Shown: piece after piece, positions 1-64,000 of the stretch | How positions within the stretch are numbered: the stretch's first letter is position 1 | Layout of the letters: each line of letters starts with the position of its first letter | From: Minisyncoccota bacterium | GTDB lineage: Bacteria; Patescibacteriota; Minisyncoccia; Phycocordibacterales; UBA2100 | Direction: 5' to 3' | Assembly (NCBI GenBank): GCA_031291875.1 | Contig: JARLIE010000183.1 | Location: forward strand, 65,356-129,355 | DNA: 64,000 bases | The notes under the pieces: generated by a model | The model's database searches: none | The model's input: only the letters and a program-made list of their open reading frames with translations | Told to the model about the DNA's origin: nothing | Translations under genes and position numbers: made by a program

Positions 1-553
1 CACGGTCCGTGAGCATAAGAAGCGGCCTTGTGTGACCTTCGCTGATTTCGCCGATTTGTAGCGCATCGAGCATTTCTTTGGGTAGCGCGAGGATGCGAAG
101 TGTATTGGAAACGTACTCGCGGCTTTTGCCGACGCGGGCGCCGATCTCCCCGTGTTTTAATCCGAATTCATCGGCAAGGCGTTTGAACGCGTAGGCGCGA
201 TCGACGGGATTTAAATCTTCTCGCTGGAGGTTTTCGATGATCGCGAGCTCAAGCTTCATTCGATCGGAGTCTTCAGAGGTGCGGATCACGACCGGAACCT
301 CACGCAAACCGGCGAGCTTCGAGGCGCGCAATCTTCTTTCTCCCGCAATCAGCTCATATTCTACATAAATACCTTCGCCAGGACGTTCGATTTCCTTGCG
401 AGTGACCGTAAGCGGCTGCAAAACGCCGTAGCTGCGGATCGATTCCGCGAGGGATTGCAGCGCTATTTCGTCGAACACCTTACGCGGCTGGAATGGGTTG
501 GGTTTGATGCGATCAACCTCTACCCAAAAAATAGAGTCTCCGATTGAGGCCAT
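1..553 (-). CDS. parB: Chromosome partitioning protein ParB, partial (continues beyond window start)
   Basis: Reverse translation from ATG at 551-553 gives MASIGDSIFWVEVDRIKPNPFQPRKVFDE...LAIIENLQREDLNPVDRAYAFKRL...HGEIGARVGKSREYVSN. The ParB box (IENLQRE) and HTH region are present. Not in the ORF track because it is truncated by the window edge. Confidence 0.85.
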   Translation of the reverse strand, partial: MASIGDSIFWVEVDRIKPNPFQPRKVFDEIALQSLAESIRSYGVLQPLTVTRKEIERPGEGIYVEYELIAGERRLRASKLAGLREVPVVIRTSEDSDRMKLELAIIENLQREDLNPVDRAYAFKRLADEFGLKHGEIGARVGKSREYVSNTLRILALPKEMLDALQIGEISEGHTRPLLMLTDR

Positions 554-625
554 ATTCCCAGTATATCACGCTCATTATTTCGGCAATTTTCGAGGCTGAT
601 TCATGAGAAGCGCGTCAGTGACTGA

Positions 626-3600
626 TTACTTTTCACGTTCGTGCGGCGCTCGGAAGAACAGCACCGGGACCAGCACGAGTGTGAGGCAGATCGCGAAGGA
701 AAGTCCGAACATGACCGAATACGCGAGCGGTCCCCAGGTCGCGTTCGAGGCCACGAGCGGCACCATACCGATAACGGTCGTGATGGTTGTGAGGGCAACT
801 GGGCGCAATCGAGTCGCGGCGCTCTCCACGACGATATCGATGACGGGCTTATTCGGTTCTGCAAGGAGGTGTTTGATCATTGAATCCATAAGAATGATCG
901 CGTGGTTGATGATGACGCCGCCGAGCGCAATGATGCCGAGCAACGAAGTGAACGACACTGGCTGCCCCGTCAGCGCGAGGCCGTCCAAAACGCCGATCAA
1001 CGAGAGCGGCACGATCGAAAGCAGGTAGAGCGTATAGCGAATCGAATTGAACGCCACGATGAGGATCATAAACATGAGGATGAGCCCTGCGATGAGCGCG
1101 ATGAACATTTGCTGGAACGACTGGTTGATGTCCTGTGTCTCGCCGCCATAAGAAACGGTAATGCCGGATGGCAGGTTGAGCTGCGGAAGTTCCTTTTGGA
1201 ATTGTGCGACGACCGCTCCCGTCGTCGTTTTATCGTCCGGGTACGCCGAAACCGTTTCGATGCGCTTTTTATCTTTGTGCGCAATGGCCGCGTTGGAAAC
1301 GCCGAGATTTTCGTCGAGCACCTCTCCCAAAAGCACCGGGCCGGAACTGCCTTGAATTGTCAGATTTTCGATACTGTCGAGCGTCGTTTGATTGGTATTC
1401 GACGGATCGGTGTAGTTGGAATTCAAATTGAGCTTCACGATAACGTCGACGTTCTGGTTGGGCTCTGTGATCGAGGTCGCCTTGGTGCCATTGACTGCCG
1501 CTCGGAGCGTCTGAGCGATCGCCTGTGTCGTGAGGCCAAACGCGGCCGCTTTTGCACGATTGATTGAAAGATCAAGCTCAGTGCCGTTATTCTGTGTTGT
1601 CGACGTGATGTTCGTGACATGCGGAATGGTCGAGAGAAGCTGCTGGCCTCGATCGGCAGCGGTGATGAGATCGTTCAAGTTGTCGCCTTCGAATTGAATC
1701 TGGATCGGCGCTCCCGAAGAAGGACCGTTATTGGCTTGCAGCACTTGCACCGTCGCGTCGGTTACCGGAGCGAGACGTCGTTCAAGATCGCTCGCGATTT
1801 GGGTGCTCGTTTTCGAGCGATGGTCGGGTAGGTTGACCGTGATGTTTGCTTGATTGCTACCCGAAGAGCCGCTACCCGTGAGCGATGAGCTCTCGCCGAC
1901 CGTCGTCTCGAACGACGCAACGTCCGGGTCGCCGTAAAGAATCTCTTCGACCTCGCGCGTTGCAAGATCGGTTTCCTGCAACGTCGTCCCCTGCGGCTTT
2001 TGGATGTTGATGTAGACGTAATCTTGGTCGTCCTGCGGGAAGAACGTTGTTTGGATCAACCCGGTAAACGGAAGTGCGAGCGAGAGGATAAGCAGCACGA
2101 TAAGTGTTCGCAAGAATATCTTTTGCGCACGAGTACTCTCCAGCAGGGCTCGTAGTTTCTCCTGGTACCACAGGGTCACGCGATCGGTGTAGTGTTCCTG
2201 GAGTTTTTCGAGGCGGTTCGGCTGTTTCTTAGTGAAAAGGACGGCGATCAAAGGCACGATGCCGAGCGCGACGAAGATTGACGCGATGAGCACGAAAATG
2301 AGCGTATAGGGAATGCCAGCGATGAATTTGCCAATAATACCCGAGATGAAAAAGAGTGGTGCGAATACCGCGACGGTCGCCATCGTTCCTGCAATCAACG
2401 GCCACGCGTAGTCGTTGAGCGCGGCGCGCGCCGCCTGCATTTTGTCGCCATAGATGCGCATTCTGGCGTGTATCGCCTCAGTAACGACGATGCCGGAGTC
2501 GACAAGGATGCCGACTGCAAGAATAAGCGCGAAGAGCGAAATAAAGTTGAGCGTATTACCTGTCGTGTACAAGCCGATGAACGCGATCAAGAACGAGAGC
2601 GGAATCGCGAGTGCAGCGACCAGCGATTCGCGCCAGCCGATTGTTAGCAGAAGCGCGATGATGACCAACAGGACGGTCTCCATGCCCGTCTTCGTCAGCT
2701 CGCCAAGTTGTTTTGAAACTTGTGCGCCCTGGTCTGTCGATGGCGAAACGAATACGGTAAGGCCGTTTAGCGTGGTTTCCTGCAACTTAGTGATCTCTGC
2801 CTTGACCGCATCGTCAGTGCTCTGGATTTGGGCGGTTGATTGCTTATGAATGGTGAGTGTGACCGCCTGCGCGCTCGGCTTGCCGTTGAGGGAAAGGCGC
2901 GAATAGGTACTGGCAGGAGCGAGGCCGTTGGAAATAGTCGCGATGTCGCGCAAATAGATGACGGCGCCGTTTTGCTGCCCGACGGCCACGTCCGCGATCT
3001 GTGCGGGATCGGTGATACCACCTTGAAAGTTAACGTCGTAATTCACGCTGTCCATCGAGATATTACCGGCCGGCAGCGCGGCATTGCTGGCAGAAATCGC
3101 GGAAATTACGCTCGTGAGACTCAATTTATAGAGCTGGAGCGCCTGTTTGTTGACGATCACGTCTACCTCGCGCGGTGGCACGCCTGCCACGTCGACAGCC
3201 GAAACGCCAGGGACGTTCTGGAGGTCGGTTTGCACGGATTGCGCGAGATCCGAGAGTTGGGTCGGCGGCAAATCGCCCGCGATTGAGACGACAAGAATTG
3301 GCTGATCGCTGATGTTGATCTTCGCGACCTGCGGCGTAGTCGCGTCGGCCGGCAAATTCGGTACGGCTTTCGAAACGGCATCACGAAGATCCTGAATCGA
3401 CTGATTGATATCAGCGTTTGCGGTGAATTGTACGGTGATCTCTGAAACTCCCTGGCTTGAATTCGAAGTGATCGTGTCGATATTGGCGAGACCAGAAATC
3501 TGGTCTTCGAGCTTGTCGGTGACAAGCGTTTCCATATCCTCGGCCGAGGCGCCAGGAAGCGTTGCGGTTACGATGCCGTCCGGGATTTCGATGGAGGGCG

Positions 3601-3712
3601 TGTTCTCTTTGGGCATCTGCCACAGTGCATAGAAGCCCGCCACTACCAAGAATGTGACGAGAACGTAGCTGAACTGTTTGCGATCGAGGAAGAAATTCCA
3701 GAGCCAGAGCAT
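626..3712 (-). CDS. RND superfamily efflux transporter (AcrB/HAE-like), 1028 aa
   Basis: 1028-aa 12-TM protein with two large periplasmic loops; overall composition is AcrB-like. Immediately downstream of the adaptor gene. Confidence 0.85.
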   Translation of the reverse strand: MLWLWNFFLDRKQFSYVLVTFLVVAGFYALWQMPKENTPSIEIPDGIVTATLPGASAEDMETLVTDKLEDQISGLANIDTITSNSSQGVSEITVQFTANADINQSIQDLRDAVSKAVPNLPADATTPQVAKINISDQPILVVSIAGDLPPTQLSDLAQSVQTDLQNVPGVSAVDVAGVPPREVDVIVNKQALQLYKLSLTSVISAISASNAALPAGNISMDSVNYDVNFQGGITDPAQIADVAVGQQNGAVIYLRDIATISNGLAPASTYSRLSLNGKPSAQAVTLTIHKQSTAQIQSTDDAVKAEITKLQETTLNGLTVFVSPSTDQGAQVSKQLGELTKTGMETVLLVIIALLLTIGWRESLVAALAIPLSFLIAFIGLYTTGNTLNFISLFALILAVGILVDSGIVVTEAIHARMRIYGDKMQAARAALNDYAWPLIAGTMATVAVFAPLFFISGIIGKFIAGIPYTLIFVLIASIFVALGIVPLIAVLFTKKQPNRLEKLQEHYTDRVTLWYQEKLRALLESTRAQKIFLRTLIVLLILSLALPFTGLIQTTFFPQDDQDYVYINIQKPQGTTLQETDLATREVEEILYGDPDVASFETTVGESSSLTGSGSSGSNQANITVNLPDHRSKTSTQIASDLERRLAPVTDATVQVLQANNGPSSGAPIQIQFEGDNLNDLITAADRGQQLLSTIPHVTNITSTTQNNGTELDLSINRAKAAAFGLTTQAIAQTLRAAVNGTKATSITEPNQNVDVIVKLNLNSNYTDPSNTNQTTLDSIENLTIQGSSGPVLLGEVLDENLGVSNAAIAHKDKKRIETVSAYPDDKTTTGAVVAQFQKELPQLNLPSGITVSYGGETQDINQSFQQMFIALIAGLILMFMILIVAFNSIRYTLYLLSIVPLSLIGVLDGLALTGQPVSFTSLLGIIALGGVIINHAIILMDSMIKHLLAEPNKPVIDIVVESAATRLRPVALTTITTVIGMVPLVASNATWGPLAYSVMFGLSFAICLTLVLVPVLFFRAPHEREK

Positions 3713-3718
3713 ATGGCT

Positions 3719-5332
3719 CTATTGGGAGTCCACGACGATAGTTTCGCCGTCGGAGAGTCCGCGCGCATCGGAAACAATATCCATATCCGGTGTAAGACCA
3801 CTTGTCACCTGGACCTGATCGCCAAGAATGGAGCCAAACACGATCGGCTTCGCGACGAGCGTTGAAGAGCTTACGGTAAAGACGACCGGGCCCGTCGGCG
3901 TTATTTTTGCCGCGACGATTGGGATCGTAATCGCGCTCGAGCTTGCGGTTTGGTTTTGCTGCTGGGCTTGCTCCGCACGGGACAAATCGAGGGTAACCGT
4001 ATCGCCATCCGTGAGCGTGTTTTGACCGCTGGTGATGCCGACTTTTACCTCAATCTCACCCGTTGTCGGATCGATCGCAGGCGCAATAGACGTGACCACG
4101 CCTTGCGCACCGCCCTCGATCGTCGCCTTGCCGCCTACCGCAAGCGTTTTCGCGTCGTCCGGCGTAACGAAAGTATCGATCTCAAGCGCGCCAGGATTCG
4201 AAACTTGCGCGACCTGCGCGAACGATGAAACGAAGTCCCCTCTCGTGACCGGCAAACTTACGATCGTACCTGAGATCGGTGAGCGCACGATGGTTTTTTC
4301 CAAGTTCGCCTTGGCTGCATTCAAAGCACCGAGCGCTTCTTGCACCTGCGCTTGCGCTTGGGCGATGGAATTTTGAGTCCCCGCACCCGCGCTATTGGCA
4401 GCCGTTTGTGACGTAGTTTGCGCCGCGTCGTAAGAATTTTTCGCCGAGGCGATCGCGGCGAGCGCCGCAACGACCTCCGAGCGGCCCGCACCTACTGCGC
4501 TCTGATCTGCGGCGATCGTGGAAGCTGAGATGGTCTGTGACGGTATTGCTTCGTTCGCAGCCTGAACGCAATCGTTGAGGAAAGATGAGACGATTTTCGC
4601 GTCGGCGGTCATTGCGTCGAAACGAGCGTCGATCGACGTACTCGCGCTCGTTTGCGAGATCGCGTCCGAAAGCGTGCCCGTGAGTGAGAAGCGTTCATTC
4701 TGCAAATTCACGGCCAATTGGCTGTCGGGAATAGAAAAAAGAAGCGTCGGTTGTTGCGTCGTGCTTCGGGGATTGGAAAAAAGCTGGTCGGCCTTCGTAT
4801 GCACGGCGTCATCGAGCGACGAATAAGCACTTTGAAGCGAGGCGATTGCCGACGATTCTTCGTTGACAGCGGCTGAAGCTGCTTGTGAGGAGTTGAGCGA
4901 GGAATTTGCGGCCGTTGCACCTTGCGCGTTTTGGAGTGAGGCCACTGCAGCATCGTACGCGCCTTGTGCCTGTTGCACGGCCGCCTGTTCGCTCGCGTTT
5001 GCGAATTCTGCGATAACTTCACCTGCGCCGACGCGATCGCCGATCGCTTTCGAAAGCGAGGTGATTTCGCCAGAGCTTTGCGCCAGAATCGTCGCCTGGT
5101 TGAGGGACGTCACCTTTCCAATGACTGGCAGCGGGCCCGCCTGGGACGAGAGTGTCGCGACAGATTCAAGTTTTACGTGTGGGATCTGGAGCGGCGCGCT
5201 GTCCGTGGCCGACGGTCGCAGCAAATAATGCACGCCAATGGCACCAGCGGCGATAATGATCACCGCTCCCCCGATCGAGTAGAGCCGTGGCAGTGCCAGG
5301 ATATATACAGTAATTTTTTTGATGAAACGCAT
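3719..5332 (-). CDS. RND efflux periplasmic adaptor (membrane fusion protein) with long coiled coil
   Basis: N-terminal TM anchor, long A/Q-rich coiled-coil region, beta-barrel-like C-terminus. Operon partner of the RND pump. Confidence 0.7.
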   Translation of the reverse strand: MRFIKKITVYILALPRLYSIGGAVIIIAAGAIGVHYLLRPSATDSAPLQIPHVKLESVATLSSQAGPLPVIGKVTSLNQATILAQSSGEITSLSKAIGDRVGAGEVIAEFANASEQAAVQQAQGAYDAAVASLQNAQGATAANSSLNSSQAASAAVNEESSAIASLQSAYSSLDDAVHTKADQLFSNPRSTTQQPTLLFSIPDSQLAVNLQNERFSLTGTLSDAISQTSASTSIDARFDAMTADAKIVSSFLNDCVQAANEAIPSQTISASTIAADQSAVGAGRSEVVAALAAIASAKNSYDAAQTTSQTAANSAGAGTQNSIAQAQAQVQEALGALNAAKANLEKTIVRSPISGTIVSLPVTRGDFVSSFAQVAQVSNPGALEIDTFVTPDDAKTLAVGGKATIEGGAQGVVTSIAPAIDPTTGEIEVKVGITSGQNTLTDGDTVTLDLSRAEQAQQQNQTASSSAITIPIVAAKITPTGPVVFTVSSSTLVAKPIVFGSILGDQVQVTSGLTPDMDIVSDARGLSDGETIVVDSQ

Positions 5333-5417
5333 GCAGATTTCTCACTATCATACGCGATAAATCGCTTTTTTTCTACTCGGCACCTCAAAGACGCGCCTTT
5401 TGCATCGGTGTTTTGAG

Positions 5418-5499
5418 TGCCGGGAGAGGGAATCGAACCCTCACACCTTGCGATACACGATTTTGAGTCGTGCGCGTCTACCAATTCCGCCATCCCGGC
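5418..5499 (-). tRNA. tRNA-Leu (anticodon CAA), class II with long variable arm
   Basis: Reverse complement gccgggatggcggaattggtagacgcgcacgactCAAaatcgtg...gagggttcgattccctctcccggca. The 7-bp acceptor pairs, the TPsiC loop is ttcgatt, the anticodon loop is ctCAAaa. Confidence 0.8.
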
Positions 5500-5603
5500 T
5501 TTTGCCCGCAACCGTTTATAGGGCTCGTTCGAAATAATACGGGTTTTTGGCAAATATTCCACCGCATTTGAGATTAGATGATTTTTGTTGTATATTATTT
5601 TTT

Positions 5604-6017
5604 ATGTTACCGCTGGTCTATACCTTCTACCGTTTCGGTCGAAGCACCTGGAAAACATTCCGTGATCCCGAGTTCGAGGTTCTCGCGACGCTCGCCGTCG
5701 TAGTTCTCGGCATTGGCACGTTTGCCTATCACAGCATCGAAGGCTGGGGCTATATCGATTCGCTCTACTTTAGCGTGACGACACTGACCACCGTCGGCTA
5801 CGGAGACCTTGCGCCGCGCACTGAGCTCGGTCGCCTCTTCACTATCCCCTATATTCTCGTCGGTCTCGGTATCTTACTTGGCTTCGTCAACGCGGTTGCG
5901 ATGCACACGATCGAAGACGGTAAGCGCGAGGGCGTTATCATTCCAAAGCGATTCACCTTGCGCCACAAAGCAACCGGTCAAACGGAAGAAGTAGAAGCGG
6001 TCGACGTTGTATCGTGA
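5604..6017 (+). CDS. Small 2-TM potassium channel (KcsA-like); start uncertain (alternative TTG at 5547)
   Basis: Pore helix and selectivity filter SVTTLTTVGYGDLAP are flanked by two TM helices. Confidence 0.65.
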   Translation: MLPLVYTFYRFGRSTWKTFRDPEFEVLATLAVVVLGIGTFAYHSIEGWGYIDSLYFSVTTLTTVGYGDLAPRTELGRLFTIPYILVGLGILLGFVNAVAMHTIEDGKREGVIIPKRFTLRHKATGQTEEVEAVDVVS

Positions 6018-6919
6018 AAAGGCAAAAGATTCTCGTTATCGTCGGGCCAACCGCTTCCGGCAAAACAGCGCTCGGCATCGAGCTAGCTAAGAAATTCGCA
6101 GGAGAAATAATCTCTGCCGATTCCAGGCAGGTATATCGAGGACTCGATATCGGCACGGGAAAGGTCACGAAGCGCGAAATGCGCGGTGTCCCCCATTACC
6201 TGCTCGACATTGCCTCTCCCAAACGGACAGTCACGGCGCACGAATTCGCGACGAAAGCGAGGCGAGCGATTCGCACGATCGCAGCGAGTGGGTCGCTCCC
6301 CATCATTGTCGGCGGTACGGGCTTCTATATCGATACGCTACTGGGACGCATTTCATTACCGGACGTTCCGCCGAATCCCGCATTTCGCAAACGGCTGCAA
6401 AAGAAGACCGCGGCGCACCTGTATGCCCTGCTAAAAAAGAAAGATCCTCGACGTGCGAAATCCATGGATACTCCGAGCGAACGCAACAACAAAGTGCGGC
6501 TCATTCGAGCCCTCGAAATAGCGGTTGCGGGAAAGCCGAGAGCCGAGCTGCCCAAAGCAGAGTTCGATGTCTTATGGATCGGCATCTCGCCCAAAGAATC
6601 AGCACTCGAGGAGCGCATCATGCGACGCCTGAAGGCAAGGATGAAAATCGGCATGCTTGCGGAAGCTACCCGATTACACAAGCAAGGGCTTTCGTTCAAA
6701 CGAATGGAAGAACTCGGACTTGAGTACCGCGCGCTCGCGCGCTTGCAGCAAAAGAAGATCGATCGCAAGCAATTCGATGAGGAGCTGTTCCGTGAGATCC
6801 GCCGTTACGCCAAGCGCCAAATCGTTTATTGGAAACGAAATACGGAAGTTCACTGGTACGACCCTCGCCAAAAAACGAAAATCGCGAGCAAGGTCGCAAG
6901 CTGGCTGAAAGTAAGCTAA
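6014..6919 (+). CDS. miaA: tRNA dimethylallyltransferase MiaA
   Basis: ILVIVGPTASGKTALGIELAKKFAGEIISADSRQVYRGLDIGTGK P-loop and DMAPP-binding motifs; GTG start overlaps the upstream stop. Confidence 0.85.
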   Translation: MKRQKILVIVGPTASGKTALGIELAKKFAGEIISADSRQVYRGLDIGTGKVTKREMRGVPHYLLDIASPKRTVTAHEFATKARRAIRTIAASGSLPIIVGGTGFYIDTLLGRISLPDVPPNPAFRKRLQKKTAAHLYALLKKKDPRRAKSMDTPSERNNKVRLIRALEIAVAGKPRAELPKAEFDVLWIGISPKESALEERIMRRLKARMKIGMLAEATRLHKQGLSFKRMEELGLEYRALARLQQKKIDRKQFDEELFREIRRYAKRQIVYWKRNTEVHWYDPRQKTKIASKVASWLKVS

Positions 6920-6929
6920 CATTTGCGAC

Positions 6930-8129
6930 ATGGTGAAAATCCTCCGCGGACCATTCGCGTTCGTCACGGCGACGATGTTTCTCAATTTCGCCTGGCTCAG
7001 CATCATCATTCCGGTCATTCCCTATATCGTGCAGCACTATACGACGAACATCGCCCTCTACGTGGGTCTTATTTCGTCAGTCGCTGCCTTTTGCCAATTT
7101 CTTGTCTCTCCCTTTCTGGGATACTTGAGTGACAAATTCGGCCGACGACCCGTCGTACTGCTGAGCTTGCTCGGCGGCGCGGTCGGTTACGTAATGTTTG
7201 GCCTTGGCGGAGCGCTTTGGGTACTCTTTCTCTCGCGGATTATCGACGGCCTTTCGAGCGGCGACACGCCAGCGATGTACGCCTATATCGCCGACGTCTT
7301 ACCGCCCCATGAGCGCGGGCGCTACTATGGCATTTTAGGCGCTGCGGCGGGCTTAGGCTTCATGGCAGGGCCAGCAATCGGCGGGCTTGCCGCGCAAATC
7401 TCGCTCTCTGCGCCATTTTATGTTGCGGCCGCGCTCGCTGTCGCAAATGCGCTTTGGGGTTCGCTCGTCATGCCCGAGAGTCTAAAAGATGTTGACCGCG
7501 TTCACGGATGGAAATGGCAACACATCAATCCTTTTACGCAGTTCCGAAGCATTCTGACCTCGTTTACCCTCCGCGTTCTTTTCGCTGCCTCACTCATCTT
7601 TTTCATCGGTCTTGTGATGCAACAGAGCAACTTCTCCGTCTTCCTCAAAGAAATCATGCACTGGGGTCCAACCCAAATCGGTATCATGCTCACGGTCGTC
7701 GGACTCGTAGACTTTTTCGCTGAGGGCTATCTCAGTGGCAAATTACTCTCTGTTCTTGAAGACATGCTCGTCGTGGGCATCGGCGTCACCCTGACGGCAG
7801 TCGGCATGTTCCTCGTCGGAACAGTCGCGCTCACCGCTTCCGAGGTCGCACTCTATATCGGTATCATCATCTACACGCTCGGCGACGGACTTTTCGAACC
7901 CGCCATGACGGGACTTGTTTCGATGGCCGCCGGACCGCACGAACAAGGGCGCGTACAGGGAGGATTCCAAAGCATCCAATCAATTGCACGTGTTATTGCC
8001 CCGCTGTGCGCGGGCTATCTCTACGAAATGGCGGCATACCTACCCTACTTCAGCAGCATGGTTCTTATGGGCATCACCTTGGTGATTCTCACCTACTTCT
8101 CGAGCAAACTCGTTTTTGAGCGCGCTTAA
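6930..8129 (+). CDS. MFS transporter (12 TM)
   Basis: 399 aa with 12 predicted TM helices and an MFS-like loop motif GRRPVVLLSL between TM2 and TM3. Confidence 0.8.
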   Translation: MVKILRGPFAFVTATMFLNFAWLSIIIPVIPYIVQHYTTNIALYVGLISSVAAFCQFLVSPFLGYLSDKFGRRPVVLLSLLGGAVGYVMFGLGGALWVLFLSRIIDGLSSGDTPAMYAYIADVLPPHERGRYYGILGAAAGLGFMAGPAIGGLAAQISLSAPFYVAAALAVANALWGSLVMPESLKDVDRVHGWKWQHINPFTQFRSILTSFTLRVLFAASLIFFIGLVMQQSNFSVFLKEIMHWGPTQIGIMLTVVGLVDFFAEGYLSGKLLSVLEDMLVVGIGVTLTAVGMFLVGTVALTASEVALYIGIIIYTLGDGLFEPAMTGLVSMAAGPHEQGRVQGGFQSIQSIARVIAPLCAGYLYEMAAYLPYFSSMVLMGITLVILTYFSSKLVFERA

Positions 8130-8467
8130 CGAATCAGTAGCGACGCGAAGATTCCTGCGAAACCGAGCCCGAGCCCGATCGTCGCGCCCGCCGTCGGAAA
8201 CTGATGAAACACAAGGTAGGTAATGATCGGTTCCACGATCACGATCGAACCGACCGATATCGCCGTTACGATCCAGATATTTTTCAGCTGTTCGTAGCCA
8301 AGCATGTACCCACCGACGAGGCAGCCGCCGGCCGCCGCAATCAATATGAACATGGTCCAGAATGCGAAAGCCGCTCCCGCTTCCATGTTTTTCGAGGCGA
8401 GTAGTTCGGCGATAATCGAGAATGTTTCGCCGGCAAAAACAAGCACAATCGCGAGAGCGAGATACAT
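8126..8467 (-). CDS. Small 4-TM membrane protein, possibly SMR/DMT-like
   Basis: 113 aa with four hydrophobic helices. TM1 carries AGETFSIIAEL, reminiscent of the EmrE AE..GT motif. Weak call. Confidence 0.4.
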   Translation of the reverse strand: MYLALAIVLVFAGETFSIIAELLASKNMEAGAAFAFWTMFILIAAAGGCLVGGYMLGYEQLKNIWIVTAISVGSIVIVEPIITYLVFHQFPTAGATIGLGLGFAGIFASLLIR

Positions 8468-8540
8468 GGCGGGCGCTGAGGGAATCGAACCCCCACTGGC
8501 GGTTTTGGAGACCGCTGTTCTACCACTAAACTAAGCGCCC
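8467..8540 (-). tRNA. tRNA-Trp (anticodon CCA)
   Basis: Reverse complement gggcgcttagtttagtggtagaacagcggtctCCAaaaccgccagtgggggttcgattccctcagcgcccgcca. Cloverleaf pairs and the 3-prime CCA is encoded. Confidence 0.8.
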
Positions 8541-8705
8541 AACGGGGGCAAGTATACCGTACCAAAAGCACCCTCGCGAGAGTGATCTCGCGGGACGTAT
8601 TTTTGAATAAATGGGTCGAAATTCAATTTTACTGAGCCCCAGAAAAAAGCAGGAAAAGAGCAAAAAAGAGATTGGGCATTGGTTGATCTTTTACGTCGAT
8701 ATAGA

Positions 8706-8736
8706 TTGACAGGTGGAACTATTTAGTGCCTATTTA
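8706..8736 (+). promoter_or_regulatory. Candidate sigma70-type promoter upstream of the E2-like gene (TTGACA ... TATTTA, 19-nt spacer)
   Basis: ttgacaggtggaactatttagtgcctattta lies in an AT-rich intergenic region about 35 nt upstream of the ATG at 8772. Spacing is not ideal. Confidence 0.3.
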
Positions 8737-8771
8737 CATCCAGTCGCTCTCTAACATAGGGAACCAAACAC

Positions 8772-10142
8772 ATGGATGAGATTCAAGAGTCTCAAACGCT
8801 TTGCGTACCGGAGATGCTGTTCACCGAAACTTTGCGGGAAGAATTAGAAAAGGCCATGAGCGAATGGCGCATGGTTACCTATGCGATCCACGGCTTCATC
8901 TTCCGCTTTTACCAGGCGGTGGTGCCGCCCGATCTGGCCAAGTTCCTCGAAGACACATTTGCTTTGCATCTCAACACGTTCGTTGAATTCCCCGACCGAT
9001 GGTTTGCGGCGGGTGGCCTAAGTGTTGTCGTGGAGGAAACAAACCATTCGCTTTTCTCGGACGAGGGGAAGGCAACACTCCGTAGGCTCGAAGTGGTGCT
9101 GGGCAACATCAGCCAATGCACCGGCTACGAGTTTCTATTCCACGCGTCCGAGAACGACTTTCTGGCTCCGAAAAAGGCGAATCGGAAGCAGATTCATGTC
9201 ATTCTCGGCGCCGTTCCTCCGGGAAGCTCAGGATACGTGCTGCGCGATAAGCATCCGGAAACCGGAGAATCGTTCATCATGCAGAACGTAGCTCAGACTC
9301 GCGTCAAAGGACCAGCACCGGGCTGGGGGCACATCGTCAACGCCAAAGATGGCAAGCCAATTGCGCAGATTATCGGTCGGAACTTCTATTTGTTCATTCC
9401 GTCCGAGGGAATCGGCATGAATTTGCTGTCTACCGAGGAGGGCGCCGGGCTCTTCGAATTGGCACTTCGCCTTGCGTGGAACACGTACATCGCCGGCGTG
9501 ACAGCTCCGGAAGAAAAAGTGATCGAGAATCAAGATGACGTGAAGAGGTATCTGGCCCTGATTGGCTCGATAGAACCGGGAGACCTTATGGCAAAAAAGA
9601 TAGCACTGGAGGATGAAATCGAAAACCTTCGTAAAAGCTACCAAAAAAAGCTCAACCTCCTGCGTCACTTGAACACACTTTCTATCGACAGTATGCGACG
9701 AGCACGGAAGCTGCTCGAGAATATCGAGCCATGGCAGCCGGTACTGTCGCACCCGCTGCTTGATCAGATGAGCGTCGTCGCGCAAGCACTACACGTGCGG
9801 ACGAAACCGCTCGTATACGACGGTCATCATCTCGGCGCGTACGTCATAAGGTTCGATTGCAACCCCCTGACGGAGCACTGGAAGGTGACGATCTACTGCG
9901 CTGGCGAGTCGCTACACCCAAACAGTATTCCGCACCCACATATCGGTATGAGTGGCAGTATCTGTTTCGGCAATGTAGGACTGATTCTCGACGAAGCACT
10001 CGTCGAACAGCGTATTCCTGATGCCGTTTTGCTTTGCCTGCGATGGCTTGCCGACGGCTACGACGAAAGTGTTGCGCGGTACAAACTCAGCGAATGGCCG
10101 CGCGTCGAAACTTCCCCCAGCGAAACAAAGGAGACGGCATGA
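8772..10142 (+). CDS. Ubiquitin-conjugating (E2/UBC)-like protein with a ~330-aa N-terminal domain of unknown function
   Basis: C-terminal ~120 aa reads ...WKVTIYCAGESLHPNSIPHPHIGMSGSICFGNVGLILDEALVEQRIPDAVLLCLRWLADGY. This matches the UBC-fold HPN-x(6-8)-G-x-IC-(L/F) catalytic-Cys signature. The stop overlaps the next ATG (ATGA). Confidence 0.6.
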   Translation: MDEIQESQTLCVPEMLFTETLREELEKAMSEWRMVTYAIHGFIFRFYQAVVPPDLAKFLEDTFALHLNTFVEFPDRWFAAGGLSVVVEETNHSLFSDEGKATLRRLEVVLGNISQCTGYEFLFHASENDFLAPKKANRKQIHVILGAVPPGSSGYVLRDKHPETGESFIMQNVAQTRVKGPAPGWGHIVNAKDGKPIAQIIGRNFYLFIPSEGIGMNLLSTEEGAGLFELALRLAWNTYIAGVTAPEEKVIENQDDVKRYLALIGSIEPGDLMAKKIALEDEIENLRKSYQKKLNLLRHLNTLSIDSMRRARKLLENIEPWQPVLSHPLLDQMSVVAQALHVRTKPLVYDGHHLGAYVIRFDCNPLTEHWKVTIYCAGESLHPNSIPHPHIGMSGSICFGNVGLILDEALVEQRIPDAVLLCLRWLADGYDESVARYKLSEWPRVETSPSETKETA

Positions 10143-10789
10143 GCGAGAAGCTCAATCACGCGCATCACGCAAGCATCTTCCACCCGCGCGATGCGAAGCC
10201 CACTACCATCATCGGCGTGGGTGCAGTAGGGAGCCTGGTAGCAGACGCCCTGTCCAAGGTGGGGGTGAGAGATATCACGGTCTGGGATAACGACACGGTC
10301 GCCTCTCACAACTGCTCGATGTCGCTCTATCGTCCACAGGATGTCGGCAAGTTGAAAGTCTGCGCGCTCGCGGAAATACTCGAGCAGCATTCGGGCATCG
10401 TTCCAAAGACTCACGAATGTGACTACCGCGGTGAGGCGCTTCGACACACGAGCGTGGTTGCATGCGTCCATAGCATGCCGGCACGCAAATTGATCTGGGA
10501 CTCCGTTCTAATGAATCCAAGTGTCGATATTTTCTGCGACTCCCGAACGGGCGGGGCATACATTGAAGTGTACGCCATCAACCCGTGCGACCGCAGGGAC
10601 ATCGATCGATACCAATCGCTGCTCTTCGAGGAATCGGAGCGCACCGAGCACTCGTGTGGTAATCACGGCATCATCTACGGCTCGCTCACTGCCGCTTCGG
10701 CGGTTGTGGCGAACCTTACGCGCTACTGGAAAACTGGCGAGAAACAGTGGCGCTACGCGTTGCGCAGTGATATGCTCTCGCCGGCTTGA
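10139..10789 (+). CDS. Minimal E1-like ThiF/MoeB-family adenylyltransferase (216 aa)
   Basis: Rossmann motif TTIIGVGAVGSLVADAL and adenylation motif DNDTVASHNCSMSLYRPQDVGKLKV resemble the ThiF/MoeB DxDxVexSNLnRQ pattern; conserved Cys residues follow. RBS aaaggag is upstream; translationally coupled to the E2-like gene. Confidence 0.7.
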   Translation: MSEKLNHAHHASIFHPRDAKPTTIIGVGAVGSLVADALSKVGVRDITVWDNDTVASHNCSMSLYRPQDVGKLKVCALAEILEQHSGIVPKTHECDYRGEALRHTSVVACVHSMPARKLIWDSVLMNPSVDIFCDSRTGGAYIEVYAINPCDRRDIDRYQSLLFEESERTEHSCGNHGIIYGSLTAASAVVANLTRYWKTGEKQWRYALRSDMLSPA

Positions 10790-10808
10790 AACGAGGAGTA
10801 AACCAGCC

Positions 10809-11045
10809 ATGAAAGTGAAGGTCGAAATCACTCCGGTCACGGGAAATCCCCACGAAACCGAGGTGGAGGTACCGGAAGGCTCGTCGGTGGAGGAAATCCT
10901 GAAGGCCGCCAATTGCGGCACGAAGGGCTTCAACCTCTTCCTCAACAACGAACCGGTGCAAGCGTCGTCGAAAGTCGACAGCACCATCACCCTCAAAGCG
11001 GTCGAGATCAAAATCACCGCGACTGAGCGCGTTGCAGGTTCCTGA
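10809..11045 (+). CDS. Small beta-grasp (ubiquitin-like/ThiS-MoaD-like) protein, 78 aa, C-terminus ...ERVAGS
   Basis: MKVKVEITPVTGNPHETEVEVPEGSSVEEILKAANCGTKGFNLFLNNEPVQASSKVDSTITLKAVEIKITATERVAGS. Size and alternating beta pattern fit a beta-grasp Ubl. A GAGGAG RBS is upstream. Third gene of the E2-E1-Ubl operon. The terminus is not a canonical GG. Confidence 0.5.
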   Translation: MKVKVEITPVTGNPHETEVEVPEGSSVEEILKAANCGTKGFNLFLNNEPVQASSKVDSTITLKAVEIKITATERVAGS

Positions 11046-11074
11046 TTCGCAGCTATCGCTGCAACATGTAAAAA

Positions 11075-11109
11075 TTGGCGATCACCATCGTGTGATCGCC
11101 AATTTCTTT
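11075..11109 (+). terminator. Rho-independent terminator after the Ubl gene
   Basis: ttggcgatcaccatcgtgtgatcgccaatttcttt is a perfect 11-bp stem followed by a T-run. Confidence 0.5.
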
Positions 11110-11220
11110 GGGAAACCCTCGGTTTCCCAAATCCTTCCTCCACGGGAAACCGGTAGGTTTCCCGACCCCTTCCTCCTGCAAGTGGCTGAAATGCCACTGC
11201 CGATATACCAAGGGGGTGTG

Positions 11221-11379
11221 CTACTTTTTCTGCTCCTTGTGGACCGTCTGGGCGCGGCACCACTTGCAGAACTTCTTGATCTCGATTTTGCGCTCTACGA
11301 GCTTTCGGTTCTTGCGCGACCAATAGTTGACGCGGCCGCACTTCGTGCACGCGAGTTTGATGAGCTGATCCTGCGACAT
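11221..11379 (-). CDS. rpmG: 50S ribosomal protein L33 (52 aa), absent from the ORF track because it is under 60 aa
   Basis: Reverse translation gives MSQDQLIKLACTKCGRVNYWSRKNRKLVERKIEIKKFCKWCRAQTVHKEQKK. The C-x2-C...C-x2-C zinc ribbon and basic composition are typical of L33. Confidence 0.8.
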   Translation of the reverse strand: MSQDQLIKLACTKCGRVNYWSRKNRKLVERKIEIKKFCKWCRAQTVHKEQKK

Positions 11380-11413
11380 AGTCGCGGCACTATAGCGCAC
11401 GCCTAAGCTTCGG

Positions 11414-11842
11414 TCAACCGCGCGGCACGAACGGCAAGGAAGCGCTCTGCTGGCTGCAAAGATTGTTCCAACTGCTGTTGTTGGTGAGGGCCGACATTAT
11501 GACGCTCACAATGATCCAGGCCGAGATGATGAGTACAAGGCCTCCGGTTACATATTTGAAGATATTCTTGGCTCGTTTGACCTGGGCGGCATTGCCGCTC
11601 GATGAACCCACGACCAGCTGCCAGCCGGCCCAGGCGAAAAGGATCGCCGAGAGGAAAATGGCAACGAAAATGCCGTCATTGAGGAGGTTTTGGGCAAGTG
11701 TTGCGAGGTCGCAAATCGACTGACAGCCACCCGGCTGATTGCAATCAGACGGGACAACCTGCTGCAACCCGAGCGCCGAGGCGGCAAACGGTGCCAACAT
11801 GACGAGCGTCATGAGAGTCGCGATCATGGCCCTTCTCTTCAT
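11414..11842 (-). CDS. VirB2/TrbC-like small membrane protein (signal peptide plus 2 TM); solo copy
   Basis: MKRRAMIATLMTLVMLAPFAASALG, then two TM helices and a short Cys-containing loop. Same architecture as the tandem array at 21839-23849. The start is placed at the internal Met; the ORF-track N-terminus overlaps the tRNA region. Confidence 0.5.
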   Translation of the reverse strand: MKRRAMIATLMTLVMLAPFAASALGLQQVVPSDCNQPGGCQSICDLATLAQNLLNDGIFVAIFLSAILFAWAGWQLVVGSSSGNAAQVKRAKNIFKYVTGGLVLIISAWIIVSVIMSALTNNSSWNNLCSQQSASLPFVPRG

Positions 11843-11897
11843 GTAAAATATTGTAGCACGGGCGAAAATACGGCATACTGTGCGGGTTCGCGAATAC

Positions 11898-11980
11898 GCG
11901 TCGGTGGCGGAGTGGTCAAACGCACTTGGCTGTAAACCAAGCGGCTTCGGTCTACGCAGGTTCGAATCCTGCCCGGCGCA
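11898..11980 (+). tRNA. tRNA-Tyr (anticodon GTA), class II
   Basis: Acceptor gcgtcgg/ccggcgc (one G-U pair), 3-bp D-stem, anticodon loop ctGTAaa, long variable arm, T-arm gcagg-ttcgaat-cctgc. Followed by the hairpin terminator aaacccgagcatgtctcgggtttt. Confidence 0.75.
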
Positions 11981-12020
11981 CAAAATGCCAAAACCCGAGC
12001 ATGTCTCGGGTTTTGTGCGA

Positions 12021-12137
12021 TTTTGTAGCTGCCGGGCAGGATTCGAAAGACGGAGGCGGGGGTCCCCGCAAGCTTGCGGGGCGCCGAGTCGGGGTCGCGG
12101 AATTTTCTTTGCTGGTAAAGAAAATATCCGTGACCGA
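12021..12137 (+). ncRNA. Unclassified conserved structured element, copy A (second copy at 21703-21822)
   Basis: ttttgtagctg...attcgaaagacggaggcgggggtccccgcaagcttgcggggcgccgagtcggggtcgcggaa...tatccgtgaccga. Shares ~80% identity with copy B, and the differences are compensatory within predicted helices. It starts 41 nt after tRNA-Tyr and no convincing ORF overlaps it. Confidence 0.5.
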
Positions 12138-12194
12138 ATGCTCCCCAAGCAGCGCTAAAAATGAGAATGATACAAATGGAGAGAACTAAAGAAA

Positions 12195-12230
12195 AGCCGC
12201 CTAGCTAAGGGCGGCTAATCTTTTTGTTTT
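12195..12230. terminator. Bidirectional hairpin terminator between element A and the clpB 3-prime end
   Basis: agccgcctagctaagggcggct followed by aatctttttgtttt. Confidence 0.5.
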
Positions 12231-12237
12231 AGAGCGT

Positions 12238-14925
12238 CTATACCCGAGCGGCAGCACGAGCACGCACACTGCGCTCTCGCGCCGGGCCCTTGCGAACGTC
12301 GAACGAAAATTCGTCGTTCTTCCAGTCGACGGAGATCGCTCCCCCTTCGAGGACACCTCGGGCGACCATCATATTGGCGACAGGCGTGAGAATCTTGGTT
12401 TGAATCAAGCGCTTCAAGGGACGTGCGCCGTACTGCGGGTTGTAGCCTTCCTTGGCGAGCTGCTCGATGGAGGCATCGCTGAAGCTGAGTGTGATCTGCT
12501 TTTCTTCGAGACGCTTCGCAACGATGTCGGTCTGCATGCGAACGATATCGAGAATCGCTTCGTGCGAGAGAATATTGAAGAGGATGGTGTCGTCCAGACG
12601 ATTGAGGAATTCCGGACGGAAGTACTCTTTGAGCGAATCGGTGACTTTGTTCTTCACCTGCTCGTAGCGCTCACCTTCCGAAACACTCGCACCGCTTGCG
12701 AATCCCAGACCGGACATCTTGTCGATGTGTTCCGCGCCAATGTTCGAGGTCATGATGATGACACAATTCTTGAAGTTGACTGTGCGGCCCTTGGCGTCTG
12801 TCAGACGGCCATTGTCGAGAACCTGCAGCAAGATATTGAAGACTTCCGGGTGCGCCTTTTCGATTTCATCGAAGAGGATGACCGAGTACGGGCGGTGTCG
12901 CACAAGTTCGGTGAGCCCGCCGCCTTCGTCGTAGCCGACATACCCAGGCGGTGAGCCGATCATCTTCGAAACCGAGTGCTTCTCCATGTATTCGGACATG
13001 TCGACTCGAATGAGCGATTTGTCGCTATTGAAGAGGAATTCCGCAAGTGCGCGGGTGAGCTCCGTCTTGCCGACGCCGGTGGGGCCGAGGAAGAGGAACG
13101 AGCCGACCGGACGATTCGGGTCTGAGATGCCTGCACGAGAGCGCTTGATTGCATCGGAAACTTTCTGCACCGCCTCGTCTTGACCGACAATACGCTTCCT
13201 GAGCTCCTCTTCCATACGGGAAAGTTTCTCCGCTTCTTCTTCGAGCATGCGGGAGACCGGGACACCCGTCCAGCGCGAAACCACGCCGGCGATATCCTCG
13301 GCAGTGATCTCCTCCTTGAGCACGCGCCTCGTAGTTTGGAGCTTCTTCAGACGCTTGGTTGCCGTTTCGATATCTCGTTCCAAATTCGGGATACTCCCGT
13401 AGCGGATTTCAGCGGTCTTGGTTAGATCGCCCATGCTCTCGGCGGTGTCGGCGTCGATACGAGCCTGTTCGAGCTCGCCCTTTGCCTTCTTGATCTCGGC
13501 GAGGGTCTCCTTCTCATTCTTCCATTTCATTTCGAGCTCGCGGGTGGAGTCGCGCAAGTCGGCGATCTCCTTTTCGATCGATTGTACGCGCGTCAAAGCC
13601 TTCTCGACACCTTCGTCGGCTTCTTTCTTGAGTGCTTCCTTTTCAATCTCCAAGCGAGTGATTTGGCGGTGGGCATCTTCGAGTTGCGGTGGCATATTCT
13701 CGAGCGAGAGGCGGAGCGCAGAAGCGGCTTCGTCGATAAGGTCGATCGCTTTGTCCGGCAAAAAACGCTCCGTGATGTAGCGAGAGGAAAGCTGAACCGC
13801 CGAAACCATCGCGTCGTCAGTGATATGTACGCCGTGGTAGAGCTCGTAGCGCTCCTTGAGGCCGCGCAAAATAGCGACCGCGTCTTCGATTGAGGGTTCG
13901 TTTACGTAGACCGGCTGGAAGCGGCGCGTGAGCGCTGCATCGTGCTCGATGTGCTTTTGATATTCCTTGAGGGTGGTCGCGCCGATGACGCGGATCTCGC
14001 CACGCGCGAGCGCAGGCTTCAGCATATTGGATGCGTCCATAGAGCCTTCAGCGGCTCCGGCGCCAACGAGCGTGTGGATTTCGTCGATAAAGAGGATGAT
14101 CTTGCCTTCCGAGCGTTCGACTTCGCGCATAACAGCCTTGAGTCGCTCTTCGAACTCGCCGCGATACTTTGTACCGGCGATGAGGAGGCCGAGGTCGAGC
14201 TGCACGAGCTCTTTGCCACGCAATGACTCAGGAACGTCGCCCGCTGCCATTCTCGAGGCGAGACCTTCCGCGACGGCCGTCTTACCGACGCCAGCTTCTC
14301 CGATCAAGATCGGGTTGTTCTTGGTGCGTCTGGAGAGAATCTGAATGACGCGTGTAATTTCGGTATCACGACCGATAACCGGGTCGAGCTTGTTCTCGCG
14401 GGCGCGTTCGGTAAGGGAGCGCGCGAAGCGCGCGAGGGCTCGCGGTTTCGAAGAAGATTCCGCGTCGCGGATCTTCCCCTCTTTGATGTCGGTGAGAATG
14501 CGCGCGAGCGCAGTGCGGTCGATGCGGTAGCGAGCAAGCAGTTCTGAAGCCGGGCCCGGGTGTTCCGCAACCGCAAGCAGCAAGTGCTCGGGAGATACAA
14601 ACTGATCATTGAACGACGCCGAAATTCTCGGAGCCGCCTCGAACACGCGGACCAATTCCGGCGTTAGGTAGAGCTGAAAACTCGGAGAAACTGCCGTCGC
14701 GCCGCTTGATCCTTCGATCATTTCGAGTACGGAATCTGTCAGATGCGCGGTGTCGACCTCGACTTGTTCGAGCATCGGCAACACCATCGACTCCTCTTGC
14801 ATGAGGAGCGCCGCCAAAAGATGCAGCGTCGACACCTGATTATGGCCGCGTTCGACAGCAAGTTGATGCGCGCGATGCACGGCCTCTTTTGCCTTCGTTG
14901 TGTAGTTGTTGAAAGGGGTTGCCAT
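12238..14925 (-). CDS. clpB: ATP-dependent chaperone ClpB (895 aa)
   Basis: Two AAA+ modules with Walker A motifs GEAGVGKT and GPTGVGKT, a long middle coiled coil, and the N-terminal Clp_N repeat [16 protein letters not shown]. Confidence 0.9.
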
Positions 14926-14982
14926 TGATTTGGATTATACCATTAATTCTGATTTCGTAAAACTTAGGGCTAATAAAGGTCG

Positions 14983-15780
14983 TTACTTTTGAGTGGATAT
15001 AAGACTGGCGGGGACAAATCCCGAGGGTGATGACGTCCGCGAGACACCTGTGCTTACGCCGACGATATTCGCAGTTGAATCGATAATGACCGAACCAGGC
15101 TGTATTGCCGATGAATCTATGTCGGTGACGATAGCCTCCGGGAATTGAGTGCTTGAATCCGCTGGCATGATTTCGGTGACGAGGCCCTGCGAGATCCGTA
15201 CCGTACTGATCCCTTCTATCGCGATAACGAGCTGGCCGAGTACCGGCGCGTTTGCCGCCTTTTGTGCCGGCGTCCAGGTCATAGCCGGGCTCGATGTGGT
15301 CGCGGGCGAGAGGTACAAAAGTCCAGAGGAAGGATCGCGAGAGATCACGAATGCTCGGATCTTTGCCCCATCTTGTGTCTGGACGATAGCACTCGCCTGA
15401 TCGCCGAGAGAGTGTATGTCGGCGGCGATCGTGCCTGAGGCGTTGGTTACAACGCCGAGACCTTCAAACTGCGGTTGGTCGTCGAGCGAGTAAATGCGCA
15501 CGATAGAGGGAGAGATCTGCTTAACCGCTTGTGCGATCTGATCCGCTTCATTGACGATCACCGTCTTTTGCGTCGTTGCGGCGGATGCCGTCTGACTCTT
15601 GCTCGAGGTCGCGACCGTTTCGATCGTATTTTCTATCACTCGATTGACCGTTTCTGCGATCGCGGGCGGCGCCTGCTGCATCAAGGAGACAGTGACGATG
15701 CCGGTTGCGATCGAGGTAACGAAGCTGACGAGCAGAGTCAAGAGGACGATCTGGGATTTTGTCAGCTTCTCGATGTCCAT
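14983..15780 (-). CDS. Membrane-anchored trypsin-like (HtrA/S1-like) domain protein with a degenerate catalytic motif
   Basis: Start taken at MDIEKLTKSQIVLLTLLV (TM anchor). The C-terminal region shows weak HtrA-like spacing (..GLGVVTNASGTIAADIHSL..DPSSGLLYL..PGSVIIDSTANIVGV) but lacks a clean GNSGGP. Confidence 0.45.
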   Translation of the reverse strand: MDIEKLTKSQIVLLTLLVSFVTSIATGIVTVSLMQQAPPAIAETVNRVIENTIETVATSSKSQTASAATTQKTVIVNEADQIAQAVKQISPSIVRIYSLDDQPQFEGLGVVTNASGTIAADIHSLGDQASAIVQTQDGAKIRAFVISRDPSSGLLYLSPATTSSPAMTWTPAQKAANAPVLGQLVIAIEGISTVRISQGLVTEIMPADSSTQFPEAIVTDIDSSAIQPGSVIIDSTANIVGVSTGVSRTSSPSGFVPASLISTQK

Positions 15781-16997
15781 GCGGGCACTATAGCATGAGA
15801 CAAAAGTCGTGAAAAAGTCTCTCGAAAGTGAGTAATTTCTTTTCGTGTCGTCGCGCGTCCGAGCGAAATTCGGAGCGTGTTTTCTGCTCGCCAAAGCTCT
15901 GCGCCAAGCGCTTCTACGACATGTGAGGCTTTTTGTCCTTCGTTGCAGGCGCTCTTTGTTGATACGGCGAAGCCCTCATGGTCGAGCGCAAGCGTTAGAT
16001 ACTCGGAATGTATGTCCGGAATGGAGATGTTGAGCATGTGTGGCAGGGCGTGCTTAAGATCTCCATTGATAACAAGTCCTGGAGTATTCTCGGAGAGCTC
16101 ACGTGCAAGCGCATCTCGAAGCGTTTTGAGTCGCTTGGATTCGTCGTGACGCTCCCTTGCGACAAGCTCAAACGCCGCGGCAAAACCGACAGCCAGTGCG
16201 ACATTCTCCGTGCCGGCTCGCAACTCTCGCTCCTGCTTGCCTCCAAGCACGACTCCGGCAACGTTGGTGCGATTCGAAAGATATAAACAACCGACTCCGT
16301 GTGGTCCGTACAATTTCGACGCGCTGATTGAAAGCAGGTCAACCCCGAGCGAGTGTGCAACAGTCGGCTCGTACAGCGGCGCTTGCCCGGCATCCGCGTG
16401 GAAAATAACCCGCGTTCCGTGCTTTTCTTCGTGCAACCGGATCGCCTGCGCGATTTTACCCAGAGGCTGCACACTACCGATCTCGTTGTTTGCCCAGCCG
16501 ACCGAAACGAAAACGGTTTCAGGTTTCAAGACAGCGACAATCGACTCCGGGGTAATGATCCCCTTTTCGTTCGGCGAAACATGCGTAACAGAGCCGCCGA
16601 GTCGTTCTATTTCAGAGAAACACTCAAGCACCGACGAGTGTTCGATCGCGCTCACGATCCAATGGGTTCCATCGAGCGAACCGGACAGGGTCCGACCTTG
16701 TCCGCTAAAACCATCGACGAGCATTCGACGCGCGAATCCGACAATAGCCAGATTATTTGCCTCCGTAAGCCCCGATGTAAAAACGAGCTCGCGTGCCTTG
16801 ACCCCAAGCAACAGGGCGATCCGTTCGCGAGCGTCATTGAGCGCGTTCTTTGCAGCAACGGCTTCCGCGTGAATAGCGCCGGGGTTGCCGACCAGCTTCT
16901 CGGCTTCGCGCATCGCCTCAGCTGCTTCGTGCAAAAGAGGGGTCGCGCTCGCGTGATCCAAATACACTCGTGCGGGAGACGACTTTGAAAACCACAT
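15762..16997 (-). CDS. Cysteine desulfurase (NifS/IscS/SufS class V aminotransferase)
   Basis: Start at MWFSKSSPARVYLDHASATP. PLP-lysine region SASKLYGPHGVGCLYL and overall IscS-like order. The first 75 codons of the longer ORF-track frame look non-coding (Arg/Ser/Thr-rich). Confidence 0.8.
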   Translation of the reverse strand: MWFSKSSPARVYLDHASATPLLHEAAEAMREAEKLVGNPGAIHAEAVAAKNALNDARERIALLLGVKARELVFTSGLTEANNLAIVGFARRMLVDGFSGQGRTLSGSLDGTHWIVSAIEHSSVLECFSEIERLGGSVTHVSPNEKGIITPESIVAVLKPETVFVSVGWANNEIGSVQPLGKIAQAIRLHEEKHGTRVIFHADAGQAPLYEPTVAHSLGVDLLSISASKLYGPHGVGCLYLSNRTNVAGVVLGGKQERELRAGTENVALAVGFAAAFELVARERHDESKRLKTLRDALARELSENTPGLVINGDLKHALPHMLNISIPDIHSEYLTLALDHEGFAVSTKSACNEGQKASHVVEALGAELWRAENTLRISLGRATTRKEITHFRETFSRLLSHAIVPAWTSRS

Positions 16998-17082
16998 AGA
17001 ATGAGTATACTGTTTTTCGTCAAGCCGCCTACTGCGTCCTTCGAAAGCGTTAGCCAAAAAGGATGGCCGACTATGCAACCCT

Positions 17083-18591
17083 ATGACCTCAGCCAAACCA
17101 CAACAAGAAGCAGAGCGTCCGCCCGTCGTGGCGGTTTTAGGACACGTCGACCACGGTAAATCGACGTTGCTGGATTTCATCCGCAAATCGAGCACCGTCG
17201 CAAAGGAAGCGGGAGGCATCACTCAAAAGATCGCCGCCTACGAGATTGAGCGTGAGCGTGAAGGCAAGAATAAGAAAATCACGTTTATCGATACCCCAGG
17301 CCATGCTGCCTTCCAGGCCATCCGCAGACGCGGCGCTTCCGTCGCGGATATCGCGATTTTGGTCGTCGCCGCCGATGACGGTGTCATGGCGCAGACGCTC
17401 GAAGCCCTCCAGGAGATTCGCGACGCCAAGATCCCCTTCATCGTCGCGATCAATAAGATCGACAAACCAAACGCGGACCTGCAGCGCACCGTCTCTTCCC
17501 TCCTCGAACAAAACGTCTTCCTTGAGAAATACGGGGGCGACGTACCCTGGGTCGCGATCTCCGCGAAGCAAGGCACGGGCGTCGACGAACTCCTCGACCT
17601 GGTCTTGTTAGTCGCCGAGTTACAGGAGCTCACGGGAGATGCATCAGTCCCAGCGGAAGGGTATGTCATCGAAGCGCACCGCGACCAAAAGCGCGGCATG
17701 GCGGCAACGCTTATTATCAAGAATGGCTCGCTCAAAAGCGGTATGTTTGTGCTCGCTGGCACGGCGCTCTCGCCGGTGCGAATCATGGAGAACTTTGCCG
17801 GCAAACAAATCAAGGAAGCTAGTTTCTCTTCTCCGGTTCAGCTGATCGGCTTCGACGAGTTGCCAGAGGTCGGCAGCGCGTTCCACACCAGCGAGAAGAA
17901 AAAAGATGCCGAAACAGCACAGGAAGAAGCTCGCACGGCGCGCCCCAAACAAAACACGGTTTCCTCCGAGGCCAACCCGCAGCGCTTCTTAATGCCGCTT
18001 ATCATCCGAGTCGACACGCAAGGCTCGCTCGATGCGCTCCTCTTTGAACTTGCGAAAATCGGCGATGAATTCTCTGGCGTCAAAGTAGTTTCCGCTGGCA
18101 TTGGCACTATTTCCGAAAGCGACATCAAGACGGCGATCGCCTCCAAAGAACCGGCGACGGTGCTTGGCTTTAACGTCGGTATCGACTCGGTCGCACAAAC
18201 ACTAGCCGATCGCGACGGCATACGTGTCCAAACGTACGACATCATTTATAAACTCAGCGAAGGACTTACCGAGCTTTTGCAACAAACGAGGCCAAAGCGC
18301 TCGATCGAAGAGGTTGTCGGCAAGGCAAAAGTGCTCAAACAATTCTCAAGTCGTAAAGACGAGCACGTGATCGGCGGCGGCGTTACGAGCGGCTATATCG
18401 CGAAGAACGGTACGGTTCGCGTGCTTCGCCGCAACCTTTCGCTCGGCACCGGAAAAGTAACCAACCTTCAAAAGAACAAGCAGGACGTCGATCGAGCCCA
18501 GGAAGGCTCTGAATTCGGCGCGCAGATCGTTGCCGATTTCGAAATCGCACCGGGCGATGTGCTCGAATGTATCGTGACAAGAGTCGAATAG
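17083..18591 (+). CDS. infB: Translation initiation factor IF-2, short form (G domain to C2 only, 502 aa)
   Basis: VVAVLGHVDHGKSTLLD G1, DTPGH G3, NKID G4; followed by rbfA as in the canonical operon. Confidence 0.9.
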   Translation: MTSAKPQQEAERPPVVAVLGHVDHGKSTLLDFIRKSSTVAKEAGGITQKIAAYEIEREREGKNKKITFIDTPGHAAFQAIRRRGASVADIAILVVAADDGVMAQTLEALQEIRDAKIPFIVAINKIDKPNADLQRTVSSLLEQNVFLEKYGGDVPWVAISAKQGTGVDELLDLVLLVAELQELTGDASVPAEGYVIEAHRDQKRGMAATLIIKNGSLKSGMFVLAGTALSPVRIMENFAGKQIKEASFSSPVQLIGFDELPEVGSAFHTSEKKKDAETAQEEARTARPKQNTVSSEANPQRFLMPLIIRVDTQGSLDALLFELAKIGDEFSGVKVVSAGIGTISESDIKTAIASKEPATVLGFNVGIDSVAQTLADRDGIRVQTYDIIYKLSEGLTELLQQTRPKRSIEEVVGKAKVLKQFSSRKDEHVIGGGVTSGYIAKNGTVRVLRRNLSLGTGKVTNLQKNKQDVDRAQEGSEFGAQIVADFEIAPGDVLECIVTRVE

Positions 18592-18593
18592 CT

Positions 18594-18914
18594 ATGGTAC
18601 GCAGACCTGAACAAGCAAACGAATCCATCGCGCATTTGGCAGCGCAATTTTTAGCGCGTGAGTCGAACCACGAATCCTTGATTACGGTGACTCGTTCCGA
18701 AATGTCGCCTAATTACAAAAACGTGACCGTATTTCTTTCCATTTTGCCGATCGAGCAAAGCGAAAAGGCACTCGCCTTCGCGAAGCGCCTGCGAAGCGAC
18801 TTTCGCCAGTACTTGAAACAAAAAACCGCATTGCACCCGATTCCGACCGTCGATTTCGAAATCGATTTCGGCGAGCTGAATCGCCAGCGCGTCGACGAAC
18901 TCACCCGCAAGTAG
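18594..18914 (+). CDS. rbfA: Ribosome-binding factor A
   Basis: 106 aa immediately after infB; the KH-like RbfA pattern (IAHLAAQFLARESNHESLITVTRSEMSPNYKNVTVFLS) is present. Confidence 0.75.
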   Translation: MVRRPEQANESIAHLAAQFLARESNHESLITVTRSEMSPNYKNVTVFLSILPIEQSEKALAFAKRLRSDFRQYLKQKTALHPIPTVDFEIDFGELNRQRVDELTRK

Positions 18915-18963
18915 GTGTTAATAACAAACGTGCCTTTCTCTTCAAAGCGGCTATAGTTGCCGG

Positions 18964-19776
18964 ATGCACGAGTCGATGAATACCAAGGGCAACATGCCCC
19001 CACGCATCGACGAACAGGCCGATTATTTCACTCGCTTGGGTGTGGCTCGCGGAGCATCGCGCAAAGAGATTGAAACCGCCTTTCGAAACCTATCAAAGGA
19101 ATTTCACCCGGATGCCGGGGGTGACGAGGAAAAAATGAAACTCATCAGCGAGGCATGGTCCGGGCTTAAGGACGATGCCAAACGTGCTGCATACGCAAGA
19201 GAACTGGACGGAATCGAGGCTACAGCCCGATCCTCACAAGAAAGTGCCTATGCTGATGTCAAAGGAATGCGCGAACAATTCGGTAGCCCTCGCGAAGAAG
19301 CGACGGAGGCCGTGAATGCGACGGATGAACAACCAGATGCAGCTCCAGAAAAGCTGGACGAAGAGAGCATGCAGGACAAACTCGATGAATTCGCTCGCGG
19401 GCGCGGATACAAAGATTTTGAAAGTTATATCCGCTCAGACGAAGCGCCACGAGAAACTTCTTCGTCGCGCGAGAACATGACTACCCGAGAACATCTCGAT
19501 CACGAGTACGAAAAGGTTCGAGATTCGATGGATCGCCTGGGCATGCAGGCCAAAATCACCTGTTTTGCGATTTTATATAACACCTTCATCTTGCCCTTTA
19601 AACCTATTGAACACGGCAAGGGAAAAGAAAAAAAGAAAGTATTCGATCCGGCGACGCAGGTGCTTGCGGGCGCTATTGATTCCACGTACGCCGTCGGCCT
19701 CTTAGCGATGCGGGTCCTTATGACAGCCGGCCGCATTACCCTCTTTGGTATTTCAAGACTTAAAACACAACAGTAA
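18964..19776 (+). CDS. J-domain (DnaJ-like) protein with C-terminal membrane segment
   Basis: DYFTRLGVARGASRKEIETAFRNLSKEFHPDAGGD has the HPD tripeptide in J-domain context. An acidic linker follows, and a hydrophobic helix AILYNTFILPF sits near the C-terminus. Confidence 0.7.
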   Translation: MHESMNTKGNMPPRIDEQADYFTRLGVARGASRKEIETAFRNLSKEFHPDAGGDEEKMKLISEAWSGLKDDAKRAAYARELDGIEATARSSQESAYADVKGMREQFGSPREEATEAVNATDEQPDAAPEKLDEESMQDKLDEFARGRGYKDFESYIRSDEAPRETSSSRENMTTREHLDHEYEKVRDSMDRLGMQAKITCFAILYNTFILPFKPIEHGKGKEKKKVFDPATQVLAGAIDSTYAVGLLAMRVLMTAGRITLFGISRLKTQQ

Positions 19777-19777
19777 T

Positions 19778-20032
19778 ATGACCGACGAACAGCACGACCT
19801 CGATGCACAAGATGCAGAAGCAATCCTCGCCCGCAAAGAGGATTTTCTCCGGGTAAATTCGCAAATCGACGAGGCTATCCAAGACGGGCAACGCAAGCTC
19901 GCCGCGCTTCGAGAATATTTTGCGACGACCGGCGAATCCCCCGAGGCGTTCGCAAGCAGTGCCAAAAAGATTCAAGCAGAAATCGCACAGCGTCTGCAGG
20001 CGATCGAGACGCAGGCTACCAAGCTGCGCTAA
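19778..20032 (+). CDS. Small coiled-coil hypothetical protein (84 aa)
   Basis: MTDEQHDLDAQDAEAILARKEDFLRVNSQIDEAIQDGQRKLAALREYF...; charged, helical, no recognisable motifs. Confidence 0.35.
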   Translation: MTDEQHDLDAQDAEAILARKEDFLRVNSQIDEAIQDGQRKLAALREYFATTGESPEAFASSAKKIQAEIAQRLQAIETQATKLR

Positions 20033-20037
20033 AGTGG

Positions 20038-20110
20038 AGGCCACAGTGGGAGTTGCACCCACCCAATAGCGGTTTTGCAGACCGCCGCGTTGCTACTTCG
20101 CCATGTGGCC
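20038..20110 (-). tRNA. tRNA-Cys (anticodon GCA)
   Basis: Reverse complement ggccacatggcgaagtagcaacgcggcggtctGCAaaaccgc...gtgggtgcaactcccactgtggcct; the acceptor pairs perfectly. Confidence 0.75.
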
Positions 20111-20153
20111 GACGGTGTTAATGTAGCATGAATTAACGTAATATATCGATACC

Positions 20154-20238
20154 GCCGGGATGATGGAATGGTAGACATAGGGGACTTAAAATCCCCAGAC
20201 CGTAACAGGTCGTGAGAGTTCGAGTCTCTCTCCCGGCA
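20154..20238 (+). tRNA. tRNA-Leu (anticodon TAA), class II
   Basis: gccgggatgatggaatggtagacataggggacTTAAaatcccc + variable arm gaccgtaacaggtc + gagagttcgagtctctc + tcccggca. Confidence 0.8.
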
Positions 20239-20274
20239 AAAAAGATGCGACCCGAATGGGTCGCATCATGGAGA

Positions 20275-20910
20275 TCACACCACAGGCTGAAGAGGACGCG
20301 GCTGTTCGATCAGGGCTCCGTACTTCGGCAGAAATACGGTCTGCTGGAACGCCTCGAAACGAGCGAGATATTCCCCGCTCTCCTCGTACTTGATCACGAG
20401 AATGGGCAGGTTGAGCATCTTGCGCGTGTGGTTAAGGAAGAGCCGTGCCGTGCGGCTATTCATCTCCCAGAACGGGCTGATGCACAGCAGCATATCGTGC
20501 GCATACTGCGCGAGGGCGGCTCGCTCGGCTTCCGGATTGGCTTTCAGTCGTTCGACGCCACTTTTGATTTCAGCGTCGAGTTCGGCAACTAGCTGACGAA
20601 CGTGCGAACCGTGTGGAATCTTTTTGGCTGCCGCGTCTCGCCCGGTGCGGAACCAATTATTGCGCCTGCCGGTTAGGTCTGAATTGATGAGACCGACCGG
20701 ATTGAGTTGATGCGCATCGAGTAGCAGGATCTCCGCGATTTCGAGGTGACGTTTGATTTCCATGCTTTCCCAAACGCTGGGGTCGCTGAATTCGACGCTG
20801 GAAATCCGTGCACTATGCTCGACAAACTCTCGCACGGTATCCAAATCCTTCTTGCGCTGCTCGCGCAGTGCCGTCCTTTGCGCCTCAGTGAGATGCTTTG
20901 GCTGGAACAT
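20275..20910 (-). CDS. Hypothetical protein with a degenerate Fic/Doc-like motif (SPFWEMNSRTARLF)
   Basis: 211 aa and helical. The motif resembles HPFx(D/E)GNGRxxR but lacks the catalytic His and the Gly residues, so it is probably not an active AMPylase. Confidence 0.4.
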   Translation of the reverse strand: MFQPKHLTEAQRTALREQRKKDLDTVREFVEHSARISSVEFSDPSVWESMEIKRHLEIAEILLLDAHQLNPVGLINSDLTGRRNNWFRTGRDAAAKKIPHGSHVRQLVAELDAEIKSGVERLKANPEAERAALAQYAHDMLLCISPFWEMNSRTARLFLNHTRKMLNLPILVIKYEESGEYLARFEAFQQTVFLPKYGALIEQPRPLQPVV

Positions 20911-21023
20911 ATGCCGCTCCGTTGGTGGTTGTCCGCGGTGATAGTAGCAACTTGTCCGACATTTTCAAATCGCGAAAGTATTGTAGAATGCCGAGGTTCA
21001 TCGTATCGACACGACTGGACGTG

Positions 21024-21096
21024 ACCGCCCATAGCTCAGCTGGTAGAGCAGTCGCCTCTTAAGCGAACGGTCGTAGGTTCGAATCCTACTGGGCGG
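21024..21096 (+). tRNA. tRNA-Lys (anticodon CTT)
   Basis: ccgcccatagctcagctggtagagcagtcgcctCTTaagcgaacggtcgtaggttcgaatcctactgggcgga; acceptor 7/7 pairs. Confidence 0.75.
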
Positions 21097-21110
21097 ACGA
21101 GTGAGTGAAA

Positions 21111-21147
21111 TACAAATGCAGGCCTCAGTGCCTGCTTTTGTATTTCC
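21111..21147 (+). terminator. Rho-independent terminator after tRNA-Lys
   Basis: aatacaaatgcaggcctcagtgcctgcttttgtattt. Confidence 0.5.
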
Positions 21148-21325
21148 GAGTGAGGAGACCCAGAACGAAGTAATGATAGAGCGGATGGGGGCATACCACC
21201 ACCGGCAACATTCTAAAAGTAGACATATCCCAAAACCATAGTCTGTCGCAACAGTATGCCTATAGTTACCCCGGCAGCATAGGTAACTTCAGCGGCCCTT
21301 CACCATTTTTCCTTACACTGCGCCG

Positions 21326-21499
21326 ATGAACGCCTATATAACGTACGGAGACAATCTTGATGAGCTGGTCCGCCAGCTTCGCGAAGAACTCTTTCACGAA
21401 GACGCTCAGGGCCTTAGTCGCTCACCCAAACCGCGTCCACGACGCAATCCGCTCGCACGAGAAGAAGCGATCGAAGAAGACTGCAGCAACTCCGATTAA
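21326..21499 (+). CDS. Possible small acidic protein (57 aa); not in the ORF track
   Basis: MNAYITYGDNLDELVRQLREELFHEDAQGLSRSPKPRPRRNPLAREEAIEEDCSNSD sits in an otherwise unassigned ~440-nt gap between tRNA-Lys and tRNA-Leu. Its codon usage is host-like. Confidence 0.25.
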   Translation: MNAYITYGDNLDELVRQLREELFHEDAQGLSRSPKPRPRRNPLAREEAIEEDCSNSD

Positions 21500-21579
21500 C
21501 GCTGCGATACCCTATTCACCAACGCGCCTCTTGCGAGAGACTATTTTCTATGCGATACAGCGGTACAATAGGAAACGCC

Positions 21580-21661
21580 GCTGGGGTGGCGAAATTGGTA
21601 GACGCACTAGGCTTAGGACCTAGCTCCGCAAGGAATGAGAGTTCGAGTCTCTCCCCCAGCA
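21580..21661 (+). tRNA. tRNA-Leu (anticodon TAG), class II
   Basis: gctggggtggcgaaattggtagacgcactaggctTAGgacctag + variable arm + gagagttcgagtctctc + ccccagca. Confidence 0.8.
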
Positions 21662-21702
21662 CAAAAATAAGGAGACCGACGCATGTCGTCGGACGACTAT
21701 AT

Positions 21703-21822
21703 TTTTGTAACTGCGGGGAGAGGCTCGAAAGCCGGAGCCGGGGGTCCCCGCAAGCTTGCGGGGCGGCGAGGCGGGGTCGCGGAAATTTCAGAGCGACGGC
21801 GACGAAATTATCCGTGACCGAG
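21703..21822 (+). ncRNA. Unclassified conserved structured element, copy B (paralog of 12021-12137)
   Basis: Starts 41 nt after tRNA-Leu(TAG) behind a hairpin. The core ccgggggtccccgcaagcttgcggggcggcgaggcggggtcgcggaa...tatccgtgaccga is conserved, with compensatory substitutions relative to copy A. Confidence 0.5.
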
Positions 21823-21838
21823 TCTGTCTATCAAAAAA

Positions 21839-22174
21839 TTACTGCCCACTCTGAAAGAAGGTCACGCCAGGATTGACGTTAACACTCGTATTGGGATTGT
21901 AGTTGCCCGTGCCACTCGAATTCACGTTCACCCCGAAATTGAATGTGTTGTTGATCAGCGCGATGATACCGACCACCGAAAACATAATGACCATGCCGAC
22001 TACTCCCCAAATCATGTGCTGCTTACCCTCATCGGTGTGTCCGCCCTGGTTGAGCGCGAGCAAGAATTGTACAAGCCCCCAGATGAAGTAAAAGAATCCG
22101 AGCGCAGCGAGAATGAGGAGCGCAGGGTCGATGACGTAGGTAGTAAATCGTCCGACGACGTCTCCGACCGACAT
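21839..22174 (-). CDS. VirB2/TrbC-like small membrane protein (array member 1 of 5)
   Basis: 111 aa with two TM helices (LLILAALGFFYFIWGLVQFLL and WGVVGMVIMFSVVGIIALI) and a G/N/S/T-rich C-terminal tail. Confidence 0.5.
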   Translation of the reverse strand: MSVGDVVGRFTTYVIDPALLILAALGFFYFIWGLVQFLLALNQGGHTDEGKQHMIWGVVGMVIMFSVVGIIALINNTFNFGVNVNSSGTGNYNPNTSVNVNPGVTFFQSGQ

Positions 22175-22192
22175 AGGCTATTTCGCCGGGCT

Positions 22193-22552
22193 TTAGTAGC
22201 CCGTGTTGATCTGGATACCTTGCGGAATGACCGGCGTGGTCGAAGTGACCTGGAACGTCGACTGCAAGAGGCGGACTAATCCCCAGATCGAAACCATTAC
22301 GAAGATCGTGATAACACCGTAGAGCATCACCTTGAGACCGTCGGCTTTGCCTTCGGTTGCCCCAGTAAAGAGGTATTTGATGAGACCGTAGAAAAACGCG
22401 ATGATCGCGAGCGTGACCATGAGGCCGATCGCCGCGTTGAGGAGTGTGTTGAAGAAGCCGAGCGTATTGAGAAGCGACTGAGCGGATGCAAGCGCCGGGA
22501 GGGCGATGACAGCAAAACCCAGAACTGTAGTACCGATAACGCGTGCACGCAT
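22193..22552 (-). CDS. VirB2/TrbC-like small membrane protein (array member 2)
   Basis: Signal peptide MRARVIGTTVLGFAVIALPALASA followed by two TM helices; same architecture as its neighbours. Confidence 0.5.
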   Translation of the reverse strand: MRARVIGTTVLGFAVIALPALASAQSLLNTLGFFNTLLNAAIGLMVTLAIIAFFYGLIKYLFTGATEGKADGLKVMLYGVITIFVMVSIWGLVRLLQSTFQVTSTTPVIPQGIQINTGY

Positions 22553-22681
22553 AGGAATAGTATTTATGTGATTCGGATTAAGTACTCTCATCGTACCGTG
22601 CATACGGGAAGGTACCTAGCGGACCTGTGGATAGCTCAGTACCGTAAAACCGACAGTTGCTGTTTTACGGTACTCGCCTTT

Positions 22682-23116
22682 TTAGTGGTCCTCCTTTTTT
22701 TCCTCGCCTCCCCCGCTAAACGCACCCGAGGTAATGACCAGCCACGCGAAGAGACCAATTAGTCCGACACTCAAAATGTACAAAGTCTGGCTCAAGTGCG
22801 TTTGTATGAACTCCACGACGCCAAGCACGAGGACCAGCGTAAAAAGCGTAGCCACTGCATATTCCATACGATGGATCGCGACGTCACGAGGACTATTATC
22901 GGTACCGAGCCTGACCACCCACATCATGAGCCCGGCCCCCATCTGCAAAAAAGCGGCGACAAGCGCCAAGCCGACAACCACATAAAAAAGTCCCGCGATC
23001 TGTGCTATCAAATCGGTTTCCGTCGATGCGAATGCAAGCGAAGGACTAAGCGCAAGAATCATCGCAGACACTGCAAGCTTTGCGAGTCTGAATTTTGAGC
23101 GCGCAGTCATACTCAT
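22682..23116 (-). CDS. VirB2/TrbC-like small membrane protein (array member 3; longer, 3-4 TM)
   Basis: Signal peptide ...AMILALSPSLAFAS followed by hydrophobic helices and an acidic C-terminal tail. Confidence 0.45.
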   Translation of the reverse strand: MSMTARSKFRLAKLAVSAMILALSPSLAFASTETDLIAQIAGLFYVVVGLALVAAFLQMGAGLMMWVVRLGTDNSPRDVAIHRMEYAVATLFTLVLVLGVVEFIQTHLSQTLYILSVGLIGLFAWLVITSGAFSGGGEEKKEDH

Positions 23117-23493
23117 TGGCCGAATTTGCAGTTAAGCCCGGTGCAGGTTTGCGCCGAGGTGCCGCTCGTCGTAGTCCCAATATTCGATCCGAAGAAGCTG
23201 TTCTGCACGAGCTGTACGATGCCCCAGATGGAAACGGCGAAGAATATAACGATAATGCCCCAAAAAAGCTGCTCTTTGAGCCGCTCTCGTCCCTCTTGCC
23301 CCTGCTTGAAAAGACTGCTGGAGATTCCCCAAAAATAAATGACGATGGCGAGCACAATAAGATCGGTCGTCGCGCTCCCCAAAAGCTGCACGATCTGATT
23401 CGCGAGCTGCCCGAATGTCTGGGGTGTAGCGGCGGACGCGAGCCCGGGCATGAGCGTCGCGCCGAGAGCAATGATGAGAATTTTTTTGGTCAT
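23113..23493 (-). CDS. VirB2/TrbC-like small membrane protein (array member 4)
   Basis: MTKKILIIALGATLMPGLASAATPQ signal, two TMs, a Cys-pair tail QTCTGLNC. ATGA overlap with member 5. Confidence 0.5.
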   Translation of the reverse strand: MTKKILIIALGATLMPGLASAATPQTFGQLANQIVQLLGSATTDLIVLAIVIYFWGISSSLFKQGQEGRERLKEQLFWGIIVIFFAVSIWGIVQLVQNSFFGSNIGTTTSGTSAQTCTGLNCKFGQ

Positions 23494-23849
23494 GAGCCTC
23501 CGAGCACTTGATTGGCGGTCGACGCAATGAGCGTTGCGAGTACCCAAGCGCCGAGAATCAAAATTGCTCCCAGGATCACGTACATAAAATTCTGTTTTGC
23601 CTTTCCGAGTTTCTCTTCGTTGCCTCGCGCGAAGACGAACAGGAATCCGGAGTACACGATAAAAAGTGTCAGGATCGGAAGCGAAATTTGCACTACTGCT
23701 TTCAAGAAATCTGCGATGAAGGTCTGCAAATCCGGCACCTTTGCCGGGTTACTGAGCGTCTGGTCGGCAAACGCGACGAGCGGCGAAAGCGCGACGAAAG
23801 CGGCCCCTGCCGTAAAAACGCTTCGAAGTTTGGCGATACTGCGGTTCAT
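23490..23849 (-). CDS. VirB2/TrbC-like small membrane protein (array member 5)
   Basis: MNRSIAKLRSVFTAGAAFVALSPLVAFA signal, then two TM helices. Confidence 0.5.
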   Translation of the reverse strand: MNRSIAKLRSVFTAGAAFVALSPLVAFADQTLSNPAKVPDLQTFIADFLKAVVQISLPILTLFIVYSGFLFVFARGNEEKLGKAKQNFMYVILGAILILGAWVLATLIASTANQVLGGS

Positions 23850-25162
23850 TGCGGTTGGTCTGCGGTGAGTAAGTTACCGATTTGCTGATTCGCACGGCCG
23901 ATTGCGTCTTGCGCTTTCATGGCTCCGCTATCAGTATCATCAATCATAGCTTGAAAAATTGGTCCTGTCTGGGTCGGATCCGGGTCTGCCCAGGTTCTCG
24001 TGATGAGCGACATCTGGTTAATGAGCCGCGTATTTGCCACGGTAGAAGTGCTGGCGGCGATGACGTCCCGACGAGCCGGCGCGTAGCCGAGCGATTGCGC
24101 GAGCGCTTGATCGACGGGAGCTGACGCGAGCAGGTACGCGACTGTAAGCGCGCTTTGGAGATTTGGGTCGTTCTTCGTGACAGCAATCGCATACACGGTA
24201 CCCGCGTCGATCGCGTTCGAGGAACTTCGCACCTGCGGTATGGGAGAAACTGCAAAATTCAAGTTGGGATTGGCGGCAATGATTTGCGGCTGCTCTCCGG
24301 CATACCCTACGTACATAGCCAAGTTGCCTGCGGAAAATGCCTGACTCGCCTCAGGCTGTGCATTATTCCAGCTGTAGTCGGATTGCGAGGGGTTGGCAAA
24401 TTCGGTGTAAAACTCAAGCGCTGTTTGCGCAGCGAGCGAGGCACCGCCTCCTGCTGCGAGCGCGGGCGCATATTGCCCCGCCGAATTTTGGGTGACGATC
24501 TTACCGCCCGCTTGTTGAATCAACATCGAAACAATATCTTTCGCTCCCGAAATATTTTGGTAGGTACCAAGCGCGATTGCAGCAGATTGGATGTTTCCGG
24601 AAGAGTCTCGCTTCACGAGCTGCCCTGCCATGCCCGGCAATTGATCCCAAAACTGTGGCGGTTGCGCAACGCCCGCTGTCGCCAGCATGTCCCTATTCCA
24701 ATACAAAACGAGCGGATCGACGAGAACCGGGAGTCCGAGAATACCGTTTGCGGTCATATAAGTATCGCCTGCGTCGACGAAGGTATTTTGGAATTGCGAC
24801 TGCGAGAGCGAACTGTACGGGAACTGGTAGACCTTATTGGCGTCATAGAGCGCCTCATCACTGCGAAGCAGGAAGAGATCGGGACCCTTGCCGCTAGCGA
24901 GCGCGTTCGCCAGATCTTGCTCGAACGTTCCTGGATTTTTTTGCACATAGGTAACCTGCGAGAGGCGCGAATCTTGTTCGGCCGCCGCGCGAATCACTTC
25001 CTTGACCGTCCCGGCGTCGAACGTTCCCCAAATCGTAACCGGCGAGAGTCCGCCGTTGCCACCTCCGGCAGTCGCGAGCGCGAACACCAAAATACCGGCA
25101 ACGCCGATCGCGCCGAATACGGCGAGGAGCACGAGTTGAAATGAGGAAATTCCTTTGCTCAT
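23846..25162 (-). CDS. Extracellular solute-binding protein (ABC-type, family-1-like), orphan
   Basis: N-terminal TM/signal anchor, then ~400 aa with the alternating pattern of a periplasmic sugar/solute-binding fold (..LPVLVDPLVLYWNRDML..). No permease or ATPase gene is adjacent. Confidence 0.6.
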   Translation of the reverse strand: MSKGISSFQLVLLAVFGAIGVAGILVFALATAGGGNGGLSPVTIWGTFDAGTVKEVIRAAAEQDSRLSQVTYVQKNPGTFEQDLANALASGKGPDLFLLRSDEALYDANKVYQFPYSSLSQSQFQNTFVDAGDTYMTANGILGLPVLVDPLVLYWNRDMLATAGVAQPPQFWDQLPGMAGQLVKRDSSGNIQSAAIALGTYQNISGAKDIVSMLIQQAGGKIVTQNSAGQYAPALAAGGGASLAAQTALEFYTEFANPSQSDYSWNNAQPEASQAFSAGNLAMYVGYAGEQPQIIAANPNLNFAVSPIPQVRSSSNAIDAGTVYAIAVTKNDPNLQSALTVAYLLASAPVDQALAQSLGYAPARRDVIAASTSTVANTRLINQMSLITRTWADPDPTQTGPIFQAMIDDTDSGAMKAQDAIGRANQQIGNLLTADQPQ

Positions 25163-25746
25163 ACGATTGGTGTGCCGAGATCGGGGCGAGCGATCAAGCC
25201 CCAATGATGAGCCCCGGCATTGAATTCGCGAACGATCTCAAATCCGGCCTCGCGGATGAGGGCATCACCCGCGGCTTTTGCTACAACCTGCTTCTTATGA
25301 GGACCCATCATGCCAAAAGAGTCGGCCCAGTCGATCGCAACGAGGCTGCCGGACGGTTTCAAAATCCGTTTCGCTTCACGCAAAACGACAGCGGTATCTT
25401 CGAGTTGGAACAAAAGATTGGAAATAAGCACGAGGTCGATTGTTCCACCAGCAAGCTTGGAGGCCTTCGGTTTTTCCAAGTCGCTCCAAATAATTTTTAC
25501 ATTCTTCAAGCCGCGCTTCGCGGATTCGTTGTGAATGCGTTTGAGGAGCTCTCGCTGCACGTCGATCGCATACAACTTGCCTCCTTCTCCAATAGCCTCA
25601 GCAATGGGCCATACGTAATGGCCCGAACCCGCGCCGAAATCGGCGACTTGCATGCCCGGCTGTAGTTCGAAATGCAAACTATTGCGCACGGGATGCGCGA
25701 AACCTTCGGTGTTGAGCGGGACATGCGAACGCGCCGGGTGCTGCAT
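25159..25746 (-). CDS. Class I SAM-dependent methyltransferase
   Basis: Motif I VADFGAGSGHY, the acidic post-I residue (AIDVQ) and motif II LVLISNLLFQL. Confidence 0.75.
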   Translation of the reverse strand: MQHPARSHVPLNTEGFAHPVRNSLHFELQPGMQVADFGAGSGHYVWPIAEAIGEGGKLYAIDVQRELLKRIHNESAKRGLKNVKIIWSDLEKPKASKLAGGTIDLVLISNLLFQLEDTAVVLREAKRILKPSGSLVAIDWADSFGMMGPHKKQVVAKAAGDALIREAGFEIVREFNAGAHHWGLIARPDLGTPIV

Positions 25747-25833
25747 CGGTATAAGTATATCGCAAGCGGCGGCCCTTTTGGGCCGCCGCAATTCCCCACT
25801 TGTGGGCAGCGAATGCTGCAGTCGTATGCGGAA

Positions 25834-26013
25834 CTATGAGTAAAAAATATCTGCCCAGGTAATGATGCCGAGCAGGAGTATCGTGATTGAGAGCAGTACA
25901 GCTACAACCGAGAGTGTCAGTTGCCGCTGACGATGAGGAGGAAGTTTGCTTTCGAACATCGTCGCGCCATCGAGCAGCAAATCTGCGACGAATGTCGAAA
26001 CGTTTTCCCACAT
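25834..26013 (-). CDS. Possible small membrane protein (58 aa) 1 nt downstream of gyrA; not in the ORF track in this frame
   Basis: MWENVSTFVADLLLDGATMFESKLPPHRQRQLTLSVVAVLLSITILLLGIITWADIFYS has a single TM helix; its start codon is 1 nt after the gyrA stop. Confidence 0.25.
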   Translation of the reverse strand: MWENVSTFVADLLLDGATMFESKLPPHRQRQLTLSVVAVLLSITILLLGIITWADIFYS

Positions 26014-26014
26014 A

Positions 26015-28510
26015 TCATTCTACGATTTCCGGTTCGACGATTACAACAAAGGATGCCACCGAGTCCCCTTCTCGCAATTTCATGACACGAACGCCCTGCG
26101 TCGCGCGGCCGGATGATCGAATCTCGTCCAAGCCGGTGCGGATCGTCTGAGATTTTTTCGACATCGCGACGAGTTCGCCATTGCCTTGCACAACGGCCGC
26201 GCCCACGAGCTGCTTGGTCTTCGAGGTGATCGACATCGTCTTGATGCCCGAACCGCCGCGGCCCTGCTGTTTGTATTCGCTCAGCGGTGTCTTTTTGCCG
26301 AAGCCGGTCGAGGAGAGAACGAGGAGTTCGGCGTCTTTGGCTGCCTTGGGAATAACGCCGGCGCCGACGATAACGTCGCCGCTGCCGAGTTTCATGCCTC
26401 GCACGCCCGCGGCCTGGCGGCCCATTTCGCGCACGGAATCAGAGAGGAATCGAATCGACTGACCCTTGGAAGTCGTCATGATGACGTCGTCACCCTTGCG
26501 CACGAATTGCGCAGCGATCAACGAATCGCCCTTGTCGAGGCCGATCGCAATCAAACCGGAACGACGAACCTCGTGGAAGTTGCTCGCTGCGACGCGCTTT
26601 ACCGTGCCGTCTTTGGTTGCCATGAACAACGACAAATCTTCAACATCCTTCTTACTTTTGGGCATCGAAAGGATCGACGTGATCTGCTCGCCTTGTTCGA
26701 GAGAGATAAAGTTCATGATCGACTTGCCCTTCGTCGCACGGCGTCCTTCCGGCAATTCGTACATCTTGAGTTGATAGACCTTTCCGCGATCGGAGAAGAA
26801 CAGGAGATCTGCGTGTGCGTTCGCGGTCAAGAATTGTGTGACGAAATCTTCTTCTTTCGTATCGAGATCGACGACGCCGACGCCTCCGCGCTTCTGGCGG
26901 CGGTACTCGCTCGGGTTGGTGCGCTTGATATAGCCGCCTTGCGTAAGCACGAGTACGAATTCGTCGTCCGCGACAAGGTCTTCCGCGTTTAAAATCGTCG
27001 CGCCCTTCTTGACGATCTTGGTGCGGCGCTCGTCGCCGAACTTTTCGGCTACCTCCCTGATTTCCTTCTTGATGAGATCCATGAGCTTCTTTGGGCTCTT
27101 GAGGAGCGCTTCAAGCTCTTCGATCAACGCCTGCACTTCCTTCAATTCATCTTCGATCTTCTTGCGTTCGAGGCCGGAGAGGCGCTGGAGACGCATTTCG
27201 AGAATCGCATTGGCCTGGATTTCTGAGAATTTGAACTTCTGTATCAACTTGGCTCGCGCGTCGTCGGTGTCTTTCGATTTTTTGATGAGCTCGATAATCT
27301 CGTCGATGTGATCGAGCGCTTTCGAGAGACCGAGCAAGATGTGCTCTCGTGCTTTGGCTTTCGCGAGATCGAATTGCGTGCGCTTTGTGACGACAACTTT
27401 GCGGAACTCAACGAAATATTCAAGGAGCGCCTTTAGCGAGAGCGTCTGCGGCACGCCGTCGACGAGCGCGACGACGTTGTAGTGGAAAGCCTCCTCAAGC
27501 TGGGTGTGTTTGTAGAGATAATTGAGAACCGTCTGGGGGTTCGCATTGTTCTTGAGCTCGATTACGACGCGAATATCCTTCGCCGATTCGTCACGGATGT
27601 CGCGGATGCCTTCAAGCTTCTTTTCGTGGACGAGGTCCGCGATCTTGGTAAGGAGGTCCGACTTGTTTACTCGAAACGGAATGGACGTGACGATGATCTG
27701 GTAATCGCCCTTTTTCCCTTCGGTTATTTCGGCATTCCCTCGCACAACGACAGGCCCGCGGCCGGTCGCGTAGGCGTGCGCGATGTCTTTCTGATTGAAC
27801 GCGATGCAGCCCGTCGGGAAATCCGGTCCTTGCACGAATTGCAGCAAATCTTCGGTCGTCGCCTCGGGATTATCAATCAAGTGGATCGCGGCATCGGTGA
27901 CTTCGCGCAAGTTGTGCGGCGGGATGTTGGTCGCCATACCGACCGCGATGCCAAGCGTGCCGTTTAAGAGTAAGTTTGGGATCGCTGCGGGCAAAACACT
28001 CGGTTCTTTTCGGGTGTTGTCGTAGTTGGGAGCAAACGGCACCGTTTCTTTTTCGATGTCGCGAAGCATTTCCCCCGCGAGTCGGCTCATCTTCGCTTCG
28101 GTGTAGCGGTACGCTGCTGCGCCGTCGCCGTCGATCGAACCGAAGTTGCCCTGGCCGATAATGAGCGGGTAGCGCATCGTGAAATCTTGCGCCATTTTGA
28201 CCATCGCGTCGTAGACGGATGCATCGCCGTGCGGGTGGTATTTGCCGAGCACATCGCCGACCACCGTCGCGGACTTTTTCGTCTTTGAGGTGACGTTCAT
28301 ACCAGCCTCATGCATGGCATAGAGAATGCGGCGGTGTACCGGCTTCAAGCCGTCGCGTACGTCCGGCAAAGCGCGAGCCGTGATAACGGACATCGCGTAA
28401 TCGAGATACGATTCTCGCATTTCGGTCGAGATCGAGCGCGAAACAACGTTCACGTGAGGGGTGACAGGGGCTGAATTGTCCTTGTTTTTATCCTCTTTTC
28501 CGCGAGCCAT
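26015..28510 (-). CDS. gyrA: DNA gyrase subunit A
   Basis: 831 aa with the active-site region [11 protein letters not shown]-like ([14 protein letters not shown]), the QRDR, and C-terminal beta-pinwheel repeats. Confidence 0.9.
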
Positions 28511-28572
28511 AGTCGAAGAAGTATATCAAAAATCGCTTCGGAATCCAGCGCTCTTGTCTGCAAATTCCAAAT

Positions 28573-28902
28573 CTACAGGGCAGGCTCAGTCGTCGAGCCG
28601 ACTTCTTCCAACTGGATCGTGCCGGATGTCGATTCAACGAACTGGGTGGTGGATCCGTACGCTTGCTGTAGCTGCTGAGCGCCAGCCGAAAAGGCTGCCT
28701 GAGCTTGCGTAATGCCCGTTGAGCTTGCAACAGCACTTGCCGCACTTTTGAAATTAGGTGCCGGCGTTGTCGAGAGGGTGTGGAAAAAAAAGATGAGCCA
28801 ACCGATCAAAAGTATTCCGGCAACGCCCAGCGCAATCGATGCCGCGATCGCGGTCTTTTCATGCTTGGGCTTCTCGCGCAATTGTTGCAGAGCTTCTCTC
28901 AC
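28573..28902 (-). CDS. Small single-TM protein, hypothetical
   Basis: MREALQQLREKPKHEKTAIAASIALGVAGILLIGWLIFFF..., then an A/S/T/Q-rich tail. Confidence 0.4.
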   Translation of the reverse strand: MREALQQLREKPKHEKTAIAASIALGVAGILLIGWLIFFFHTLSTTPAPNFKSAASAVASSTGITQAQAAFSAGAQQLQQAYGSTTQFVESTSGTIQLEEVGSTTEPAL

Positions 28903-28903
28903 T

Positions 28904-29524
28904 CTACGATTGTAACACTACGACATCGCCTTCCTTGCCCGCGAGGTCGCGCAATTTGACAGTGAATTTCTCGAGAGGCTTTGATCCTTCGTCTCCTGCT
29001 TCCTTTAGAAATTGTTTGAGCGTTTTGTCGTCGTACAAAATCGGAATAATGACTTTCGGTTCCAGCTTTACCGCAAGCTTTGCTGCATCTGCCGGGTTTA
29101 AGGTTCCCTCGCCGCCGATCGGCATGATCAGAATGTCTGGCGAATCCATTTCAAATACCTCTTTCGGAAGATTCGAATCCTCGAGTGCCCCGAGATACAG
29201 CACCGACATATCATCAAACGTGAGCGAGTAGACGGTATTGATGCGCTCTTCGCCGCCGTATTGCGACTTTGATGGAAAGCCGGCGGCTGTTATCTCTTTC
29301 ACTTCGTATTCGCCCGGACCAAAGATTACGAACGGTTGTTTATCACCGCGGGCGGCTTCTTCTGCACCATTCATATCGGGATTGTTTACCGAGATAAATG
29401 CGACGTCGGCGCCGAAGTTCACCGGTTTGAAGTTTTTGGATTTCTTCGAGACCGGCGAGAACACAATAGTTGTATCGCCTGCTTGTGCGCGGATGCATGC
29501 TCCGTCGTGGAATGTCAAAATCAT
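28904..29524 (-). CDS. MBL-fold (UPF0173-like) metal-dependent hydrolase family protein
   Basis: MILTFHDGACIRAQAGDTTIVFSPV... resembles the MKITwLGHacf..e..g..iliDP openings of UPF0173 proteins. 206 aa. Confidence 0.45.
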   Translation of the reverse strand: MILTFHDGACIRAQAGDTTIVFSPVSKKSKNFKPVNFGADVAFISVNNPDMNGAEEAARGDKQPFVIFGPGEYEVKEITAAGFPSKSQYGGEERINTVYSLTFDDMSVLYLGALEDSNLPKEVFEMDSPDILIMPIGGEGTLNPADAAKLAVKLEPKVIIPILYDDKTLKQFLKEAGDEGSKPLEKFTVKLRDLAGKEGDVVVLQS

Positions 29525-29618
29525 GGCGTGAAGTATAGCTGTTTTTTGCCAGAGCAGCTATTTGACATAGATGTTTTATGGTCGTACAATACCAGTAGGT
29601 TCACTTTGGGGTACTCCA

Positions 29619-29930
29619 ATGAATAAACTTGTTAGTTTTCTCTTCCTCGCAAGCGTTTCCTTTGGCATCGGCACTGCTATCTCTTCGTTCGCGGACGCGT
29701 CCAAAGAGATCATCGTCAATCGCGCGCTCAAAACCGATCGGCTGCTGCTACCGAACACAGGGCCGCAATCGGTCGATCGGACGCACAAGAGCGACAAATT
29801 GAAAGTGATCAAGCCTCGATCCATGATCGACAATCGCTGGCGTCCTACCTCAGAAACGGGCCCTTGCCCTACGAAGACGTGGGAACAAGACCCGCTGAAA
29901 CAAACATTTCCCGGGCGTTGCTTCGCCTGA
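29619..29930 (+). CDS. Small secreted protein, hypothetical
   Basis: MNKLVSFLFLASVSFGIGTAISSFA signal peptide, 104 aa. Confidence 0.4.
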   Translation: MNKLVSFLFLASVSFGIGTAISSFADASKEIIVNRALKTDRLLLPNTGPQSVDRTHKSDKLKVIKPRSMIDNRWRPTSETGPCPTKTWEQDPLKQTFPGRCFA

Positions 29931-29937
29931 GAATCAC

Positions 29938-29976
29938 AAGATCCCGGCTGCTTCGCCGGGATCTTTTCTTTTTTTG
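29938..29976. terminator. Bidirectional hairpin terminator between the convergent genes
   Basis: aagatcccggctgcttcgccgggatctt followed by ttctttttttg. Confidence 0.45.
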
Positions 29977-29977
29977 T

Positions 29978-30481
29978 CTACTGCGTAATCGATCCTTTCT
30001 TGCCTTCGACCTGCTCCTTCAGAAGGTCTCGGATCTCCGAAAGGAGTTTTTCTTGCGTCGAGATCGGTTCGGGAGGTGCCGCCTTCTCCTCCTCCTCTTG
30101 TTCACTCATCATTCTTTTGAAAGCGCCCGCGAAGAGCTTGTACATCAAGAAGATGGAAAGTGCGACAATGAGGAAGTTGATAGTTACCTGGATGAGATGA
30201 CCGTAGCCCACGACAAGCGCCGGTGTCGATGAACCATTCAATGTTTGTTCGGGCCGGATCGTGTACCCCCAATGGCTGAAATCGACGTTATTTGTTCCAA
30301 GCGAAATAAAGGGTGTAATGATGTCATTGACGATGGAGTTGACGACGGCACTGAAGGCGCCGCCGACTACAACTGCGACTGCCAGCTGGGCGGCATTGCC
30401 CCTTGCGGCAAAGGCCCAAAACTCGCTAAAAAAGCCGCCTACCCTGTTCGCAACCCTGCGCTGCGCTTCTTTCGCTGTCAT
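29978..30481 (-). CDS. mscL: Large-conductance mechanosensitive channel MscL
   Basis: Start at MTAKEAQ. GNAAQLAVAVVVGGAFSAVVNSIVNDIITPFI matches the MscL TM1 signature; a second TM and an acidic C-terminal tail follow. Confidence 0.8.
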   Translation of the reverse strand: MTAKEAQRRVANRVGGFFSEFWAFAARGNAAQLAVAVVVGGAFSAVVNSIVNDIITPFISLGTNNVDFSHWGYTIRPEQTLNGSSTPALVVGYGHLIQVTINFLIVALSIFLMYKLFAGAFKRMMSEQEEEEKAAPPEPISTQEKLLSEIRDLLKEQVEGKKGSITQ

Positions 30482-30722
30482 GAAGCGAATAGTACCACGT
30501 AGGCATGGACGTTTGCATCCCGCTACTCCTTCATATATATTGTGCGTGCCGCTCAGCGGCATTATTGTTTAACGAGCGAGCGAAATGAACACTTGTGTTC
30601 ATTTCCGAGCAAGTGCGAACAATATGAAGGCTTTTAGCCTGAATATTATTACTAATTTCCGGTAACGCTTCCCTGCACGCAGTCACGGTAGAGCAAGCAG
30701 GATAGCCCGGATCTCTATAAAA

Positions 30723-31832
30723 ATGTCTACAGCAGAACTCGAGACGAAAGTCTCTGAAGTGGAAGAAGTGAAGGAGGCTACTGGCCCAATGGCCGAGCTC
30801 CTCAAAACGGCGCCGCACACGCCGATGCTTGACGATGTGGTGGAAGGACCCGTCGTCGCTATCGGTCGCGCAAAGGTCTACATCGACCTTCCCCCGTTCG
30901 GCACCGGCATTATCTACGGTCGCGAGTACCTCTCAGCCCGTGAGACGTTGAAAAACGTCCACCTCGGCGACACGGTAACCGCGAAGGTCGTCGGACTCGA
31001 TAACGAAGAGGGATACATCGAGCTCTCGCTGCGCGAGGCTCGCGCGGCGCTCATGTGGAACGAAGCCGAGGTCGCGATGCAAAAGAAGACGGTATTCGAT
31101 CTTCCGATCGCGGACGCCAACAAGGGCGGTCTTATCGTGCACTGGCAAGGCATTCAGGGTTTCCTCCCTGCTTCGCAACTCGCGCCGGCGCACTACCCGC
31201 GCGTCCCGGACGGCGATAAGGACAAGATCTTCCTCGAGCTCAAGAAGCTCGTCGGTCAGAAACTCGAGATGGTTATTATCACCGCGAGCCCGAAGGAGCA
31301 GAAGCTTATCTTCGGCGAGAAGGGCGCAGGCCAATCGGAACGCTCTTCGCTTGTTGAGAAGTACCATGTCGGCGATGTGCTCGACGGCGTCGTAACCGGC
31401 GCGACCGAGTTCGGCGTCTTCGTCAAATTGGAGGAAGGCCTCGAAGGCTTGGTGCACATTTCAGAAATGGACTGGGCGCTCGTCGAGAATCCAAAGACTC
31501 GCTACAAGGCTGGTGAGAAGGTCAATGTGAAGGTCATCGAGATTAAGGACGACAAGATCTCGCTCTCAATCAAAGCACTCAAAGACGATCCGTGGAAGAC
31601 GGCTGCCGCAAAGTACAAGAAAGACCAGAAGGTCGAGGCCGTTGTCATCAAATACAACAAGCACGGCGCGCTCGCTTCTATCGAAGAGGGTGTGGCGGGA
31701 TTGGTGCACGTTTCCGAATTCGGCAACGAAGACGAACTTCGCCAAAAGCTCGAGCTCGGCAAGGTCTACCCTTTCACGATCACATTCTTCGAACCGAAAG
31801 ATCGTCGCATGACGCTCAAGCCGGTCAACTAA
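30723..31832 (+). CDS. rpsA: 30S ribosomal protein S1 (four S1 domains)
   Basis: Four repeated OB-fold S1 units (..GDTVTAKVVGLD..; ..GQKLEMVIITASPKEQKLIF..; ..GDVLDGVVTGATEFGVFVKL..; ..GEKVNVKVIEIKDDKISLS..). Confidence 0.85.
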   Translation: MSTAELETKVSEVEEVKEATGPMAELLKTAPHTPMLDDVVEGPVVAIGRAKVYIDLPPFGTGIIYGREYLSARETLKNVHLGDTVTAKVVGLDNEEGYIELSLREARAALMWNEAEVAMQKKTVFDLPIADANKGGLIVHWQGIQGFLPASQLAPAHYPRVPDGDKDKIFLELKKLVGQKLEMVIITASPKEQKLIFGEKGAGQSERSSLVEKYHVGDVLDGVVTGATEFGVFVKLEEGLEGLVHISEMDWALVENPKTRYKAGEKVNVKVIEIKDDKISLSIKALKDDPWKTAAAKYKKDQKVEAVVIKYNKHGALASIEEGVAGLVHVSEFGNEDELRQKLELGKVYPFTITFFEPKDRRMTLKPVN

Positions 31833-31852
31833 CCTCAGTCAATCCAAAAACA

Positions 31853-31887
31853 AAAACCGCGACAATGAGTCGCGGTTTTTGTTTTGT
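31853..31887 (+). terminator. Rho-independent terminator after rpsA
   Basis: aaaaccgcgacaatgagtcgcggtttttgttttg. Confidence 0.6.
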
Positions 31888-31926
31888 CTTTCCAAACCCC
31901 ACGGGGTCGAACCTTGTCCGCTTGGT

Positions 31927-32382
31927 TTATTCGATTTCGCCGGGGTGCCAACCAAATTCGGCTAGAGCGATGTTGGATTTGTATTTTTCTATCGCAAAAC
32001 GAACCGACGGAACGGTATTTTCAGGCAACGTGTTGAGCGAGAACCACGAAAGATCATCGCACTTTTCTGGTTCGGTATTTTGCGGCTCACCTTCCCATTC
32101 CGATATCACGAAGAAAAAGTCCATATAACTGCGGCCGTTCGAGGTTCGGTGCATGACGTGCACGAACCGCTCCTGTCCCGGTCGCAATTCGATCCCCGTT
32201 TCCTCACGCACCTCGCGTCGCAAAGCCTCGGTGATCGATTCCCCAGCTTCGAGATGTCCGGCCGGCAATCCATAGTTGCCGTCTTGCCAGCCTGTATTGA
32301 ACCTTCGGAGCATCAATAACCGATCGTCTTTGATAAGAAGTCCATATACCGCAGCCCGAAGCGTAAATCGTTCGTCAGCCAT
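31927..32382 (-). CDS. NUDIX hydrolase
   Basis: Nudix box GHLEAGESITEALRREVREETGIE. Confidence 0.8.
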   Translation of the reverse strand: MADERFTLRAAVYGLLIKDDRLLMLRRFNTGWQDGNYGLPAGHLEAGESITEALRREVREETGIELRPGQERFVHVMHRTSNGRSYMDFFFVISEWEGEPQNTEPEKCDDLSWFSLNTLPENTVPSVRFAIEKYKSNIALAEFGWHPGEIE

Positions 32383-32383
32383 G

Positions 32384-32980
32384 TCAGTTGCAACGATTCA
32401 TCGCAATCTCGCGACCTTCCGTGACCGTCATTTCTATTGCTTCTGAAACTTTTTTGAAAATCTTCTTGAGCTCGTCGAGTTCGGCAGGCTTGAAGCGCGC
32501 AAGAATGAATGTAACGACTTCCTGCTCGCCGAGAGGTTTCTTTGCCCGGCCATTTTTGCCCTCCGGCGAAACACCGACGCGAATACGAACGAACTTTTTG
32601 GTCTTTATAGAACGAGTGATCGACTCAATCCCCTTGTGTCCGCCCGATCCTCGATCGAAAGAGAGCTTTATTTTGCCTAGCGGAAGGTCCAGATCGTCAT
32701 ACACGACGATCAATCGCTCTGCTGCCTTCTGACTTTTGATAAATTTCGCGACGGAAACGCCGGATTTGTTCATAAAGGTGTCCGGATTTACCAAAACGGC
32801 AAGTGTTTTGCCGATCATGCCGCGATTTACTTGCGCCTTTGCTTTCTTATCCTCTTTCCATTCACTAAATGCGTGCTGCTTTGCGAAAAACTCGAGTGCC
32901 ATACGACCAGTATTGTGTCGCGTGTTCGTAAATTCTTCTCCGGGATTGCCGAGGCCTGCAATAATCCATGTCATTGTCAT
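32384..32980 (-). CDS. pth: Peptidyl-tRNA hydrolase
   Basis: WIIAGLGNPGEEFTNTRHNTG with the catalytic His, and ...VYDDLDLPLGKIKL. Confidence 0.9.
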   Translation of the reverse strand: MTMTWIIAGLGNPGEEFTNTRHNTGRMALEFFAKQHAFSEWKEDKKAKAQVNRGMIGKTLAVLVNPDTFMNKSGVSVAKFIKSQKAAERLIVVYDDLDLPLGKIKLSFDRGSGGHKGIESITRSIKTKKFVRIRVGVSPEGKNGRAKKPLGEQEVVTFILARFKPAELDELKKIFKKVSEAIEMTVTEGREIAMNRCN

Positions 32981-33207
32981 GAATCATAGAACGAAAAAAT
33001 AAAAATGACGAACGGCACGCGTCGAATTTCATTCGAATCGCGAAAATTTGCGATGCACAATCTCTATCACTTTGTGTCAACGCACGGCTCGGGTATAATG
33101 CTTGCACATGAGCTCCGTTAGAAAAGTTTTCGACGGTGCGTTTCTCCGAAAAAGTTCTTTTGCCATGAACATCCGCTCCATTGAGCACGGCAAAAGTCAC
33201 CAGTGAT

Positions 33208-33867
33208 ATGCCAAACGACGGGGTCCCGCAATTTACGCAACCTGTCGGCCGAGAAGGCGGAGAATCGTATCTCGCGCTCGCACTCTATACGATCATTGCA
33301 CTCGGTTTGGCGCTCGTAATTCGCTTTTTTGTCGCTGCTCCCTACGTTGTCGACGGCACTTCAATGCTTCCGACGTTCCAAAACTGGAATTATCTCATCG
33401 TCGATCGTGTTACCTACGACTTTTCGGCTCCCCAACGCGGCGACGTGGTCGTTTTGGCACTACCGGAAGACACTTCGCGCGATCTCATCAAGCGTGTGAT
33501 CGGTTTGCCTGGCGATACAGTGGTCATTTCTGGTACCAAACCGACCATCACCGTCTACAACGAGCAAAATAAGAACGGTTTCGTGATAGACGAGCCGTAT
33601 ATCGACCCTGCCAACTATGGCGGACCAACCAACATCACCGTTACTCTCGGCGCAAACCAGTACTACGTACTCGGCGACAACCGCGACGTCTCAGCCGACT
33701 CGCGCACCTGGGGCGTTTTGCCGCGACAAGACATTGTCGGTCGCGTTTTGCTTCGACTGTATCCGTTCAACGAGATAGGCATCTTTCCGGGCGAAGCGCG
33801 CTACGCGCAACCTGCATCCGCAGGCGCGAGCGTCGCCAGTTCGACCCGATCAGCGACTACAAAATGA
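33208..33867 (+). CDS. lepB: Signal peptidase I (S26)
   Basis: TM anchor, GTSMLPTF (Ser box), KRVIGLPGD (Lys box), YYVLGDNRDVSADSR. TTG at 33181 is an alternative start. Confidence 0.8.
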   Translation: MPNDGVPQFTQPVGREGGESYLALALYTIIALGLALVIRFFVAAPYVVDGTSMLPTFQNWNYLIVDRVTYDFSAPQRGDVVVLALPEDTSRDLIKRVIGLPGDTVVISGTKPTITVYNEQNKNGFVIDEPYIDPANYGGPTNITVTLGANQYYVLGDNRDVSADSRTWGVLPRQDIVGRVLLRLYPFNEIGIFPGEARYAQPASAGASVASSTRSATTK

Positions 33868-35075
33868 TCCGCTTGCGCGATACGCGTCATGAGAACACCG
33901 CAGCCTTTCTGGGCTCGGCTATCAAGATTGCTGAATATTACGGATTCGTTCCGCTTGAGGACGCTTTGAAGTCCTCGACACAAGCCGGAGCGCGCAAATC
34001 ACTCGTCAATCCAAAGGCAGAGGGCGATATCTCGTTCGCTCGCCGCGAAGAGCGCGCGCTTGCACAAATCGCTCGTCGCTCAGCGCAGTGCATGCGCGGC
34101 GAAACGCCTGAAACCGGCGCACATATGTTCTGGCGCACGACGCCGGGCCAAAGTTCTTTCCCTTCAATCTCGCTCGAGCTGCATGTCGCCGGCGCGCGAG
34201 GCGCGATTGCCGAAGCGCTCCTACTCATCGTCGCCTCGACCATCGCCGAGGAAGCCGGTTTGCCCCGGCCAACGCTTTCGATCAACAACATCGGCTCGAT
34301 GGAATCGTCCAACCGATTCGTGCGCGACGTCGGTACCTATTTGCGCAAGCACTTGGATACGATCTCTCCGACCCTACGCCCCAAGGCCGCAACCGATCCG
34401 CTCGGCACGCTCGTACAATTGATCGAAAAGGGTCACCCTGCCATCGCGCGAGCGCCGCAGGCGATGGAATACCTCACCGAAGATGAACGCCGCCGTTTCT
34501 GGGAGCTCCTTGAATACCTTGAGGTTTCCGGACTCTCGTACGAACTCTCGCCGCACATCCTCGGTAGCCGCGATTGCTGGGCGCATTCACTCTACGAGCT
34601 CTCGACCATGGATAACGAGACGAATTCCCGTATTCCGGTTGCCTTCGGCGGACGCTACGATCCTCTCGCAAGCCGCTTCGGGGGTACCGCAGGCGCCGCC
34701 ACCATCTCGATCACCTGCGAGGTTAAGGGCAAGACTCGCTTTAAGCACGAAACCCCTGGCGTCCCGGCCATTTACTTTGCTCATTTGGGCATTGAGGCTC
34801 GCCGCGCCTCCCTCAAGGCACTCGACGTCCTTCGACGCGCGGAAATCCCCGTCTATCACAGCCTTTGCTACGAAAAGATCGGCGAACAAATGACGCAGGC
34901 CAAGACACTCGCCGCTCCATACGTACTCATCGTGGGCTACAAGGAGGCAATGGACAGCACCGTTATGGTCCGTGAGGTTGCCACGAATTCGCAAGAATCA
35001 ATACCGCTTCCGGAGCTTCCGGGCTACCTCAAACGTCGCCGTGTCGGGAATTGGAAAGGCGGAGTCGCCGCATAA
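33864..35075 (+). CDS. Histidyl-tRNA synthetase-like protein (HisRS/HisZ family, divergent N-terminal half)
   Basis: Motif-3-like GGRYDPLASRFGG and a C-terminal anticodon-binding-like segment PYVLIVGYKEAMDSTVMVREVATNSQESIPL. Class II motifs 1 and 2 are not clearly recognisable. Confidence 0.45.
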   Translation: MIRLRDTRHENTAAFLGSAIKIAEYYGFVPLEDALKSSTQAGARKSLVNPKAEGDISFARREERALAQIARRSAQCMRGETPETGAHMFWRTTPGQSSFPSISLELHVAGARGAIAEALLLIVASTIAEEAGLPRPTLSINNIGSMESSNRFVRDVGTYLRKHLDTISPTLRPKAATDPLGTLVQLIEKGHPAIARAPQAMEYLTEDERRRFWELLEYLEVSGLSYELSPHILGSRDCWAHSLYELSTMDNETNSRIPVAFGGRYDPLASRFGGTAGAATISITCEVKGKTRFKHETPGVPAIYFAHLGIEARRASLKALDVLRRAEIPVYHSLCYEKIGEQMTQAKTLAAPYVLIVGYKEAMDSTVMVREVATNSQESIPLPELPGYLKRRRVGNWKGGVAA

Positions 35076-35115
35076 CCTTGCTCAACTCCTAGGGTTCATG
35101 CTATAGTCCCGCCAC

Positions 35116-35442
35116 ATGGCAATTAATGCAGAAGTACAGAAAAGCGGCAGCGAGAACGTCCTCTCGACCATCCGCAAATTCTCCCGCCGCGTTCAAGGCA
35201 CGGGGCTCGTAAAGAACGCGCGCGCCAACCGTTATTTCGAGCGCCAAAAGTCCAAGACTGTTCAGAAAAAGCGCGCGCTCAAGATGCTCAAGCGCCGCGC
35301 CGACTACCAAAAGGCAGTGAAGGATGGCAAGATCGCGGAAGCCCCGATGCGCGGTCAACGCCCCAACATGGCTCCTCGCCGCGAGAGCGAAGCCCCTCGA
35401 TCACAATCCGGCCTCGGCGACTCAACCCCGATCGCTCGCTAA
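35116..35442 (+). CDS. rpsU: 30S ribosomal protein S21 with extended basic C-terminus
   Basis: VLSTIRKFSRRVQGTGLVKNARANRYFERQKSKTVQKKRALKMLKRR matches the S21 pattern (..ALRRFKR.cek.Gvl.e.rrreFyEkP...rkr). Confidence 0.75.
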   Translation: MAINAEVQKSGSENVLSTIRKFSRRVQGTGLVKNARANRYFERQKSKTVQKKRALKMLKRRADYQKAVKDGKIAEAPMRGQRPNMAPRRESEAPRSQSGLGDSTPIAR

Positions 35443-35460
35443 CCCGTAAAAGATTTTTCG

Positions 35461-35880
35461 ATGAAAAATCTCGCGGGGCAGGCACACTCCATTGTTTCGA
35501 TAAAACAAACGACACGCGGCTCACTGCCGCGTTTGCCGTTTGAGGAAATCGCGAAAAGGATTTTAGGTCCGAACTACGAACTCTCTTTGGTGCTGTGCGG
35601 TGATTCGCTCGCGCAACGCATGAATAAGGAATACCGAAGGAAAACCTATAAGCCCAACGTGCTCTCCTTCCCTATCTCAAAGCATGAGGGTGAGATTTTT
35701 CTTAACGTACACTGCGCCGCCCGAGAAGCGAAGAACTACAACGTGAGCTTGCGCAAACACCTCGCGCTTCTGTTCGTGCACGGCTGCTACCACCTCAAAG
35801 GTCTTGATCACGAAAGCGAGCGCGAAGCCAAAAACATGGAGCGCCTCGAAACAAAGACTCTCGAGCGGTTCGGTTTGTAA
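35461..35880 (+). CDS. ybeY: rRNA maturation endoribonuclease YbeY
   Basis: Metal-binding motif VHGCYHLKGLDHE (H-x3-H-x5-H). Confidence 0.85.
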   Translation: MKNLAGQAHSIVSIKQTTRGSLPRLPFEEIAKRILGPNYELSLVLCGDSLAQRMNKEYRRKTYKPNVLSFPISKHEGEIFLNVHCAAREAKNYNVSLRKHLALLFVHGCYHLKGLDHESEREAKNMERLETKTLERFGL

Positions 35881-35932
35881 TATTTTCCCCATGCGGCATA
35901 GTGTCCGTCAGAAAACCTGATGGAGACTAGGG

Positions 35933-36730
35933 ATGTACAACACTGGAGAACTCTACGAACTTTCGTTCGTCGCTCCGAATGAGGGAGCGAAGCCGAGATT
36001 GGTCTTCACGATTGCAACCGTGTATCTAGAGGAGCTTGTCGAGCGGCTGCGCATACTTTCTACGAAGTGGCATTCGCACGCACAAAACTACTGTCACCGC
36101 GATGTCGAGTTCGTACTGTTTTCAAGCGACCTCTTCGGTCGCGTCGAATTCGGCTACGATCGTTGCGGATTCGTAACGACCTCAAACGAAGAAACGCTGC
36201 TGGAGCTGGATCGCGAGAAGCTCCAAGCATCGACCATGACTCTGAAGCTGCTTACGCTTGCGCTCGCCGTCCCAATCAAAAAACAACGCGCTTCCAATCG
36301 GCTGCAACAAATCGATCTGGAACTGCGATGCGATCCGTTCGACATCAACGGCTACAATCATGCCGTCAGCGGCTATGTTTCGGCGCCGATGATAGCCTGG
36401 CTTCGCAAGCAAGGTATGGCCGATTCAATGCGTTTGCCAAAACCCATCCTTGATTCGATGCGCCAAACCTGGAAAGCGGTCTGTCGCGATGGATTGCAGC
36501 ACTGGGCAGCGGAATGCGACGCATGGGTCGATTCCGACGGAAGATTTATGCTGTGCTGTTTCGGGAACGCGTGCGATATCGCGATCTATCCCGACGGAAG
36601 TTGCGGCAAAATGGACGATGCGTACGTGCGTTTTAGCTGTCACAATCTCGACTCCGCGGTGCAACAGGTAACCTTGCTCGCCGGTCTCGCAAAAATGTGC
36701 GAACTTGCGCGCATTCAGGAGGAACTTTGA
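35933..36730 (+). CDS. Hypothetical protein (265 aa), Cys/His-rich C-terminal half
   Basis: No recognisable family; a strong terminator follows. Confidence 0.45.
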   Translation: MYNTGELYELSFVAPNEGAKPRLVFTIATVYLEELVERLRILSTKWHSHAQNYCHRDVEFVLFSSDLFGRVEFGYDRCGFVTTSNEETLLELDREKLQASTMTLKLLTLALAVPIKKQRASNRLQQIDLELRCDPFDINGYNHAVSGYVSAPMIAWLRKQGMADSMRLPKPILDSMRQTWKAVCRDGLQHWAAECDAWVDSDGRFMLCCFGNACDIAIYPDGSCGKMDDAYVRFSCHNLDSAVQQVTLLAGLAKMCELARIQEEL

Positions 36731-36762
36731 GCCGCTCCCATTTGGGGTGCGGCTCTTTTTTT
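36729..36762 (+). terminator. Rho-independent terminator
   Basis: gagccgctcccatttggggtgcggctc + ttttttt. Confidence 0.65.
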
Positions 36763-36818
36763 AAAAATTCCACAAACCAAAGGTTTCAGCTTCCGGTATT
36801 GCGCGGTAGAATGCTCGG

Positions 36819-37991
36819 ATGGCCCGCACCGTCTATTGTGGTATCGACATCGGCACGTATCACGTGAAGGTTGTCATTGCCGCGCCGGCAGAAAATCCCG
36901 ATATGCCGATGCAAATTCTCGGCACCGGTACCGCTTCTTCTCGCGGCATGCGCCACGGCTACATCATCGACCGCAATGAAGCGACGAAAAGCGTGAAGGA
37001 AGCGCTCGCCCGCGCCTCGTCTTCGGCACGCGTGCAGATCCGCTCGGCGCGCGTCGGCCTCGGCGGAGTCGGTATCGACGAAATACATTCGACCGGCGAC
37101 GTCACACTCACCCCTTCGGGCGGTATCGTCACCCAACAGCAAATCGATCGCGCCATGCGCGAATCCGAAAAGCGCGCCTCGCCGAAGCTTTCCAATCGCA
37201 CCGTCATCCACACAATCCCCCTCGAGTATCGCGTCGACGGTCAAAAGGTCTATGGCAAACCCGAAGGCATGCAGGGCACCAAACTCGCCATCGATACGCT
37301 CCTTATCACAATGCTCACGCAGCATCATGACGATCTTGTCGAAGCTGTCGAATCCTCCGGCGTCGAAGTAGAAGGCGTAATGGTCGCGCCGCTTGCGGCA
37401 GCGCTCGTTACGTTGACGAAAGCGCAAAAGACGGCCGGTGTCTGCCTCGCCAACATCGGGGCCGAAACGCTTTCCATAATCGTATTCGAGGACGACAACC
37501 CGATTTCAATCAAGGTCTTACCGACCGGCTCAGCAGACATCACCAACACAATCGCGCTCTCGTTCCAGATTCCTCTGCCCGAGGCCGAGCAAATGAAGCG
37601 CGGCGCTGTTACCGGTTCTGAAATTCCGATTAGAAAAATGGACTCGATCGTCCAAAGCCGCTTGAAGGAAATGTTCAAACTTATCGCCGCACATCTCAAA
37701 ACAATCGGTCGCGCGCAACTGCTGCCAGCAGGTATTGTCATCACAGGCGGCGGCTCCGGCATGACTTCGACACAAGAGATTGCAAAGGCAATTTTGAAAC
37801 TCCCCTCGCAGGTTGGGCAGATCGGGCATATGTCTCGCAGTGCGACGGTAGATGCTACCTGGGCGGTCGCGTTCGGCCTTTGCAAATGGGCCTACGCGGA
37901 TGACATGATCGAAAAATCATCCTCGCTCGGCGAGGCGTTCAGTGGATTTTGGGACTCCATCAAACGAGGCATCAAAAACCTGCTGCCATAG
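36819..37991 (+). CDS. ftsA: Cell division protein FtsA
   Basis: Actin-fold phosphate-1 motif CGIDIGTYHVKVVIA; immediately upstream of ftsZ. Confidence 0.9.
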   Translation: MARTVYCGIDIGTYHVKVVIAAPAENPDMPMQILGTGTASSRGMRHGYIIDRNEATKSVKEALARASSSARVQIRSARVGLGGVGIDEIHSTGDVTLTPSGGIVTQQQIDRAMRESEKRASPKLSNRTVIHTIPLEYRVDGQKVYGKPEGMQGTKLAIDTLLITMLTQHHDDLVEAVESSGVEVEGVMVAPLAAALVTLTKAQKTAGVCLANIGAETLSIIVFEDDNPISIKVLPTGSADITNTIALSFQIPLPEAEQMKRGAVTGSEIPIRKMDSIVQSRLKEMFKLIAAHLKTIGRAQLLPAGIVITGGGSGMTSTQEIAKAILKLPSQVGQIGHMSRSATVDATWAVAFGLCKWAYADDMIEKSSSLGEAFSGFWDSIKRGIKNLLP

Positions 37992-38098
37992 CGAAGCGAG
38001 GCGACAACCGCGTGCGTTTGGATAGCTAGATAAGAGGTCATGAATATTCATGACCGTCAAGATTGCCGCAATCTTTAAAGTGCTATCATGCGCTCACT

Positions 38099-39310
38099 AT
38101 GGCAAAAGAAGTGAAGCCTGACGTCGAATCATTCGCCCGCATTCGCGTCGTCGGCGTCGGAGGATCGGGCGGCAATGCCGTCAACCACATGGTCCAATCC
38201 AAAGTTGAGGGCGTCGACTTTATCGCAGTGAACACTGACGCACAGGATCTCCACAAAAATCGCGCAAAGAAAAAGATTCATATTGGCAAGACGCTGACCC
38301 GCGGCCTCGGCACGGGCATGAACCCGGATCTCGGCAAGCAAGCCGCAGACGAAACACGCGAAGATATTCAAGATGCCCTCAAGGGCAGTGACATGGTGTT
38401 CATCACCTGCGGTATGGGAGGCGGCACTGGCACCGGCGCCGCGCCGATCGTCGCCAAAGTGGCACGCGAACTCGGTGCACTCACTGTCGGCGTCGTCACT
38501 CGCCCCTTTGCCTTTGAAGGCGCGCAGCGCATGCGTCTTGCGGAAAACGGCCTCGCCGAGCTTCGCAAAGCGGTGGACGCGCTCATCATCATCCCCAACG
38601 ATAAACTTTTGCAAATCGTTTCTCGCGACACGGGCATCAAGAACGCCTTTGCGATGTGCGACGACATTTTGAAGCAGGCAGTCGAGGGTATCTCCGACCT
38701 CATTACACAAACTGGCATCATCAACGTCGACTTCGCCGACGTGCGCTCGATCATGCAAAACGCCGGTAGCGCCCTTATGGGTATCGGCCTCGCGATGGGC
38801 GACAAGCGCGCAGAGCTCGCAGCGAAAGCGGCGATCAACTCACCACTACTCGAAGTCTCGATCAATGGCGCAAAGGGAGTGCTCTTCTCGATCGCAGGCG
38901 GCGAAGACCTCGGCATGCTCGAAGTCCAAGACGCAGCGAATGTCATCACCGAAGCGATCGACCCGGATGCCAAAGTCATCTTCGGCGCAGTCACGGACGA
39001 GACACTCAAAAAAGGACAAGTTCGCGTCACCGTTATCGCGACCGGTTTTCCGGAGAGCTCCAATCGTGCCCCCTCCCTTTTTACTTCCAAAACTCCTCGC
39101 AAAGAAGACGTTCCGCCAGCATCTGCAAAAGAGCGCGGCGAGTTTATCAAGGAACGCATCGTTATCGACGACACCGCTCCAAAGAAACCCGAACCGCCGA
39201 AAGAGCAACCTAGGCCGGAACCAATTCGCATTGTCGATACCACGACCCTTGGTAACGACGACGATGACGACGCATGGGGAGGCTTGCCTTCCTTCTTGAG
39301 GCGCAAATAG
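38099..39310 (+). CDS. ftsZ: Cell division protein FtsZ
   Basis: Tubulin signature [22 protein letters not shown]7 loop NVDFADV; start taken at MAKEVKPD. Confidence 0.9.
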
Positions 39311-39356
39311 GTTTGCGCTCTCGCTAGTGACATTAAATACGCTATACTGACAGCGC

Positions 39357-40289
39357 ATGAACGGCTCAAACTACGAACTCATCATCGTGGGCGGTGGTCC
39401 CGCAGGGGCTGCCGCAGCCATCTATGCCGCTCGTAAGCGGCTCAAGACCCTTTTCATTACCAACGAATGGGGCGGCCAATCGACCGTATCAACGGATATT
39501 CAAAATTGGATCGGCACTCCCTCTATTTCCGGTGCCGACCTTGCTAAAAACCTGAAGGCACACGTCGAAGCACAGGCCAACGAATGCCTCACGATTCTTT
39601 CCCCTGCACTCGCGAGCTCGCTCGAACCGAAAGAAGACAGTGTCGAAGTAACGACCAACAAGGGCGTGTTTTCGGCGAAGTCACTCCTAATCACCACGGG
39701 CGCACAGCGTCGCAAGCTCGACGTTCCCGGCGCGGAAACTTACGATCAAAAAGGTCTTACCTACTGCGCCTCCTGCGACGGCCCTCTCTTTGCCGATAAG
39801 GATGTTGTCGTGGTCGGTGGTGGAAATGCCGCCTTCGAAACCGCCTTGCAGCTCCTCGCTTACTGCAAAACAGTCACCCTTCTCAATCGTACCGAGACAT
39901 TTAAGGCCGATGAGGTCACCGTCGCGTCGGTCGCGGCGCACGCGAATATGCGAATCGTCAAAAACGCTATCCCAATAGAAGTCGTCGGTACCCAATTTGT
40001 AACTGGTATCAAATACAAGGACGCGACCAACGGACAAGAAACACTGCTTCCTGTCGAAGGTGTATTCGTCGAAATCGGCCTTTTGCCCAACACCGACTGG
40101 ATCGGCGACAAGCTCAAGATGAACCCCATCAAACAAATCAAGATTGATCCACGCACGCAGCGCACGATGAACCCGATGATTTGGGCGGCGGGCGATTGCA
40201 CCGACGGCCTATATCACCAAAACAACATCGCTGCTGGCGATGCCGTCAAAGCCCTCGAAGATATTTACATGGCGCTCCACAGAAACTAA
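39357..40289 (+). CDS. trxB: Thioredoxin-disulfide reductase
   Basis: FAD site IIVGGGPAGAAAAIYAAR, redox-active CASCDG, NADPH site VVVVGGGNAAFE. Confidence 0.9.
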   Translation: MNGSNYELIIVGGGPAGAAAAIYAARKRLKTLFITNEWGGQSTVSTDIQNWIGTPSISGADLAKNLKAHVEAQANECLTILSPALASSLEPKEDSVEVTTNKGVFSAKSLLITTGAQRRKLDVPGAETYDQKGLTYCASCDGPLFADKDVVVVGGGNAAFETALQLLAYCKTVTLLNRTETFKADEVTVASVAAHANMRIVKNAIPIEVVGTQFVTGIKYKDATNGQETLLPVEGVFVEIGLLPNTDWIGDKLKMNPIKQIKIDPRTQRTMNPMIWAAGDCTDGLYHQNNIAAGDAVKALEDIYMALHRN

Positions 40290-40373
40290 ACAGTTTCTGT
40301 CATACTGCAGCACACAATTTGGTCACCGGCTTTCTCGACCACTCTCTCGCCACTTTTAAATTGGATTTAATTT

Positions 40374-40862
40374 CTATTGGGCAACGACGGTGATCGTGCC
40401 AACTGCGCTGTGGTCGAGGTGATTGTGGTAGCCCCACGAACCAACTTTGTTGAAGGTAAAACTAAAGGATGTCCCTGCCGCACACTGATCAAAAGGTGCG
40501 GTACCCGCATAGGTCGACGAACAGTGTTGTTGCATGGTCGTACCGTCATAGCCGTTGTGGATGGGGTGCGGATCCGAGGCAACCCACATAGCGCCGGCAT
40601 TTGAGACGAACGTAACTGTACCGCCTTGAGCAATAGTTACACTGGATGGAGAAAAGCCTGAGCCGTCGAATGTTACAGTCGCGCTTTTTTGTGCTTGAGA
40701 TGCGACGCCCGATTGGGCCTGCGTGGAGGTCGTCGGAGTTTGTGTAAACGGCGCGACTGCCGCACCAGATGTGGTAGCTTGAGACGAGGACCACCACCAG
40801 TATGCTCCAATGATCACCAGTACGACGATAATCGCCCAAACAATCTGCTGAAACCTACTCAT
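40374..40862 (-). CDS. Membrane-anchored secreted protein with a His-rich (possibly cupredoxin-like) C-terminal domain
   Basis: Start at MSRFQQIVWAIIVVLVIIGAYWWW (anchor). Downstream are DPHPIHNGYDGTTMQQHCSS and GSWGYHNHLDHSAVGTITV. The fold assignment is speculative. Confidence 0.35.
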   Translation of the reverse strand: MSRFQQIVWAIIVVLVIIGAYWWWSSSQATTSGAAVAPFTQTPTTSTQAQSGVASQAQKSATVTFDGSGFSPSSVTIAQGGTVTFVSNAGAMWVASDPHPIHNGYDGTTMQQHCSSTYAGTAPFDQCAAGTSFSFTFNKVGSWGYHNHLDHSAVGTITVVAQ

Positions 40863-40887
40863 AAGAGAAAAGTATAGCACTGAAGGA

Positions 40888-41520
40888 TTATGCCTTGTGT
40901 GCCAAGAATTCGCGGCCATGACCGAGATCGGTATTGACCGGAATTCCTCGTTCGCAGAGTTCGCATCGATCCTGCGGCCATTGTTCGAGCTGGAGCGTCA
41001 CGAGCGATTCGAAATGGGGCACTCCGACGTCTTCGTTGCGAACACTGCCTCGATTGCAAATAGCGATCGCGCCGACTATTTCCGCGCCGGCGATCCTAGC
41101 GACATCAATAACCTTACGCATCGAGCCGCCAGTCGTCACGCTGTCTTCGACAATAAGTACGCGCTTGCCCGCAATAAGCTTGTCATACCCTCGTTTGATG
41201 ATGAAACCGCCTTGACCGTCTTTGTCCGCATAGGTCGCGAAGACTTCCCTCCCGAGGCGTTCGCTCAAATGATAGGCCGTCCACTGAGAAAGAATCGCCG
41301 CCCCGACAGCAGGACCGATAACCGCATCGACGTTAAACGAGGCGAAGCGATTGGCCATCTCTTTGCAAAGTTTCGATATTTCGCGCGTGTACGGATACAG
41401 CGCATCTTTGTTAACGTAGGTTTCGCTGTGCTTTCCCGAAATGAAAACGAAATGCCCTGTTCTAAAAACTCCCGCATTCTGCAATAGTTCCAAAACTTCC
41501 GAATCAGACATTAGGCGCAA
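40888..41520 (-). CDS. pyrE: Orotate phosphoribosyltransferase
   Basis: PRPP-binding motif VLIVEDSVTTGGSM; also FISGKHSETYVNKDALY. Confidence 0.85.
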   Translation of the reverse strand: MRLMSDSEVLELLQNAGVFRTGHFVFISGKHSETYVNKDALYPYTREISKLCKEMANRFASFNVDAVIGPAVGAAILSQWTAYHLSERLGREVFATYADKDGQGGFIIKRGYDKLIAGKRVLIVEDSVTTGGSMRKVIDVARIAGAEIVGAIAICNRGSVRNEDVGVPHFESLVTLQLEQWPQDRCELCERGIPVNTDLGHGREFLAHKA

Positions 41521-41577
41521 TTATGGACGAGAGACGCGCAGATGCAAGTGTATAAAACTGTGCACATCATCGGCTCT

Positions 41578-42399
41578 TCATACAGCGGTGCGTATTGCTG
41601 TATCGAGCTCGAGCGCTGCCTTTTGCGCCGCTTCGGCGAAGTCGAGCCCTCTCGAGGCGTACATGATAGACCTCGAGGCGCAGATCAAAAATGCTCCTTC
41701 TTGTTCTTTTGCTGCAGCGACTGCAGCCCGAAGATCACCTCCCTGCGCACCGATTCCGGGAATCAAAAAGGGTACTCCCGGCGCAACCTTGCGTACGGCG
41801 GCTATTTCTGTGGGATAGGTGGCACCGACTACCAACCCGCAATTTCCGTTGCCATTCCAAGCGCTTGCGACGCGTTTTGCCACATGTAGGTAGAGCGGCT
41901 CTTCCCCTACCGATAGATGCTGCAGTTCGCCAGCGCCCGGATTCGAGGTGCGACAAAGAATGAATATGCCTTTATCCTTACGATCGAGAAAAGGCTGGAG
42001 CGCTTCTGCGCCAAGATAGGGATGCAGCGTTATCGCGTCGGCTCGTAACTGCTCGAAAGCGAAAGAAACATACCCGAGATTCGTGTTCCCGATGTCCGCA
42101 CGCTTTGCATCGAGGATCAGGGCCACTTCGGGAGCATGTTCGAGAATGTAAAAACAGGTTTCTTGGAGCGCCGCAAATCCTTCGTCGCCATGCGCCTCAT
42201 AGAAAGCGGTGTTCGGTTTGTATCCGCAAGCGATTGTTTTGGTCGCATCGATTATTGCGCGGTTGAATGCAACGATGGTTTCGCGAACACTGGATTTGCG
42301 AAGGCTTTCAGGAATCTTTTCGTATTCCGGGTCGAGCCCTACGCAAAGGTACTTACCTTCGTTCCAGTTATTTCGCAAGAGTTCATTGAAGTTTCGCAT
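41578..42399 (-). CDS. pyrF: Orotidine 5'-phosphate decarboxylase (type 2)
   Basis: LCVGLDPEYEKIP active-site region and DAKRADIGNT; length fits the long (type 2) form. Confidence 0.85.
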   Translation of the reverse strand: MRNFNELLRNNWNEGKYLCVGLDPEYEKIPESLRKSSVRETIVAFNRAIIDATKTIACGYKPNTAFYEAHGDEGFAALQETCFYILEHAPEVALILDAKRADIGNTNLGYVSFAFEQLRADAITLHPYLGAEALQPFLDRKDKGIFILCRTSNPGAGELQHLSVGEEPLYLHVAKRVASAWNGNGNCGLVVGATYPTEIAAVRKVAPGVPFLIPGIGAQGGDLRAAVAAAKEQEGAFLICASRSIMYASRGLDFAEAAQKAALELDTAIRTAV

Positions 42400-42417
42400 C
42401 GCGGCAATCCTATCACA

Positions 42418-43515
42418 TCAGAAGGTATCGGTGAGCGGTGAACCGAGTCCTGTCACGTAATCATAGTGCTTTCGAGCAGTGCAAAGGTACCCACATGCGC
42501 CGTTGGTACCACTTACAATATCGCGGAAGTAATTGGCAGCATTAGGTGCCGCTTTGTCCGCGTAGAGCTGCTGAAGGTTGCTCCCGTGACCGAGCGCCGC
42601 TATCGCAGCCCACTGCGGGGCGCCAGCCGAGGTGCCGCCGACTTCCCGCCACTTGCCCTTGTAGTAGATTGGGAAACCCGAGGATGGATCAGCGTCGTAC
42701 GATACGTCGGGAATGGCTCGCATGCCGCCCGCGCGCGGAATAGTAAATCCGGACTGATACGGCGGTTCTTTTTCGTACGCGGAAATACCACCTCCAGAGC
42801 CGCTCCAGGCTGTTTCGTTTTGCTGATCGCCGCTTGCGGAAATAGCGACGTGTGTGCCACCGACGCCGATCACCTCCGGCGAAGCGGCTGGCCACGAAAC
42901 GCCCGAGCCCTTGTCGCCGGAGGAGGCAAAAAACACCGCACCTGAGCCGCTCTTGAAATGCGAATCCAGTGACGTTTCTTCGGGAAACTCTTCTCCTCCC
43001 CAGCTCATCGAGACGGCGATTACGTCCTTTTGAGAAGCGGCGTAATCGACCGCTTTTAGCAGATTCGCGCCGCTTTGTGTCGTTGCCTCGACGAGTAGTA
43101 TCTTCGCGTTGGGAGCAATCGCATGCGCCCACTCGACGTCGAGCGACGTTTCGAGATCCCAACCGCTGTTTGTTCCTTCTTTTGTGCTCATTAGGTGCTG
43201 CGCGAAGCAGCCACTCGCCTTCGTACACGCGGGCAGATTGAACTGCTTATCGAACGCGGCAAGATCGGACTCAATCGTTGCATCGTTGTACGCGCCGATA
43301 ATGGCAATCGTTCCATGGCCACCGGAGGATGGAAGGTGGTAGATCCGCTTGATTTGATCGGGCGTCATACCGATCGGAAATTGGGTCCAGGTTCCGAGTG
43401 AGTGGATCGGTGGCGTTCCTTTGAAGTTCGTAAAATGGTACGCCGCGCTCGCCGTTCGCGGAATGATAAAAAGGAGCATGAGTAACACGGACAATGATGC
43501 GGTTAGGATGTTCAT
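42418..43515 (-). CDS. Secreted subtilisin-like serine peptidase (S8/S53)
   Basis: Signal peptide; catalytic Ser motif GGTSAGAPQWAAIAAL; Asp/His-bearing segments TIAIIGAYND and GHGT. Confidence 0.7.
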   Translation of the reverse strand: MNILTASLSVLLMLLFIIPRTASAAYHFTNFKGTPPIHSLGTWTQFPIGMTPDQIKRIYHLPSSGGHGTIAIIGAYNDATIESDLAAFDKQFNLPACTKASGCFAQHLMSTKEGTNSGWDLETSLDVEWAHAIAPNAKILLVEATTQSGANLLKAVDYAASQKDVIAVSMSWGGEEFPEETSLDSHFKSGSGAVFFASSGDKGSGVSWPAASPEVIGVGGTHVAISASGDQQNETAWSGSGGGISAYEKEPPYQSGFTIPRAGGMRAIPDVSYDADPSSGFPIYYKGKWREVGGTSAGAPQWAAIAALGHGSNLQQLYADKAAPNAANYFRDIVSGTNGACGYLCTARKHYDYVTGLGSPLTDTF

Positions 43516-43623
43516 GCCAAAATTATAGCGAGCGGGCGGTCATGGAAACTTAAGGGGAAGTTCAAAAAAGTATGAAGACGCCGATGCTGCGGGCTTCGCG
43601 GGGATGTGGTACCCTGGCGGCAT

Positions 43624-44013
43624 ATGTTGATCCGAACCTGTATGGCCAAAATTCACCGGGCCACTGTTACCGAAGCTGATCTTAACTACGTCGGCTCGAT
43701 TACTATCGACGAAGATCTTTTGGACGCCGCCGGCATCAAACCGTTTCAGTACGTAATCATTACCAGCCTCGCCAACGGTACGTTTTGGCAAACGTACGCT
43801 ATTGCCGGCCCGCGCGGAAAGGGCGGTATTTGCCTCAACGGTTCACCTGCGCACCATTTCAAACCAGGCGACATGGTCATCATCCTCGCGGAAGCGTGGC
43901 TCGAACCAAGCGAGCTGCAAAACCTCACGCCGACCATCGTATTCGTTGACAGCAACAACAAGATCACGGACGTGAAAAAACACTCGTTGCTTCCTCACGA
44001 CGCGAAAGCCTAA
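43624..44013 (+). CDS. panD: Aspartate 1-decarboxylase
   Basis: MLIRTCMAKIHRATVTEADLNYVGSITIDEDLLDAAGI aligns with the PanD pro-enzyme, including the Gly-Ser self-cleavage site. Confidence 0.85.
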   Translation: MLIRTCMAKIHRATVTEADLNYVGSITIDEDLLDAAGIKPFQYVIITSLANGTFWQTYAIAGPRGKGGICLNGSPAHHFKPGDMVIILAEAWLEPSELQNLTPTIVFVDSNNKITDVKKHSLLPHDAKA

Positions 44014-44023
44014 CGTACCTCAT

Positions 44024-44056
44024 AAAAAAGGCGCCTATCGATAGGCGCCTTTTTGC
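44024..44056. terminator. Bidirectional hairpin terminator
   Basis: aaaaaaggcgcctatcgataggcgccttttt. Confidence 0.6.
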
Positions 44057-44068
44057 TTGTGATTCGTA

Positions 44069-44923
44069 TTAATTACCCTGCGTGACCGAACCGTCTTCGC
44101 TCACATGGACTCCCTGAATCAGACCCTGGCTTTGTCCGTTGCCTTCGTGATTGCCACAGCCCGGCAGGATGACATGGACTTGGAAGAGTCCTCCGAGGCC
44201 ACCTTGCTCACCATCGTTCATCGGGCACGGGTAGATCGGCGCGCTCGTGCTGCCGTTCATCCAACCATGTTCGCCGCCCGGCATCGTGCTTGTTCCTTCC
44301 AGATGCATCATGAACCCGACCGTCGAGGAGCCGATCGTCATGTGATCTTGCTCTCCTTGGCCTTGTTCTTGACCGTTGCCGTTAGCATTGTCATTGCCGT
44401 TGCCGTCTTCGCAATGAACACCTACGTATCTGCGCGTCAAAGGACCGAAAAAGCCGCTTGCGCTCGAGGTTGCGGCGATACCAAAGTGCATTTGATACTC
44501 CTGAAGCGCGTGTGCCGTCATAGGACCAAAGAATCCGGTACTGCTTGCCGAAAAGAATCCAGCGCCCTGTAGCATTTGCTGAAGTTGAGCAACATCGTCA
44601 CCTTCGGATCCGACCGAAAGGTCACGACTAAAAACTGAGCAGTTCCCGTTGGAACTCAACATGCCTGGCGTGGTGCTCGCCATCCAGCTCGGGCGAGTAG
44701 TGGTGCCGTTCATCCATATCATATTCGTTGAGCTCGGTGCGACGGACTGGATGAGCGATTTTAGCTGCTGCTGGAGCGCGGTAATCTGGCTCAAAAGCGA
44801 CTGTACCTGGAGATCGATGGTCGAGCTGCCAGTTACATTGACCTGTGCCAGAGCGAGCGTCGGGGCAAACAGTGAAAACGCGAGTAATAGACCCGTAATA
44901 CGATGGTATTTTTGCATATACAT
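44069..44923 (-). CDS. Secreted protein with a peptidoglycan-binding (PG_binding_1-like) domain
   Basis: Signal peptide; GDDVAQLQQMLQGAGFF...GFFGPMTAHALQEYQ; His/Gly/Asn-rich C-terminal half. Confidence 0.55.
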   Translation of the reverse strand: MYMQKYHRITGLLLAFSLFAPTLALAQVNVTGSSTIDLQVQSLLSQITALQQQLKSLIQSVAPSSTNMIWMNGTTTRPSWMASTTPGMLSSNGNCSVFSRDLSVGSEGDDVAQLQQMLQGAGFFSASSTGFFGPMTAHALQEYQMHFGIAATSSASGFFGPLTRRYVGVHCEDGNGNDNANGNGQEQGQGEQDHMTIGSSTVGFMMHLEGTSTMPGGEHGWMNGSTSAPIYPCPMNDGEQGGLGGLFQVHVILPGCGNHEGNGQSQGLIQGVHVSEDGSVTQGN

Positions 44924-45029
44924 GAATTGTACTGCATAGAACTAGCGCCCTATTTCTTCATGTTGATAAACGGATCCCCTGCTAAAAAACTGCACCACAC
45001 CAGAAGAACTGTCCTGGTACAATAAAGCT

Positions 45030-46085
45030 ATGAGCTTTTCGTATCCACGCGTTGTCGTGGCCGTGTTTGCGAGTATCTTTGCTTCCCTAGGCATGGCCGG
45101 TAGTTCGTACGCGCAATCGATTTCGGCGCAGGATGCGCCCGTTACCTCCGCTTCTGAAGCAACGGCTTGCCAGCAGGAGATTGCAACGGCTGCATCACGC
45201 GGATACCCCGATACACAGAGCATAATCATCGATCAAGGCACTCTGCAATTCGAGGACCATTGTGTTGCGGCAGTATTCAACCCTGCGGCCGCTAGTTTAG
45301 GTCCGCATAACCCGGGCAGCTATATGTGCGTCGGCAAAAGCGCAAAGGTTATCGTATCCAGCATTGGCGTAATAACCGAAGCAGCAACACCAGATCCTGC
45401 GGTACCCGCGGGAAGCTGTCTCGCTAGTGCATGCGACGCTCCAGGAGGTAGCGGCTGTATGGCGGCAACTAACGTAACCAGTCCAAATAGCGCATTCGAA
45501 AGCTCTATGCCCTCGGCGCCAACCTCAGTTACACCAGATCAAGGCATTACCGACGTGTCTGTAAACTCGGATGCCGGGATCGCGAGCCAGTCCGGAAACT
45601 CCGTAACCAGTTTCCAATCAGATGTCGGCTCTGTAAGCGGTGAAACTTCGGCAATGGGAGAAGCGCAACCTGTCTCGTGGACCCAACCCTCGGAAACTTT
45701 TACGAGTCCCGCTGAATCACCCGCAAGCGTGCAGCCGGAAACGAGCGCAAATACAGTCACGGATGTCTCAGCAACTCCCGATACGTCCGCAGCAACGACG
45801 GACGTTTCGCCGCCGCAAGCGTCCGCTCAATCAACAAATACGACCATGCCCGACCAAACGATAGCGCAACCGACGGTCAGCGATGCAGGAACCTCTCCAA
45901 ACTCCTCTGGCATCGACCTTTCGCATGCACAGACGCAGTCGCAGAGCTGGATCGATAGAGCTGGTTCGACCTTAATGAATGACGGTATCAAGGTCGTCAA
46001 CGATGTTCGTTCGTTTCTCGGTATGCAGCCGCTCAACATGGGCGCCCCCGCCGTCGAACCTTCCACAATGGGAGTTCGAGGATAG
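45030..46085 (+). CDS. Secreted Ser/Thr/Pro-rich protein, hypothetical
   Basis: Signal peptide plus a low-complexity S/T-rich region. Confidence 0.45.
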   Translation: MSFSYPRVVVAVFASIFASLGMAGSSYAQSISAQDAPVTSASEATACQQEIATAASRGYPDTQSIIIDQGTLQFEDHCVAAVFNPAAASLGPHNPGSYMCVGKSAKVIVSSIGVITEAATPDPAVPAGSCLASACDAPGGSGCMAATNVTSPNSAFESSMPSAPTSVTPDQGITDVSVNSDAGIASQSGNSVTSFQSDVGSVSGETSAMGEAQPVSWTQPSETFTSPAESPASVQPETSANTVTDVSATPDTSAATTDVSPPQASAQSTNTTMPDQTIAQPTVSDAGTSPNSSGIDLSHAQTQSQSWIDRAGSTLMNDGIKVVNDVRSFLGMQPLNMGAPAVEPSTMGVRG

Positions 46086-46097
46086 CTACTACTGGAG

Positions 46098-47027
46098 TTG
46101 TCGGATTTATTGCCAGGAGTCATGGAGTTTGACAAGCGCACGCGGAAGTGGGAATGTGCGGTCTTGATTCCCGCTACCATACGATCTCGGAAAGTTCTGG
46201 CCGCAGTTGTGGGATGTTGCATTCTTGTTGTGATCTTTGGGGTTTGGGAGATCAGGATTCACTCTCTTTCTTCCCAACCGGCCGCGGCAGTTGTCTCTAT
46301 AGAATCTTGGACTGCCCTCGCATCTATACCAATGACCCCGGTTCCTACTGGCATTTCGTATATTGAGATCCTGAATAGCTGCAACTACGCGTATGCGGGC
46401 ACCTGCGTCAACTTGCGTTCAGGACCGGGCACTAACTATTCCGTTGTCATGCAGCTGCGAAATAACATGGTCTTCAGGTTGGCGAGCACCACGGTCGATT
46501 CGAAGGGGCAAACGTGGTACGAGATCCGATTCGACGGACCGATCCACTACCCGGAGCGAGTGACTAGTGATTGGTATGTCAATGCTGATTATGCACGAAC
46601 CTTTATGGATCCGGGTGTCCTTGAAACCAATGCGGGCATGAACGCGTCAAGTACTAAGCGCATCGTCGTTGATATTACCAGCGAGACGCTCTATGCGTAC
46701 GACGGCGACACACTATTCATGCAGGAGCCTATTTCCACGGGCCTTGAACTGACTCCCACATCCCTCGGAAACTTCTGGGTCTACCGAAAAATACCCGATG
46801 CTTACATGCAGGGTCCGGTTCCAGGTCTAAGCGATCAATACTATGACCTCCCCGGAGTGCCATGGGACCTATACTTCACCAAGGATGGTGCGGCCATCCA
46901 CGGCGCATACTGGCACGATCATTTTGGAGAGCCGTGGTCACACGGTTGTGTGAATTTACCGCCCGCAGCAGCAGAGATCCTCTATGAATGGGCCGATCTT
47001 GGCACACCGGTGACCGTGATCAATTGA
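46098..47027 (+). CDS. L,D-transpeptidase (YkuD domain) with N-terminal TM and SH3-like region
   Basis: Catalytic motif GAAIHGAYWHDHFGEPWSHGCVNLP (HxxxxxxxxSHGC). Confidence 0.8.
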   Translation: MSDLLPGVMEFDKRTRKWECAVLIPATIRSRKVLAAVVGCCILVVIFGVWEIRIHSLSSQPAAAVVSIESWTALASIPMTPVPTGISYIEILNSCNYAYAGTCVNLRSGPGTNYSVVMQLRNNMVFRLASTTVDSKGQTWYEIRFDGPIHYPERVTSDWYVNADYARTFMDPGVLETNAGMNASSTKRIVVDITSETLYAYDGDTLFMQEPISTGLELTPTSLGNFWVYRKIPDAYMQGPVPGLSDQYYDLPGVPWDLYFTKDGAAIHGAYWHDHFGEPWSHGCVNLPPAAAEILYEWADLGTPVTVIN

Positions 47028-47062
47028 CCAAAAAGTGGATTTTCTTTTTCGGGGAGTCAAAG

Positions 47063-47707
47063 ATGAAGTCCGCACTTGCTCGCGGTATCTATATCTGGAA
47101 GAATGCAGAAGTGCTACCGGTTATACCGCCTCCGATCACTACTCCAGCGACGATCGTCGCTCCAATGAGTACGAGCAGCGTTCCTGACGTGCCGTTTTAT
47201 TCTCAATTCAGGGACATTCGGTCTCCACAGTGGCAGAAGGTCGGCTGTGGAATAACCAGCCTCGCGATGGTGATTGATTACTACAGTCCAAATGCGGTAT
47301 CGGTGAACACATTGCTTAAGCAAGGTATCGCTGCGGGAGCATATGAACAAAATGCTGGTTGGATATATGCAGGTTTGATCCAGTTGAGCCAAAAGTACGG
47401 CCTCGACGGAACGTATCATGATCTATCGAAACTCGACACGCAGACCGCCTTCGAACAATTTAAAAAGTATGTAAAAGCCGGACCAGTAATACTGGCCGTT
47501 CACTACAAGTTCGACCCAAAAAGCACAATACCTCATCTTGTCGTGATCGATGCAGTTCAAGACGGCATCGTGTACTACAACGATCCTGCTGCGAAGACAG
47601 GAGAAAAACAAATCGCTGTTGCCGATTTTCTAAAAGGTTGGAAAAGGAAAGTGATCGTCATCCGGCCCACACAGGAAGCGCAAAGTACAACGCTCACGAA
47701 GGTGTAA
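47063..47707 (+). CDS. C39-like (papain-fold) cysteine peptidase domain protein
   Basis: FYSQFRDIRSPQWQKVGCGITSLAMVIDYY (Cys box), a later HLVVIDAVQDGIVYYNDP (His box), an N-terminal signal/TM, and a GGGGAG RBS. Confidence 0.65.
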   Translation: MKSALARGIYIWKNAEVLPVIPPPITTPATIVAPMSTSSVPDVPFYSQFRDIRSPQWQKVGCGITSLAMVIDYYSPNAVSVNTLLKQGIAAGAYEQNAGWIYAGLIQLSQKYGLDGTYHDLSKLDTQTAFEQFKKYVKAGPVILAVHYKFDPKSTIPHLVVIDAVQDGIVYYNDPAAKTGEKQIAVADFLKGWKRKVIVIRPTQEAQSTTLTKV

Positions 47708-47749
47708 TGTATACGATTGGATCAGAAGCAAGTGCCCTTTGCAGTATCC

Positions 47750-48400
47750 TCATGTAATAAGCTGGGTGAAGACGACCACTCGCTGGTCGTAGCCGTTCTC
47801 GCTCTTAACCCACTGGCCCGCACAGGTGATCAAATTGAGTCGAGCTGTTGAAACATCGCTTGAGAAAATGTCGCTTGTCGGTGCGTCCTGATTGTAAAGT
47901 TTAACGTCGATCACGGTGAAGCGTCTCGTCTTCCCTGTCGCATCCACTACTTCCACCATATCCCCGGGCTGCAAAGTTCCCAGCTTGTAAAATACGGCCT
48001 CTTTCACATGTCTGCCGTCTAAGTGACCGTCGATGACGGCACTTCCGGGCGCTCCTGGACGCGGACCACCGTTATACCACCCAACGTCAGTAAAATTAGT
48101 CGGGATTCCCATCTCGCCATTGCCCTGCCAGGCGAGTCCGACACTTTGAATGGTCGCATCAACCCCGATCGCCGGAATGATGAGTCGTACAGGCTTACCC
48201 GGCACTTCGAACGAAGCGCCGAGTCCTGCAGGTCCCGAGGATACAGAGGTGGTTGCGACGGGCGTTGAGTTGCGAGTGGATAGTGCGTTCGCGGTCAATC
48301 CGTGGGTTTGGAGAAGAATAGAAAGACCACCAGCAAGCAGAGCCACACCCAGAGATATAAGGAACGCTGTTTTCCAAGAAAATGATGTAGCTGTGTTCAT
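47750..48400 (-). CDS. Sortase (transpeptidase)
   Basis: N-terminal TM, then the catalytic TLxTC-type motif LNLITCAGQW. Confidence 0.8.
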   Translation of the reverse strand: MNTATSFSWKTAFLISLGVALLAGGLSILLQTHGLTANALSTRNSTPVATTSVSSGPAGLGASFEVPGKPVRLIIPAIGVDATIQSVGLAWQGNGEMGIPTNFTDVGWYNGGPRPGAPGSAVIDGHLDGRHVKEAVFYKLGTLQPGDMVEVVDATGKTRRFTVIDVKLYNQDAPTSDIFSSDVSTARLNLITCAGQWVKSENGYDQRVVVFTQLIT

Positions 48401-48439
48401 ATTATTTTCTGAGGGTGTGGAATATCTGCTTACTTTGCT

Positions 48440-49075
48440 CTACTGCTGTCCGTACCCACCTCCCGTGCTCGGCAAGGCGGGAGTGCTTGGCGTCGTCGGT
48501 GTAATGACGACAGAACCAGCTAAAACGTTCACCGCACATGTTGCAGTGAGTCCTCCGCTTGTGACAGTCAGTGTCTTGAGGCCAGTTGAGGCGTAGTTGG
48601 CACTAAAACCAGAACCGTTCGGATTTGTAATGTTCAGATCCGGAGCGGACCACGTGTAAGTCCCATTGCCTCCCGACGCGGAGACCGTGGCTGTTTGGCC
48701 GACAGTAAGATTCTGCGCGGCCGGCGAACAATACAGGTTGCCCGTAGAGACTGTCCCTACGACGCTAACGTTACATACCGCACTGGAGCCTGCACTCGAT
48801 ACGGTGATCGGGTAGGTGCCAGCGGTAGGATAACTAACCGCGAATTTGCTGCCTGCTGAATTCGTGACATTCAGATTCGGACCGGACCACGAATAGGTCC
48901 CGTTGCCGCCTGTTGCCGTTAGGATATTGACTTGATTTACGTTCACTGAAGAAGACGCCATGCTACAAGTGACGGGTACGGTCGTCTGTGCGAAGCTGAT
49001 CGCACCGATGCTCAACCCGACGACGGCGAGTGCTGTCACCGCGGAAAGAGCGAAATATTTTTTATTTGTTTCCAT
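48440..49075 (-). CDS. Secreted tandem Ig-like-repeat protein ending in LPSTG at its extreme C-terminus (putative sortase substrate)
   Basis: Signal peptide; repeated TYSWSGPNLNVTN / TYTWSAPDLNITN units; C-terminus ...TPSTPALPSTGGGYGQQ* with no hydrophobic tail; immediately upstream of the sortase gene. Confidence 0.55.
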   Translation of the reverse strand: METNKKYFALSAVTALAVVGLSIGAISFAQTTVPVTCSMASSSVNVNQVNILTATGGNGTYSWSGPNLNVTNSAGSKFAVSYPTAGTYPITVSSAGSSAVCNVSVVGTVSTGNLYCSPAAQNLTVGQTATVSASGGNGTYTWSAPDLNITNPNGSGFSANYASTGLKTLTVTSGGLTATCAVNVLAGSVVITPTTPSTPALPSTGGGYGQQ

Positions 49076-49456
49076 AGAGTTATTTTTAATCCTTATATAA
49101 TCCGACCTTTCGCCGAACGCCTTTCGTTTTGTTCACAACAGAGACGTATTCAGCTAGTCTCCATGTTTGCACATATGACATGTAGGCTTCATGAATTATT
49201 AAAGTTGCCGATGGTCCACCGATCACCCTTACTGATCGAGCAGTTCGGTTTGAATCCCTCACCCAATCGCAAATAAACTATTGACATACATCATTATTTG
49301 TTATAAAGCTATTTCAGCTAGGTACATTGATTTTTCAAGGTTCAAACGTGAGACGAGTGCTTTGCCGATCTCTGCGGAGGTCTTCAAAATACTCGTCTCA
49401 TCAGAGACTTGTCGCCGTCCGACGACTCGGACAATAACCACAAGTGGAGGTATGCG

Positions 49457-50221
49457 ATGGATACCATCGTGAGCCGTACCCTGTCGGTGCATAAGGAACA
49501 CGAAGTCCTGCTCAAGCTCGAAGCGGCCGGTTTGTGCGACGAACTCGCGCAGAAGGTCATCGACTCGAAGGACAACGCGTTGGCGCAGAAGGTCATTCGC
49601 CTGATCGAGAACGGCGGCTTCGAACCTTCGACAAGCCAGAAGCGCGCCCGCGAGATCATGGGCGGCAACATGTTCGGCGTCGAGGAAGCGATCAAGCACT
49701 TCGCGGTCAACCCGTCGAAACAGCAGCTCGCCTACTTGGCCGAAATTCCGTTCGCGGAATCCGTGCTCGAAACGTGCAAGGATACGCACGTGCTCGTCGC
49801 CGTCTTCCCGATGTCGATCCTCGGCATCCGCGGTGCCTGCAAGGATCAGCGCCTGTTCTACGATCAGGACTGGTACAACAAGCAGGCGTTCGCAAAGGAG
49901 CGCGGCGAAGTCGGTTGGCATCTCGTCCGGAAAACCCCCGTCGAAGATTCGACCTCGAAGACGTGGGACGAGCAGCAGCAACTGCTCGGCAAGGACGACG
50001 AGACGCCGAACGCCCGTGTCGTGATCTACACGATGATCGGGCACTTCAAGGCGACCGACGAACGGCTGTTCGAGAAGATCTGGATGCGTTGCTCGGATCT
50101 CGACTCGGACGGCGGCCGTGTCTACGTCGGCTTCTTCGGTGCCGGAGGGCTCTACGTCAGCTACGACTGGGACAGCTACTGCAATTCCTACTTGGGCGTT
50201 GCTTCTGCCCGGAAGTCCTGA
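49457..50221 (+). CDS. Hypothetical protein (254 aa) with markedly higher GC3 than its neighbours
   Basis: RBS GGAGG 6 nt upstream; AAG/TCG/GCG-dominated codons. The overlapping R-rich frames (49301-50044 minus, 49534-50253 plus) look like artefacts of the high GC. Confidence 0.5.
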   Translation: MDTIVSRTLSVHKEHEVLLKLEAAGLCDELAQKVIDSKDNALAQKVIRLIENGGFEPSTSQKRAREIMGGNMFGVEEAIKHFAVNPSKQQLAYLAEIPFAESVLETCKDTHVLVAVFPMSILGIRGACKDQRLFYDQDWYNKQAFAKERGEVGWHLVRKTPVEDSTSKTWDEQQQLLGKDDETPNARVVIYTMIGHFKATDERLFEKIWMRCSDLDSDGGRVYVGFFGAGGLYVSYDWDSYCNSYLGVASARKS

Positions 50222-50610
50222 ACCTTGAATCTTTGAGGGCTTGCCCCTCTTGATTCCTTGAGCCCTTGCCCGAAAAATTTTTCAGCGCAGGGGCTCTTTG
50301 TTTTTACATGATAAAGTAATCGAATCCTGCTAATGCAGACTAGATCACGGTTCAGTCTCGCGGGGTGTCTCACCTTTGAGACTCGCCAGAATGTCGCTGC
50401 CTATAAATCGCGACAGCGTGCTAATGAGGAGGAAATGTAACTTCTTCTTCCTGGCTCTGAAAATGCACTTGGGCACTATCTCAACGTTTCGAATTTTCTA
50501 GACCAATCAACATAAGGATATTTTAGCCTATTTGGCTGGTTGTCGGTGAGGTCTCAACATAGCGGTACGTTTTCAGAAAATGAGACACCACTCTTGCCTC
50601 TTGCCGAACG

Positions 50611-51489
50611 TTACACCTTAAGACCTTCCCGTCGCTGCTCCTCCAGATCGTTCTTTACTGTTTCCACGGATATCTCGTCTGTGCGCGTGAACGTCAGATA
50701 GATCACGAGCGCCAGGATCGCGCCAAGGAAAATAAAGCTCGTTACTGTCGTACCGAGTCCGAGACCGCCGTCCGGTTGCGCTTGCGAAAGATAGTCCCCG
50801 ATCGAAGCGCCGAGAGGTCGTGTCGTGATGTATGCGAGCCAGAACGCAAGCACGGCGTTGGAAGAGGTATGCCGATGTTCCATGCCCAGAACGGCTTTGG
50901 CGATATAGTGGCCGGCCGTAATGACGGCAATGATACCTGCAAAAATGAGCAGTGCCGTTAGATAGCCGAGATTGAATTTCTCCGCAGCGAGGTCGCCCGC
51001 TGCCGTTCCAAGCGCGAACGTGAAGAGAATAGTGAGCCAGTAGAATGCCTCGCGGCGTCTGGTGAAGATAGAGTGGATCGAGAGCGTTTTCTCGAACGCG
51101 AACCAGACTGCAAAGGTTATCGCGAGCAGGATCGCGAATACCGCAGTGGTGGTTTCGAGCGGCACGCCGAGATTATCGCTCAAGTTGTCGGTGATAAGAG
51201 TACCGACGACGCTGATGAGGACAACTGTAAGCCAATAGAGTCCTGGAGTATATCTTTTTACCTTGAATTGAAAAAAGAGTACTACGAGGAATACGGCGCT
51301 CATGACCAGCGATGTGTACGTCAGCCCGAAGCCGAGGGTTTCATTGAGATAGTCGGCCGCAGTCTCGCCCACCGTGGTGCATAGTACCTTGATGATCCAG
51401 AAGTAGATCGTTACCTCTGGAACTTTATTGAGCAGTTGCTGCCATTTGGAGAATTCAGGAAACGCGACTGTGTCGCTTTGTGCATGCAT
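50611..51489 (-). CDS. Polytopic membrane protein with internal duplication, hypothetical
   Basis: Two homologous halves (..YFWIIKVLCTTVGETAADYL.. and ..FYWLTILFTFALGTAAGDLAAE..), about 8 TM. Confidence 0.5.
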   Translation of the reverse strand: MHAQSDTVAFPEFSKWQQLLNKVPEVTIYFWIIKVLCTTVGETAADYLNETLGFGLTYTSLVMSAVFLVVLFFQFKVKRYTPGLYWLTVVLISVVGTLITDNLSDNLGVPLETTTAVFAILLAITFAVWFAFEKTLSIHSIFTRRREAFYWLTILFTFALGTAAGDLAAEKFNLGYLTALLIFAGIIAVITAGHYIAKAVLGMEHRHTSSNAVLAFWLAYITTRPLGASIGDYLSQAQPDGGLGLGTTVTSFIFLGAILALVIYLTFTRTDEISVETVKNDLEEQRREGLKV

Positions 51490-51565
51490 GATAGATGTAG
51501 TATAGGGAATTTTATGCTAACGCGAAAGCACGCCGATTATGATCGGCGTGCTTTGCGCTATGGAT

Positions 51566-51895
51566 CTAATTACTTACCTCTCCCGTGTCGGGGCCAGTGT
51601 AATCTGGACCGCTCTCCGCTTCTTGCGGTTGAGATGAGGTCGCTGCTACTTTTGAGTCGTCAGCTTGCTCACCATCGAGCTGCTGCGGGTCTTGGGTGCT
51701 GGTTTGCACCGTCACACCCACTCCGTCCGCAGTTTCTCCATCGAGACTGTTCGTATCCTGTGCGGTCGTCTGGACCTGCGAGGATGTGCTTAGGTTCGAA
51801 GCAATGCTCGCTGCATGAACGACATACCCTGCGGCTCCGATAACACCGACGACAAAAGCGGCGAATATCGGCAGATATTTTTTAGTAGAGAACAT
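51566..51895 (-). CDS. Small secreted acidic S/T/Q-rich protein
   Basis: Signal/TM MFSTKKYLPIFAAFVVGVIGAAGYVVHA; low complexity. Confidence 0.35.
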   Translation of the reverse strand: MFSTKKYLPIFAAFVVGVIGAAGYVVHAASIASNLSTSSQVQTTAQDTNSLDGETADGVGVTVQTSTQDPQQLDGEQADDSKVAATSSQPQEAESGPDYTGPDTGEVSN

Positions 51896-51964
51896 TGAAG
51901 TGAATTTAACGCTTGTAATAGGCCTTCATTAGGACTACGCGCTTCACCTCCAATTCCTTACAAT

Positions 51965-52438
51965 TCAGTTCGGGCCATCTTGTGAACTTGCCCGGCCTGT
52001 AAGCACCTGGTACACACTCTGACCAAAGTCGATGGCGTTGAGGGCCACACCCAAGCCGATACTAAGGACGATGACTACCGATACTACCCATGCCGTCGCG
52101 TATCGGTACCCATGTCGCGTGCGTCGAAAACTGTAGTACGCGATGATGCTGAAGAATATGAGGAACCCGAGCCAGATAAATGGAATGCTTTGCGCGATAT
52201 CCTCGATCGAAGAGCCTTCCAATTTCGCAATACCATCGTTGTCGAAAAATACGAATTCAGCTATAGAGAACGCGACGCTTCCGATCGCAACCGAGGCGAT
52301 GGCAAGGAACCACACCATGCCGCGGCCAAGGAGAAACTGCCAGCGCGGTTTTGGCACTGCACCCCTCGCCTCGATTTCTTTCACGATCTCCTCTGGAAAT
52401 GTATTGTTGGATTCCATACTATTGATTTGACTCATCAT
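51965..52438 (-). CDS. Membrane protein downstream of the ECF sigma factor (putative anti-sigma factor)
   Basis: Overlaps the 3-prime end of the sigma gene; short cytoplasmic N-terminus then TM helices. Called from operon position only. Confidence 0.4.
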   Translation of the reverse strand: MMSQINSMESNNTFPEEIVKEIEARGAVPKPRWQFLLGRGMVWFLAIASVAIGSVAFSIAEFVFFDNDGIAKLEGSSIEDIAQSIPFIWLGFLIFFSIIAYYSFRRTRHGYRYATAWVVSVVIVLSIGLGVALNAIDFGQSVYQVLTGRASSQDGPN

Positions 52439-52997
52439 ACCTCTTGAGCGCTTCTTTCAACTTTGCCTTGGCGCGATTGATATACGCAGCTACCGTGCCC
52501 TCCGGTAGTTCTAAAATATCTGAGATTTCAGCGTAGCTCTTATCTTCAAAATAGCGTAAGAGAACGATGTCGCGATATTTCAGATCAAGCGACTCCACGG
52601 CGGCGCGTACGGCTGCGTGGGCACTGGTTTTGTTCGCCTCGTGCTCGATGTTGAGATCATCCGCGACCCGCTCGAACATCTCCTCGTCTGCGCTTTCCAG
52701 GACGCGGGGACGATTCTTTTGGCGGCGATAATGCGAGAACGTCTCATTGCGTGCGATGCGATACAACCAGGCACTGAATGGCAAGCTCTGGTCGTAATCG
52801 TTCAGATTGATATAGGCCTTGATGAAAGACTCCTGCAAGATATCTTTCGCATTTTCTGGATCAAGCATACCAAGGCGCATAACGTACCTTCGCAAACGTT
52901 GCTCGTAACGAGACACCAAGAGGGCAAACGAATGACGATCGGCAAGCGACGCTCGAACGAGATCCTGATCAGATGAGTCTTGATCATGTTCCACCAT
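52419..52997 (-). CDS. ECF-family RNA polymerase sigma factor
   Basis: Region 2 ..ESFIKAYINLNDY...FSAWLYRIARNETFSHYRR and region 4 ..YFEDKSYAEISDILELPEGTVAAYINRAKAKLK. Confidence 0.85.
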   Translation of the reverse strand: MVEHDQDSSDQDLVRASLADRHSFALLVSRYEQRLRRYVMRLGMLDPENAKDILQESFIKAYINLNDYDQSLPFSAWLYRIARNETFSHYRRQKNRPRVLESADEEMFERVADDLNIEHEANKTSAHAAVRAAVESLDLKYRDIVLLRYFEDKSYAEISDILELPEGTVAAYINRAKAKLKEALKRYDESNQ

Positions 52998-53231
52998 AGC
53001 TAAACCCTATCACGCTTACGCGTGCAGGCGATCGATATCGATGCGAGTTGCCACGAGATACCAAACGAGACCCGGAATGGAGTGATCGCATGTTGAGCGA
53101 AATCAGTAAAAAACGACTTCCGACAATAACTTAGTACGTTCCCGGACCCGCACGCGACTACAGTTTGTTATTAAAGGTATCCATTTAGCTATATGTTTCC
53201 AACCACAGTAGGCCCTCAAAATAAGGCTCGA

Positions 53232-53310
53232 CATACGGACGATAACAAGTACTACCTGCGGGCCGCCCGCAATTAGTACCCAGGGGTCCCAGCCCCACAA
53301 GGGTTTTTTG
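53232..53310 (+). repeat. Dispersed repeat family member R1 (divergent core CATACGGACGATAACAAGT, then GCGGGCCGCCCGC..CCCACAAGGGTTTTTT)
   Basis: Homologous to R2 at 53822; ends in a small hairpin plus T6. Confidence 0.4.
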
Positions 53311-53393
53311 GCGACTCCGGCGTCAGTGCGGCGAGGCGTCCGCAGCAACGGTCATTTTTCTGAAAAGTAGACAACTCGTGGGCAGTGCCTAAC

Positions 53394-53422
53394 TTGACAT
53401 GCTTACATATAAGGTATATAAT
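53394..53422 (+). promoter_or_regulatory. Consensus sigma70 promoter (TTGACA-17-TATAAT)
   Basis: ttgacatgcttacatataaggtatataat is about 45 nt upstream of the GTG start at 53471, with RBS AAGGAG. Confidence 0.55.
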
Positions 53423-53470
53423 ATATTTTAGCTACATACAGCCATCTTTTCTCGAACCAAGGAGCGTCAC

Positions 53471-53725
53471 GTGACGGATTTCCTCTTGAGCTTCAGACTC
53501 ATAATCGGAAGCGGGCCATCTGCAATTTCTTTGCCATATGTTGCCATCTTGATGATCTTGGTGGGACTGTGGGGTATCTTCTTCGCCCTAAGCGGCGGCC
53601 TGAAGAGAGCCAAGAAAAGCGAGCCTCGAATGGTGTGTTTCAATCTCGCATACGTGGTGGTGGGGTGCATGCTTTGCGTCAGCTTGCTTTGCCTCACTCC
53701 TGTTGCACACATAGTTCGCTACTAG
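53471..53725 (+). CDS. Small 2-TM membrane protein, hypothetical (GTG start)
   Basis: 84 aa with two hydrophobic helices, driven by the consensus promoter. Confidence 0.35.
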   Translation: MTDFLLSFRLIIGSGPSAISLPYVAILMILVGLWGIFFALSGGLKRAKKSEPRMVCFNLAYVVVGCMLCVSLLCLTPVAHIVRY

Positions 53726-53821
53726 TCGCTCATGCGGAAGTCTCTCGCAAGAGCGACTTTCGTTTTGTGTTTCGAATATCCATTTGAACCATGCGAGATG
53801 TCTCGGACGGCAATGCATCGG

Positions 53822-53900
53822 CATACGTCCGATACTAAATATTCAGGGCGGGCCGTACGCAGTTAGTATCCTCTGCTCCTAGCCCCATAAGGATATTTTA
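53822..53900 (+). repeat. Dispersed repeat family member R2 (core CATACGTCCGATACTAAAT + GGGCGGGCCGTACGCAGTTAGTA..CCCCATAAGG)
   Basis: The 19-nt core is shared with R3 and R4; the downstream ~60 nt is homologous to R1. Confidence 0.4.
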
Positions 53901-54038
53901 TGGTCTTTTCCGAAGCTTTGCCGAGCCCTTGACAGCAAAGTTTATTTTTTTGTGTAATTTGACAATTACATGAGAACCTGTTACTTTGCTAGCTAGTTTC
54001 AACGTACTACGTACTAAACAGATAGGAAGGAAAATCCG

Positions 54039-54386
54039 ATGGACTTGAAGCAGCACCTAGCCATCCTCACTTTGGACGGTGAACTTGCGGATATTGGGCT
54101 GAAGGGTCCGCAATCCTGCATCATCTATTCTAAACATCCGATCACGGCGGAAGTCCTCCAGATTGTCCAGATGGATATTCTCGAGTGTTTCGTGAATGGG
54201 CCGCCGGCTGTGCTTGAGGAGAGAAAGAAGCAGCCGTTCAAGGCTCTTCAAGACGTCCTGGCTCAATCGGGGTATCAGGTCCTGGACGCCGGCAACATCG
54301 CCGTCGAAAACGGAGGAAAGCGTATCTGGGTTCAAGAACCCGGACACGAATACCATTCGAACATTCTCAATCGGATTGTGCTCTAG
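54039..54386 (+). CDS. Hypothetical protein (115 aa)
   Basis: No recognisable motifs. Confidence 0.35.
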   Translation: MDLKQHLAILTLDGELADIGLKGPQSCIIYSKHPITAEVLQIVQMDILECFVNGPPAVLEERKKQPFKALQDVLAQSGYQVLDAGNIAVENGGKRIWVQEPGHEYHSNILNRIVL

Positions 54387-54470
54387 CATTTAAACATGCC
54401 AACCCACGTGTCCAATCTTTTAACCCGTCTGGTCTTCGGACCTCTGACGGGTTTCTTTTTTACCCGTCAA

Positions 54471-54535
54471 CATACCTCCGATACTAAATGCTTATGGCGG
54501 GGTCTAAGGGATTCTCACCCGTCAACAGCGCCTCG
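54471..54535 (+). repeat. Dispersed repeat family member R3 (core CATACCTCCGATACTAAAT + GGCGGGG)
   Basis: Core identical to R4; the partner TCGGAGG lies downstream. Confidence 0.4.
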
Positions 54536-54598
54536 GAGGCCTTGGCTTAAAATCTCACTTTCTCATGGGCTAGTCCAGTTCGAATCCCGGAGGGTCAA

Positions 54599-54982
54599 CT
54601 ACTTTTTACGTAGGTGCAGAGCAGATAATTTACCACCAAGCCAAGCACTTGGTAGCGCAAGTGTCGCGACAGACAATCCGTACCAGTGTGGGCCTACGTT
54701 CATGTCCCATGTTGCAGCTGATCCAAGGATGCCTAAAATTAAACCGAGCAAGCCGAGTACCAATACGTGTCTCATAGGATGGTTAGGTGCCAACCTGGCG
54801 GTTATATAACATCCAATCACAACGTAAACACTGCGATAGAAAATGATTCCAAGAATAAATAAGGGCGCAGTATACTGCAGCGAATGGAGGCCCAATATAT
54901 AATCAGTGCCATAAGATAAGATTCCTCCCACAACAAACCCTGCAAGGCCAGCCCAAATGCTTTTTAGGATGTTTCTGTTCAT
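54599..54982 (-). CDS. 4-TM membrane protein, hypothetical
   Basis: 127 aa, hydrophobic. Confidence 0.4.
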   Translation of the reverse strand: MNRNILKSIWAGLAGFVVGGILSYGTDYILGLHSLQYTAPLFILGIIFYRSVYVVIGCYITARLAPNHPMRHVLVLGLLGLILGILGSAATWDMNVGPHWYGLSVATLALPSAWLGGKLSALHLRKK

Positions 54983-54987
54983 AATTT

Positions 54988-55464
54988 TTAGGCTAAAACT
55001 TTTCCAAGTTTATCTAATTGCTGATTCCATCCCGGCTTCATGCCTTGGAGCATAAACTCGGTCCCAGGCGCATCTCCTGTAGCGCTAGCGATCACAGTGA
55101 GTTTCGTTTTGCCTCCTTCATCCTCGAAGGTAACGGTGGTCTTGCCTGAAAGCAGTACATTACCCGTTTCATCAAGTGCATCGCTAGAAAATACGAGCTT
55201 TTCGAGCTCGACGATTTCTTTAAAGACTCCTTTCATCGGCCACTTTTGTCCGGCGAGCGGCCCCATCTCTTTGCCCGCAAGCATGACGATGTAGAGAGCA
55301 CCTCCCACGCGCAGATCAACTTCGCTGATCGGAATGGTTACGCCGCTTGGCCCCCACCACTGCGCTAGCTCTTTCGCATCGGTCCATGCCTTCCATACGC
55401 GCTCACGCGAAGCGTCGAAAGTCCGCGCTATCATAATTTCTTTTTTCATACGATTATTTATCAT
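54988..55464 (-). CDS. SRPBCC-superfamily (AHSA1/START-like) protein
   Basis: MIARTFDASRERVWKAWTDAKELAQWWGP is typical of the AHSA1-like subgroup; paired with an ArsR regulator as is common. Confidence 0.7.
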   Translation of the reverse strand: MINNRMKKEIMIARTFDASRERVWKAWTDAKELAQWWGPSGVTIPISEVDLRVGGALYIVMLAGKEMGPLAGQKWPMKGVFKEIVELEKLVFSSDALDETGNVLLSGKTTVTFEDEGGKTKLTVIASATGDAPGTEFMLQGMKPGWNQQLDKLGKVLA

Positions 55465-55780
55465 TTTTTAAAAACATCTCTAATCTGTCCAATTTCTCCT
55501 CCCACAGCTTTCGATACTGCTCCAAGTATTTATCAGCCTGTTGCAGACCCGTTGGCGAGAGCTCGACCCGCTGCTCTCGGCCACTCTTACGCTTGTGCAC
55601 TAGCTTGGCACGCTCGAGCACTTGGAGATGTTTTGAAACGGCGGCAAAGGTCAAATCATAATGATCAGCCAATTCACTGACCGTCTGCACACCAGGGGCC
55701 AATCGACGCAATATGTCGCGTCTCGTTGGATTGGCGAGGGATAAGAAGATACCGTCAAGCGTGGATTTATATTCAACCAT
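55454..55780 (-). CDS. ArsR/SmtB-family transcriptional regulator
   Basis: LANPTRRDILRRLAPGVQTVSELADHYDLTFAAVSKHLQVLERAKLV winged-HTH. Confidence 0.8.
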   Translation of the reverse strand: MVEYKSTLDGIFLSLANPTRRDILRRLAPGVQTVSELADHYDLTFAAVSKHLQVLERAKLVHKRKSGREQRVELSPTGLQQADKYLEQYRKLWEEKLDRLEMFLKNDK

Positions 55781-55869
55781 TTAGTTGAATACTATACGCG
55801 TAGGTGTGACGTGTCAACGTCTCACCCTTATAGACCGTCCGCAACTCATCGGAGGGGTCTAGCCCTCGG

Positions 55870-55900
55870 CATACCTCCGATACTAAATACTTTGGGCGGA
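55870..55900 (+). repeat. Dispersed repeat family member R4 (core CATACCTCCGATACTAAAT + GGGCGGAG)
   Basis: Preceded by the complementary TCGGAGG about 20 nt upstream, forming a hairpin that covaries with R2 (TCGGACG/CGTCCGA). Confidence 0.4.
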
Positions 55901-56045
55901 GAGTAGTAGACGAAGTTAGAACTTTTTGGTCAGCTTCTTCTAACCACTTTTACCTTCCAAATCTAACCTCTAGTGCGGCTCAAATCAACTAAAGAGCCCG
56001 TCTCACTCGGAGACGGGCTAGATGCGTTCAAGGTTATTTGCTGCT

Positions 56046-56300
56046 TTAGGCGGCAGCAACTTGGAGCGCACGGAACGCTTCGGAGCCACGCTCGGCTTCA
56101 ATAATGGTAACCGCAGTGTTCTTTTGCAGCCGACCATCTTCCGCTGCACTCATCAGAGCAATCCTGCCTTTCGTTTCGCCATTGATGACGGCGAACTTAT
56201 GTCCTGAGACGGGTTCATCCAGCGTCACGACACCAAACCGCCCACATCTGCTGACAGATGAAATCTTGCCGTGCAAAGGGGTAGCCAAATCGTTAGTCAT
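56046..56300 (-). CDS. Hypothetical small protein (84 aa)
   Basis: MTNDLATPLHGKISSVSRCGRFGVVTLDEPVSGHKFAVINGETKGRIALMS...; no family recognised. Confidence 0.3.
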   Translation of the reverse strand: MTNDLATPLHGKISSVSRCGRFGVVTLDEPVSGHKFAVINGETKGRIALMSAAEDGRLQKNTAVTIIEAERGSEAFRALQVAAA

Positions 56301-56545
56301 CTCACACTCCTCGTGTTTGAGCCCAAGGTCGTACTAACGAAAAACTACCACTTTGGTCACAAAACTACAATCGGTTAGAACTTCTTGCTTGAATGTATAA
56401 AAATCTATGCAGCTCTTGCTAAAAGAAGTAACGAAAACAATAAACCCTATAAAATGCCATCCAAGCTATTACTCCTGTTAGAACTTCCGAAACTGGCTCA
56501 ACCGAAGGACAAACGGTTACTTTCGCAGACGAAAATCTACTTGAG

Positions 56546-56630
56546 CGGAGGGTGAGGGATTCGAACCCTCGGTACCTTGCGGTACACACGCTTTCCAAGC
56601 GTGCGCACTAGACCACTATGCGAACCCTCC
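56546..56630 (-). tRNA. tRNA-Ser (anticodon GGA), class II
   Basis: Reverse complement ggagggttcgcatagtggtctagtgcgcacgcttGGAaagcgtg + variable arm tgtaccgcaaggtaccg + agggttcgaatccct + caccctcc. Confidence 0.8.
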
Positions 56631-57084
56631 TCGTTCGCGGGCTAGTATACGCCAGGAACGCCTGTATAAAAAGTACGACCGCCTTAGAAAGGCGGTCGTG
56701 TCGTGAAGATCAGCACCCTGCATACCAACCTTCGGGAAATGGAATAAGTGGCCACGCGGAATCGTTGTCGTTCGCGTAGGACTGTTTGGTGGCGAAGTTT
56801 GGAAAGTCGGTCTCTGGGACTTCTTTCCGCTCGTCGTCTTGCTTTGGGCCCTCGGAATCATTCACGATTTCCATGGACGTCGGAAGAACGTGGTGTCGTC
56901 CTTCCTCTCCCACACCGGTCTCTCAGCGGGCGCTCCGGTCGTCGCGGCCGCTTCGTCCTGCCTCTCTTGATGGTCCGTTTGTACGAATTTCGGCTTATCG
57001 GAATTCAGGGCAATAATTCGATCTCCTCGGCAACATCCGGGCATGTGCTTCCTCCTTTTGTTGGCTCCGAGTGGCATTATGCCA

Positions 57085-57987
57085 CTAAACTTTTATGCCT
57101 TCAAGTGCTTCGATTCGCTTCTCAATCGGCGGGTGTGTCGAGAATAAATTCTGCATCCACTTCCCTGCCGGGTGCGCACCGAACGGGTTTGAGATATAAA
57201 GATGCGCGGTCGTCGTCGAGGCCGTGCGCATAGGCGCCTCGTAGCTGCCCAATTTGCGCAAAGCGGACTCGAGGCCCTCCGGATATCGCGTGAGAAGTGC
57301 GCCGGAAGCATCGGCGAGGTATTCGCGCCGTCGGGAAATCGCGAGCTGGATAAGCGTCGCCGCGATTGGCGCGAGAATAATGGCGATGAAGCCCAGGACG
57401 AGAATGACTGCGTTTTGATTGTCGCGATCTCGCCCACCGCCAGAGCCGTTCCAGAAGCTGATCCTTAGGAAGAAATTCGCGAGCAATGAAATGATGCCCA
57501 CGAGCACGATCGCTGCCGTCGAAAGAAGAATATCGCGGTTGCCGATGTGCGAGAGTTCGTGTGCGAGCACACCTTCGAGCTCGCTGCGATCCATCATCTG
57601 CAAGAGGCCTTCCGTCACCGCGATTGCCGCGTGATTTTTGTCGCGACCGGTCGCGAACGCGTTCGGAGCGGGATCAGGAATAATGTATACGCGGGGCTTG
57701 GGCAAGCCTGCAGTGATGGCGAGGTTCTCGACAATGCGGTGGAGCTCTCGGTAGTGATCCTCATCAGCCGGATACGCGCGAGCCTGCGCAAGCGCGGTCC
57801 TGTCGGAGAACCAGTACGCCCAAACGTTCATACCAAGGGCGAGGGCGATCGCGATATACAATATCGCGGTCGAATCGTAGTAGTACGAAACGAACCAACC
57901 GATTGCGACGACCAATGCTAAAAAGACCGTCATCATAAGCCACGTGCGCACGACGTTGCGGGATTGTTGCGTGTAGAGGGATGCCAT
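57085..57987 (-). CDS. htpX: Zinc metalloprotease HtpX (M48)
   Basis: HELSHIGNRD zinc-binding HExxH, four TM helices, and the C-terminal NLFSTHPPIEKRIEAL. Confidence 0.9.
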   Translation of the reverse strand: MASLYTQQSRNVVRTWLMMTVFLALVVAIGWFVSYYYDSTAILYIAIALALGMNVWAYWFSDRTALAQARAYPADEDHYRELHRIVENLAITAGLPKPRVYIIPDPAPNAFATGRDKNHAAIAVTEGLLQMMDRSELEGVLAHELSHIGNRDILLSTAAIVLVGIISLLANFFLRISFWNGSGGGRDRDNQNAVILVLGFIAIILAPIAATLIQLAISRRREYLADASGALLTRYPEGLESALRKLGSYEAPMRTASTTTAHLYISNPFGAHPAGKWMQNLFSTHPPIEKRIEALEGIKV

Positions 57988-58038
57988 GGCGCAATAATAC
58001 CGCTTTCGCTCGGCAAATCCAACAAAACATACGGCCCG

Positions 58039-58578
58039 CTAGCAGGCGGGCCGTTTTCGTTTTCGCTTTCTTGAACGCTTCGAAAGGCGATAGTGGTCTC
58101 CCATGCGACGGATGCACTCACCAGCTATCCCGATCACCCGGTACTTTTGTATGTCACCGGCTCTGACCCATTTGAACTCCGAACAATCACCTCGTTTGAG
58201 TTTGACGCAACCTCCTACGTGCCTAGCAGCAAAAACGATGAATATCGAATATATGCCGTCGGGCCGGACGAACGACGCATTGTCGAGATACCGGGGCACG
58301 CCAACTTCGATCCCGGCCTCTTCGAGGCTCTCGCGGGAACCGGCTCGATACAGCACGCCTTGACCGAAGGATCGCTTTTTTCGAAATCCGACAAAGTCTT
58401 TTTTGCGATCAACGCCGCCACCCGGCAAGGTCCAACGATGCGGCCACACCGTGTGTCGACCAGTCCTTCGCATAATTAGATACTCGCGCGGATTGCCGCG
58501 ATAGATGACGTACTGGACGACGACCCGGTATCGCTCTTGGAGCTTTTGTTTGGTTGATTTCTCCGACCTCTTTTTCAT
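58039..58578 (-). CDS. NUDIX-family hydrolase (divergent)
   Basis: PGGGVDRKKD...RESLEEAGIEVGV is a Nudix-box-like segment. Confidence 0.5.
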   Translation of the reverse strand: MKKRSEKSTKQKLQERYRVVVQYVIYRGNPREYLIMRRTGRHTVWPHRWTLPGGGVDRKKDFVGFRKKRSFGQGVLYRAGSRESLEEAGIEVGVPRYLDNASFVRPDGIYSIFIVFAARHVGGCVKLKRGDCSEFKWVRAGDIQKYRVIGIAGECIRRMGDHYRLSKRSRKRKRKRPAC

Positions 58579-58640
58579 TCGAAGTCTCCTTTCCTTCCGA
58601 CTCTATACCAGAAAAAGCCTACAATTGCACTTCAAACAAG

Positions 58641-58666
58641 AAAGGCGGCCAAGTATGACCGCCTTT
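58641..58666. terminator. Hairpin terminator downstream of lemA
   Basis: aaaggcggccaagtatgaccgccttt. Confidence 0.4.
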
Positions 58667-58701
58667 AAAGACGTAATAATGTCGTCGCCGGCACGCCCGA
58701 A

Positions 58702-59271
58702 CTAGAACTGCACTTTTACCGGTTGTTGTGCCGCTGCCTGTTCTTCCGCACCAAGTTGAAAGTAATCGGCGGGCTTGAAGCCGAACATATTCCCGATCAA
58801 ATTGCCCGGGAAACGTTGCAAACGGGTGTTGAGATCCTGCACGACTGAATTGTAGAAACGGCGCGCGGCCTGCAGTTTGTTTTCGGTGTCTTCGAGTTGG
58901 CGCTGGAGTTCGAGGAAGTTTTCGTTCGCTTTCAAGTTGGGATAGCTTTCGGCGACTGCGAAGAGCGATTTGAGCGCTCCGGAGAGCATGTCTTCGGCCT
59001 GTGCCTTATCGGCTGGCGCGGTCGCGTTCATCGCGCGAGTGCGCATCTCGGTGACCTTTTCGAGGGTACCGGATTCGTGCGCGGCATAGCCCTTGACCGT
59101 TTCAACCAAATTCGGGATGAGATCGTAGCGGCGTTTGAGCTGCACGTCGATATCCGACCAAGCTTCTTTCACGCGCTGTGTGAGCGTGACAAAACCGTTA
59201 TAAGAAGCGACCGCCCAAATCACGAGAATAACGAGTATCGCGAGCAAGACGTAGAGAAGTGTCATATGCAA
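58702..59271 (-). CDS. LemA-family protein
   Basis: N-terminal TM then LTQRVKEAWSDIDVQLKRRYDLIPNLVETVKGYAAHE... matches the LemA signature. Confidence 0.85.
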   Translation of the reverse strand: MHMTLLYVLLAILVILVIWAVASYNGFVTLTQRVKEAWSDIDVQLKRRYDLIPNLVETVKGYAAHESGTLEKVTEMRTRAMNATAPADKAQAEDMLSGALKSLFAVAESYPNLKANENFLELQRQLEDTENKLQAARRFYNSVVQDLNTRLQRFPGNLIGNMFGFKPADYFQLGAEEQAAAQQPVKVQF

Positions 59272-59313
59272 ATATTATACAACATATAACCGGTTTATTC
59301 CAAGATACGATTG

Positions 59314-59377
59314 GGTGTGAATGGACACCATTCACACCTAAATTAAGTAAAGCCTGTGAATGGTGCCCATTCACAGG
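59314..59377. repeat. Two tandem near-identical 25-bp palindromes (GGTGTGAATGGacaCCATTCACACC; CCTGTGAATGGtgcCCATTCACAGG)
   Basis: Perfect 11-bp arms around 3-nt centres, 39 bp apart, located between the stop of the giant gene (59378) and the lemA start. Confidence 0.5.
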
Positions 59378-62300
59378 CTAGTAGCAAAAGCCGGTCGTCC
59401 AACAGACTTTTAGATAGCTGGTATTGATTGCGTTGGTTTGCAAAAATCCGATTTGTCCAAGGCCAGGCTGTTCGAAAGGTGCTATATCCGCCGGAAGTTG
59501 GTATCCGGCGTTGCCGAGCATACTCTGAAGCTGCGTTACCTGAGAAGCTGATAGTGCATTCCATTGAATCGAATCGAGCTGCGATTGACTGAAGGTAACG
59601 GAAGACGCCCCCGAATCATACGCCGCGAGTACCGCTTCTTTCATACTCGGTGGTATCGCTGCGGCGAGTATCGGGTTTACCAAGAAATCTCCACGAAGAT
59701 CGCCCGCGTTCGAGAGTGTGTACGTTTTCTCAGGAGCGGGAACCGGGGTTTGATCCGCGCCAGCGCTTGCGGCATTTGCCTTCTCTTGATTGAGCTGGTC
59801 GGCCTGCTGCTGTGCGGCCGCCTGTTGAACCTGTTGCGTAACCTGATCGCCTGATTGCTGAACCGCGATTTGTCCTTCGCTCGCAGCAACATTGTTCATG
59901 ACCCCCGCCGTTTGCGGACCAACAGCGCCGTCAGATTGAATACCGTTTCCTTTTTGAAAGGTTTCGACGGCCGCCTGCGTTTGTGCGCCATAGACACCGT
60001 CAACTTTGAGACTGAATCCCTGCTGGTTGAGAAATTGTTGAATCGTTTTGACGTCCGCACCGGTATTCCCTACTTCACAGACGCCGCCGCAACCAGCGAG
60101 ATTAAGGCCGAGCTGCCCAGCATCCGCCGGACGAGGCGTAGGTAGCGGAGGATTTTCTATCGGCTGCACATCCTGCTGGAACTGCGTGGCGTCGGTGATC
60201 GTTTTCGCCACATCCGGGTTGTACGAAGCCGCACCGAGCGCGACCGAATTTGGGTCGAACGAATCGGTACTTAGTTTGGTTCCATTAGCGTCCGACCCGA
60301 TCGAGGAATTTGTATCGATGAGTGAAAAATTTCGATCCGCGCTCGTCACGTCGGCGAGCGTCGCGGCTGCACTTGCAGGAGGAGGCGTTCCTGCCAAAGA
60401 AGCATCCATCTGCGCCGCGACGGTTTGTTGGATCTGCGCGGTAACCTGCTCACCGCTTTGCACATCGGTCGAAGGAGTCGGTATTTCTCTTGCAATCGCG
60501 ATCTGTCGAAGAGAATCGACCGAGTTCTGAAACGCGTCCTGCACGTAATTGGCTGCATTTGAAACCGCACTCGAAACACGATCGGTGAGCGACGCTTGTA
60601 CGGGAGCTAAAGCGGATTGTTCGACCGGAGGCGTCGGAACACTCTGCGCAACCGGCGCTTGCGCAGCTACCTCATGCGCAATTTGATTCGTGAGCGCCTC
60701 TCCGCTTTGCACGCTCGTGTCGGGCACCGGAACCTGCGAAGGAGCACTCTTAAGCGCTTGGTCGTATGCCGCAGTTTGTTGATCCGCCTGCGCGAGTCGA
60801 TCTTGCAATTGCGCCTGCTGCGCCGCCTGGTAATCGGGAGTGTTTCCCTGTACGGAGTTGTAGAACGAGTTCGCATCTTGCGGGGAAAGACTCTGTCCCT
60901 GCGTGAGCAGTTGCGCCTGCGCCTGCGCTTGTGTCGGGATGTTTACCTCCGCTGCTGACGGAACAGGCACCTGATTGCCCGCGCCGGCGATTGCACTGTC
61001 GTAGATTTGCTGCGTAAGCGCCTGGCCGCTTGGCAGATCGGTATTGACCGGGGGCAGTATTGGATTATTAAATGCTACCGTTTGAGCATCGGCCTGCGCG
61101 AGACGATCGTTCAACTGCGTTTGTTGTGCGTCTTGCGCAAGCTGCGCTTCGATCGAAGCCTGCGCATCCGTCTGTACTTGCTCGGGAGTCGGAATGTTGG
61201 CGGCGATTTGCTGATCGGAAAGCGGCAATGCCGAGCTAGTGACTTGTCCGGCCGGATACGGCGCTTCGAGCTGGGGGCCTTGCGTGACGTTGCCACTCGG
61301 GTTTGCAGGCCCTTGATCGACCGCGACTTGCGGCTCGGTATAGGGCGCGAGACTAGGAGTTACTCCTTGAAGCACGCCGCCGCTCAAGCCGCCGTCTTGT
61401 GTGGCCGAAATCGGCTGAAAATTCGCTGAACCGGTCGGTTCGAGCAGAGGACTAGAGTCGACTTGTCCTGCTGGATATGCCGTTCCCGAATCGGCAAGCG
61501 CGGGCGATTGGAACTGTGAACTGCCGCCGATCGAAGCAGTCCAACCTTCGGCGAGGGGGCCGGGTGTATAGGAATCACTGGGAAGCGATCCTGGTGTGGA
61601 GTTCCAAAGACTGTTCAACGTGGATGCGACCTGTACCCCCGAAGAGTAACCGCCCGTGCTGTTTACGAGCGACACCTGCATATCGGCCCGTCCTTGATCT
61701 TGCGTAAGGCCGACGGCATTTGCAGCAGCAGGATTCAAGTCGATACCTTTTCCGCAAGCCGAACAACTATCCCCCACTACGGCTGTTATAGATTGTCCCG
61801 TATCTGGATTCGTTACTTTAAGGACGTCTCCATACGAGTATCCTGAGTTGTATCCCGCAGCCACTGTCGGAACTTTTGGATCCAGATAGTTGTCGTGTGT
61901 GCCATACAACCCTCCCTCTTCGACAACGCTACAGCCTGTGGGTCCTCCAACGCAGCCGGGATAGTAGATCGTTGCAGGGGTGGTCTCCCCTGTTCCCGCC
62001 CCTGTGCCGGGCTGTTGGCTGCCGAATGTATTTTGCTCAACATATGAGAGCGCCGATTGCGCCCAGCTGCCGCCCGTATCGGCGATTCCCTTTGCGACAC
62101 TTTGTGCGTCCTGCATTGCGAGTTCCCCGGGTGTTTGCGTAACAAGAGAATTCGCCTGCGCAACGTCTTGCAACGACGGGCCGAGATTTCCATCCGGCGT
62201 CGAGACGGGCGCAAAACCGGGATTGGAAACGGGCGAGAATGAGCTATCTGTTGATCCTCCTACGGGAGAAGACTCGAGCGGTGGCGCAGGCACACTCGAT

Positions 62301-62956
62301 TGCAGTTGATATGATTGTTGTGCATCGGGTAACCAAGCTGCTTGATCAGACAAAGACTGGCCTGTGGATCCGTTCGGCTCCCCTCCCACATACTGAGGCG
62401 GTACCGTACCGTTTTGTCCCGAGATCCATTGGTATGCATCTTGCAGGAGTGAGCTTCCCTGGGTCGGCGTCCCGACCGTCGTCGGCTGCGCACTTGCGGC
62501 GGGTGTCGCGCCGGAAGAAGCCGATGCGGGATTCGCGCCACTAACCGTCGGCGATGCGCTGGGGTTTGCATTTGTCTGCGTTCCGTTTGCCGAGGCACCA
62601 TTCGTAGCCTGCTGCTTTTGCTGTGGCGTTACTTGCTGTGGCGTTTTGCCATCTGTTTTTTGAGCTAAACACTTTCCTGCCGCGACGCAGATTCCCTGCG
62701 TCGGCTGACCGTTGGTGACATCCTGACAAATCCCGACCGGACACGCATGCGTATTGCTTCCTTTACTACACTTTCCGGGATTGCTGCTATCCGGTTTTTC
62801 GTTGCAGGGACATTGTTCGTAGTACGGCTGACACAAACCATCGGCGCTCTCTCCGACCGCGCTCGCACGAGCTGCGGGCACCAGAATACACGCAAGGAGC
62901 GCAATCAAAATCAATTTCGATCTGAAACCTTTGTGACCCGTTTGCATGCTGCTCAT
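59378..62956 (-). CDS. Giant secreted protein (1192 aa): Q/A/P-rich low-complexity region, RlpA-like DPBB domain, C-terminal PG-binding domain
   Basis: Signal peptide; DPBB-like segment ..GYSYGDVLKVTNPDTGQSITAVVGDSCSACGKGIDLNPAAANAVG; PG_binding_1-like segment GADVKTIQQFLNQQGFSLKVDGVYGAQTQAAVETFQ. Confidence 0.55.
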   Translation of the reverse strand: MSSMQTGHKGFRSKLILIALLACILVPAARASAVGESADGLCQPYYEQCPCNEKPDSSNPGKCSKGSNTHACPVGICQDVTNGQPTQGICVAAGKCLAQKTDGKTPQQVTPQQKQQATNGASANGTQTNANPSASPTVSGANPASASSGATPAASAQPTTVGTPTQGSSLLQDAYQWISGQNGTVPPQYVGGEPNGSTGQSLSDQAAWLPDAQQSYQLQSSVPAPPLESSPVGGSTDSSFSPVSNPGFAPVSTPDGNLGPSLQDVAQANSLVTQTPGELAMQDAQSVAKGIADTGGSWAQSALSYVEQNTFGSQQPGTGAGTGETTPATIYYPGCVGGPTGCSVVEEGGLYGTHDNYLDPKVPTVAAGYNSGYSYGDVLKVTNPDTGQSITAVVGDSCSACGKGIDLNPAAANAVGLTQDQGRADMQVSLVNSTGGYSSGVQVASTLNSLWNSTPGSLPSDSYTPGPLAEGWTASIGGSSQFQSPALADSGTAYPAGQVDSSPLLEPTGSANFQPISATQDGGLSGGVLQGVTPSLAPYTEPQVAVDQGPANPSGNVTQGPQLEAPYPAGQVTSSALPLSDQQIAANIPTPEQVQTDAQASIEAQLAQDAQQTQLNDRLAQADAQTVAFNNPILPPVNTDLPSGQALTQQIYDSAIAGAGNQVPVPSAAEVNIPTQAQAQAQLLTQGQSLSPQDANSFYNSVQGNTPDYQAAQQAQLQDRLAQADQQTAAYDQALKSAPSQVPVPDTSVQSGEALTNQIAHEVAAQAPVAQSVPTPPVEQSALAPVQASLTDRVSSAVSNAANYVQDAFQNSVDSLRQIAIAREIPTPSTDVQSGEQVTAQIQQTVAAQMDASLAGTPPPASAAATLADVTSADRNFSLIDTNSSIGSDANGTKLSTDSFDPNSVALGAASYNPDVAKTITDATQFQQDVQPIENPPLPTPRPADAGQLGLNLAGCGGVCEVGNTGADVKTIQQFLNQQGFSLKVDGVYGAQTQAAVETFQKGNGIQSDGAVGPQTAGVMNNVAASEGQIAVQQSGDQVTQQVQQAAAQQQADQLNQEKANAASAGADQTPVPAPEKTYTLSNAGDLRGDFLVNPILAAAIPPSMKEAVLAAYDSGASSVTFSQSQLDSIQWNALSASQVTQLQSMLGNAGYQLPADIAPFEQPGLGQIGFLQTNAINTSYLKVCWTTGFCY

Positions 62957-62959
62957 AGA

Positions 62960-64000
62960 TTATTGAACGCCGACGCTCGTTGAGGTCGCGATTATCGAAT
63001 TGGAGAGGGTCTGACATTGGATCGTGAAGAGTGTTGTCGCCGTGAGCTTCGGCGAAAACACGCTGCCTGCCGTCGTCGTGCCGATTGTGAACCCACTCGA
63101 AGTGACCACTTGGCAAGCCTTGGTGCCGACAGAACTCCAGGAAATTCTCGCGCTGCCGCCGCTTTTCACGGAAGTCGGTGTCGTCACGATCGAGACGACT
63201 GCTGCAGGCGGCGTTGACGTGGCCGTCGTTGTCGCCTGTAGCGCAGAAACAACAGGCTGCTGCACGAGCGGATAGCCGCTCGTTTGTTGCTGGGGTTGTG
63301 ACGAATAGGCCGGTTGGGATGTTTGCGCGAATTGCGAGGGCGCTCCGACGGGCGTCGTCGTGTAGGTCGGATTATTCGTGTACGGATATCCGGCGGTGGT
63401 CGGCCATGGGTTGGCAGGTTTTGGTTGGGCCGGACGATCGTCGGGAGCGGTGTATTGATTGGGGTTGGACGGATCCTGCGCTACCGGAACCGGAGTTACA
63501 GGAATCGGCTGACCATTTTGATCCAACTGAAGTGTTCCGTCGGGGTTAGTAAGGAATTGGCCAGTGCCGTCCGTATTCGGCGATTGCGTTGTAGTAATCG
63601 GCTTGCCGTTTCCATCGAGAATCGGCTGGCCATTTTGATCGACGAACTGATACGTCGGTACCGGTGCTGGAACGACGCCTTGGTATACATACGCCATCGT
63701 TACAGGCCCCGCTTCCAACGAGTCCCTATGTCCTGGCTCAATTTGTCCGTGGGTACCGACTTCCCAACCAAGCTGATCCATCGCCACGTTGGTAATTTTT
63801 TCCATCGCCACGATCTGCGCGGGCGTCGGATTATCCCCTTGATTGGTCAAGCCTTGTATCTCGATACCGGGCCCCATTTTATTGGTGGTCGCGGCATGGA
63901 ACGAAAGTGCGTCTACGGGTGCGACTACTACCAGCGTTCCGTCTCTTTGCAAAACCATTTGAGCCGCCGGGCTGCCGTTATTATTCTGACTTATCTCCGT
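62960..64000 (-). CDS. Secreted Pro/Thr/Gln-rich protein, partial (continues beyond window end); possible amidase-like N-terminal region
   Basis: The ORF is open to the window edge. ..ALSFHAATTNKMGPGIEIQGL...HGQIEPGHRDS loosely resembles peptidoglycan amidase_2 motifs. Low complexity in the C-terminal half. Confidence 0.4.
   Translation of the reverse strand, partial: TEISQNNNGSPAAQMVLQRDGTLVVVAPVDALSFHAATTNKMGPGIEIQGLTNQGDNPTPAQIVAMEKITNVAMDQLGWEVGTHGQIEPGHRDSLEAGPVTMAYVYQGVVPAPVPTYQFVDQNGQPILDGNGKPITTTQSPNTDGTGQFLTNPDGTLQLDQNGQPIPVTPVPVAQDPSNPNQYTAPDDRPAQPKPANPWPTTAGYPYTNNPTYTTTPVGAPSQFAQTSQPAYSSQPQQQTSGYPLVQQPVVSALQATTTATSTPPAAVVSIVTTPTSVKSGGSARISWSSVGTKACQVVTSSGFTIGTTTAGSVFSPKLTATTLFTIQCQTLSNSIIATSTSVGVQ

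Follow-up and report, generated by a model that had tools for sequence, protein, structure and literature searches.

A three-gene operon between tRNA genes

The window, by which we mean the whole 64-kb stretch of DNA analysed, comes from a candidate-phyla bacterium. It carries three plus-strand genes placed, in agreement with the preliminary description, between tRNA-Trp on one side and rpmG and tRNA-Tyr on the other. The features discussed below are the following.

8467-8540, minus strand: tRNA-Trp
8772-10142, plus strand: ORF1 ("E2big"), 456 aa, with an N-terminal alpha/beta region, a coiled coil and a C-terminal E2-like domain
8772-9506, plus strand: N-terminal alpha/beta region (ORF1 residues 1-245), a fold without known match, pLDDT 75-92
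9531-9719, plus strand: long helix/coiled coil joining both domains (residues 254-316; DSSP on the model gives helices 254-303 and 307-316)
9735-10100, plus strand: predicted UBC/E2-like domain (residues 322-443)
9933-9965, plus strand: putative active-site motif H388-P389-H390-x7-C398, the Cys398 codon being 9963-9965
10139-10789, plus strand: ORF2, 216 aa, minimal single-domain ThiF/MoeB-type E1
10214-10234, plus strand: GxGxxG motif of ORF2 (GVGAVGS, residues 26-32)
10469-10471, plus strand: His111 of ORF2, at the Mg-Asp position
10655-10657, plus strand: invariant Cys173 of ORF2, in CGxHG
10793-10798, plus strand: ribosome-binding site GAGGAG for ORF3, read directly from the sequence
10809-11045, plus strand: ORF3, 78 aa, beta-grasp ubiquitin-like protein (Ubl) of the SAMP2/ThiS class
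11025-11042, plus strand: Ubl tail E73-R74-V75-A76-G77-S78, with E, R, G and S invariant in the family
11072-11112, plus strand: intrinsic terminator closing the operon (14-bp stem, 6-nt loop, TTTCTTT)
11221-11400, minus strand: rpmG
11898-11981, plus strand: tRNA-Tyr

The start of ORF2 sits inside an ATGA overlap with the ORF1 stop, and a single terminator is found 3' of ORF3, in a segment (11046-11125) that folds at -31.9 kcal/mol (ViennaRNA). All features of the compact E2-E1-Ubl operon reported earlier were found in place. The earlier remark that no JAB or other peptidase adjoins these genes was borne out, and a motif search showed no JAB/JAMM motif in the real genes of the 64-kb window. 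The sole HxH..S..D match lies in a shadow frame of rpsA, and a JAB elsewhere in the window was dropped as a candidate.

Judging from profiles and structural models, residues 322-443 of ORF1 are an E2-like domain. In the AF2 model (mean pLDDT of ORF1 79.7) they adopt the UBC alpha/beta fold, with an N-terminal helix, a 4-stranded antiparallel sheet and C-terminal helices. Foldseek searches with two independent ORF1 models returned E2s as 99 of the 100 top hits, at E-values of only 0.01-0.1, and the ORF1 family profile stayed in register with eukaryotic E2s along the beta-sheet and on through the active site (hhalign, P 6.6e-5, probability 64%). Residues 386-400 read IPHPHIGMSGSICFG. Positions H388, P389, H390, C398 and G400 are 99% conserved among 135 full-length family members; the His-to-Cys spacing is that of UbcH5 (HPN..C85), and human UBE2W, a bona fide E2, also has HPH-x7-C. 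The UBC fold proposed around this cysteine is upheld by Foldseek, hhalign and the motif, but the curated Pfam UQ_con and Prok-E2 models fail to recognise ORF1: whether searched with ORF1 or with five C-terminal domains on their own, Pfam gave zero families at E<=10, UQ_con and Prok-E2_A-E included. With single-sequence and 5-sequence profiles, no Pfam, PADLOC, NCBIfam or PDB-sequence match was obtained for ORF1, its N-terminal region and C-terminal domain included.

The preliminary description had fused to this E2 an N-terminal domain of ~330 aa with no recognisable motif. It indeed has no known relatives, and no profile or structural match could be assigned to it, but it really consists of an alpha/beta region of ~245 aa followed by a coiled coil of ~65 aa; an earlier AF2 model, built from 5 sequences, was too poor (pLDDT 62) for this part. 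Residues 1-100 are variable, and the conserved core covers residues ~100-245 (G118, P133, P149-P150-G151, G186, Q199, Y206, P210). Identities of 35-40%, against 49-63% in the E2 domain, indicate that the N-terminal region evolves faster. A degenerate E2/UEV or Ubl was considered for this region and rejected, the hhalign probabilities being 0.3-19%.

A widespread family and its JAB-containing sister cassettes

An exhaustive profile search yielded at least 555 ORF1 family clusters at 50% identity, spanning CPR lineages, Binatia, Gammaproteobacteria and other phyla, and almost always arranged as big E2 - small E1 - Ubl. This order is kept in at least 20 loci of several phyla, at E2 identities of 20-47%. 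Since every orthologous locus recovered has the identical three-gene order, the grouping of E2, E1 and Ubl genes is far above chance, and the E1/E2 pairing, to be looked for in homologous neighbourhoods, was present in all of them. The putative three-gene Ubl tagging cassette of this candidate-phyla bacterium is a member of a large, previously undescribed family, in which the N-terminal region of ORF1 is a conserved part and not a one-off fusion. Nor is such a system unusual for reduced genomes, as had been supposed: many CPR lineages carry the cassette.

A word-indexed protein search under-reports the ORF1 family, with 5 matches, to which a 135-sequence profile added one. One alignment-based search for related loci found no match in GTDB representatives, IMG/VR or JGI metagenomes, and it was a DNA pattern back-translated from the HPH motif that retrieved the loci. 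Using tblastn, no match was found among GenBank phages and PLSDB plasmids.

A second type of cassette shares with this family, hereafter called GS-type after the Gly-Ser end of its Ubl, the HPH-x7-C E2 domain and the same small E1 clade. These sister cassettes differ by a JAB gene with canonical HxHx7SxxD, located between the E2 and E1 genes, by a Ubl with GG plus an extension, by the E1 loop (HNLPNQ versus SHNxPMS), and by the lack, in most of them, of the ORF1 N-terminal region. They were found on 17 IMG/VR viral contigs, and also in Buchananbacteria, Deltaproteobacteria, Myxococcota and a Thermoplasmatota MAG; one Myxococcota genome holds them in three copies. In viral cassettes, the ORF between E2 and E1 was read nine times and proved to be JAB in all nine, one genomic variant gave a weak Prok-JAB match (1.6e-4), and JAB is absent from all GS-type cassettes examined. 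A role of the ORF1 N-terminal region as a stand-in for the absent JAB was ruled out, because some JAB-containing cassettes (L024, L030, L052) also carry this region.

From its position between tRNA genes, the operon had been regarded as acquired defence cargo, a view left without support by composition, flanking genes, synteny and a neighbour census, the neighbourhoods being mostly housekeeping. The GC content of the operon (0.51-0.57) matches that of its flanks. No integrase or defence gene lies beside it (Pfam on ten of the larger flanking ORFs; ORF listing of 1-22000), and the Pfam-scanned window neighbours are housekeeping or transport genes. Three related Paceibacterota lineages have the cassette in one conserved housekeeping block, between DnaX-Dus and FtsQ-like-SerRS. 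Housekeeping genes also predominate in the census (80 genes from 16 loci), where PADLOC matches are sporadic: one mad3 and generic helicases. In Paceibacterota, the cassette behaves as a vertically inherited resident gene set, not as island cargo. The FtsQ-like and Dus genes were considered as a fourth conserved cassette gene and set aside as clade-specific synteny, outside the cassette.

E1 and Ubl: a tail that ends in Gly-Ser

ORF2 was recognised by the Pfam ThiF model (PF00899) at 3.1e-13, with 49.9 bits for a curated cut-off of 28.1, in line with the E1 assignment made earlier. PADLOC Cap2-type E1-E2 models match it at 1.9e-13, a likeness confined to the E1 domain, and its PDB sequence matches are TcdA and the adenylation domains of UBA3, UBA5, Cap2, MccB and ATG7. 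Besides the GxGxxG motif, it carries DNDTVASHN (residues 50-58), D50/D52 and K73, the lysine of GxxKV; Cys173 aligns with MoeB Cys187. Position 111 is a histidine in place of the Mg-binding Asp of MoeB (D130) and UBA3 ("LDS"), with no Asp at +1 (VHS). Of the 18 GS-type E1s read, 14 have an Asp here, as do UBA3/MoeB and every JAB/GG-type E1, whereas the three closest orthologues of ORF2 share the His and have an Asp at +1 (VHD). The Arg of SNLxRQ and the Zn-binding CxxC pairs are missing across the whole E1 family. Together with His111 in the window E1, these losses suggest that adenylation chemistry may be altered in this family.

The nucleotide/tail loop of E1 follows the cassette type. It reads SHN-x-P-M-S in 18 of 18 GS-type E1s, whereas the JAB/GG-type loop is HNLPNQ-like, nearer to the canonical SNLxRQ, with a Gln in last position in 13 of the 14 read.

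As for ORF3, none of the single family sequences reaches a Pfam gathering score: the Pfam SAMP2 model matches 9 of the 16 members, at best with 5.9e-5, under the gathering score. The profile made from the 16 sequences, however, matches PDB SAMP2 (5lda_B, 4.8e-5), PF1061 (5.7e-5) and RnfH (5.7e-3), and the two matches at about 5e-5 support the beta-grasp Ubl that had been guessed from size. The protein does end in VAGS rather than GG, as first read (...ERVAGS followed by the stop). Its E-R-x-x-G-S tail is invariant in every main-family locus read, with ERPQGS, ERVAGS, ERAAGS, ERASGS, ERARGS and ERVSGS found among 19 distinct orthologues. In the SAMP2 alignment, seven residues are left after the aligned block on each side, so that GS occupies the place of GG. 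The invariant Arg at -4 from Ser78 has the spacing of ubiquitin Arg72 to Gly76. In contrast, the extensions after GG vary in the JAB-containing sister cassettes (GGM, GGN, GGCL, GG+5).

A candidate tagging cascade, its relatives and its alternatives

The 6E/Bil/Bub/Cap2-type architecture ascribed to the locus did not hold, since the defining features of each fail: the cassette is without JAB, DUF6527, E2-E1 fusion or Ubl-E2 fusion. Bil (BilABCD, Iyer class 6d), the bacterial ISG15-like system, also has separate Ubl, E2 and E1 genes and resembles it by a cysteine-based E1-to-E2 relay, here predicted. An E3 is lacking in both, target choice presumably falling to the E2, and single beta-grasp Ubls such as ORF3 are common in type II Bil. 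However, Bil always has the JAB peptidase BilC, of which none is found in the window or in GS-type cassettes. Its E1 is made of tandem IAD-AAD with a mobile CYS domain and a Zn site, whereas ORF2 is a 216-aa single domain with no Zn cysteines, and its Ubl reacts via a C-terminal Gly exposed by BilC, whereas the ORF3 family ends in an invariant Gly-Ser. Compared with the Bil E2, ORF1 has an additional N-terminal region of ~320 aa, and the PADLOC BilA match is only 0.012. In the Cap2-Cap3 systems of type II CBASS, Pycsar and MBL (Iyer 6a/6b), Cap2 is an E2-E1 fusion, while E2 and E1 are separate here; its substrate is the C-terminus of a CD-NTase and not a Ubl, and no CD-NTase adjoins the cassette; and the JAB Cap3, always present there, is absent here. 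Bub (6E/DUF6527) shares the Ubl, E2 and E1, and type II Bub is usually without JAB. Yet Bub consists of fused proteins (Ubl-E2, JAB-E1 or E2-E1), has the DUF6527 serine protease BubE in all operons, and relies on Ser/Tyr oxyesters with no cysteines in catalysis (PMC11601596), unlike the cassette with its separate genes, no DUF6527, and invariant Cys398 and Cys173.

Among sulfur carriers (ThiS/MoaD with ThiF/MoeB) and E2-independent modifiers (archaeal SAMP, bacterial TtuB type), SAMP2 and ThiS are closest in sequence to the Ubl, and ORF2 is like MoeB/ThiF a minimal single domain with a crossover-loop cysteine; but all of these work without an E2 and with Gly-Gly at the end of the tag, whereas the cassette always includes an E2-fold protein and a Gly-Ser end. 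UBE2W and UBA5-UFM1 are resemblances only, with no specific sequence relationship found and with different architectures and partners. UBA5, among the best PDB sequence matches of ORF2, is a minimal homodimeric E1 that houses its catalytic Cys in the adenylation domain. The reactive residue of UFM1 is a lone Gly that follows Arg-Val, and the UFM1 precursor ends in VG-SC. The characterised bacterial Ubl pathways (CBASS Cap2/3, Bil, Bub) all include a peptidase and, CD-NTase-conjugating Cap2 systems excepted, their tags react via a C-terminal glycine.

We consider it rather probable, from sequence and models, that the cassette encodes a self-contained, E3-independent and peptidase-less Ubl conjugation cascade. 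By homology, ORF2 would act like MoeB, ThiF or UBA5, probably as a homodimer, using ATP to adenylate the C-terminal carboxylate of ORF3. The acyl group would move to the crossover-loop Cys173, then to Cys398 in the HPH-x7-C site of the ORF1 E2 domain. The N-terminal region and coiled coil of ORF1 may choose the acceptor and could also bring about dimerisation of the enzyme, and the E2 would discharge the tag directly onto a target amine. As the cassette has no peptidase, no dedicated enzyme would undo the modification. The likeliest role of the invariant Gly-Ser is that of the reactive end, with Ser78 adenylated, a reading we hold at somewhat better than even; Ser invariance, the equivalence of GS and GG, JAB absence, the E1 loop co-varying with tail type and the ubiquitin-like spacing of the invariant Arg probably support it.

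The same machinery could also work with Ser78 as a one-residue cap, a peptidase encoded elsewhere, in the host or possibly in a phage, exposing Gly77. As the cap would have to be removed before E1 acts, the system would be gated by proteolysis. Many Ubls are made as precursors, such as Ufm1 with VG-SC, or Atg8, which is trimmed to Gly, and a gene for a trypsin-like peptidase is found at 14983-15891, at a distance of 4 kb. In E. aridi Bil, full-length BilA (G97-A98) is unreactive until the JAB BilC removes Ala98 (PMC10557695); as this single residue after the Gly blocks E1, a Ser cap cut by an unlinked peptidase is a serious alternative. We nevertheless hold it as the less likely one, because the Ser never varies, unlike extensions that are cleaved, at least 20 cassettes moved between phyla with no linked peptidase in any, the E1 loop co-varies with tail type and GS matches GG in position. 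More improbable by far is a sulfur-carrier pathway, in which ORF2 would activate ORF3 as a thiocarboxylate carrier of the ThiS/MoaD/TtuB kind for tRNA or cofactor thiolation, with ORF1 as a non-conjugating accessory. The nearest relatives of ORF3, of SAMP2/ThiS type, the MoeB/ThiF size of ORF2, tRNA-modification genes close by (the window has MiaA, and three orthologous loci have Dus) and a class-V aminotransferase (NifS-like) gene at 15762-17222 would fit. Against this, every locus has co-inherited an E2 fold in which HPH-x7-C is near-invariant, ORF3 lacks the Gly-Gly in which sulfur carriers end, the cassettes examined contain neither a rhodanese domain nor a sulfurtransferase, and the Dus and MiaA linkage is limited to one CPR clade. 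Marginally less probable still is a crippled or decaying copy in this genome, suggested by the loss of the Mg-binding aspartate at position 111 (VHS) and of the +1 Asp kept in the closest orthologues. The three ORFs are all intact and translationally coupled, E1 shows the strongest conservation among them (64-69% identity to orthologues sharing the His), its remaining motifs are intact, and His is also able to ligate metal.

What the tag is for is a separate matter. Of the bacterial Ubl conjugation pathways that have been characterised, Bil and type II CBASS serve immunity, and the same is suspected of Bub (PMC11601596). Following Bil logic, the variable N-terminal region of the E2 would recognise a phage protein, tag it and block assembly or infection. 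The sporadic scatter of the family over phyla, the sister cassettes on viral contigs and in multiple copies in the Myxococcota genome, the N-terminal region outpacing the catalytic parts in evolution, and an Exo_endo_phos gene upstream in 4 loci all speak for such an anti-phage role. We nonetheless find it unlikely, given the housekeeping-dominated neighbourhoods with their sporadic PADLOC matches, the synteny kept within Paceibacterota, the lack of a compositional anomaly, the absence of a CapW or CapH-CapP-type regulator among Pfam-scanned flanking genes and of any match in GenBank phages and plasmids. A little less doubtful, and still tentative, is that the cassette is the founding example of a Ubl pathway widespread among prokaryotes and abundant in CPR, with a tag activated and conjugated via a C-terminal serine instead of glycine, an E1 loop co-evolved to accept it and a resident housekeeping or regulatory role in place of immunity, the JAB/GG cassettes being its ancestors or sisters. 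The tag of this serine pathway would be irreversible, as there is no deconjugating or processing peptidase.

A large peptidase-less family whose tags invariably end in Gly-Ser would, if active, be a possible exception among bacterial Ubl pathways and broaden what is known of Ubl chemistry and logic. The two cassette types, GS with no JAB and GG with one, also differ by one E1 loop and offer a natural comparison for how an E1 reads the tail of its Ubl. The family also marks an annotation gap, with about 555 clusters labelled "hypothetical protein" only and invisible to Pfam, NCBIfam and PADLOC. For CPR bacteria, whose post-translational regulation is almost unknown, it is a candidate protein-tagging system.

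Layout and spread of the cassette

The three genes of the cassette, in a MAG of Candidatus Pacebacteria (CPR), lie on one strand and encode a 456-aa E2 protein (ORF1, 100% identical to P4L81_05110, a 'hypothetical protein' at NCBI), a 216-aa small E1 (ORF2) and a 78-aa ubiquitin-like protein, or Ubl (ORF3).

Features of the cassette, in window coordinates unless residues are given
8772-10142, +, ORF1, 456 aa
ORF1 residues 1-245, alpha/beta region, no fold assignable
ORF1 residues 254-316, coiled coil preceding the E2 domain
10139-10789, +, ORF2, 216 aa, its start overlapping the ORF1 stop in ATGA
10793-10798, +, GAGGAG 5' of ORF3, read from the sequence
10809-11045, +, ORF3, 78 aa
11072-11112, 14-bp hairpin and T-tract, closing the transcription unit

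Every motif quoted in the preliminary description was found in the window sequence. The near flanks hold tRNA-Trp, rpmG, a T4SS-pilin-like ORF, tRNA-Tyr and ClpB; farther out are MiaA, an MFS transporter, an AcrB/HlyD pair, a K+ channel, a trypsin-like peptidase, a NifS-like enzyme and IF-2. The longest ORF call at 11414-12148 (-) overlaps tRNA-Tyr (11898-11981, +), and apparently only its C-terminal ~138 aa (11414-11830; T4SS_pilin match, 5e-6) are real. This product, beside rpmG, looks like a real small membrane or pilin-like protein. A JAMM-like string, HDHILRTERSSHD, in the frame 31592-32128 (+) was considered as a peptidase and discarded as a false positive, the frame being a shadow frame that overlaps the ribosomal protein S1 gene (30723-31832).

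A word-indexed search gave five ORF1 relatives, and a 135-sequence query swamped the index and added one protein. When 1.84 billion cluster representatives were searched exhaustively with an HMM profile, 555 clusters were recovered at E<=1e-3, and 108 with E<=1e-30. Most members are 440-520 aa long, the match running from around residue 100 through to their end. All source-named relatives are labelled 'hypothetical protein', and no Pfam domain was found in them. A back-translated scan for the HPH motif of ORF1 across GTDB species representatives yielded 28 loci, 26 of them real. They come from CPR lineages (Uhr-, Kaiser- and Buchananbacteria, Paceibacterota, Saccharibacteria, other Patescibacteria) and from Binatia, Gammaproteobacteria, Phycisphaerales, Deltaproteobacteria, Myxococcota (three copies in one genome) and a Thermoplasmatota MAG. 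The scan and the contig look-ups between them placed a big E2, a small E1 and a small Ubl in the same order on a single strand in at least 20 loci, with E2 identity down to ~20%, which bears out the E2-E1-Ubl cassette first described.

Within the window's clade, conservation is highest for E1 (64-69% identity), lower for the Ubl (54-58%) and lowest for the E2 protein (37-46%). The N-terminal region of the latter (35-40%) diverges faster than its E2 domain (49-63%). In the most divergent close orthologue, L006 (4164-4285), the E2 ORF lacks its usual stop (KEAA*) and extends ~120 nt into E1 in another frame; the E1 gene call is consequently shortened to 180 aa, the full 218-aa E1 starting from the ATG at 4164.

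Sister cassettes (JAB/GG-type) have the HPH E2 domain and the small-E1 clade in common with the main family (GS-type), and differ in organisation. They were found in a Deltaproteobacterium, Buchananbacteria, Myxococcales, a Thermoplasmatota MAG and 17 IMG/VR viral contigs (L041-L057; 12-193 kb, with 15 longer than 40 kb). Each of these viral contigs was matched by the HPH pattern and carries an HPH-type E2, and 14 have a related small E1 in the fetched stretch. An extra gene of ~0.7-1.1 kb separates E2 from E1 in 11 of the 17 viral loci and in three of the four genomic variant loci; the nine viral gap genes that were read all encode the canonical JAMM motif HxHx7SxxD. In the sister Ubls, GG is followed at the C-terminus by variable residues (GGM, GGN, GGCL, GG+5). 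Viral tails read GGCL, GGN and KGA, and some viral contigs bear tandem short (~200 aa) E2 paralogues. No counterpart of the viral cassettes was found in GenBank phages. A divergent multi-copy variant occurs in Myxococcota (L011, L014, L018, L023, L034; three loci on chromosome OZ223209.1): its E2, of ~510-550 aa, is similar only in the coiled coil and E2 domain. The gene immediately upstream encodes a Ubl whose tail is DGG + 5 residues, and the 8-kb blocks yielded no E1.

The E2, E1 and Ubl proteins

No curated sequence model was found to match ORF1; structure, motif and profile alignment favour the UBC fold initially read in its C-terminus. An initial five-sequence AlphaFold model was of low quality (pLDDT 62), and its best 50 Foldseek PDB matches were all eukaryotic E2s. 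With a 20-sequence alignment pLDDT rose to 79.7, and E2s made up 49 of 50 matches, at weak E-values (0.01-0.1). Over 63 columns that begin in the sheet and reach the active site, the family profile and eukaryotic E2s aligned in register (P 6.6e-5, probability 64%); four E2 sequences were used, and the UBE2W sequence was verified against PDB. The motif H388-P389-H390-x7-C398-x-G-N has the His-to-Cys spacing of HPN-x7-C, is conserved at 99% in 135 full-length relatives, and has a precedent in human UBE2W, which also has HPH-x7-C. We conclude that residues ~322-443 form a predicted, catalytically plausible E2 domain, an assignment that rests on fold, motif and context, a significant sequence-model match being absent. 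For residues 1-245, neither profile nor structure comparisons gave an assignable fold match, in line with the large N-terminal domain without recognisable motif noted at the outset.

ORF2 had been read as a ThiF/MoeB-type E1, and Pfam ThiF indeed matches it at 3.1e-13, exceeding the curated cut-off. PADLOC Cap2-type 'E1-E2' models match via their E1 halves (1.9e-13), and PDB sequence matches include UBA3, UBA5, TcdA, Cap2, MccB and ATG7. Judged by its sequence, ORF2 is a genuine, minimal E1-type adenylation domain. Its motifs are GxGxxG, DxD, the GxxKV lysine and, within CGxHG, an invariant Cys173 that aligns with MoeB Cys187; Zn-binding CxxC pairs and a second domain were not found in it. At the site that the Mg-binding Asp takes in UBA3 ('LDS') and MoeB (D130), ORF2 has His111 (10469-10471). 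An Asp is found there, in 'CVDxM', in 14 of 18 GS-type E1s read and also in JAB/GG-type E1s. The His is restricted to the window's Paceibacterota subclade, the residue pair being H-D (VHD) in the three nearest orthologues and H-S (VHS) in the window copy alone. In addition, the Arg of SNLxRQ is missing across the whole E1 family. Both features weaken the catalytic inference. That the protein is so well conserved argues for a working enzyme, though one whose chemistry may not follow the textbook.

ORF3 alone matched SAMP2, ThiS and BilA below threshold. A 16-member family profile matched SAMP2 (5lda_B, 4.8e-5), PF1061 (5.7e-5), RnfH, MoaD, ubiquitin and ThiS in PDB, and because of these matches ORF3 is, at profile level, placed among SAMP2/ThiS-class beta-grasp proteins. 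Many GS-type Ubls (L013, L027, L033, L036, L038, L039, L040) begin with 15-25 residues rich in Lys and Arg (e.g. MSRKNKRNKKPAQTK...), an N-terminal tail that could give acceptor lysines or nucleic-acid affinity. The window ORF3 is without it.

The Gly-Ser terminus

The GS ending and the lack of an adjacent JAB, both remarked on in the preliminary description, hold for the main family. All 19 distinct Ubl sequences end in E-R-x-x-G-S (ERPQGS, ERVAGS, ERAAGS, ERASGS, ERARGS, ERVSGS), and GS-type cassettes encode neither JAB nor any other peptidase. The E1 loop equivalent to SNLxRQ is SHN-x-P-M-S in 18 of 18 GS-type enzymes, versus HNLPNQ-like in 14 JAB/GG-type enzymes (loop-final Gln in 13); similarly, the catalytic Cys begins CGxHG in the former and C-T in the latter. 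In the alignment of ORF3 with SAMP2, seven residues are left beyond the aligned block in each protein, so GS sits at the GG position. The invariant Arg of the tail stands four residues ahead of Ser, just as ubiquitin Arg72 precedes Gly76 by four.

Because of tail invariance, peptidase absence, E1-loop co-variation, the SAMP2 position and the Arg spacing, we favour Ser78 as the residue that would be adenylated and conjugated. A serious rival is that Ser78 is a cap, removed by an unlinked peptidase before activation. It stays serious because of E. aridi BilA, in which one extra residue, Ala98, prevents activation until JAB cleaves it off (PMC10557695); the invariant tail, the co-varying E1 loop and the alignment of GS with GG speak against a cap.

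Relation to known systems and possible role

That the cassette falls within the E1, E2 and beta-grasp superfamilies is clear. Its initial assignment to a 6E/Bil/Bub/Cap2-type architecture was not retained, since it lacks the defining features of each of Bil, Bub and Cap2/Cap3. Classes 6a-6e of Iyer et al. 2006 each contain JAB (PMC1779556), and according to Ye et al. 2024 JAB is present in all characterised bacterial pathways and BubE in all Bub operons (PMC11601596). No prior description of a CPR/Patescibacteria E1/E2/Ubl cassette was found in the literature searched, whose coverage is incomplete. We rate as new the operon family, the E2 architecture, the missing peptidase and the non-glycine terminus.

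The cassette had also been regarded as acquired defence cargo, a reading that is not supported. Its GC (0.51-0.57) is that of its surroundings, and in three Paceibacterota loci (L001, L003, L021) it lies within one housekeeping block (DnaX, Dus, an FtsQ-like protein, SerRS), whose genes are ~70% identical between lineages versus ~43% for the E2 proteins. Among 80 neighbour ORFs of 16 main-family loci, Pfam matches were mostly housekeeping (IMPDH, GroEL/ES, TsaD, MetK, DNA pol III delta', SerRS, others) and PADLOC matches sporadic. The chief recurrent neighbour is Exo_endo_phos, which immediately precedes the cassette in four loci whose phylum labels differ; AAA_28 and RNase_H_2 recur twice each, and L039 and L040 have a 204-aa ORF and an AAA_28 gene in common downstream.

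Exo_endo_phos (EEP nuclease/phosphatase) genes, one or two per locus, same strand as the cassette
L013:1-2437
L038:2848-4176
L039:238-1458
L040:5714-8241

An immune or conflict role would fit the patchy phyletic distribution, the sister cassettes on viral contigs, the multi-copy Myxococcota variants and the fast-evolving N-terminal region of the E2 protein; given the housekeeping neighbours, the conserved Paceibacterota block and the scattered PADLOC matches, we consider it rather improbable. As to mechanism, we lean on computational grounds towards a cascade in which the acyl tag would be relayed as a thioester from E1 to E2 and transferred from E2 directly, independently of an E3, the N-terminal region and coiled coil of ORF1 picking the acceptor. 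If its role is not defence, the cassette would otherwise serve in resident regulation or quality control.

Follow-up and report, generated by a model that had tools for sequence, protein, structure and literature searches.

Small structured elements, probably mobile, behind tRNA genes of a Minisyncoccota bacterium and in other Patescibacteria and Elusimicrobia

Two copies of a structured element behind tRNA genes

Two similar sequences behind the tRNA-Tyr(GTA) and tRNA-Leu(TAG) genes of a Minisyncoccota bacterium appear, with a probability of roughly 0.6, to be members of an undescribed family of small, protein-less, site-specific insertion elements which occur in Patescibacteria (CPR) and Elusimicrobia. 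We are more confident of the broader statement that they represent a mobile element whose single-stranded fold is functional. The comparative data show the anatomy of the element, its presence/absence polymorphism, target range, covariation and strand specificity, and no linked enzyme gene; from the same comparative genomics we infer that it moves. On the sense strand, the integrated unit consists of the 3' portion of the target with a trailer, a hairpin with a conserved apical loop, a complementary arm, a module termed D, and the displaced original tail of the target. The target copy of the unit here extends from the T-loop to the discriminator and is functional, and the arm complements the trailer and the target 3' portion. 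Module D is composed of P2 with an NNA/GA internal loop, a GGG junction and P3 with an invariant G·U pair and a bulged A, and ends with ...GUGAC.

The copies, called A and B, were found in the analysed stretch of 64,000 nt (the window) at positions 12021-12137 and 21703-21822, as located before in a sequence-only reading of this DNA. They show 86% identity over 87 nt without gaps, and a 26-nt core (GGGGGTCCCCGCAAGCTTGCGGGGCG) occurs exactly twice in the window versus an expected number of zero. The sequence also bears out the reported distance of about 41 nt between the tRNA ends (11980/81 for tRNA-Tyr(GTA), 21661/62 for tRNA-Leu(TAG)) and the start of either copy, the compensatory changes of GAC/GTC in A to GCC/GGC in B and of GGCG/CGCC in A to GCCG/CGGC in B, the single G·U pair of helix GTCGCGGA/TCCGTGAC, and the distal stems, which are unlike in sequence and keep their pairing in each copy. 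The proposed extent of 117 nt needs revision, because the whole unit is larger and reaches from the tRNA T-loop (11961 in A, 21642 in B) to the terminal GTGAC (12134 and 21818; Table 1). Both copies are indeed placed behind class II tRNAs, but this feature is incidental, because related copies sit behind tRNAs of at least 18 isotypes. A covariance model derived from other genomes matched only copies A and B in the window, with scores of about 60 bits using default filters and 43-44 bits with the filters off, and the third-best match in the window stayed below 10 bits.

Table 1. Coordinates of copies A and B, their target genes and adjoining features in the window.
Feature	Position	Strand	Basis
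tRNA-Tyr(GTA), target gene of copy A	11898..11980	+	ARAGORN; Rfam tRNA 63.8 bits
Long hairpin (LH) of copy A	11961..12047	+	inverted repeat 17/17; MFE fold
LH of A, left arm: tRNA T-loop, 3' end and trailer	11961-11999	+	
LH of A, apical loop CATGT	12000-12004	+	
LH of A, right arm: complement of trailer, anti-tRNA arm	12005-12047	+	
Exact 17-nt tRNA complement GCCGGGCAGGATTCGAA in right arm of A	12031-12047	+	
P2 of copy A	12049..12090	+	sequence; family conservation
P2 of A, outer helix GAC/GTC	12049-51 with 12088-90	+	
P2 of A, internal loop GGA/GA	12052-54 and 12086-87	+	
P2 of A, inner helix GGCG/CGCC; bulge GGGGT	within 12049..12090	+	
P2 of A, apical hairpin CCCCGCAAGCTTGCGGGG	12064-12081	+	
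Junction GGG of A (12091-93), then P3	12091..12134	+	sequence; model R1 match
P3 of A, lower helix GTCGCGGA/TCCGTGAC	12094-12101 with 12127-12134	+	
P3 of A, wobble pair G·T; bulged A; AU-rich upper stem	12097·12131; 12126; 	+	
3' end of copy A, ...GTGAC	12134	+	
Decayed direct copy of tRNA-Tyr 3' end and element-type trailer (CGAATGCTCCCCAAGCAGCGCTA...)	12135..12157	+	sequence, relatives
Bidirectional terminator-like hairpin between copy A and the convergent ClpB gene	12195..12216	.	
tRNA-Leu(TAG), target gene of copy B	21580..21661	+	ARAGORN; Rfam tRNA
LH of copy B; left arm: T-loop, 3' end and trailer	21642..21729	+	
LH of B, inner hairpin; loop CATGT	21676-21692; 21682-86	+	
LH of B, anti-tRNA arm	21703-21729	+	complementary to tRNA-Leu(TAG), one U·G pair
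Module D of copy B	21731..21818	+	sequence; R1 match
P2 of B: GCC/GGC, GGA/GA, GCCG/CGGC, apical hairpin as in A	21731-21772	+	
Junction GGG of B	21773-75	+	
P3 of B; wobble pair G·T; bulged A	21776-21818; 21779·21815; 21810	+	
Decayed, partly deleted original tRNA-Leu(TAG) 3' end (CGAGTCTGTCTATCAAAAAAT)	21819..21836	+	vs L002, L003

The tRNA end and the element form one long hairpin

The first 27 nt or so of both copies are the reverse complement of the T-loop, the 3' strand of the T-stem, the 3' strand of the acceptor stem and the trailer of their own tRNA. In copy A, an inverted-repeat search returned positions 11961-11977 pairing with 12031-12047 in 17 of 17 positions. Because the arm complements the tRNA end, the 3' third of the tRNA, the "spacer" hairpin behind it and the arm fold as one hairpin of about 45 bp, and the spacer hairpin is part of the element. 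The fixed 41-nt spacing, which had been read as a sign of processing with the tRNA, is not a processing distance but corresponds to the long hairpin of the element, in which the 3' arm can pair with the end of the tRNA. Minimum-free-energy folds including the long hairpin yielded z-scores of -9.7 for A (11898-12140), with the arms paired almost continuously, and -5.8 for B. Isolated mismatches in long hairpins were wobble-compatible on the top strand in 19 cases and on the bottom strand in 6 (p = 0.015). A kissing interaction of the hairpin loop CUGC with the P3 loop GCAG was considered and discarded, as inspection revealed an inconsistent co-occurrence of the two.

The match between arm and target extends beyond the window. 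The longest exact match of an arm with its own tRNA had a median of 8 nt in the 66 tRNA-linked copies listed, compared to a mean of 4.6 nt after shuffling, and exact matches of at least 8 nt and at least 10 nt were present in 34 and 16 of these 66 copies, respectively. The tRNA-Tyr of the related locus L125 carries the T-stem sequence CCCTC instead of CCTGC, and its arm (GCCGGGAGGGATTCGAA) follows this change, again with 17 of 17 positions paired; module D of the same copy is degenerate (15.9 bits), while the long hairpin stays perfect. Similarly, copy B and a copy behind tRNA-Leu(CAA) of L001 have the trailer and loop sequence in common, and their arms differ exactly where tRNA-Leu(TAG) and tRNA-Leu(CAA) differ. 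The common trailer weakens the idea, prompted by the unlike trailers of A and B, that the right arm is copied from the local flank at each insertion; trailers rather appear to be element-borne and modular.

Fold and covariation of module D

To describe the conserved part of the family, 42 short-form copies were aligned into a covariance model (R1), and the matches of R1 gave an alignment of 122 rows with 121 distinct copies. The structure scored consisted of P1, the outer and inner helices of P2, and P3. Across the 121 copies, 95.8% of the cells were paired (76.7% in shuffles), double-sided changes occurred in 468 cells (119 in shuffles), and the covariation score was 0.488, compared to 0.145 for shuffled alignments and at most 0.11 for slid controls; none of 500 shuffles reached the observed values. 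The helices put forward from copies A and B alone are confirmed and show strong covariation across the family. The middle pair of the outer P2 helix occurs as all four Watson-Crick types. One P3 pair is G·U without exception (120 of 120 copies), and the pair two positions up from it is GU in 59, GC in 56 and AU in 5 copies. A12, G86 and A87 are invariant, also in copies outside the search pattern, and the bulged A of the last hairpin is located 8 nt from the 3' end of the element (...AC). Because the genomes were chosen by a strict pattern, conservation at the patterned columns is partly circular, which is mitigated by 17 copies found only by the model and not by the pattern: these also keep the bulged A, the NNA/GA internal loop and the GG junction. 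In the variable helices, G·U pairs are almost absent.

The top (tRNA-sense) strand folds more stably than its complement in all 113 modules compared. This strand-specific stability, the invariant G·U pair with the GC/GU/AU series at a second pair, and the wobble bias of the long hairpins argue that the fold works as a single strand of tRNA-sense polarity. A minus-strand RNA with a tRNA-like 3' end was rejected, since its G·U pairs would become A·C mismatches and its fold is worse in all 113 modules. Regarding the nature of the active strand, the GC/GU/AU series, the conservation of purine-rich loops and the transcriptional context speak for RNA, to which we give about an even chance; the near lack of G·U in the variable stems and the mobility of the element leave a smaller but still substantial chance for single-stranded DNA.

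Distribution and targets

One genome per species was scanned with the pattern CGAGNCGGGGTCGCGNAN{14,40}TNYGTGAC. Matches were obtained in at least 119 loci, each from a different species genome, which belong nearly all to Patescibacteria and in several cases to Elusimicrobia; one or two of these listed loci are clear chance matches. Across the family, the elements are non-coding and about 110-200 nt in size. Searching related genomes for further tRNA-linked copies, as suggested by the earlier reading, was productive: among the matches listed, 66 copies are located within 200 nt 3' of a tRNA gene on the same strand, representing at least 18 isotypes. In the whole set of 126 pattern matches in the listed loci, every copy with an identifiable upstream tRNA on the same strand lies less than 500 nt from it. 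Model R1 recovers additional copies of greater divergence in these 8-kb loci, which often contain several copies each. Tandem units are frequent, and 12-nt palindromic spacers occur in tandem units.

The targets are not restricted to tRNA genes. Copies were also present behind tmRNA genes, as confirmed with Rfam in six loci, and within the last ~25 codons of topoisomerase I genes. In the latter case, the left copy keeps the reading frame up to a stop codon (...KTIPERCSNKSCANHNPHKREKK*), and the right copy, behind D, is a diverged homologue (...KTIPERCSNKTCPNHN). Further copies are neighbours of intact 5S rRNA genes, in the same or in the opposite orientation, and are flanked by 5S-like fragments only; an initial assignment as insertions within 5S rRNA was corrected because intact 5S genes adjoin these copies. 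A published survey of CPR 5S genes reported no insertions of 100 bp or more (PMC11270868). Finally, a stand-alone form of the type GGUGAG-hairpin-GCAAG-P2-GGGG-P3 occurs in Elusimicrobia and in part of the CPR loci. An arm or a repeat is not obvious in every copy: this stand-alone type and the copies adjoining 5S rRNA are the exceptions.

Insertion polymorphism among relatives

Judged by its flanking ClpB gene, the window belongs to Candidatus Kaiserbacteria/Paceibacteria within the CPR. It was compared with syntenic loci of five relatives, whose ClpB proteins are 93% (L001), 92% (L124), 90% (L002), 89% (L125) and 87% (L003) identical to that of the window. The tRNA-Tyr site is occupied in the window and in L125. 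The tRNA-Tyr genes of L124, L001 and L002 are free of the element, read GCGCACCA and encode the CCA end, and the empty site of L124 and L002 is immediately followed by a small ORF. The CCA end is not encoded in the tRNA-Tyr of the window (..GGCGCA|CAAAAT) and also not in that of L003, where the element is absent. The tRNA-Leu(TAG) site is empty in L001 and L002, and L003 exhibits a scar there (...CGTGAC|CGAGTCTC). In turn, L001 carries copies behind tRNA-Leu(CAA), tRNA-Trp and tRNA-Lys; in the window, a hairpin remnant persists at tRNA-Leu(CAA) and D is absent.

Behind the terminal ...GTGAC of fresh L001 copies, the tRNA sequence between C56 and the 3' end is repeated exactly and in direct orientation (19 nt), and fresh copies in other loci contain exact repeats of 17-30 nt in the place where copy A has its decayed tail. 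Repeat lengths vary from 9 to 33 nt, and a direct target repeat behind D of at least 12 nt was present in 25, of at least 17 nt in 19 of the 66 tRNA-linked copies listed. The downstream repeats in the window are decayed. The relatives show them to be displaced original tails with native sequence behind them (a native pilin-like gene in the case of copy B), and judging from its sequence, the segment 12135..12157 is the older, displaced target copy of the tRNA-Tyr tail. Together with the empty sites in relatives, the displaced tails indicate that the element is an insertion which supplies a functional tRNA tail. The earlier conclusion of a functional RNA rather than a DNA-level repeat falls short: empty orthologous sites, target repeats and tandem copies point to a mobile insertion as well.

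Junctions at the target site

At the junction, ...GTGAC always stands directly before the first base that can pair with the arm, as in GTGAC|CGA.., GTGAC|CACAAA.. and GTGAC|CAAAAACG. The first pairable bases are CGAxTCC at T-loops and CCA or CACAAA at tRNA ends; in topoisomerase I, they read CAAAAACGA. The target bases preceding the junction vary (GGTT, GGGT, GGCG, GGGA). As the arm-pairable base is always next to GTGAC and the preceding bases are variable, pairing rather than a fixed recognition sequence would set the site.

Searches for known families and a linked enzyme

The Rfam comparison proposed in the sequence-only reading returned no family except tRNA at gathering score in the window; at E ≤ 10, positions 11850-12250 gave scattered chance matches only in Rfam 15, and no match fell on module D in 23 related loci. 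The pattern scan yielded 0 matches in 2.9 million viral contigs. When the 847 ORFs located up to 3.5 kb from 124 listed copies were clustered all against all, only housekeeping genes emerged as recurrent neighbours (SmpB, FtsH, IF-2, RbfA and topoisomerase I), with no recombinase, integrase, transposase or reverse transcriptase among them. Likewise, Pfam searches with 40 ORFs of the window, 36 of which matched a family, detected no recombinase, transposase, reverse transcriptase or HUH protein, and no genes for tnpB, iscB or a DEDD recombinase were present among the recurrent neighbours or these 40 ORFs. Because no enzyme gene is linked to them, the elements should be non-autonomous.

In a full-text literature search, no description of this element was found. 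The nearest papers deal with group I introns at tRNA position 35/36 of Patescibacteria (PMC13011429) and with rRNA insertions (PMC11270868). An intron in the T-loop, either of group I or of the archaeal BHB type, was rejected, since the upstream tRNA needs no splicing to be complete and the exon-like copy behind the element is decaying; the published tRNA introns of Patescibacteria are located at position 35/36 (PMC13011429).

Proposed mode of integration

Under the preferred reading as insertion elements, module D would serve as a constant handle, either as single-stranded RNA or as top-strand single-stranded DNA, which is recognised by a trans-acting enzyme; alternatively, D itself may be catalytic. 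The variable arms, a copy and a complement of the target, would specify the place of joining, and the 3' end of D would be joined to the first base of the arm-pairable sequence. The inserted element would then be transcribed from the promoter of the target, and the displaced original tail would decay. Because the element brings a working gene tail, its insertion should be harmless. That pairing of the arm with the target directs integration is a tentative proposal, for which we would give clearly less than even odds. A further step, for which the odds are lower still, is a naturally programmable, nucleic-acid-guided insertion, in which D catalyses the reaction or recruits the catalyst and the arm dictates the site, with no enzyme encoded in cis. 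One machinery could then place a cassette of ~150 nt into any chosen gene tail and rebuild this tail, acting perhaps as a small circular RNA or as single-stranded DNA.

Several observations weigh against this explanation. No enzyme, excised form or transcript was seen, the target-matched arms could be co-inherited instead of acting as guides, and homologous recombination alone suffices to spread existing insertions among relatives. The near absence of G·U pairs in the variable helices is unusual for an RNA under long-term selection, and the arm- and repeat-free copies mentioned above do not fit readily.

The known systems offer two models by analogy: the mechanism would resemble either the folded sites of attC and CTXphi or the guide pairing of introns and bridge RNAs. 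Integron attC sites are folded, single-stranded recombination sites used by tyrosine recombinases and are recombined as ssDNA by IntI. Like attC and the attP hairpin of CTXphi, the element forms a strand-specific, imperfect hairpin with conserved bulges or mismatches and free stem sequence; after integration, its two hairpin arms lie together on one side of the insert, and a repeat of the crossover sequence marks either end. Those systems also allow small non-coding inserts, with the enzyme acting in trans. Module D itself has a strand-specific fold with a conserved bulge and a G·T(U) pair. Unlike them, the element targets gene tails and not attI or dif, copies the target in the base of its hairpin, and contains an additional conserved two-hairpin module, with no integrase found nearby. 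The R''/R' boxes of attC (RYYYAAC/GTTRRRY; crossover G|TT) were not found at the hairpin base, and the junction reads GTGAC|N.

MITEs and REPINs (Correia, RUP and RAYT-mobilised REP doublets) are also short, non-coding multi-copy hairpins at the 3' ends of transcription units, which are co-transcribed and mobilised in trans. In contrast to these, the arms of the element are locus-specific, target repeats vary in length, and the conserved part exhibits RNA-type covariation instead of sequence identity. There is neither a family-wide terminal inverted repeat nor a fixed target site duplication; the inverted repeat pairs the element with its target and differs at each locus. No parent insertion sequence or RAYT was identified.

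Alternative explanations

Four alternatives were weighed, each of which fails at least one tested defining feature and keeps a low probability. The one that survives best, which we consider unlikely, is a host-beneficial structured small RNA or a cis-acting 3' module (for processing, stability or termination) that is co-transcribed with tRNAs, its patchy distribution reflecting gain and loss instead of active transposition. Co-transcription as such, as proposed earlier, is plausible, since no promoter-like site separates the element from its tRNA and copy A has a terminator on the plus strand behind it (12195-12216), which likely marks the end of the tRNA-Tyr and element transcript; the part of that proposal which reads the fixed spacing as a processing distance did not stand. 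Besides this arrangement from tRNA to D and terminator, a host function would agree with the strong RNA-like covariation including the GC/GU/AU series and the conserved unpaired bases, with the perfect long hairpin of the L125 tRNA-Tyr despite its degenerate D, and with the D-less hairpin remnant kept at tRNA-Leu(CAA) of the window. On the other hand, the same tRNAs of close relatives work without the element, which is found behind any tRNA or tmRNA, within a protein gene and in tandem; the target duplications come after it, and a hairpin sequestering the 3' third of a tRNA is hard to square with a role in its maturation.

Less probable again is a circular or multimeric RNA replicon or retro-element, in which D and the arm-target helix would form a ribozyme self-cleaving and ligating at GUGAC|N and the genomic copies would be reverse-transcribed, retrozyme-like insertions. 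Its layout as a three-way junction (P1 of any sequence, P2, P3) with about ten conserved unpaired nucleotides, the invariant G·U pair, the bulged A 8 nt from the 3' end, the tandem units with their 12-nt palindromic spacers and the sense orientation of transcription in all clear targets would suit such an agent, but no ribozyme family matched even at E ≤ 10, the hammerhead core CUGANGA is absent, the copies adjoining 5S rRNA may be antisense, and the recurrent neighbours include no reverse transcriptase. Hammerhead and other known self-cleaving ribozymes gave no Rfam match; the junctions of the element are AAA/AAG and GGG, and the outer P2 helix covaries. Resemblance to group II introns is limited to the insertion point beside an element-target helix (EBS/IBS), the bulged A of the last hairpin 8 nt from the ...AC 3' end, as in domain VI, and the GGUGAG start of the stand-alone form, which has A instead of Y when compared with the group II 5' consensus GUGYG. 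The element differs in having neither domain I nor an intron-encoded protein, in being 5-10 times smaller, in carrying a copy of the 3' exon, and in leaving the host gene functional without splicing. The group II model RF00029 (Intron_gpII, domains V/VI) gave no match at E ≤ 10 in 11850-12250 or at E ≤ 0.5 in related loci. Group II introns have also been reported to be absent from Patescibacteria, which counts against a retro-element of this kind (PMC13011429).

A slightly lower probability still is assigned to an orphan guide RNA of TnpB/IscB (omega RNA) or IS110/IS1111 (bridge or seek RNA), with D as the scaffold and the target sequence or arm as the guide. TnpB/IscB and IS110/IS1111 systems are programmable by such guide RNAs, and a constant structured scaffold abutting variable, target-matched sequence on both sides is what this explanation would predict. 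Nevertheless, no tnpB, iscB or DEDD-recombinase gene lies near the copies, no HEARO or IS605-type family of Rfam matched, the junctions lack a constant target-adjacent motif, and known systems carry no replacement tail and do not duplicate 15-30 nt of their target. The features of IS200/IS605 PATEs or omega RNAs are likewise missing, as there are no such ORFs and no constant motif, and target duplications are present.

The least probable alternative, att-site scars of integrase-encoding islands or prophages with D as the arm-type protein-binding region of attP, could explain the direct repeats of tRNA and tmRNA 3' ends, the replacement gene tail and the T-loop and 3'-end sublocations classic for tyrosine-integrase elements, but is contradicted by tRNA-linked copies less than 500 nt from the tRNA with no integrase among the recurrent neighbours, by the missing matches in viral contigs, by compensatory changes with strand-specific G·U that protein sites in double-stranded DNA would lack, and by a single D serving dozens of different targets. 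Compared with the islands and prophages themselves, the insertion elements share integration at the T-loop or 3' end of tRNA or tmRNA genes, a replacement 3' end, the displaced original as a direct repeat (17-30 nt in 19 of the 66 listed tRNA-linked copies, and also at tmRNA) and tandem occupancy. They differ from them in being 100-200 nt instead of kilobases long, in containing no integrase or other gene, in using one constant module for at least 18 isotypes and protein genes, and in their inverted target copy; where both ends are identifiable, the inserts are shorter than 500 nt, and no integrase is found inside.

Implications and further observations

If the arms indeed set the site, the element would represent an integration device of very small size that can be retargeted and restores the gene in which it lands, which would matter for mobile-element biology and genome engineering. 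It would also add a widespread structured nucleic-acid family, with members in at least 119 species genomes, to the CPR bacteria, whose non-coding repertoire is to our knowledge almost unexplored. The element accounts for the lost encoded CCA and the odd trailers of some CPR tRNA genes, and annotators of these genomes should be aware that long palindromes and repeats of tRNA 3' fragments which follow tRNA, tmRNA or 5S genes derive from the element.

The inner hairpin of copy A scored as a terminator on the minus strand only and is followed by TTTTGTG on the plus strand; in copy B, the only terminator candidate was a weak one of 5 bp on the plus strand.

Remnants and filled sites at tRNA genes

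The palindrome adjoining tRNA-Leu(CAA) in the window (see table) looks like the remnant of a long hairpin whose element is otherwise gone. Its right arm is complementary to the 3' end and trailer of that tRNA, and module D is absent downstream. The trailer of the palindrome is similar to that of the copy at tRNA-Leu(CAA) in L001, a syntenic locus of a relative. The scar at tRNA-Leu(TAG) in L003/L004 consists of the final six bases of module D and the displaced copy of the tRNA T-loop, the intervening sequence having been deleted.

At the tRNA-Tyr site, we compared the 3' end of the element-bearing gene in the window with the empty sites of L124 and L002. The encoded CCA has been lost from the element-bearing gene, where GCGCA runs directly into CAAAAT, vs. 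GCGCACCA at the empty sites. A small ORF of 54 amino acids, located 3' of tRNA-Tyr in the relatives, is also missing at the element-bearing site.

Copies beside other genes and a stand-alone form

Element copies also adjoin intact 5S rRNA genes, four in antisense and one in sense orientation, and some of them are bordered by pieces of a second 5S copy, covering its positions ~20-34 and ~35-70. Such an arrangement does not fit the simple tRNA-type model. Further insertions of the element family were found in topoisomerase I, about 25 codons upstream of the stop; the C-terminal coding segment that they bring serves as a replacement, and 3' of the element this segment recurs in diverged form.

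A stand-alone form, for which no obvious target repeat was found at the Elusimicrobia and CPR loci, starts with a conserved 5' GGUGAG, followed by a hairpin, GCAAG and P2-GGGG-P3, the P3 tip being conserved as AAACCGCUAUGCGGUUU in Elusimicrobia. It may represent an ancestral or free version of the RNA. The tip GCGACGGC (a C-GACG-G loop) is common to the ends of P2 and P3 at many loci (e.g., L006, L051 and L073), and longer variants contain an additional inserted stem. Its recurrence on both helices, together with these variants, suggests a modular loop motif that possibly binds protein.

Features of the window and related loci
Feature	Locus	Positions	Strand	Context
Palindrome GGCACTCAAAACACCG...GTCTTTGAGGTGCCGAG	window	~5372-5416	minus	directly 3' of tRNA-Leu(CAA), 5417-5499
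Scar ..CCCACACTAA CGTGAC CGAGTCTCAGTGG	L003/L004	~2860-2907	minus	3' of tRNA-Leu(TAG)
tRNA-Tyr 3' end, filled	window	11976-11986		
tRNA-Tyr 3' end, empty	L124	5445-5460		
tRNA-Tyr 3' end, empty	L002			
5S-adjoining copy	L006	838-1048		
5S-adjoining copy	L013	3691-3892		
5S-adjoining copy	L026	1935-2140		
5S-adjoining copy	L099	4109-4331		
5S-adjoining copy	L082	~4400-4570		
Topoisomerase I insertion	L014	~3650-3900		
Topoisomerase I insertion	L019, L048, L066, L104, L108			
Stand-alone form	L007, L008, L017, L058, L071, L090, L096			Elusimicrobia
Stand-alone form	L055, L059, L082, L099, L112			CPR
LAGLIDADG-like ORF	L004	5103-5831		beside/overlapping tRNA-Cys
D2 direct repeats	window	53812-53851, 54461-54500, 55860-55899		lower-GC stretch
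I3 palindrome pair	window	59316-59375		

Other features

The LAGLIDADG-like ORF, a weak Pfam match, is annotated in a Kaiserbacteria genome; the gene calls of the near-identical L003 record do not include it. A ~40-nt direct repeat (..CATACCTCCGATACTAAATACTT..GGCGG; family D2) was reported by the repeat finder at three places in the window. The two near-identical 21-nt palindromes of pair I3, TGTGAATGGACACCATTCACA and TGTGAATGGTGCCCATTCACA, are spaced by 18 nt and look like operator sites.

Follow-up and report, generated by a model that had tools for sequence, protein, structure and literature searches.

A structured, gene-less element behind tRNA-Leu(TAG) belongs to a family whose closing helix matches the 3' end of the neighbouring tRNA

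What is the short structured element that follows tRNA-Leu(TAG) in this Minisyncoccota bacterium, and how did it come to stand there? The window, i.e. the whole stretch of 64,000 nucleotides that was analysed, has a G+C content of about 54%. In it, the initial annotation had recorded at 21703-21822 the second, paralogous copy (copy B) of a tRNA-linked structured element. The immediate surroundings are as described there: the element starts 41 nt past tRNA-Leu(TAG), a hairpin (21676-21692) lies ahead of it, the quoted strings of the conserved core are found in it, and its end at 21822 falls 17 nt short of the stop codon (21839-21841) of a convergent pilin-like ORF (21839-22174, minus strand). 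The limits were correct as to location but slightly too narrow, as the 3' arm runs to about 21838 and the insert begins at 21670. The parts of the locus, together with copy A, are:

21580-21661/2, plus strand: tRNA-Leu(TAG), the target gene (ARAGORN; Rfam tRNA, 59.2 bits)
21644 and 21661, plus strand: T-loop C56 and discriminator A73 of tRNA-Leu(TAG), read from the sequence
21644-21669, plus strand: DR1, the first copy of the direct repeat of about 25 nt, tRNA-Leu C56 to A73 and the trailer caaaaata
21670-21697, plus strand: spacer module of copy B with hairpin P0 (stem 21676-21681 / 21687-21692, loop CATGT)
21698-21727, plus strand: inverted copy of DR1 (anti-trailer and 5' arm), tatatttttgtaactgcggggagaggctcg; its 3' half is the 5' strand of P1
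21728-21730, plus strand: J1/2, AAA (family consensus A-A/G-A/G/U, then the invariant first G of P2)
21731-33 with 21770-72, plus strand: P2, whose middle pair covaries
21734, plus strand: bulged G
21735-36 with 21768-69, plus strand: tandem G-A/A-G
21737-21767, plus strand: P3 hairpin arm, whose pairs show all four Watson-Crick types
21773-21775, plus strand: J2/4, GGG, invariant
21776-21818, plus strand: P4, with the base GUCGCGGA / UCCGUGAC, a conserved G-U, bulged A 21810 and a variable tip
21819-21838, plus strand: CGA and DR2, the tRNA 3' end and trailer in a second, decayed direct copy (cgagtctgtctatcaaaaaat) that supplies the 3' strand of P1
12021-12151, plus strand: copy A, of the same family, behind tRNA-Tyr (11898-11981); covariance-model match 12029-12151

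The bounds of the insert follow from comparison with a relative (contig L072) in which the corresponding site is empty: there, only aaaag separates tRNA-Leu(TAG) from the stop codon of the convergent pilin-like gene. At the place of this tRNA end with its aaaag, the window carries the decayed direct copy and aaaaat, so that the inserted unit at copy B comprises 21670-21818, i.e. 149 nt without an ORF. The hairpin P0 (ccgacg-catgt-cgtcgg), a putative terminator, is part of this inserted unit, since it is missing from the empty site; its CAUGU/GCAUGC loop is met again in other family copies. The inverted segment tatatttttgtaactgcggggagaggctcg (21698-21727) is the reverse complement of 21644-21669, save one inserted c and a few substitutions. 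The core begins 66 nt past the tRNA end, and P1 of copy B contains two mismatches in the covariance-model alignment.

The gene convergent on copy B and its four upstream neighbours form a tandem of five genes for small membrane proteins within a minus-strand cluster (21839-25204), in which they are followed by an SBP_bac_8 solute-binding gene, and the pilin-like and SBP_bac_8 cluster is syntenic in two relatives (L072 and L073). Of the five small membrane proteins, the two that were scanned gave weak, sub-cut-off Pfam matches to T4SS_pilin (PF18895). A dense tRNA cluster (Cys, Leu-TAA, Lys-CTT) occupies 20035-21098, with a gene of weak Fic/DOC-family similarity (20275-20910, minus strand) wedged between tRNA-Leu(TAA) and tRNA-Lys.

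Copies A and B are 83% identical in alignment, their flanks being unalignable. They differ by two compensatory pair differences in the P2/P3 region and are identical in the unpaired core segments. Exactly two occurrences in the window were counted for a 26-mer of the core, and likewise for the two-block pattern CGGGGTCGCGGAA..TATCCGTGACCGA; 100 shuffles give an expectation of 0.00 for either. A covariance model built from ten copies of uniform length, all from other organisms, gives exactly two matches in the window, copy B at 21711-21835 (56.6 bits) and copy A at 12029-12151 (56.8 bits), both with an E-value of about 1e-13. Folds of the single sequences are more stable than those of shuffled ones (z about -3.3). 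As structures, these minimum-free-energy folds were discarded, as the two copies disagree in the 5' half. In copy A, the 5' arm (gccgggcaggattcgaa) matches the reverse complement of ttcgaatcctgcccggc in tRNA-Tyr without a single difference; the 3' arms are decayed in both window copies. The ClpB protein whose gene adjoins copy A has a 100% identical counterpart in an NCBI 'Candidatus Pacebacteria' MAG, and the relatives that come next, with 85-93% identity, bear the names Kaiserbacteria, Parcubacteria or Paceibacterota; the window thus stems from a Kaiserbacteria-like CPR genome.

To place the element in a wider context, a family pattern, CGAGNCGGGGTCGCG-N20-50-GTGACCGA, was derived from three syntenic contigs of relatives (L071, L072 and L073) and run against metagenomes, where it occurs at no fewer than 120 loci; with the window and the relatives, at least 127 matches were obtained. 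A tRNA gene lies upstream on the same strand in 90 of the 127 matches listed, mostly about 67-130 nt away (tRNA end to CGAG), and these tRNAs represent at least 39 different anticodons. The flank is too short to judge in 16 of the 127 listed, and 21 lack an upstream tRNA, two of these being false positives (L092, L165). In three of the tRNA-less matches listed, the upstream gene is a tmRNA (L138:870-1447, L074:3101-3681, L128:944-1510), and the tmRNA 3' end recurs in the arms of these copies, as complement or as direct copy; others are second copies of tandem units or of duplicated segments. The linkage to tRNA genes that had been noted for the window is hence seen as a near-universal position behind tRNA or tmRNA genes in the family. 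Among the loci listed, the covariance model recovers 118 copies in 100 sources. One of the contigs (L137), whose isocitrate dehydrogenase has a 100% identical counterpart in an NCBI MAG, belongs to the Elusimicrobiales and holds two copies (1607-1727, plus strand, and 1760-1873, minus strand), which means that the family is not confined to CPR bacteria.

Neither of the two patterns searched matched any IMG/VR viral contig, and in GTDB genomes the matches listed for the P3-hairpin pattern were chance G+C-rich sequences, a helix of 23S rRNA and a Myxococcota repeat unrelated to the element. No recurrent neighbour protein such as an integrase, a reverse transcriptase or TnpB was detected within 2.5 kb among the 120 loci listed. 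At gathering threshold, Rfam 15 yielded only tRNA and tmRNA matches in the window and 31 related loci, and permissive local scans gave chance matches far below threshold. No description of the element or of its sequence motifs was found in the literature, in a search that took in few of the papers in subscription journals. The element represents a widespread family that is absent from Rfam and apparently undescribed.

The repeat seen in the GTDB search is a multicopy structured sequence of its own, gcacaaccccttgtgg..GGGGTCCCCGCAACGAAGCGGGGCGggatgcatcga..ccctctcag, found in Myxococcota and Bradymonadia MAGs (L002, L010, L027, L038, L058 and L060, which form one Myxococcales bin, and L023 and L052; e.g. 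L027:23-160). As it is located mostly at contig ends, it may be mobile or form the terminal part of an IS or intron.

Support for a common RNA fold comes from the alignment of the family. A first pair count was made on an alignment anchored on conserved motifs. In the covariance-model alignment, which is itself fitted to the model, standard pairs occupy 90.3% of cells compared with 68.0% after shuffling (none of 500 shuffles reaches the observed value), and only 33-44% of cells pair when the partners are slid. Changes on both sides are found in 31 of the 35 pairs, and in P4 in 13 of 15. Independently, RNAalifold predicts P2, P3 and P4 with 22 pairs, 19 of them compensated. With this strong covariation among more than 115 homologues, the proposal that the second copy could serve a covariation argument is well borne out. 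The conserved core forms a three-way junction in which P2, P3 and P4 covary heavily. On the 5' side, the consensus runs from the 5' arm through UCG (or GAG), AAA, P2, a bulged G and tandem G-A/A-G into P3, which is variable in length; on the 3' side, GGG is followed by P4, CGA and the 3' arm. P2 consists of G-N-C paired with G-N'-C, its middle pair being CG in 42, GC in 38, AU in 30 and UA in 2 copies. The base of P4, GUCGCG / (U/C)GUGAC, includes an invariant G-U and a bulged A below a variable tip. At another P4 position, GU (64) and GC (45) occur and A-C almost never; this asymmetry between G-U and A-C assigns the fold to the tRNA-sense strand.

Some 45 nucleotides of the core vary hardly at all between phyla (CPR, Elusimicrobiales), an invariance that is partly a sampling effect because the scan pattern fixed 22 core bases; diverged copies found by the model only show U-A to C-G exchanges within the 'invariant' P4 base. 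The junction of P2 and P3 recalls a kink-turn, in which a C-stem is followed by a 3-nt bulge, tandem sheared G-A/A-G pairs and a second stem. In the predicted fold, the element likewise has a C-stem (GNC/GN'C), a bulge, tandem G-A/A-G and a second stem, with GA directly 5' of the C-stem on the unbulged strand. However, GGAG opposite CGA leaves a bulge of 1 nt rather than 3, so that the likeness is a resemblance only.

Several variants were observed among the loci. A small optional hairpin module, (a/t)AGCGUACUCGCGG, stands between CGA and the 3' arm, just after GTGACCGA, in seven of them (L074, L089, L096, L112, L125, L157, L159). At least 16 loci have a long P4 with conserved CACUUAG/CUUAGUGA, and the P3 arm of L148 contains three tandem 24-nt repeats.

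In contrast to the core, the arms are specific to each locus. Beyond GUGAC, the 3' flank directly repeats the upstream tRNA, from C56 through the discriminator and often a few trailer bases further; its longest exact match to its own tRNA has a median of 16 nt and a mode of 19, compared with 5 for the tRNAs of other loci. The 5' arm, which runs up to UCGAAAG, carries the segment from C56 to the tRNA end as its reverse complement (median match 11 versus 6). P1, formed by both arms, mirrors the acceptor stem and T stem of the adjacent tRNA and continues through T-loop bases, with the core occupying the place where the T loop would be. G-U pairs within the tRNA stems allow the two possible sources of the arm to be told apart: in 15 of 16 such cases, its sequence is Watson-Crick complementary to the 3' strand, as opposed to repeating the 5' strand. 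Counted by stem and with split arms included, complement outweighs copy by 18 to 2 in the T-stem part and by 7 to 2 in the acceptor part. The arm was thus templated on the 3' strand of the tRNA, and a duplicated tRNA 5' half as its source is ruled out by the same comparison. Beyond the inner 8-10 bp, P1 decays at a roughly neutral rate, so that the full mimicry of the tRNA may reflect origin and not function.

The left boundary of the direct repeat is always C56 and the right boundary is variable, the repeat being long (18-25 nt, up to 75). A mature, CCA-tailed tRNA was rejected as its source, since the repeats run 1-6 nt or more into the trailer of the gene and CCA is present in some cases only. 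Two architectures can be distinguished. In type I, to which the window copies belong, the tRNA is followed by its trailer, hairpin P0, the anti-trailer and a contiguous arm. In type II, a conserved hairpin module, often of 25 nt and with the loop AACUGCUU or CCUGCG, splits the arm exactly between acceptor complement and T-stem complement, and the element sits past the tRNA's own terminator. About half of the copies measure 80-86 nt from C56 to where the 5' arm ends.

Occupancy of the tRNA-Tyr, Trp, Leu-CAA, Leu-TAG and Lys loci varies among genomes whose ClpB proteins are 88-93% identical. The tRNA-Leu(TAG) site is without a copy in L071 and L073 as well. At tRNA-Trp, the window is empty and both L071 and L073 are occupied; at tRNA-Leu(CAA), the window is likewise empty and only L071 is occupied. 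The tRNA-Lys copy in L071 is degenerate, and one copy in this set of three relatives does not lie behind a tRNA. At tRNA-Tyr, the core is intact and the repeat decayed in the window; in L073, the core is decayed and the repeat, of 19 nt, is perfect; neither L071 nor L072 carries anything there. Elsewhere in the family, direct repeats can be exact over 53 nt (L184) or 72 nt (L168), and some copies form tandem units (L187, L125). Loss by recombination between repeats can mimic recent gain. Among 23 pairs of cores that are at least 85% identical, 19 are found at different tRNAs with unrelated arms, which indicates that the core moves and the arms are re-specified locally. A lineage-specific attP was rejected as a model, since near-identical cores carry different arms at different tRNAs.

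A further insert was observed in L071, in the interval that corresponds to the Fic/DOC gene of the window. Here (4700-5374, minus strand), tRNA-Leu(TAA) is followed by an arm-like gggattcg, an ORF of 160 aa, a terminator and then ctgtgaccga joined to ttcccacccccggca, a junction that equals the right junction of the element plus a copy of the tRNA 3' end. The 160-aa ORF has no Pfam or PHROG match. Judged by its sequence, this insert may be a cargo-carrying relative of the element.

Is the element transcribed together with its tRNA? Promoter prediction for the two window copies gave no promoter-like site between tRNA and element, and a bidirectional terminator-like hairpin (12195-12216) is located between copy A and the stop of the convergent clpB. 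From these two observations, we infer that the element is read through from the tRNA promoter. Terminator prediction does not call P0 of copy B as such on the plus strand, where only a shifted 5-bp hairpin is reported, and it calls P0 of copy A on the minus strand only.

The descriptive claims made here for the element are almost certainly real. As to its nature, a mobile, co-transcribed structured element that carries no gene and copies its arms from the target is the reading we favour, with modest confidence. The mobile unit would be a protein-less segment, about 150-190 bp long, that enters tRNA or tmRNA genes at their 3' ends and is composed of a regenerated tRNA 3' segment, a spacer hairpin, an inverted copy, a core of about 90 nt and the displaced direct copy. 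In the transcript, the tRNA would fold first; the inverted copy would then pair with the downstream direct copy to form P1, which would close the three-way junction, with P1 stacked on P4 and the P2-P3 arm containing the kink-turn-like G-A motif. New copies would arise at other tRNA genes, the arms being re-copied from each target, and would be lost either precisely, by recombination between the direct repeats, or by decay. The core might act as a handle for a trans-acting enzyme, or as a ribozyme, in propagation or processing, and the tRNA-like P1 may allow RNase P and RNase Z to release the RNA.

How such a unit could acquire its arms is a matter of conjecture, and the simplest hypothetical scheme consistent with the type I copies would take four steps. 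A staggered break, with one nick fixed at 55/56 in the T loop and the second about 18-25 nt or more downstream, would be followed by fold-back synthesis primed at the spacer hairpin, yielding an inverted copy that ends opposite C56. The core would then be joined via the shared CGA/TCG microhomology, and filling-in of the second overhang would give rise to the direct copy. Alternatively, the arms might be re-templated by template switching within the quasi-palindrome. The type II copies, with their split arm and their position after the tRNA terminator, are not explained by a simple fold-back model.

MITEs and tRNA-derived SINEs are comparable to the element: they too are short and carry no gene, occur in many copies whose presence varies, and have inverted termini with direct repeats at their flanks. 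The termini of MITEs are inherited from a parent transposon and are flanked by a short target-site duplication of fixed length. In contrast, the termini of the element are the local tRNA 3' end and differ between copies with the same core, the repeat is long and variable, and the interior, which distinguishes it from SINEs as well, is a conserved RNA structure common to phyla. Like tRNA-like RNAs, guide-scaffold RNAs and kink-turns, MITEs and SINEs match the element in one aspect only.

The near-invariant core across phyla fits a function for the host equally well. The element could be a host-beneficial non-coding RNA of tRNA metabolism, a mimic of acceptor and T arm that would be released by RNase P and RNase Z, perhaps CCA-tailed, and would serve as decoy, sensor or partner for enzymes or toxins recognising tRNA 3' halves, its patchiness reflecting dispensability. 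Mimics of tRNAs or minihelices are found in the tRNA-like domain of tmRNA, viral TLS, mascRNA and bacterial YrlA, and the helix equivalent to acceptor and T stem could similarly be read by RNase P, RNase Z or CCA-adding enzyme; unlike these RNAs, the element copies its specific neighbour and its core replaces the T loop, and neither ARAGORN nor Rfam detects a tRNA or tmRNA gene or pseudogene in it. Extreme conservation of the core with long-term compensatory evolution, seen also between copies A and B with their identical unpaired segments, speaks for such a role, as does the position of the extra type II hairpin exactly at the boundary of acceptor and T stem, where real tRNA arms emerge. However, only some tRNAs carry the element, the subset shifts between close relatives, decayed copies exist (tRNA-Tyr in L073, tRNA-Lys in L071), the outer part of P1 decays about neutrally and the same core is found with swapped arms at different tRNAs, so that a host RNA appears rather unlikely, if well worth keeping in view. 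By analogy with HDV-like theta ribozymes, a self-cleaving or self-ligating ribozyme might act in tRNA 3' processing or in its own excision. Theta ribozymes, which are minimal HDV-like ribozymes, adjoin phage tRNAs and cleave within 5 nt of the tRNA 3' end (PMC10879173), a precedent for small ribozymes at this position. Both are small structured RNAs directly 3' of many tRNA genes, presumably riding on tRNA transcription, and the many invariant junction nucleotides of a small three-way junction and the precise junctions, after UCG on the 5' side and between GUGAC and CGA on the 3' side, would suit a ribozyme. Yet the element is a three-way junction and theta a nested double pseudoknot, of which a non-exhaustive pseudoknot search gave no sign; it lies 40-66 nt from the tRNA, with a spacer hairpin and the inverted arm in between and the core beginning about 66 nt past the tRNA end; it resides in chromosomes of CPR bacteria and Elusimicrobia, theta in gut phages; and it matches no Rfam ribozyme family. 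A catalytic role of this kind is accordingly improbable.

Two further explanations account for the repeats or for the arm. Islands mobilised by tyrosine integrases use a T-loop sublocation in tRNA and tmRNA genes, regenerate the gene by sequence borne on the insert and leave a displaced 3' fragment at the far end (Islander database, PMC4383910). The element shares this hallmark, having a regenerated target gene and a displaced 3' fragment that starts at C56, and tRNA and tmRNA genes are both targeted, so that it might be a relic at the DNA level, i.e. an attL/attR scar or a miniature derivative of such an island, with the core as protein-binding attP arm DNA. Against this stand its size (about 150 nt; 149 nt at copy B) without an integrase or any other gene on it or an integrase nearby, the covarying helices with strand-specific G-U pairs, which would not be expected of duplex protein-binding sites, the use of one core at many tRNAs with arms set by each tRNA and not by a lineage-specific attP, and the additional inverted copy of the target, which has no counterpart in att sites. 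We regard this origin as very improbable. The same low standing is given to a guide-plus-scaffold RNA, in which the 5' arm would be a guide of 17-26 nt against the tRNA gene or its 3' end and the core a scaffold for an RNA-guided enzyme encoded elsewhere. It would account for an arm that is perfectly Watson-Crick to the tRNA 3' strand even at tRNA G-U pairs, for the order of variable 5' arm and invariant structured core, and for the bipartite arms that flank a fixed hairpin in type II. However, the arm is sequestered in cis by the direct copy, we know of no machinery that would re-template such an arm, and an effector gene is not linked: the omega/reRNA of IS200/605, the bridge RNA of IS110 and retron ncRNA need an adjacent tnpB/iscB, IS110 recombinase or reverse transcriptase, and the element is without a recurrent neighbour at the 120 loci listed.

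The mobile, gene-less element with arms copied from its target remains the preferred reading. A more far-reaching version, which we put forward as a tentative and, taken as a whole, rather doubtful proposal, sees in it a new class of protein-less, RNA-centred mobile element (or of guide-scaffold RNA) whose target is the T loop of tRNA and tmRNA genes, with the closing helix rebuilt at each insertion on the sequence of that target. Its core would be a ribozyme, or a handle for a reverse transcriptase or recombinase, common to CPR bacteria and Elusimicrobia, and the released RNA would mimic a tRNA end and be processed by RNase P and RNase Z.

If true, this would represent an abundant class of structured RNA or mobile element absent from Rfam, with many copies per genome, in Elusimicrobia and in CPR bacteria, whose genomes are tiny and have few known mobile elements. 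Three features are unusual in combination: a core at the place of the T loop, a closing helix copied in both orientations from the tRNA, and a left boundary fixed at 55/56. Together they point either to an unknown target-templated mechanism of insertion or to systematic tRNA mimicry. The covariance model provides a ready tool to annotate thousands of unannotated intergenic regions. In either case, the finding bears on the evolution of tRNA genes and on the tolerance of small genomes for selfish RNA, and it may have a bearing on RNA-guided or ribozyme chemistry.
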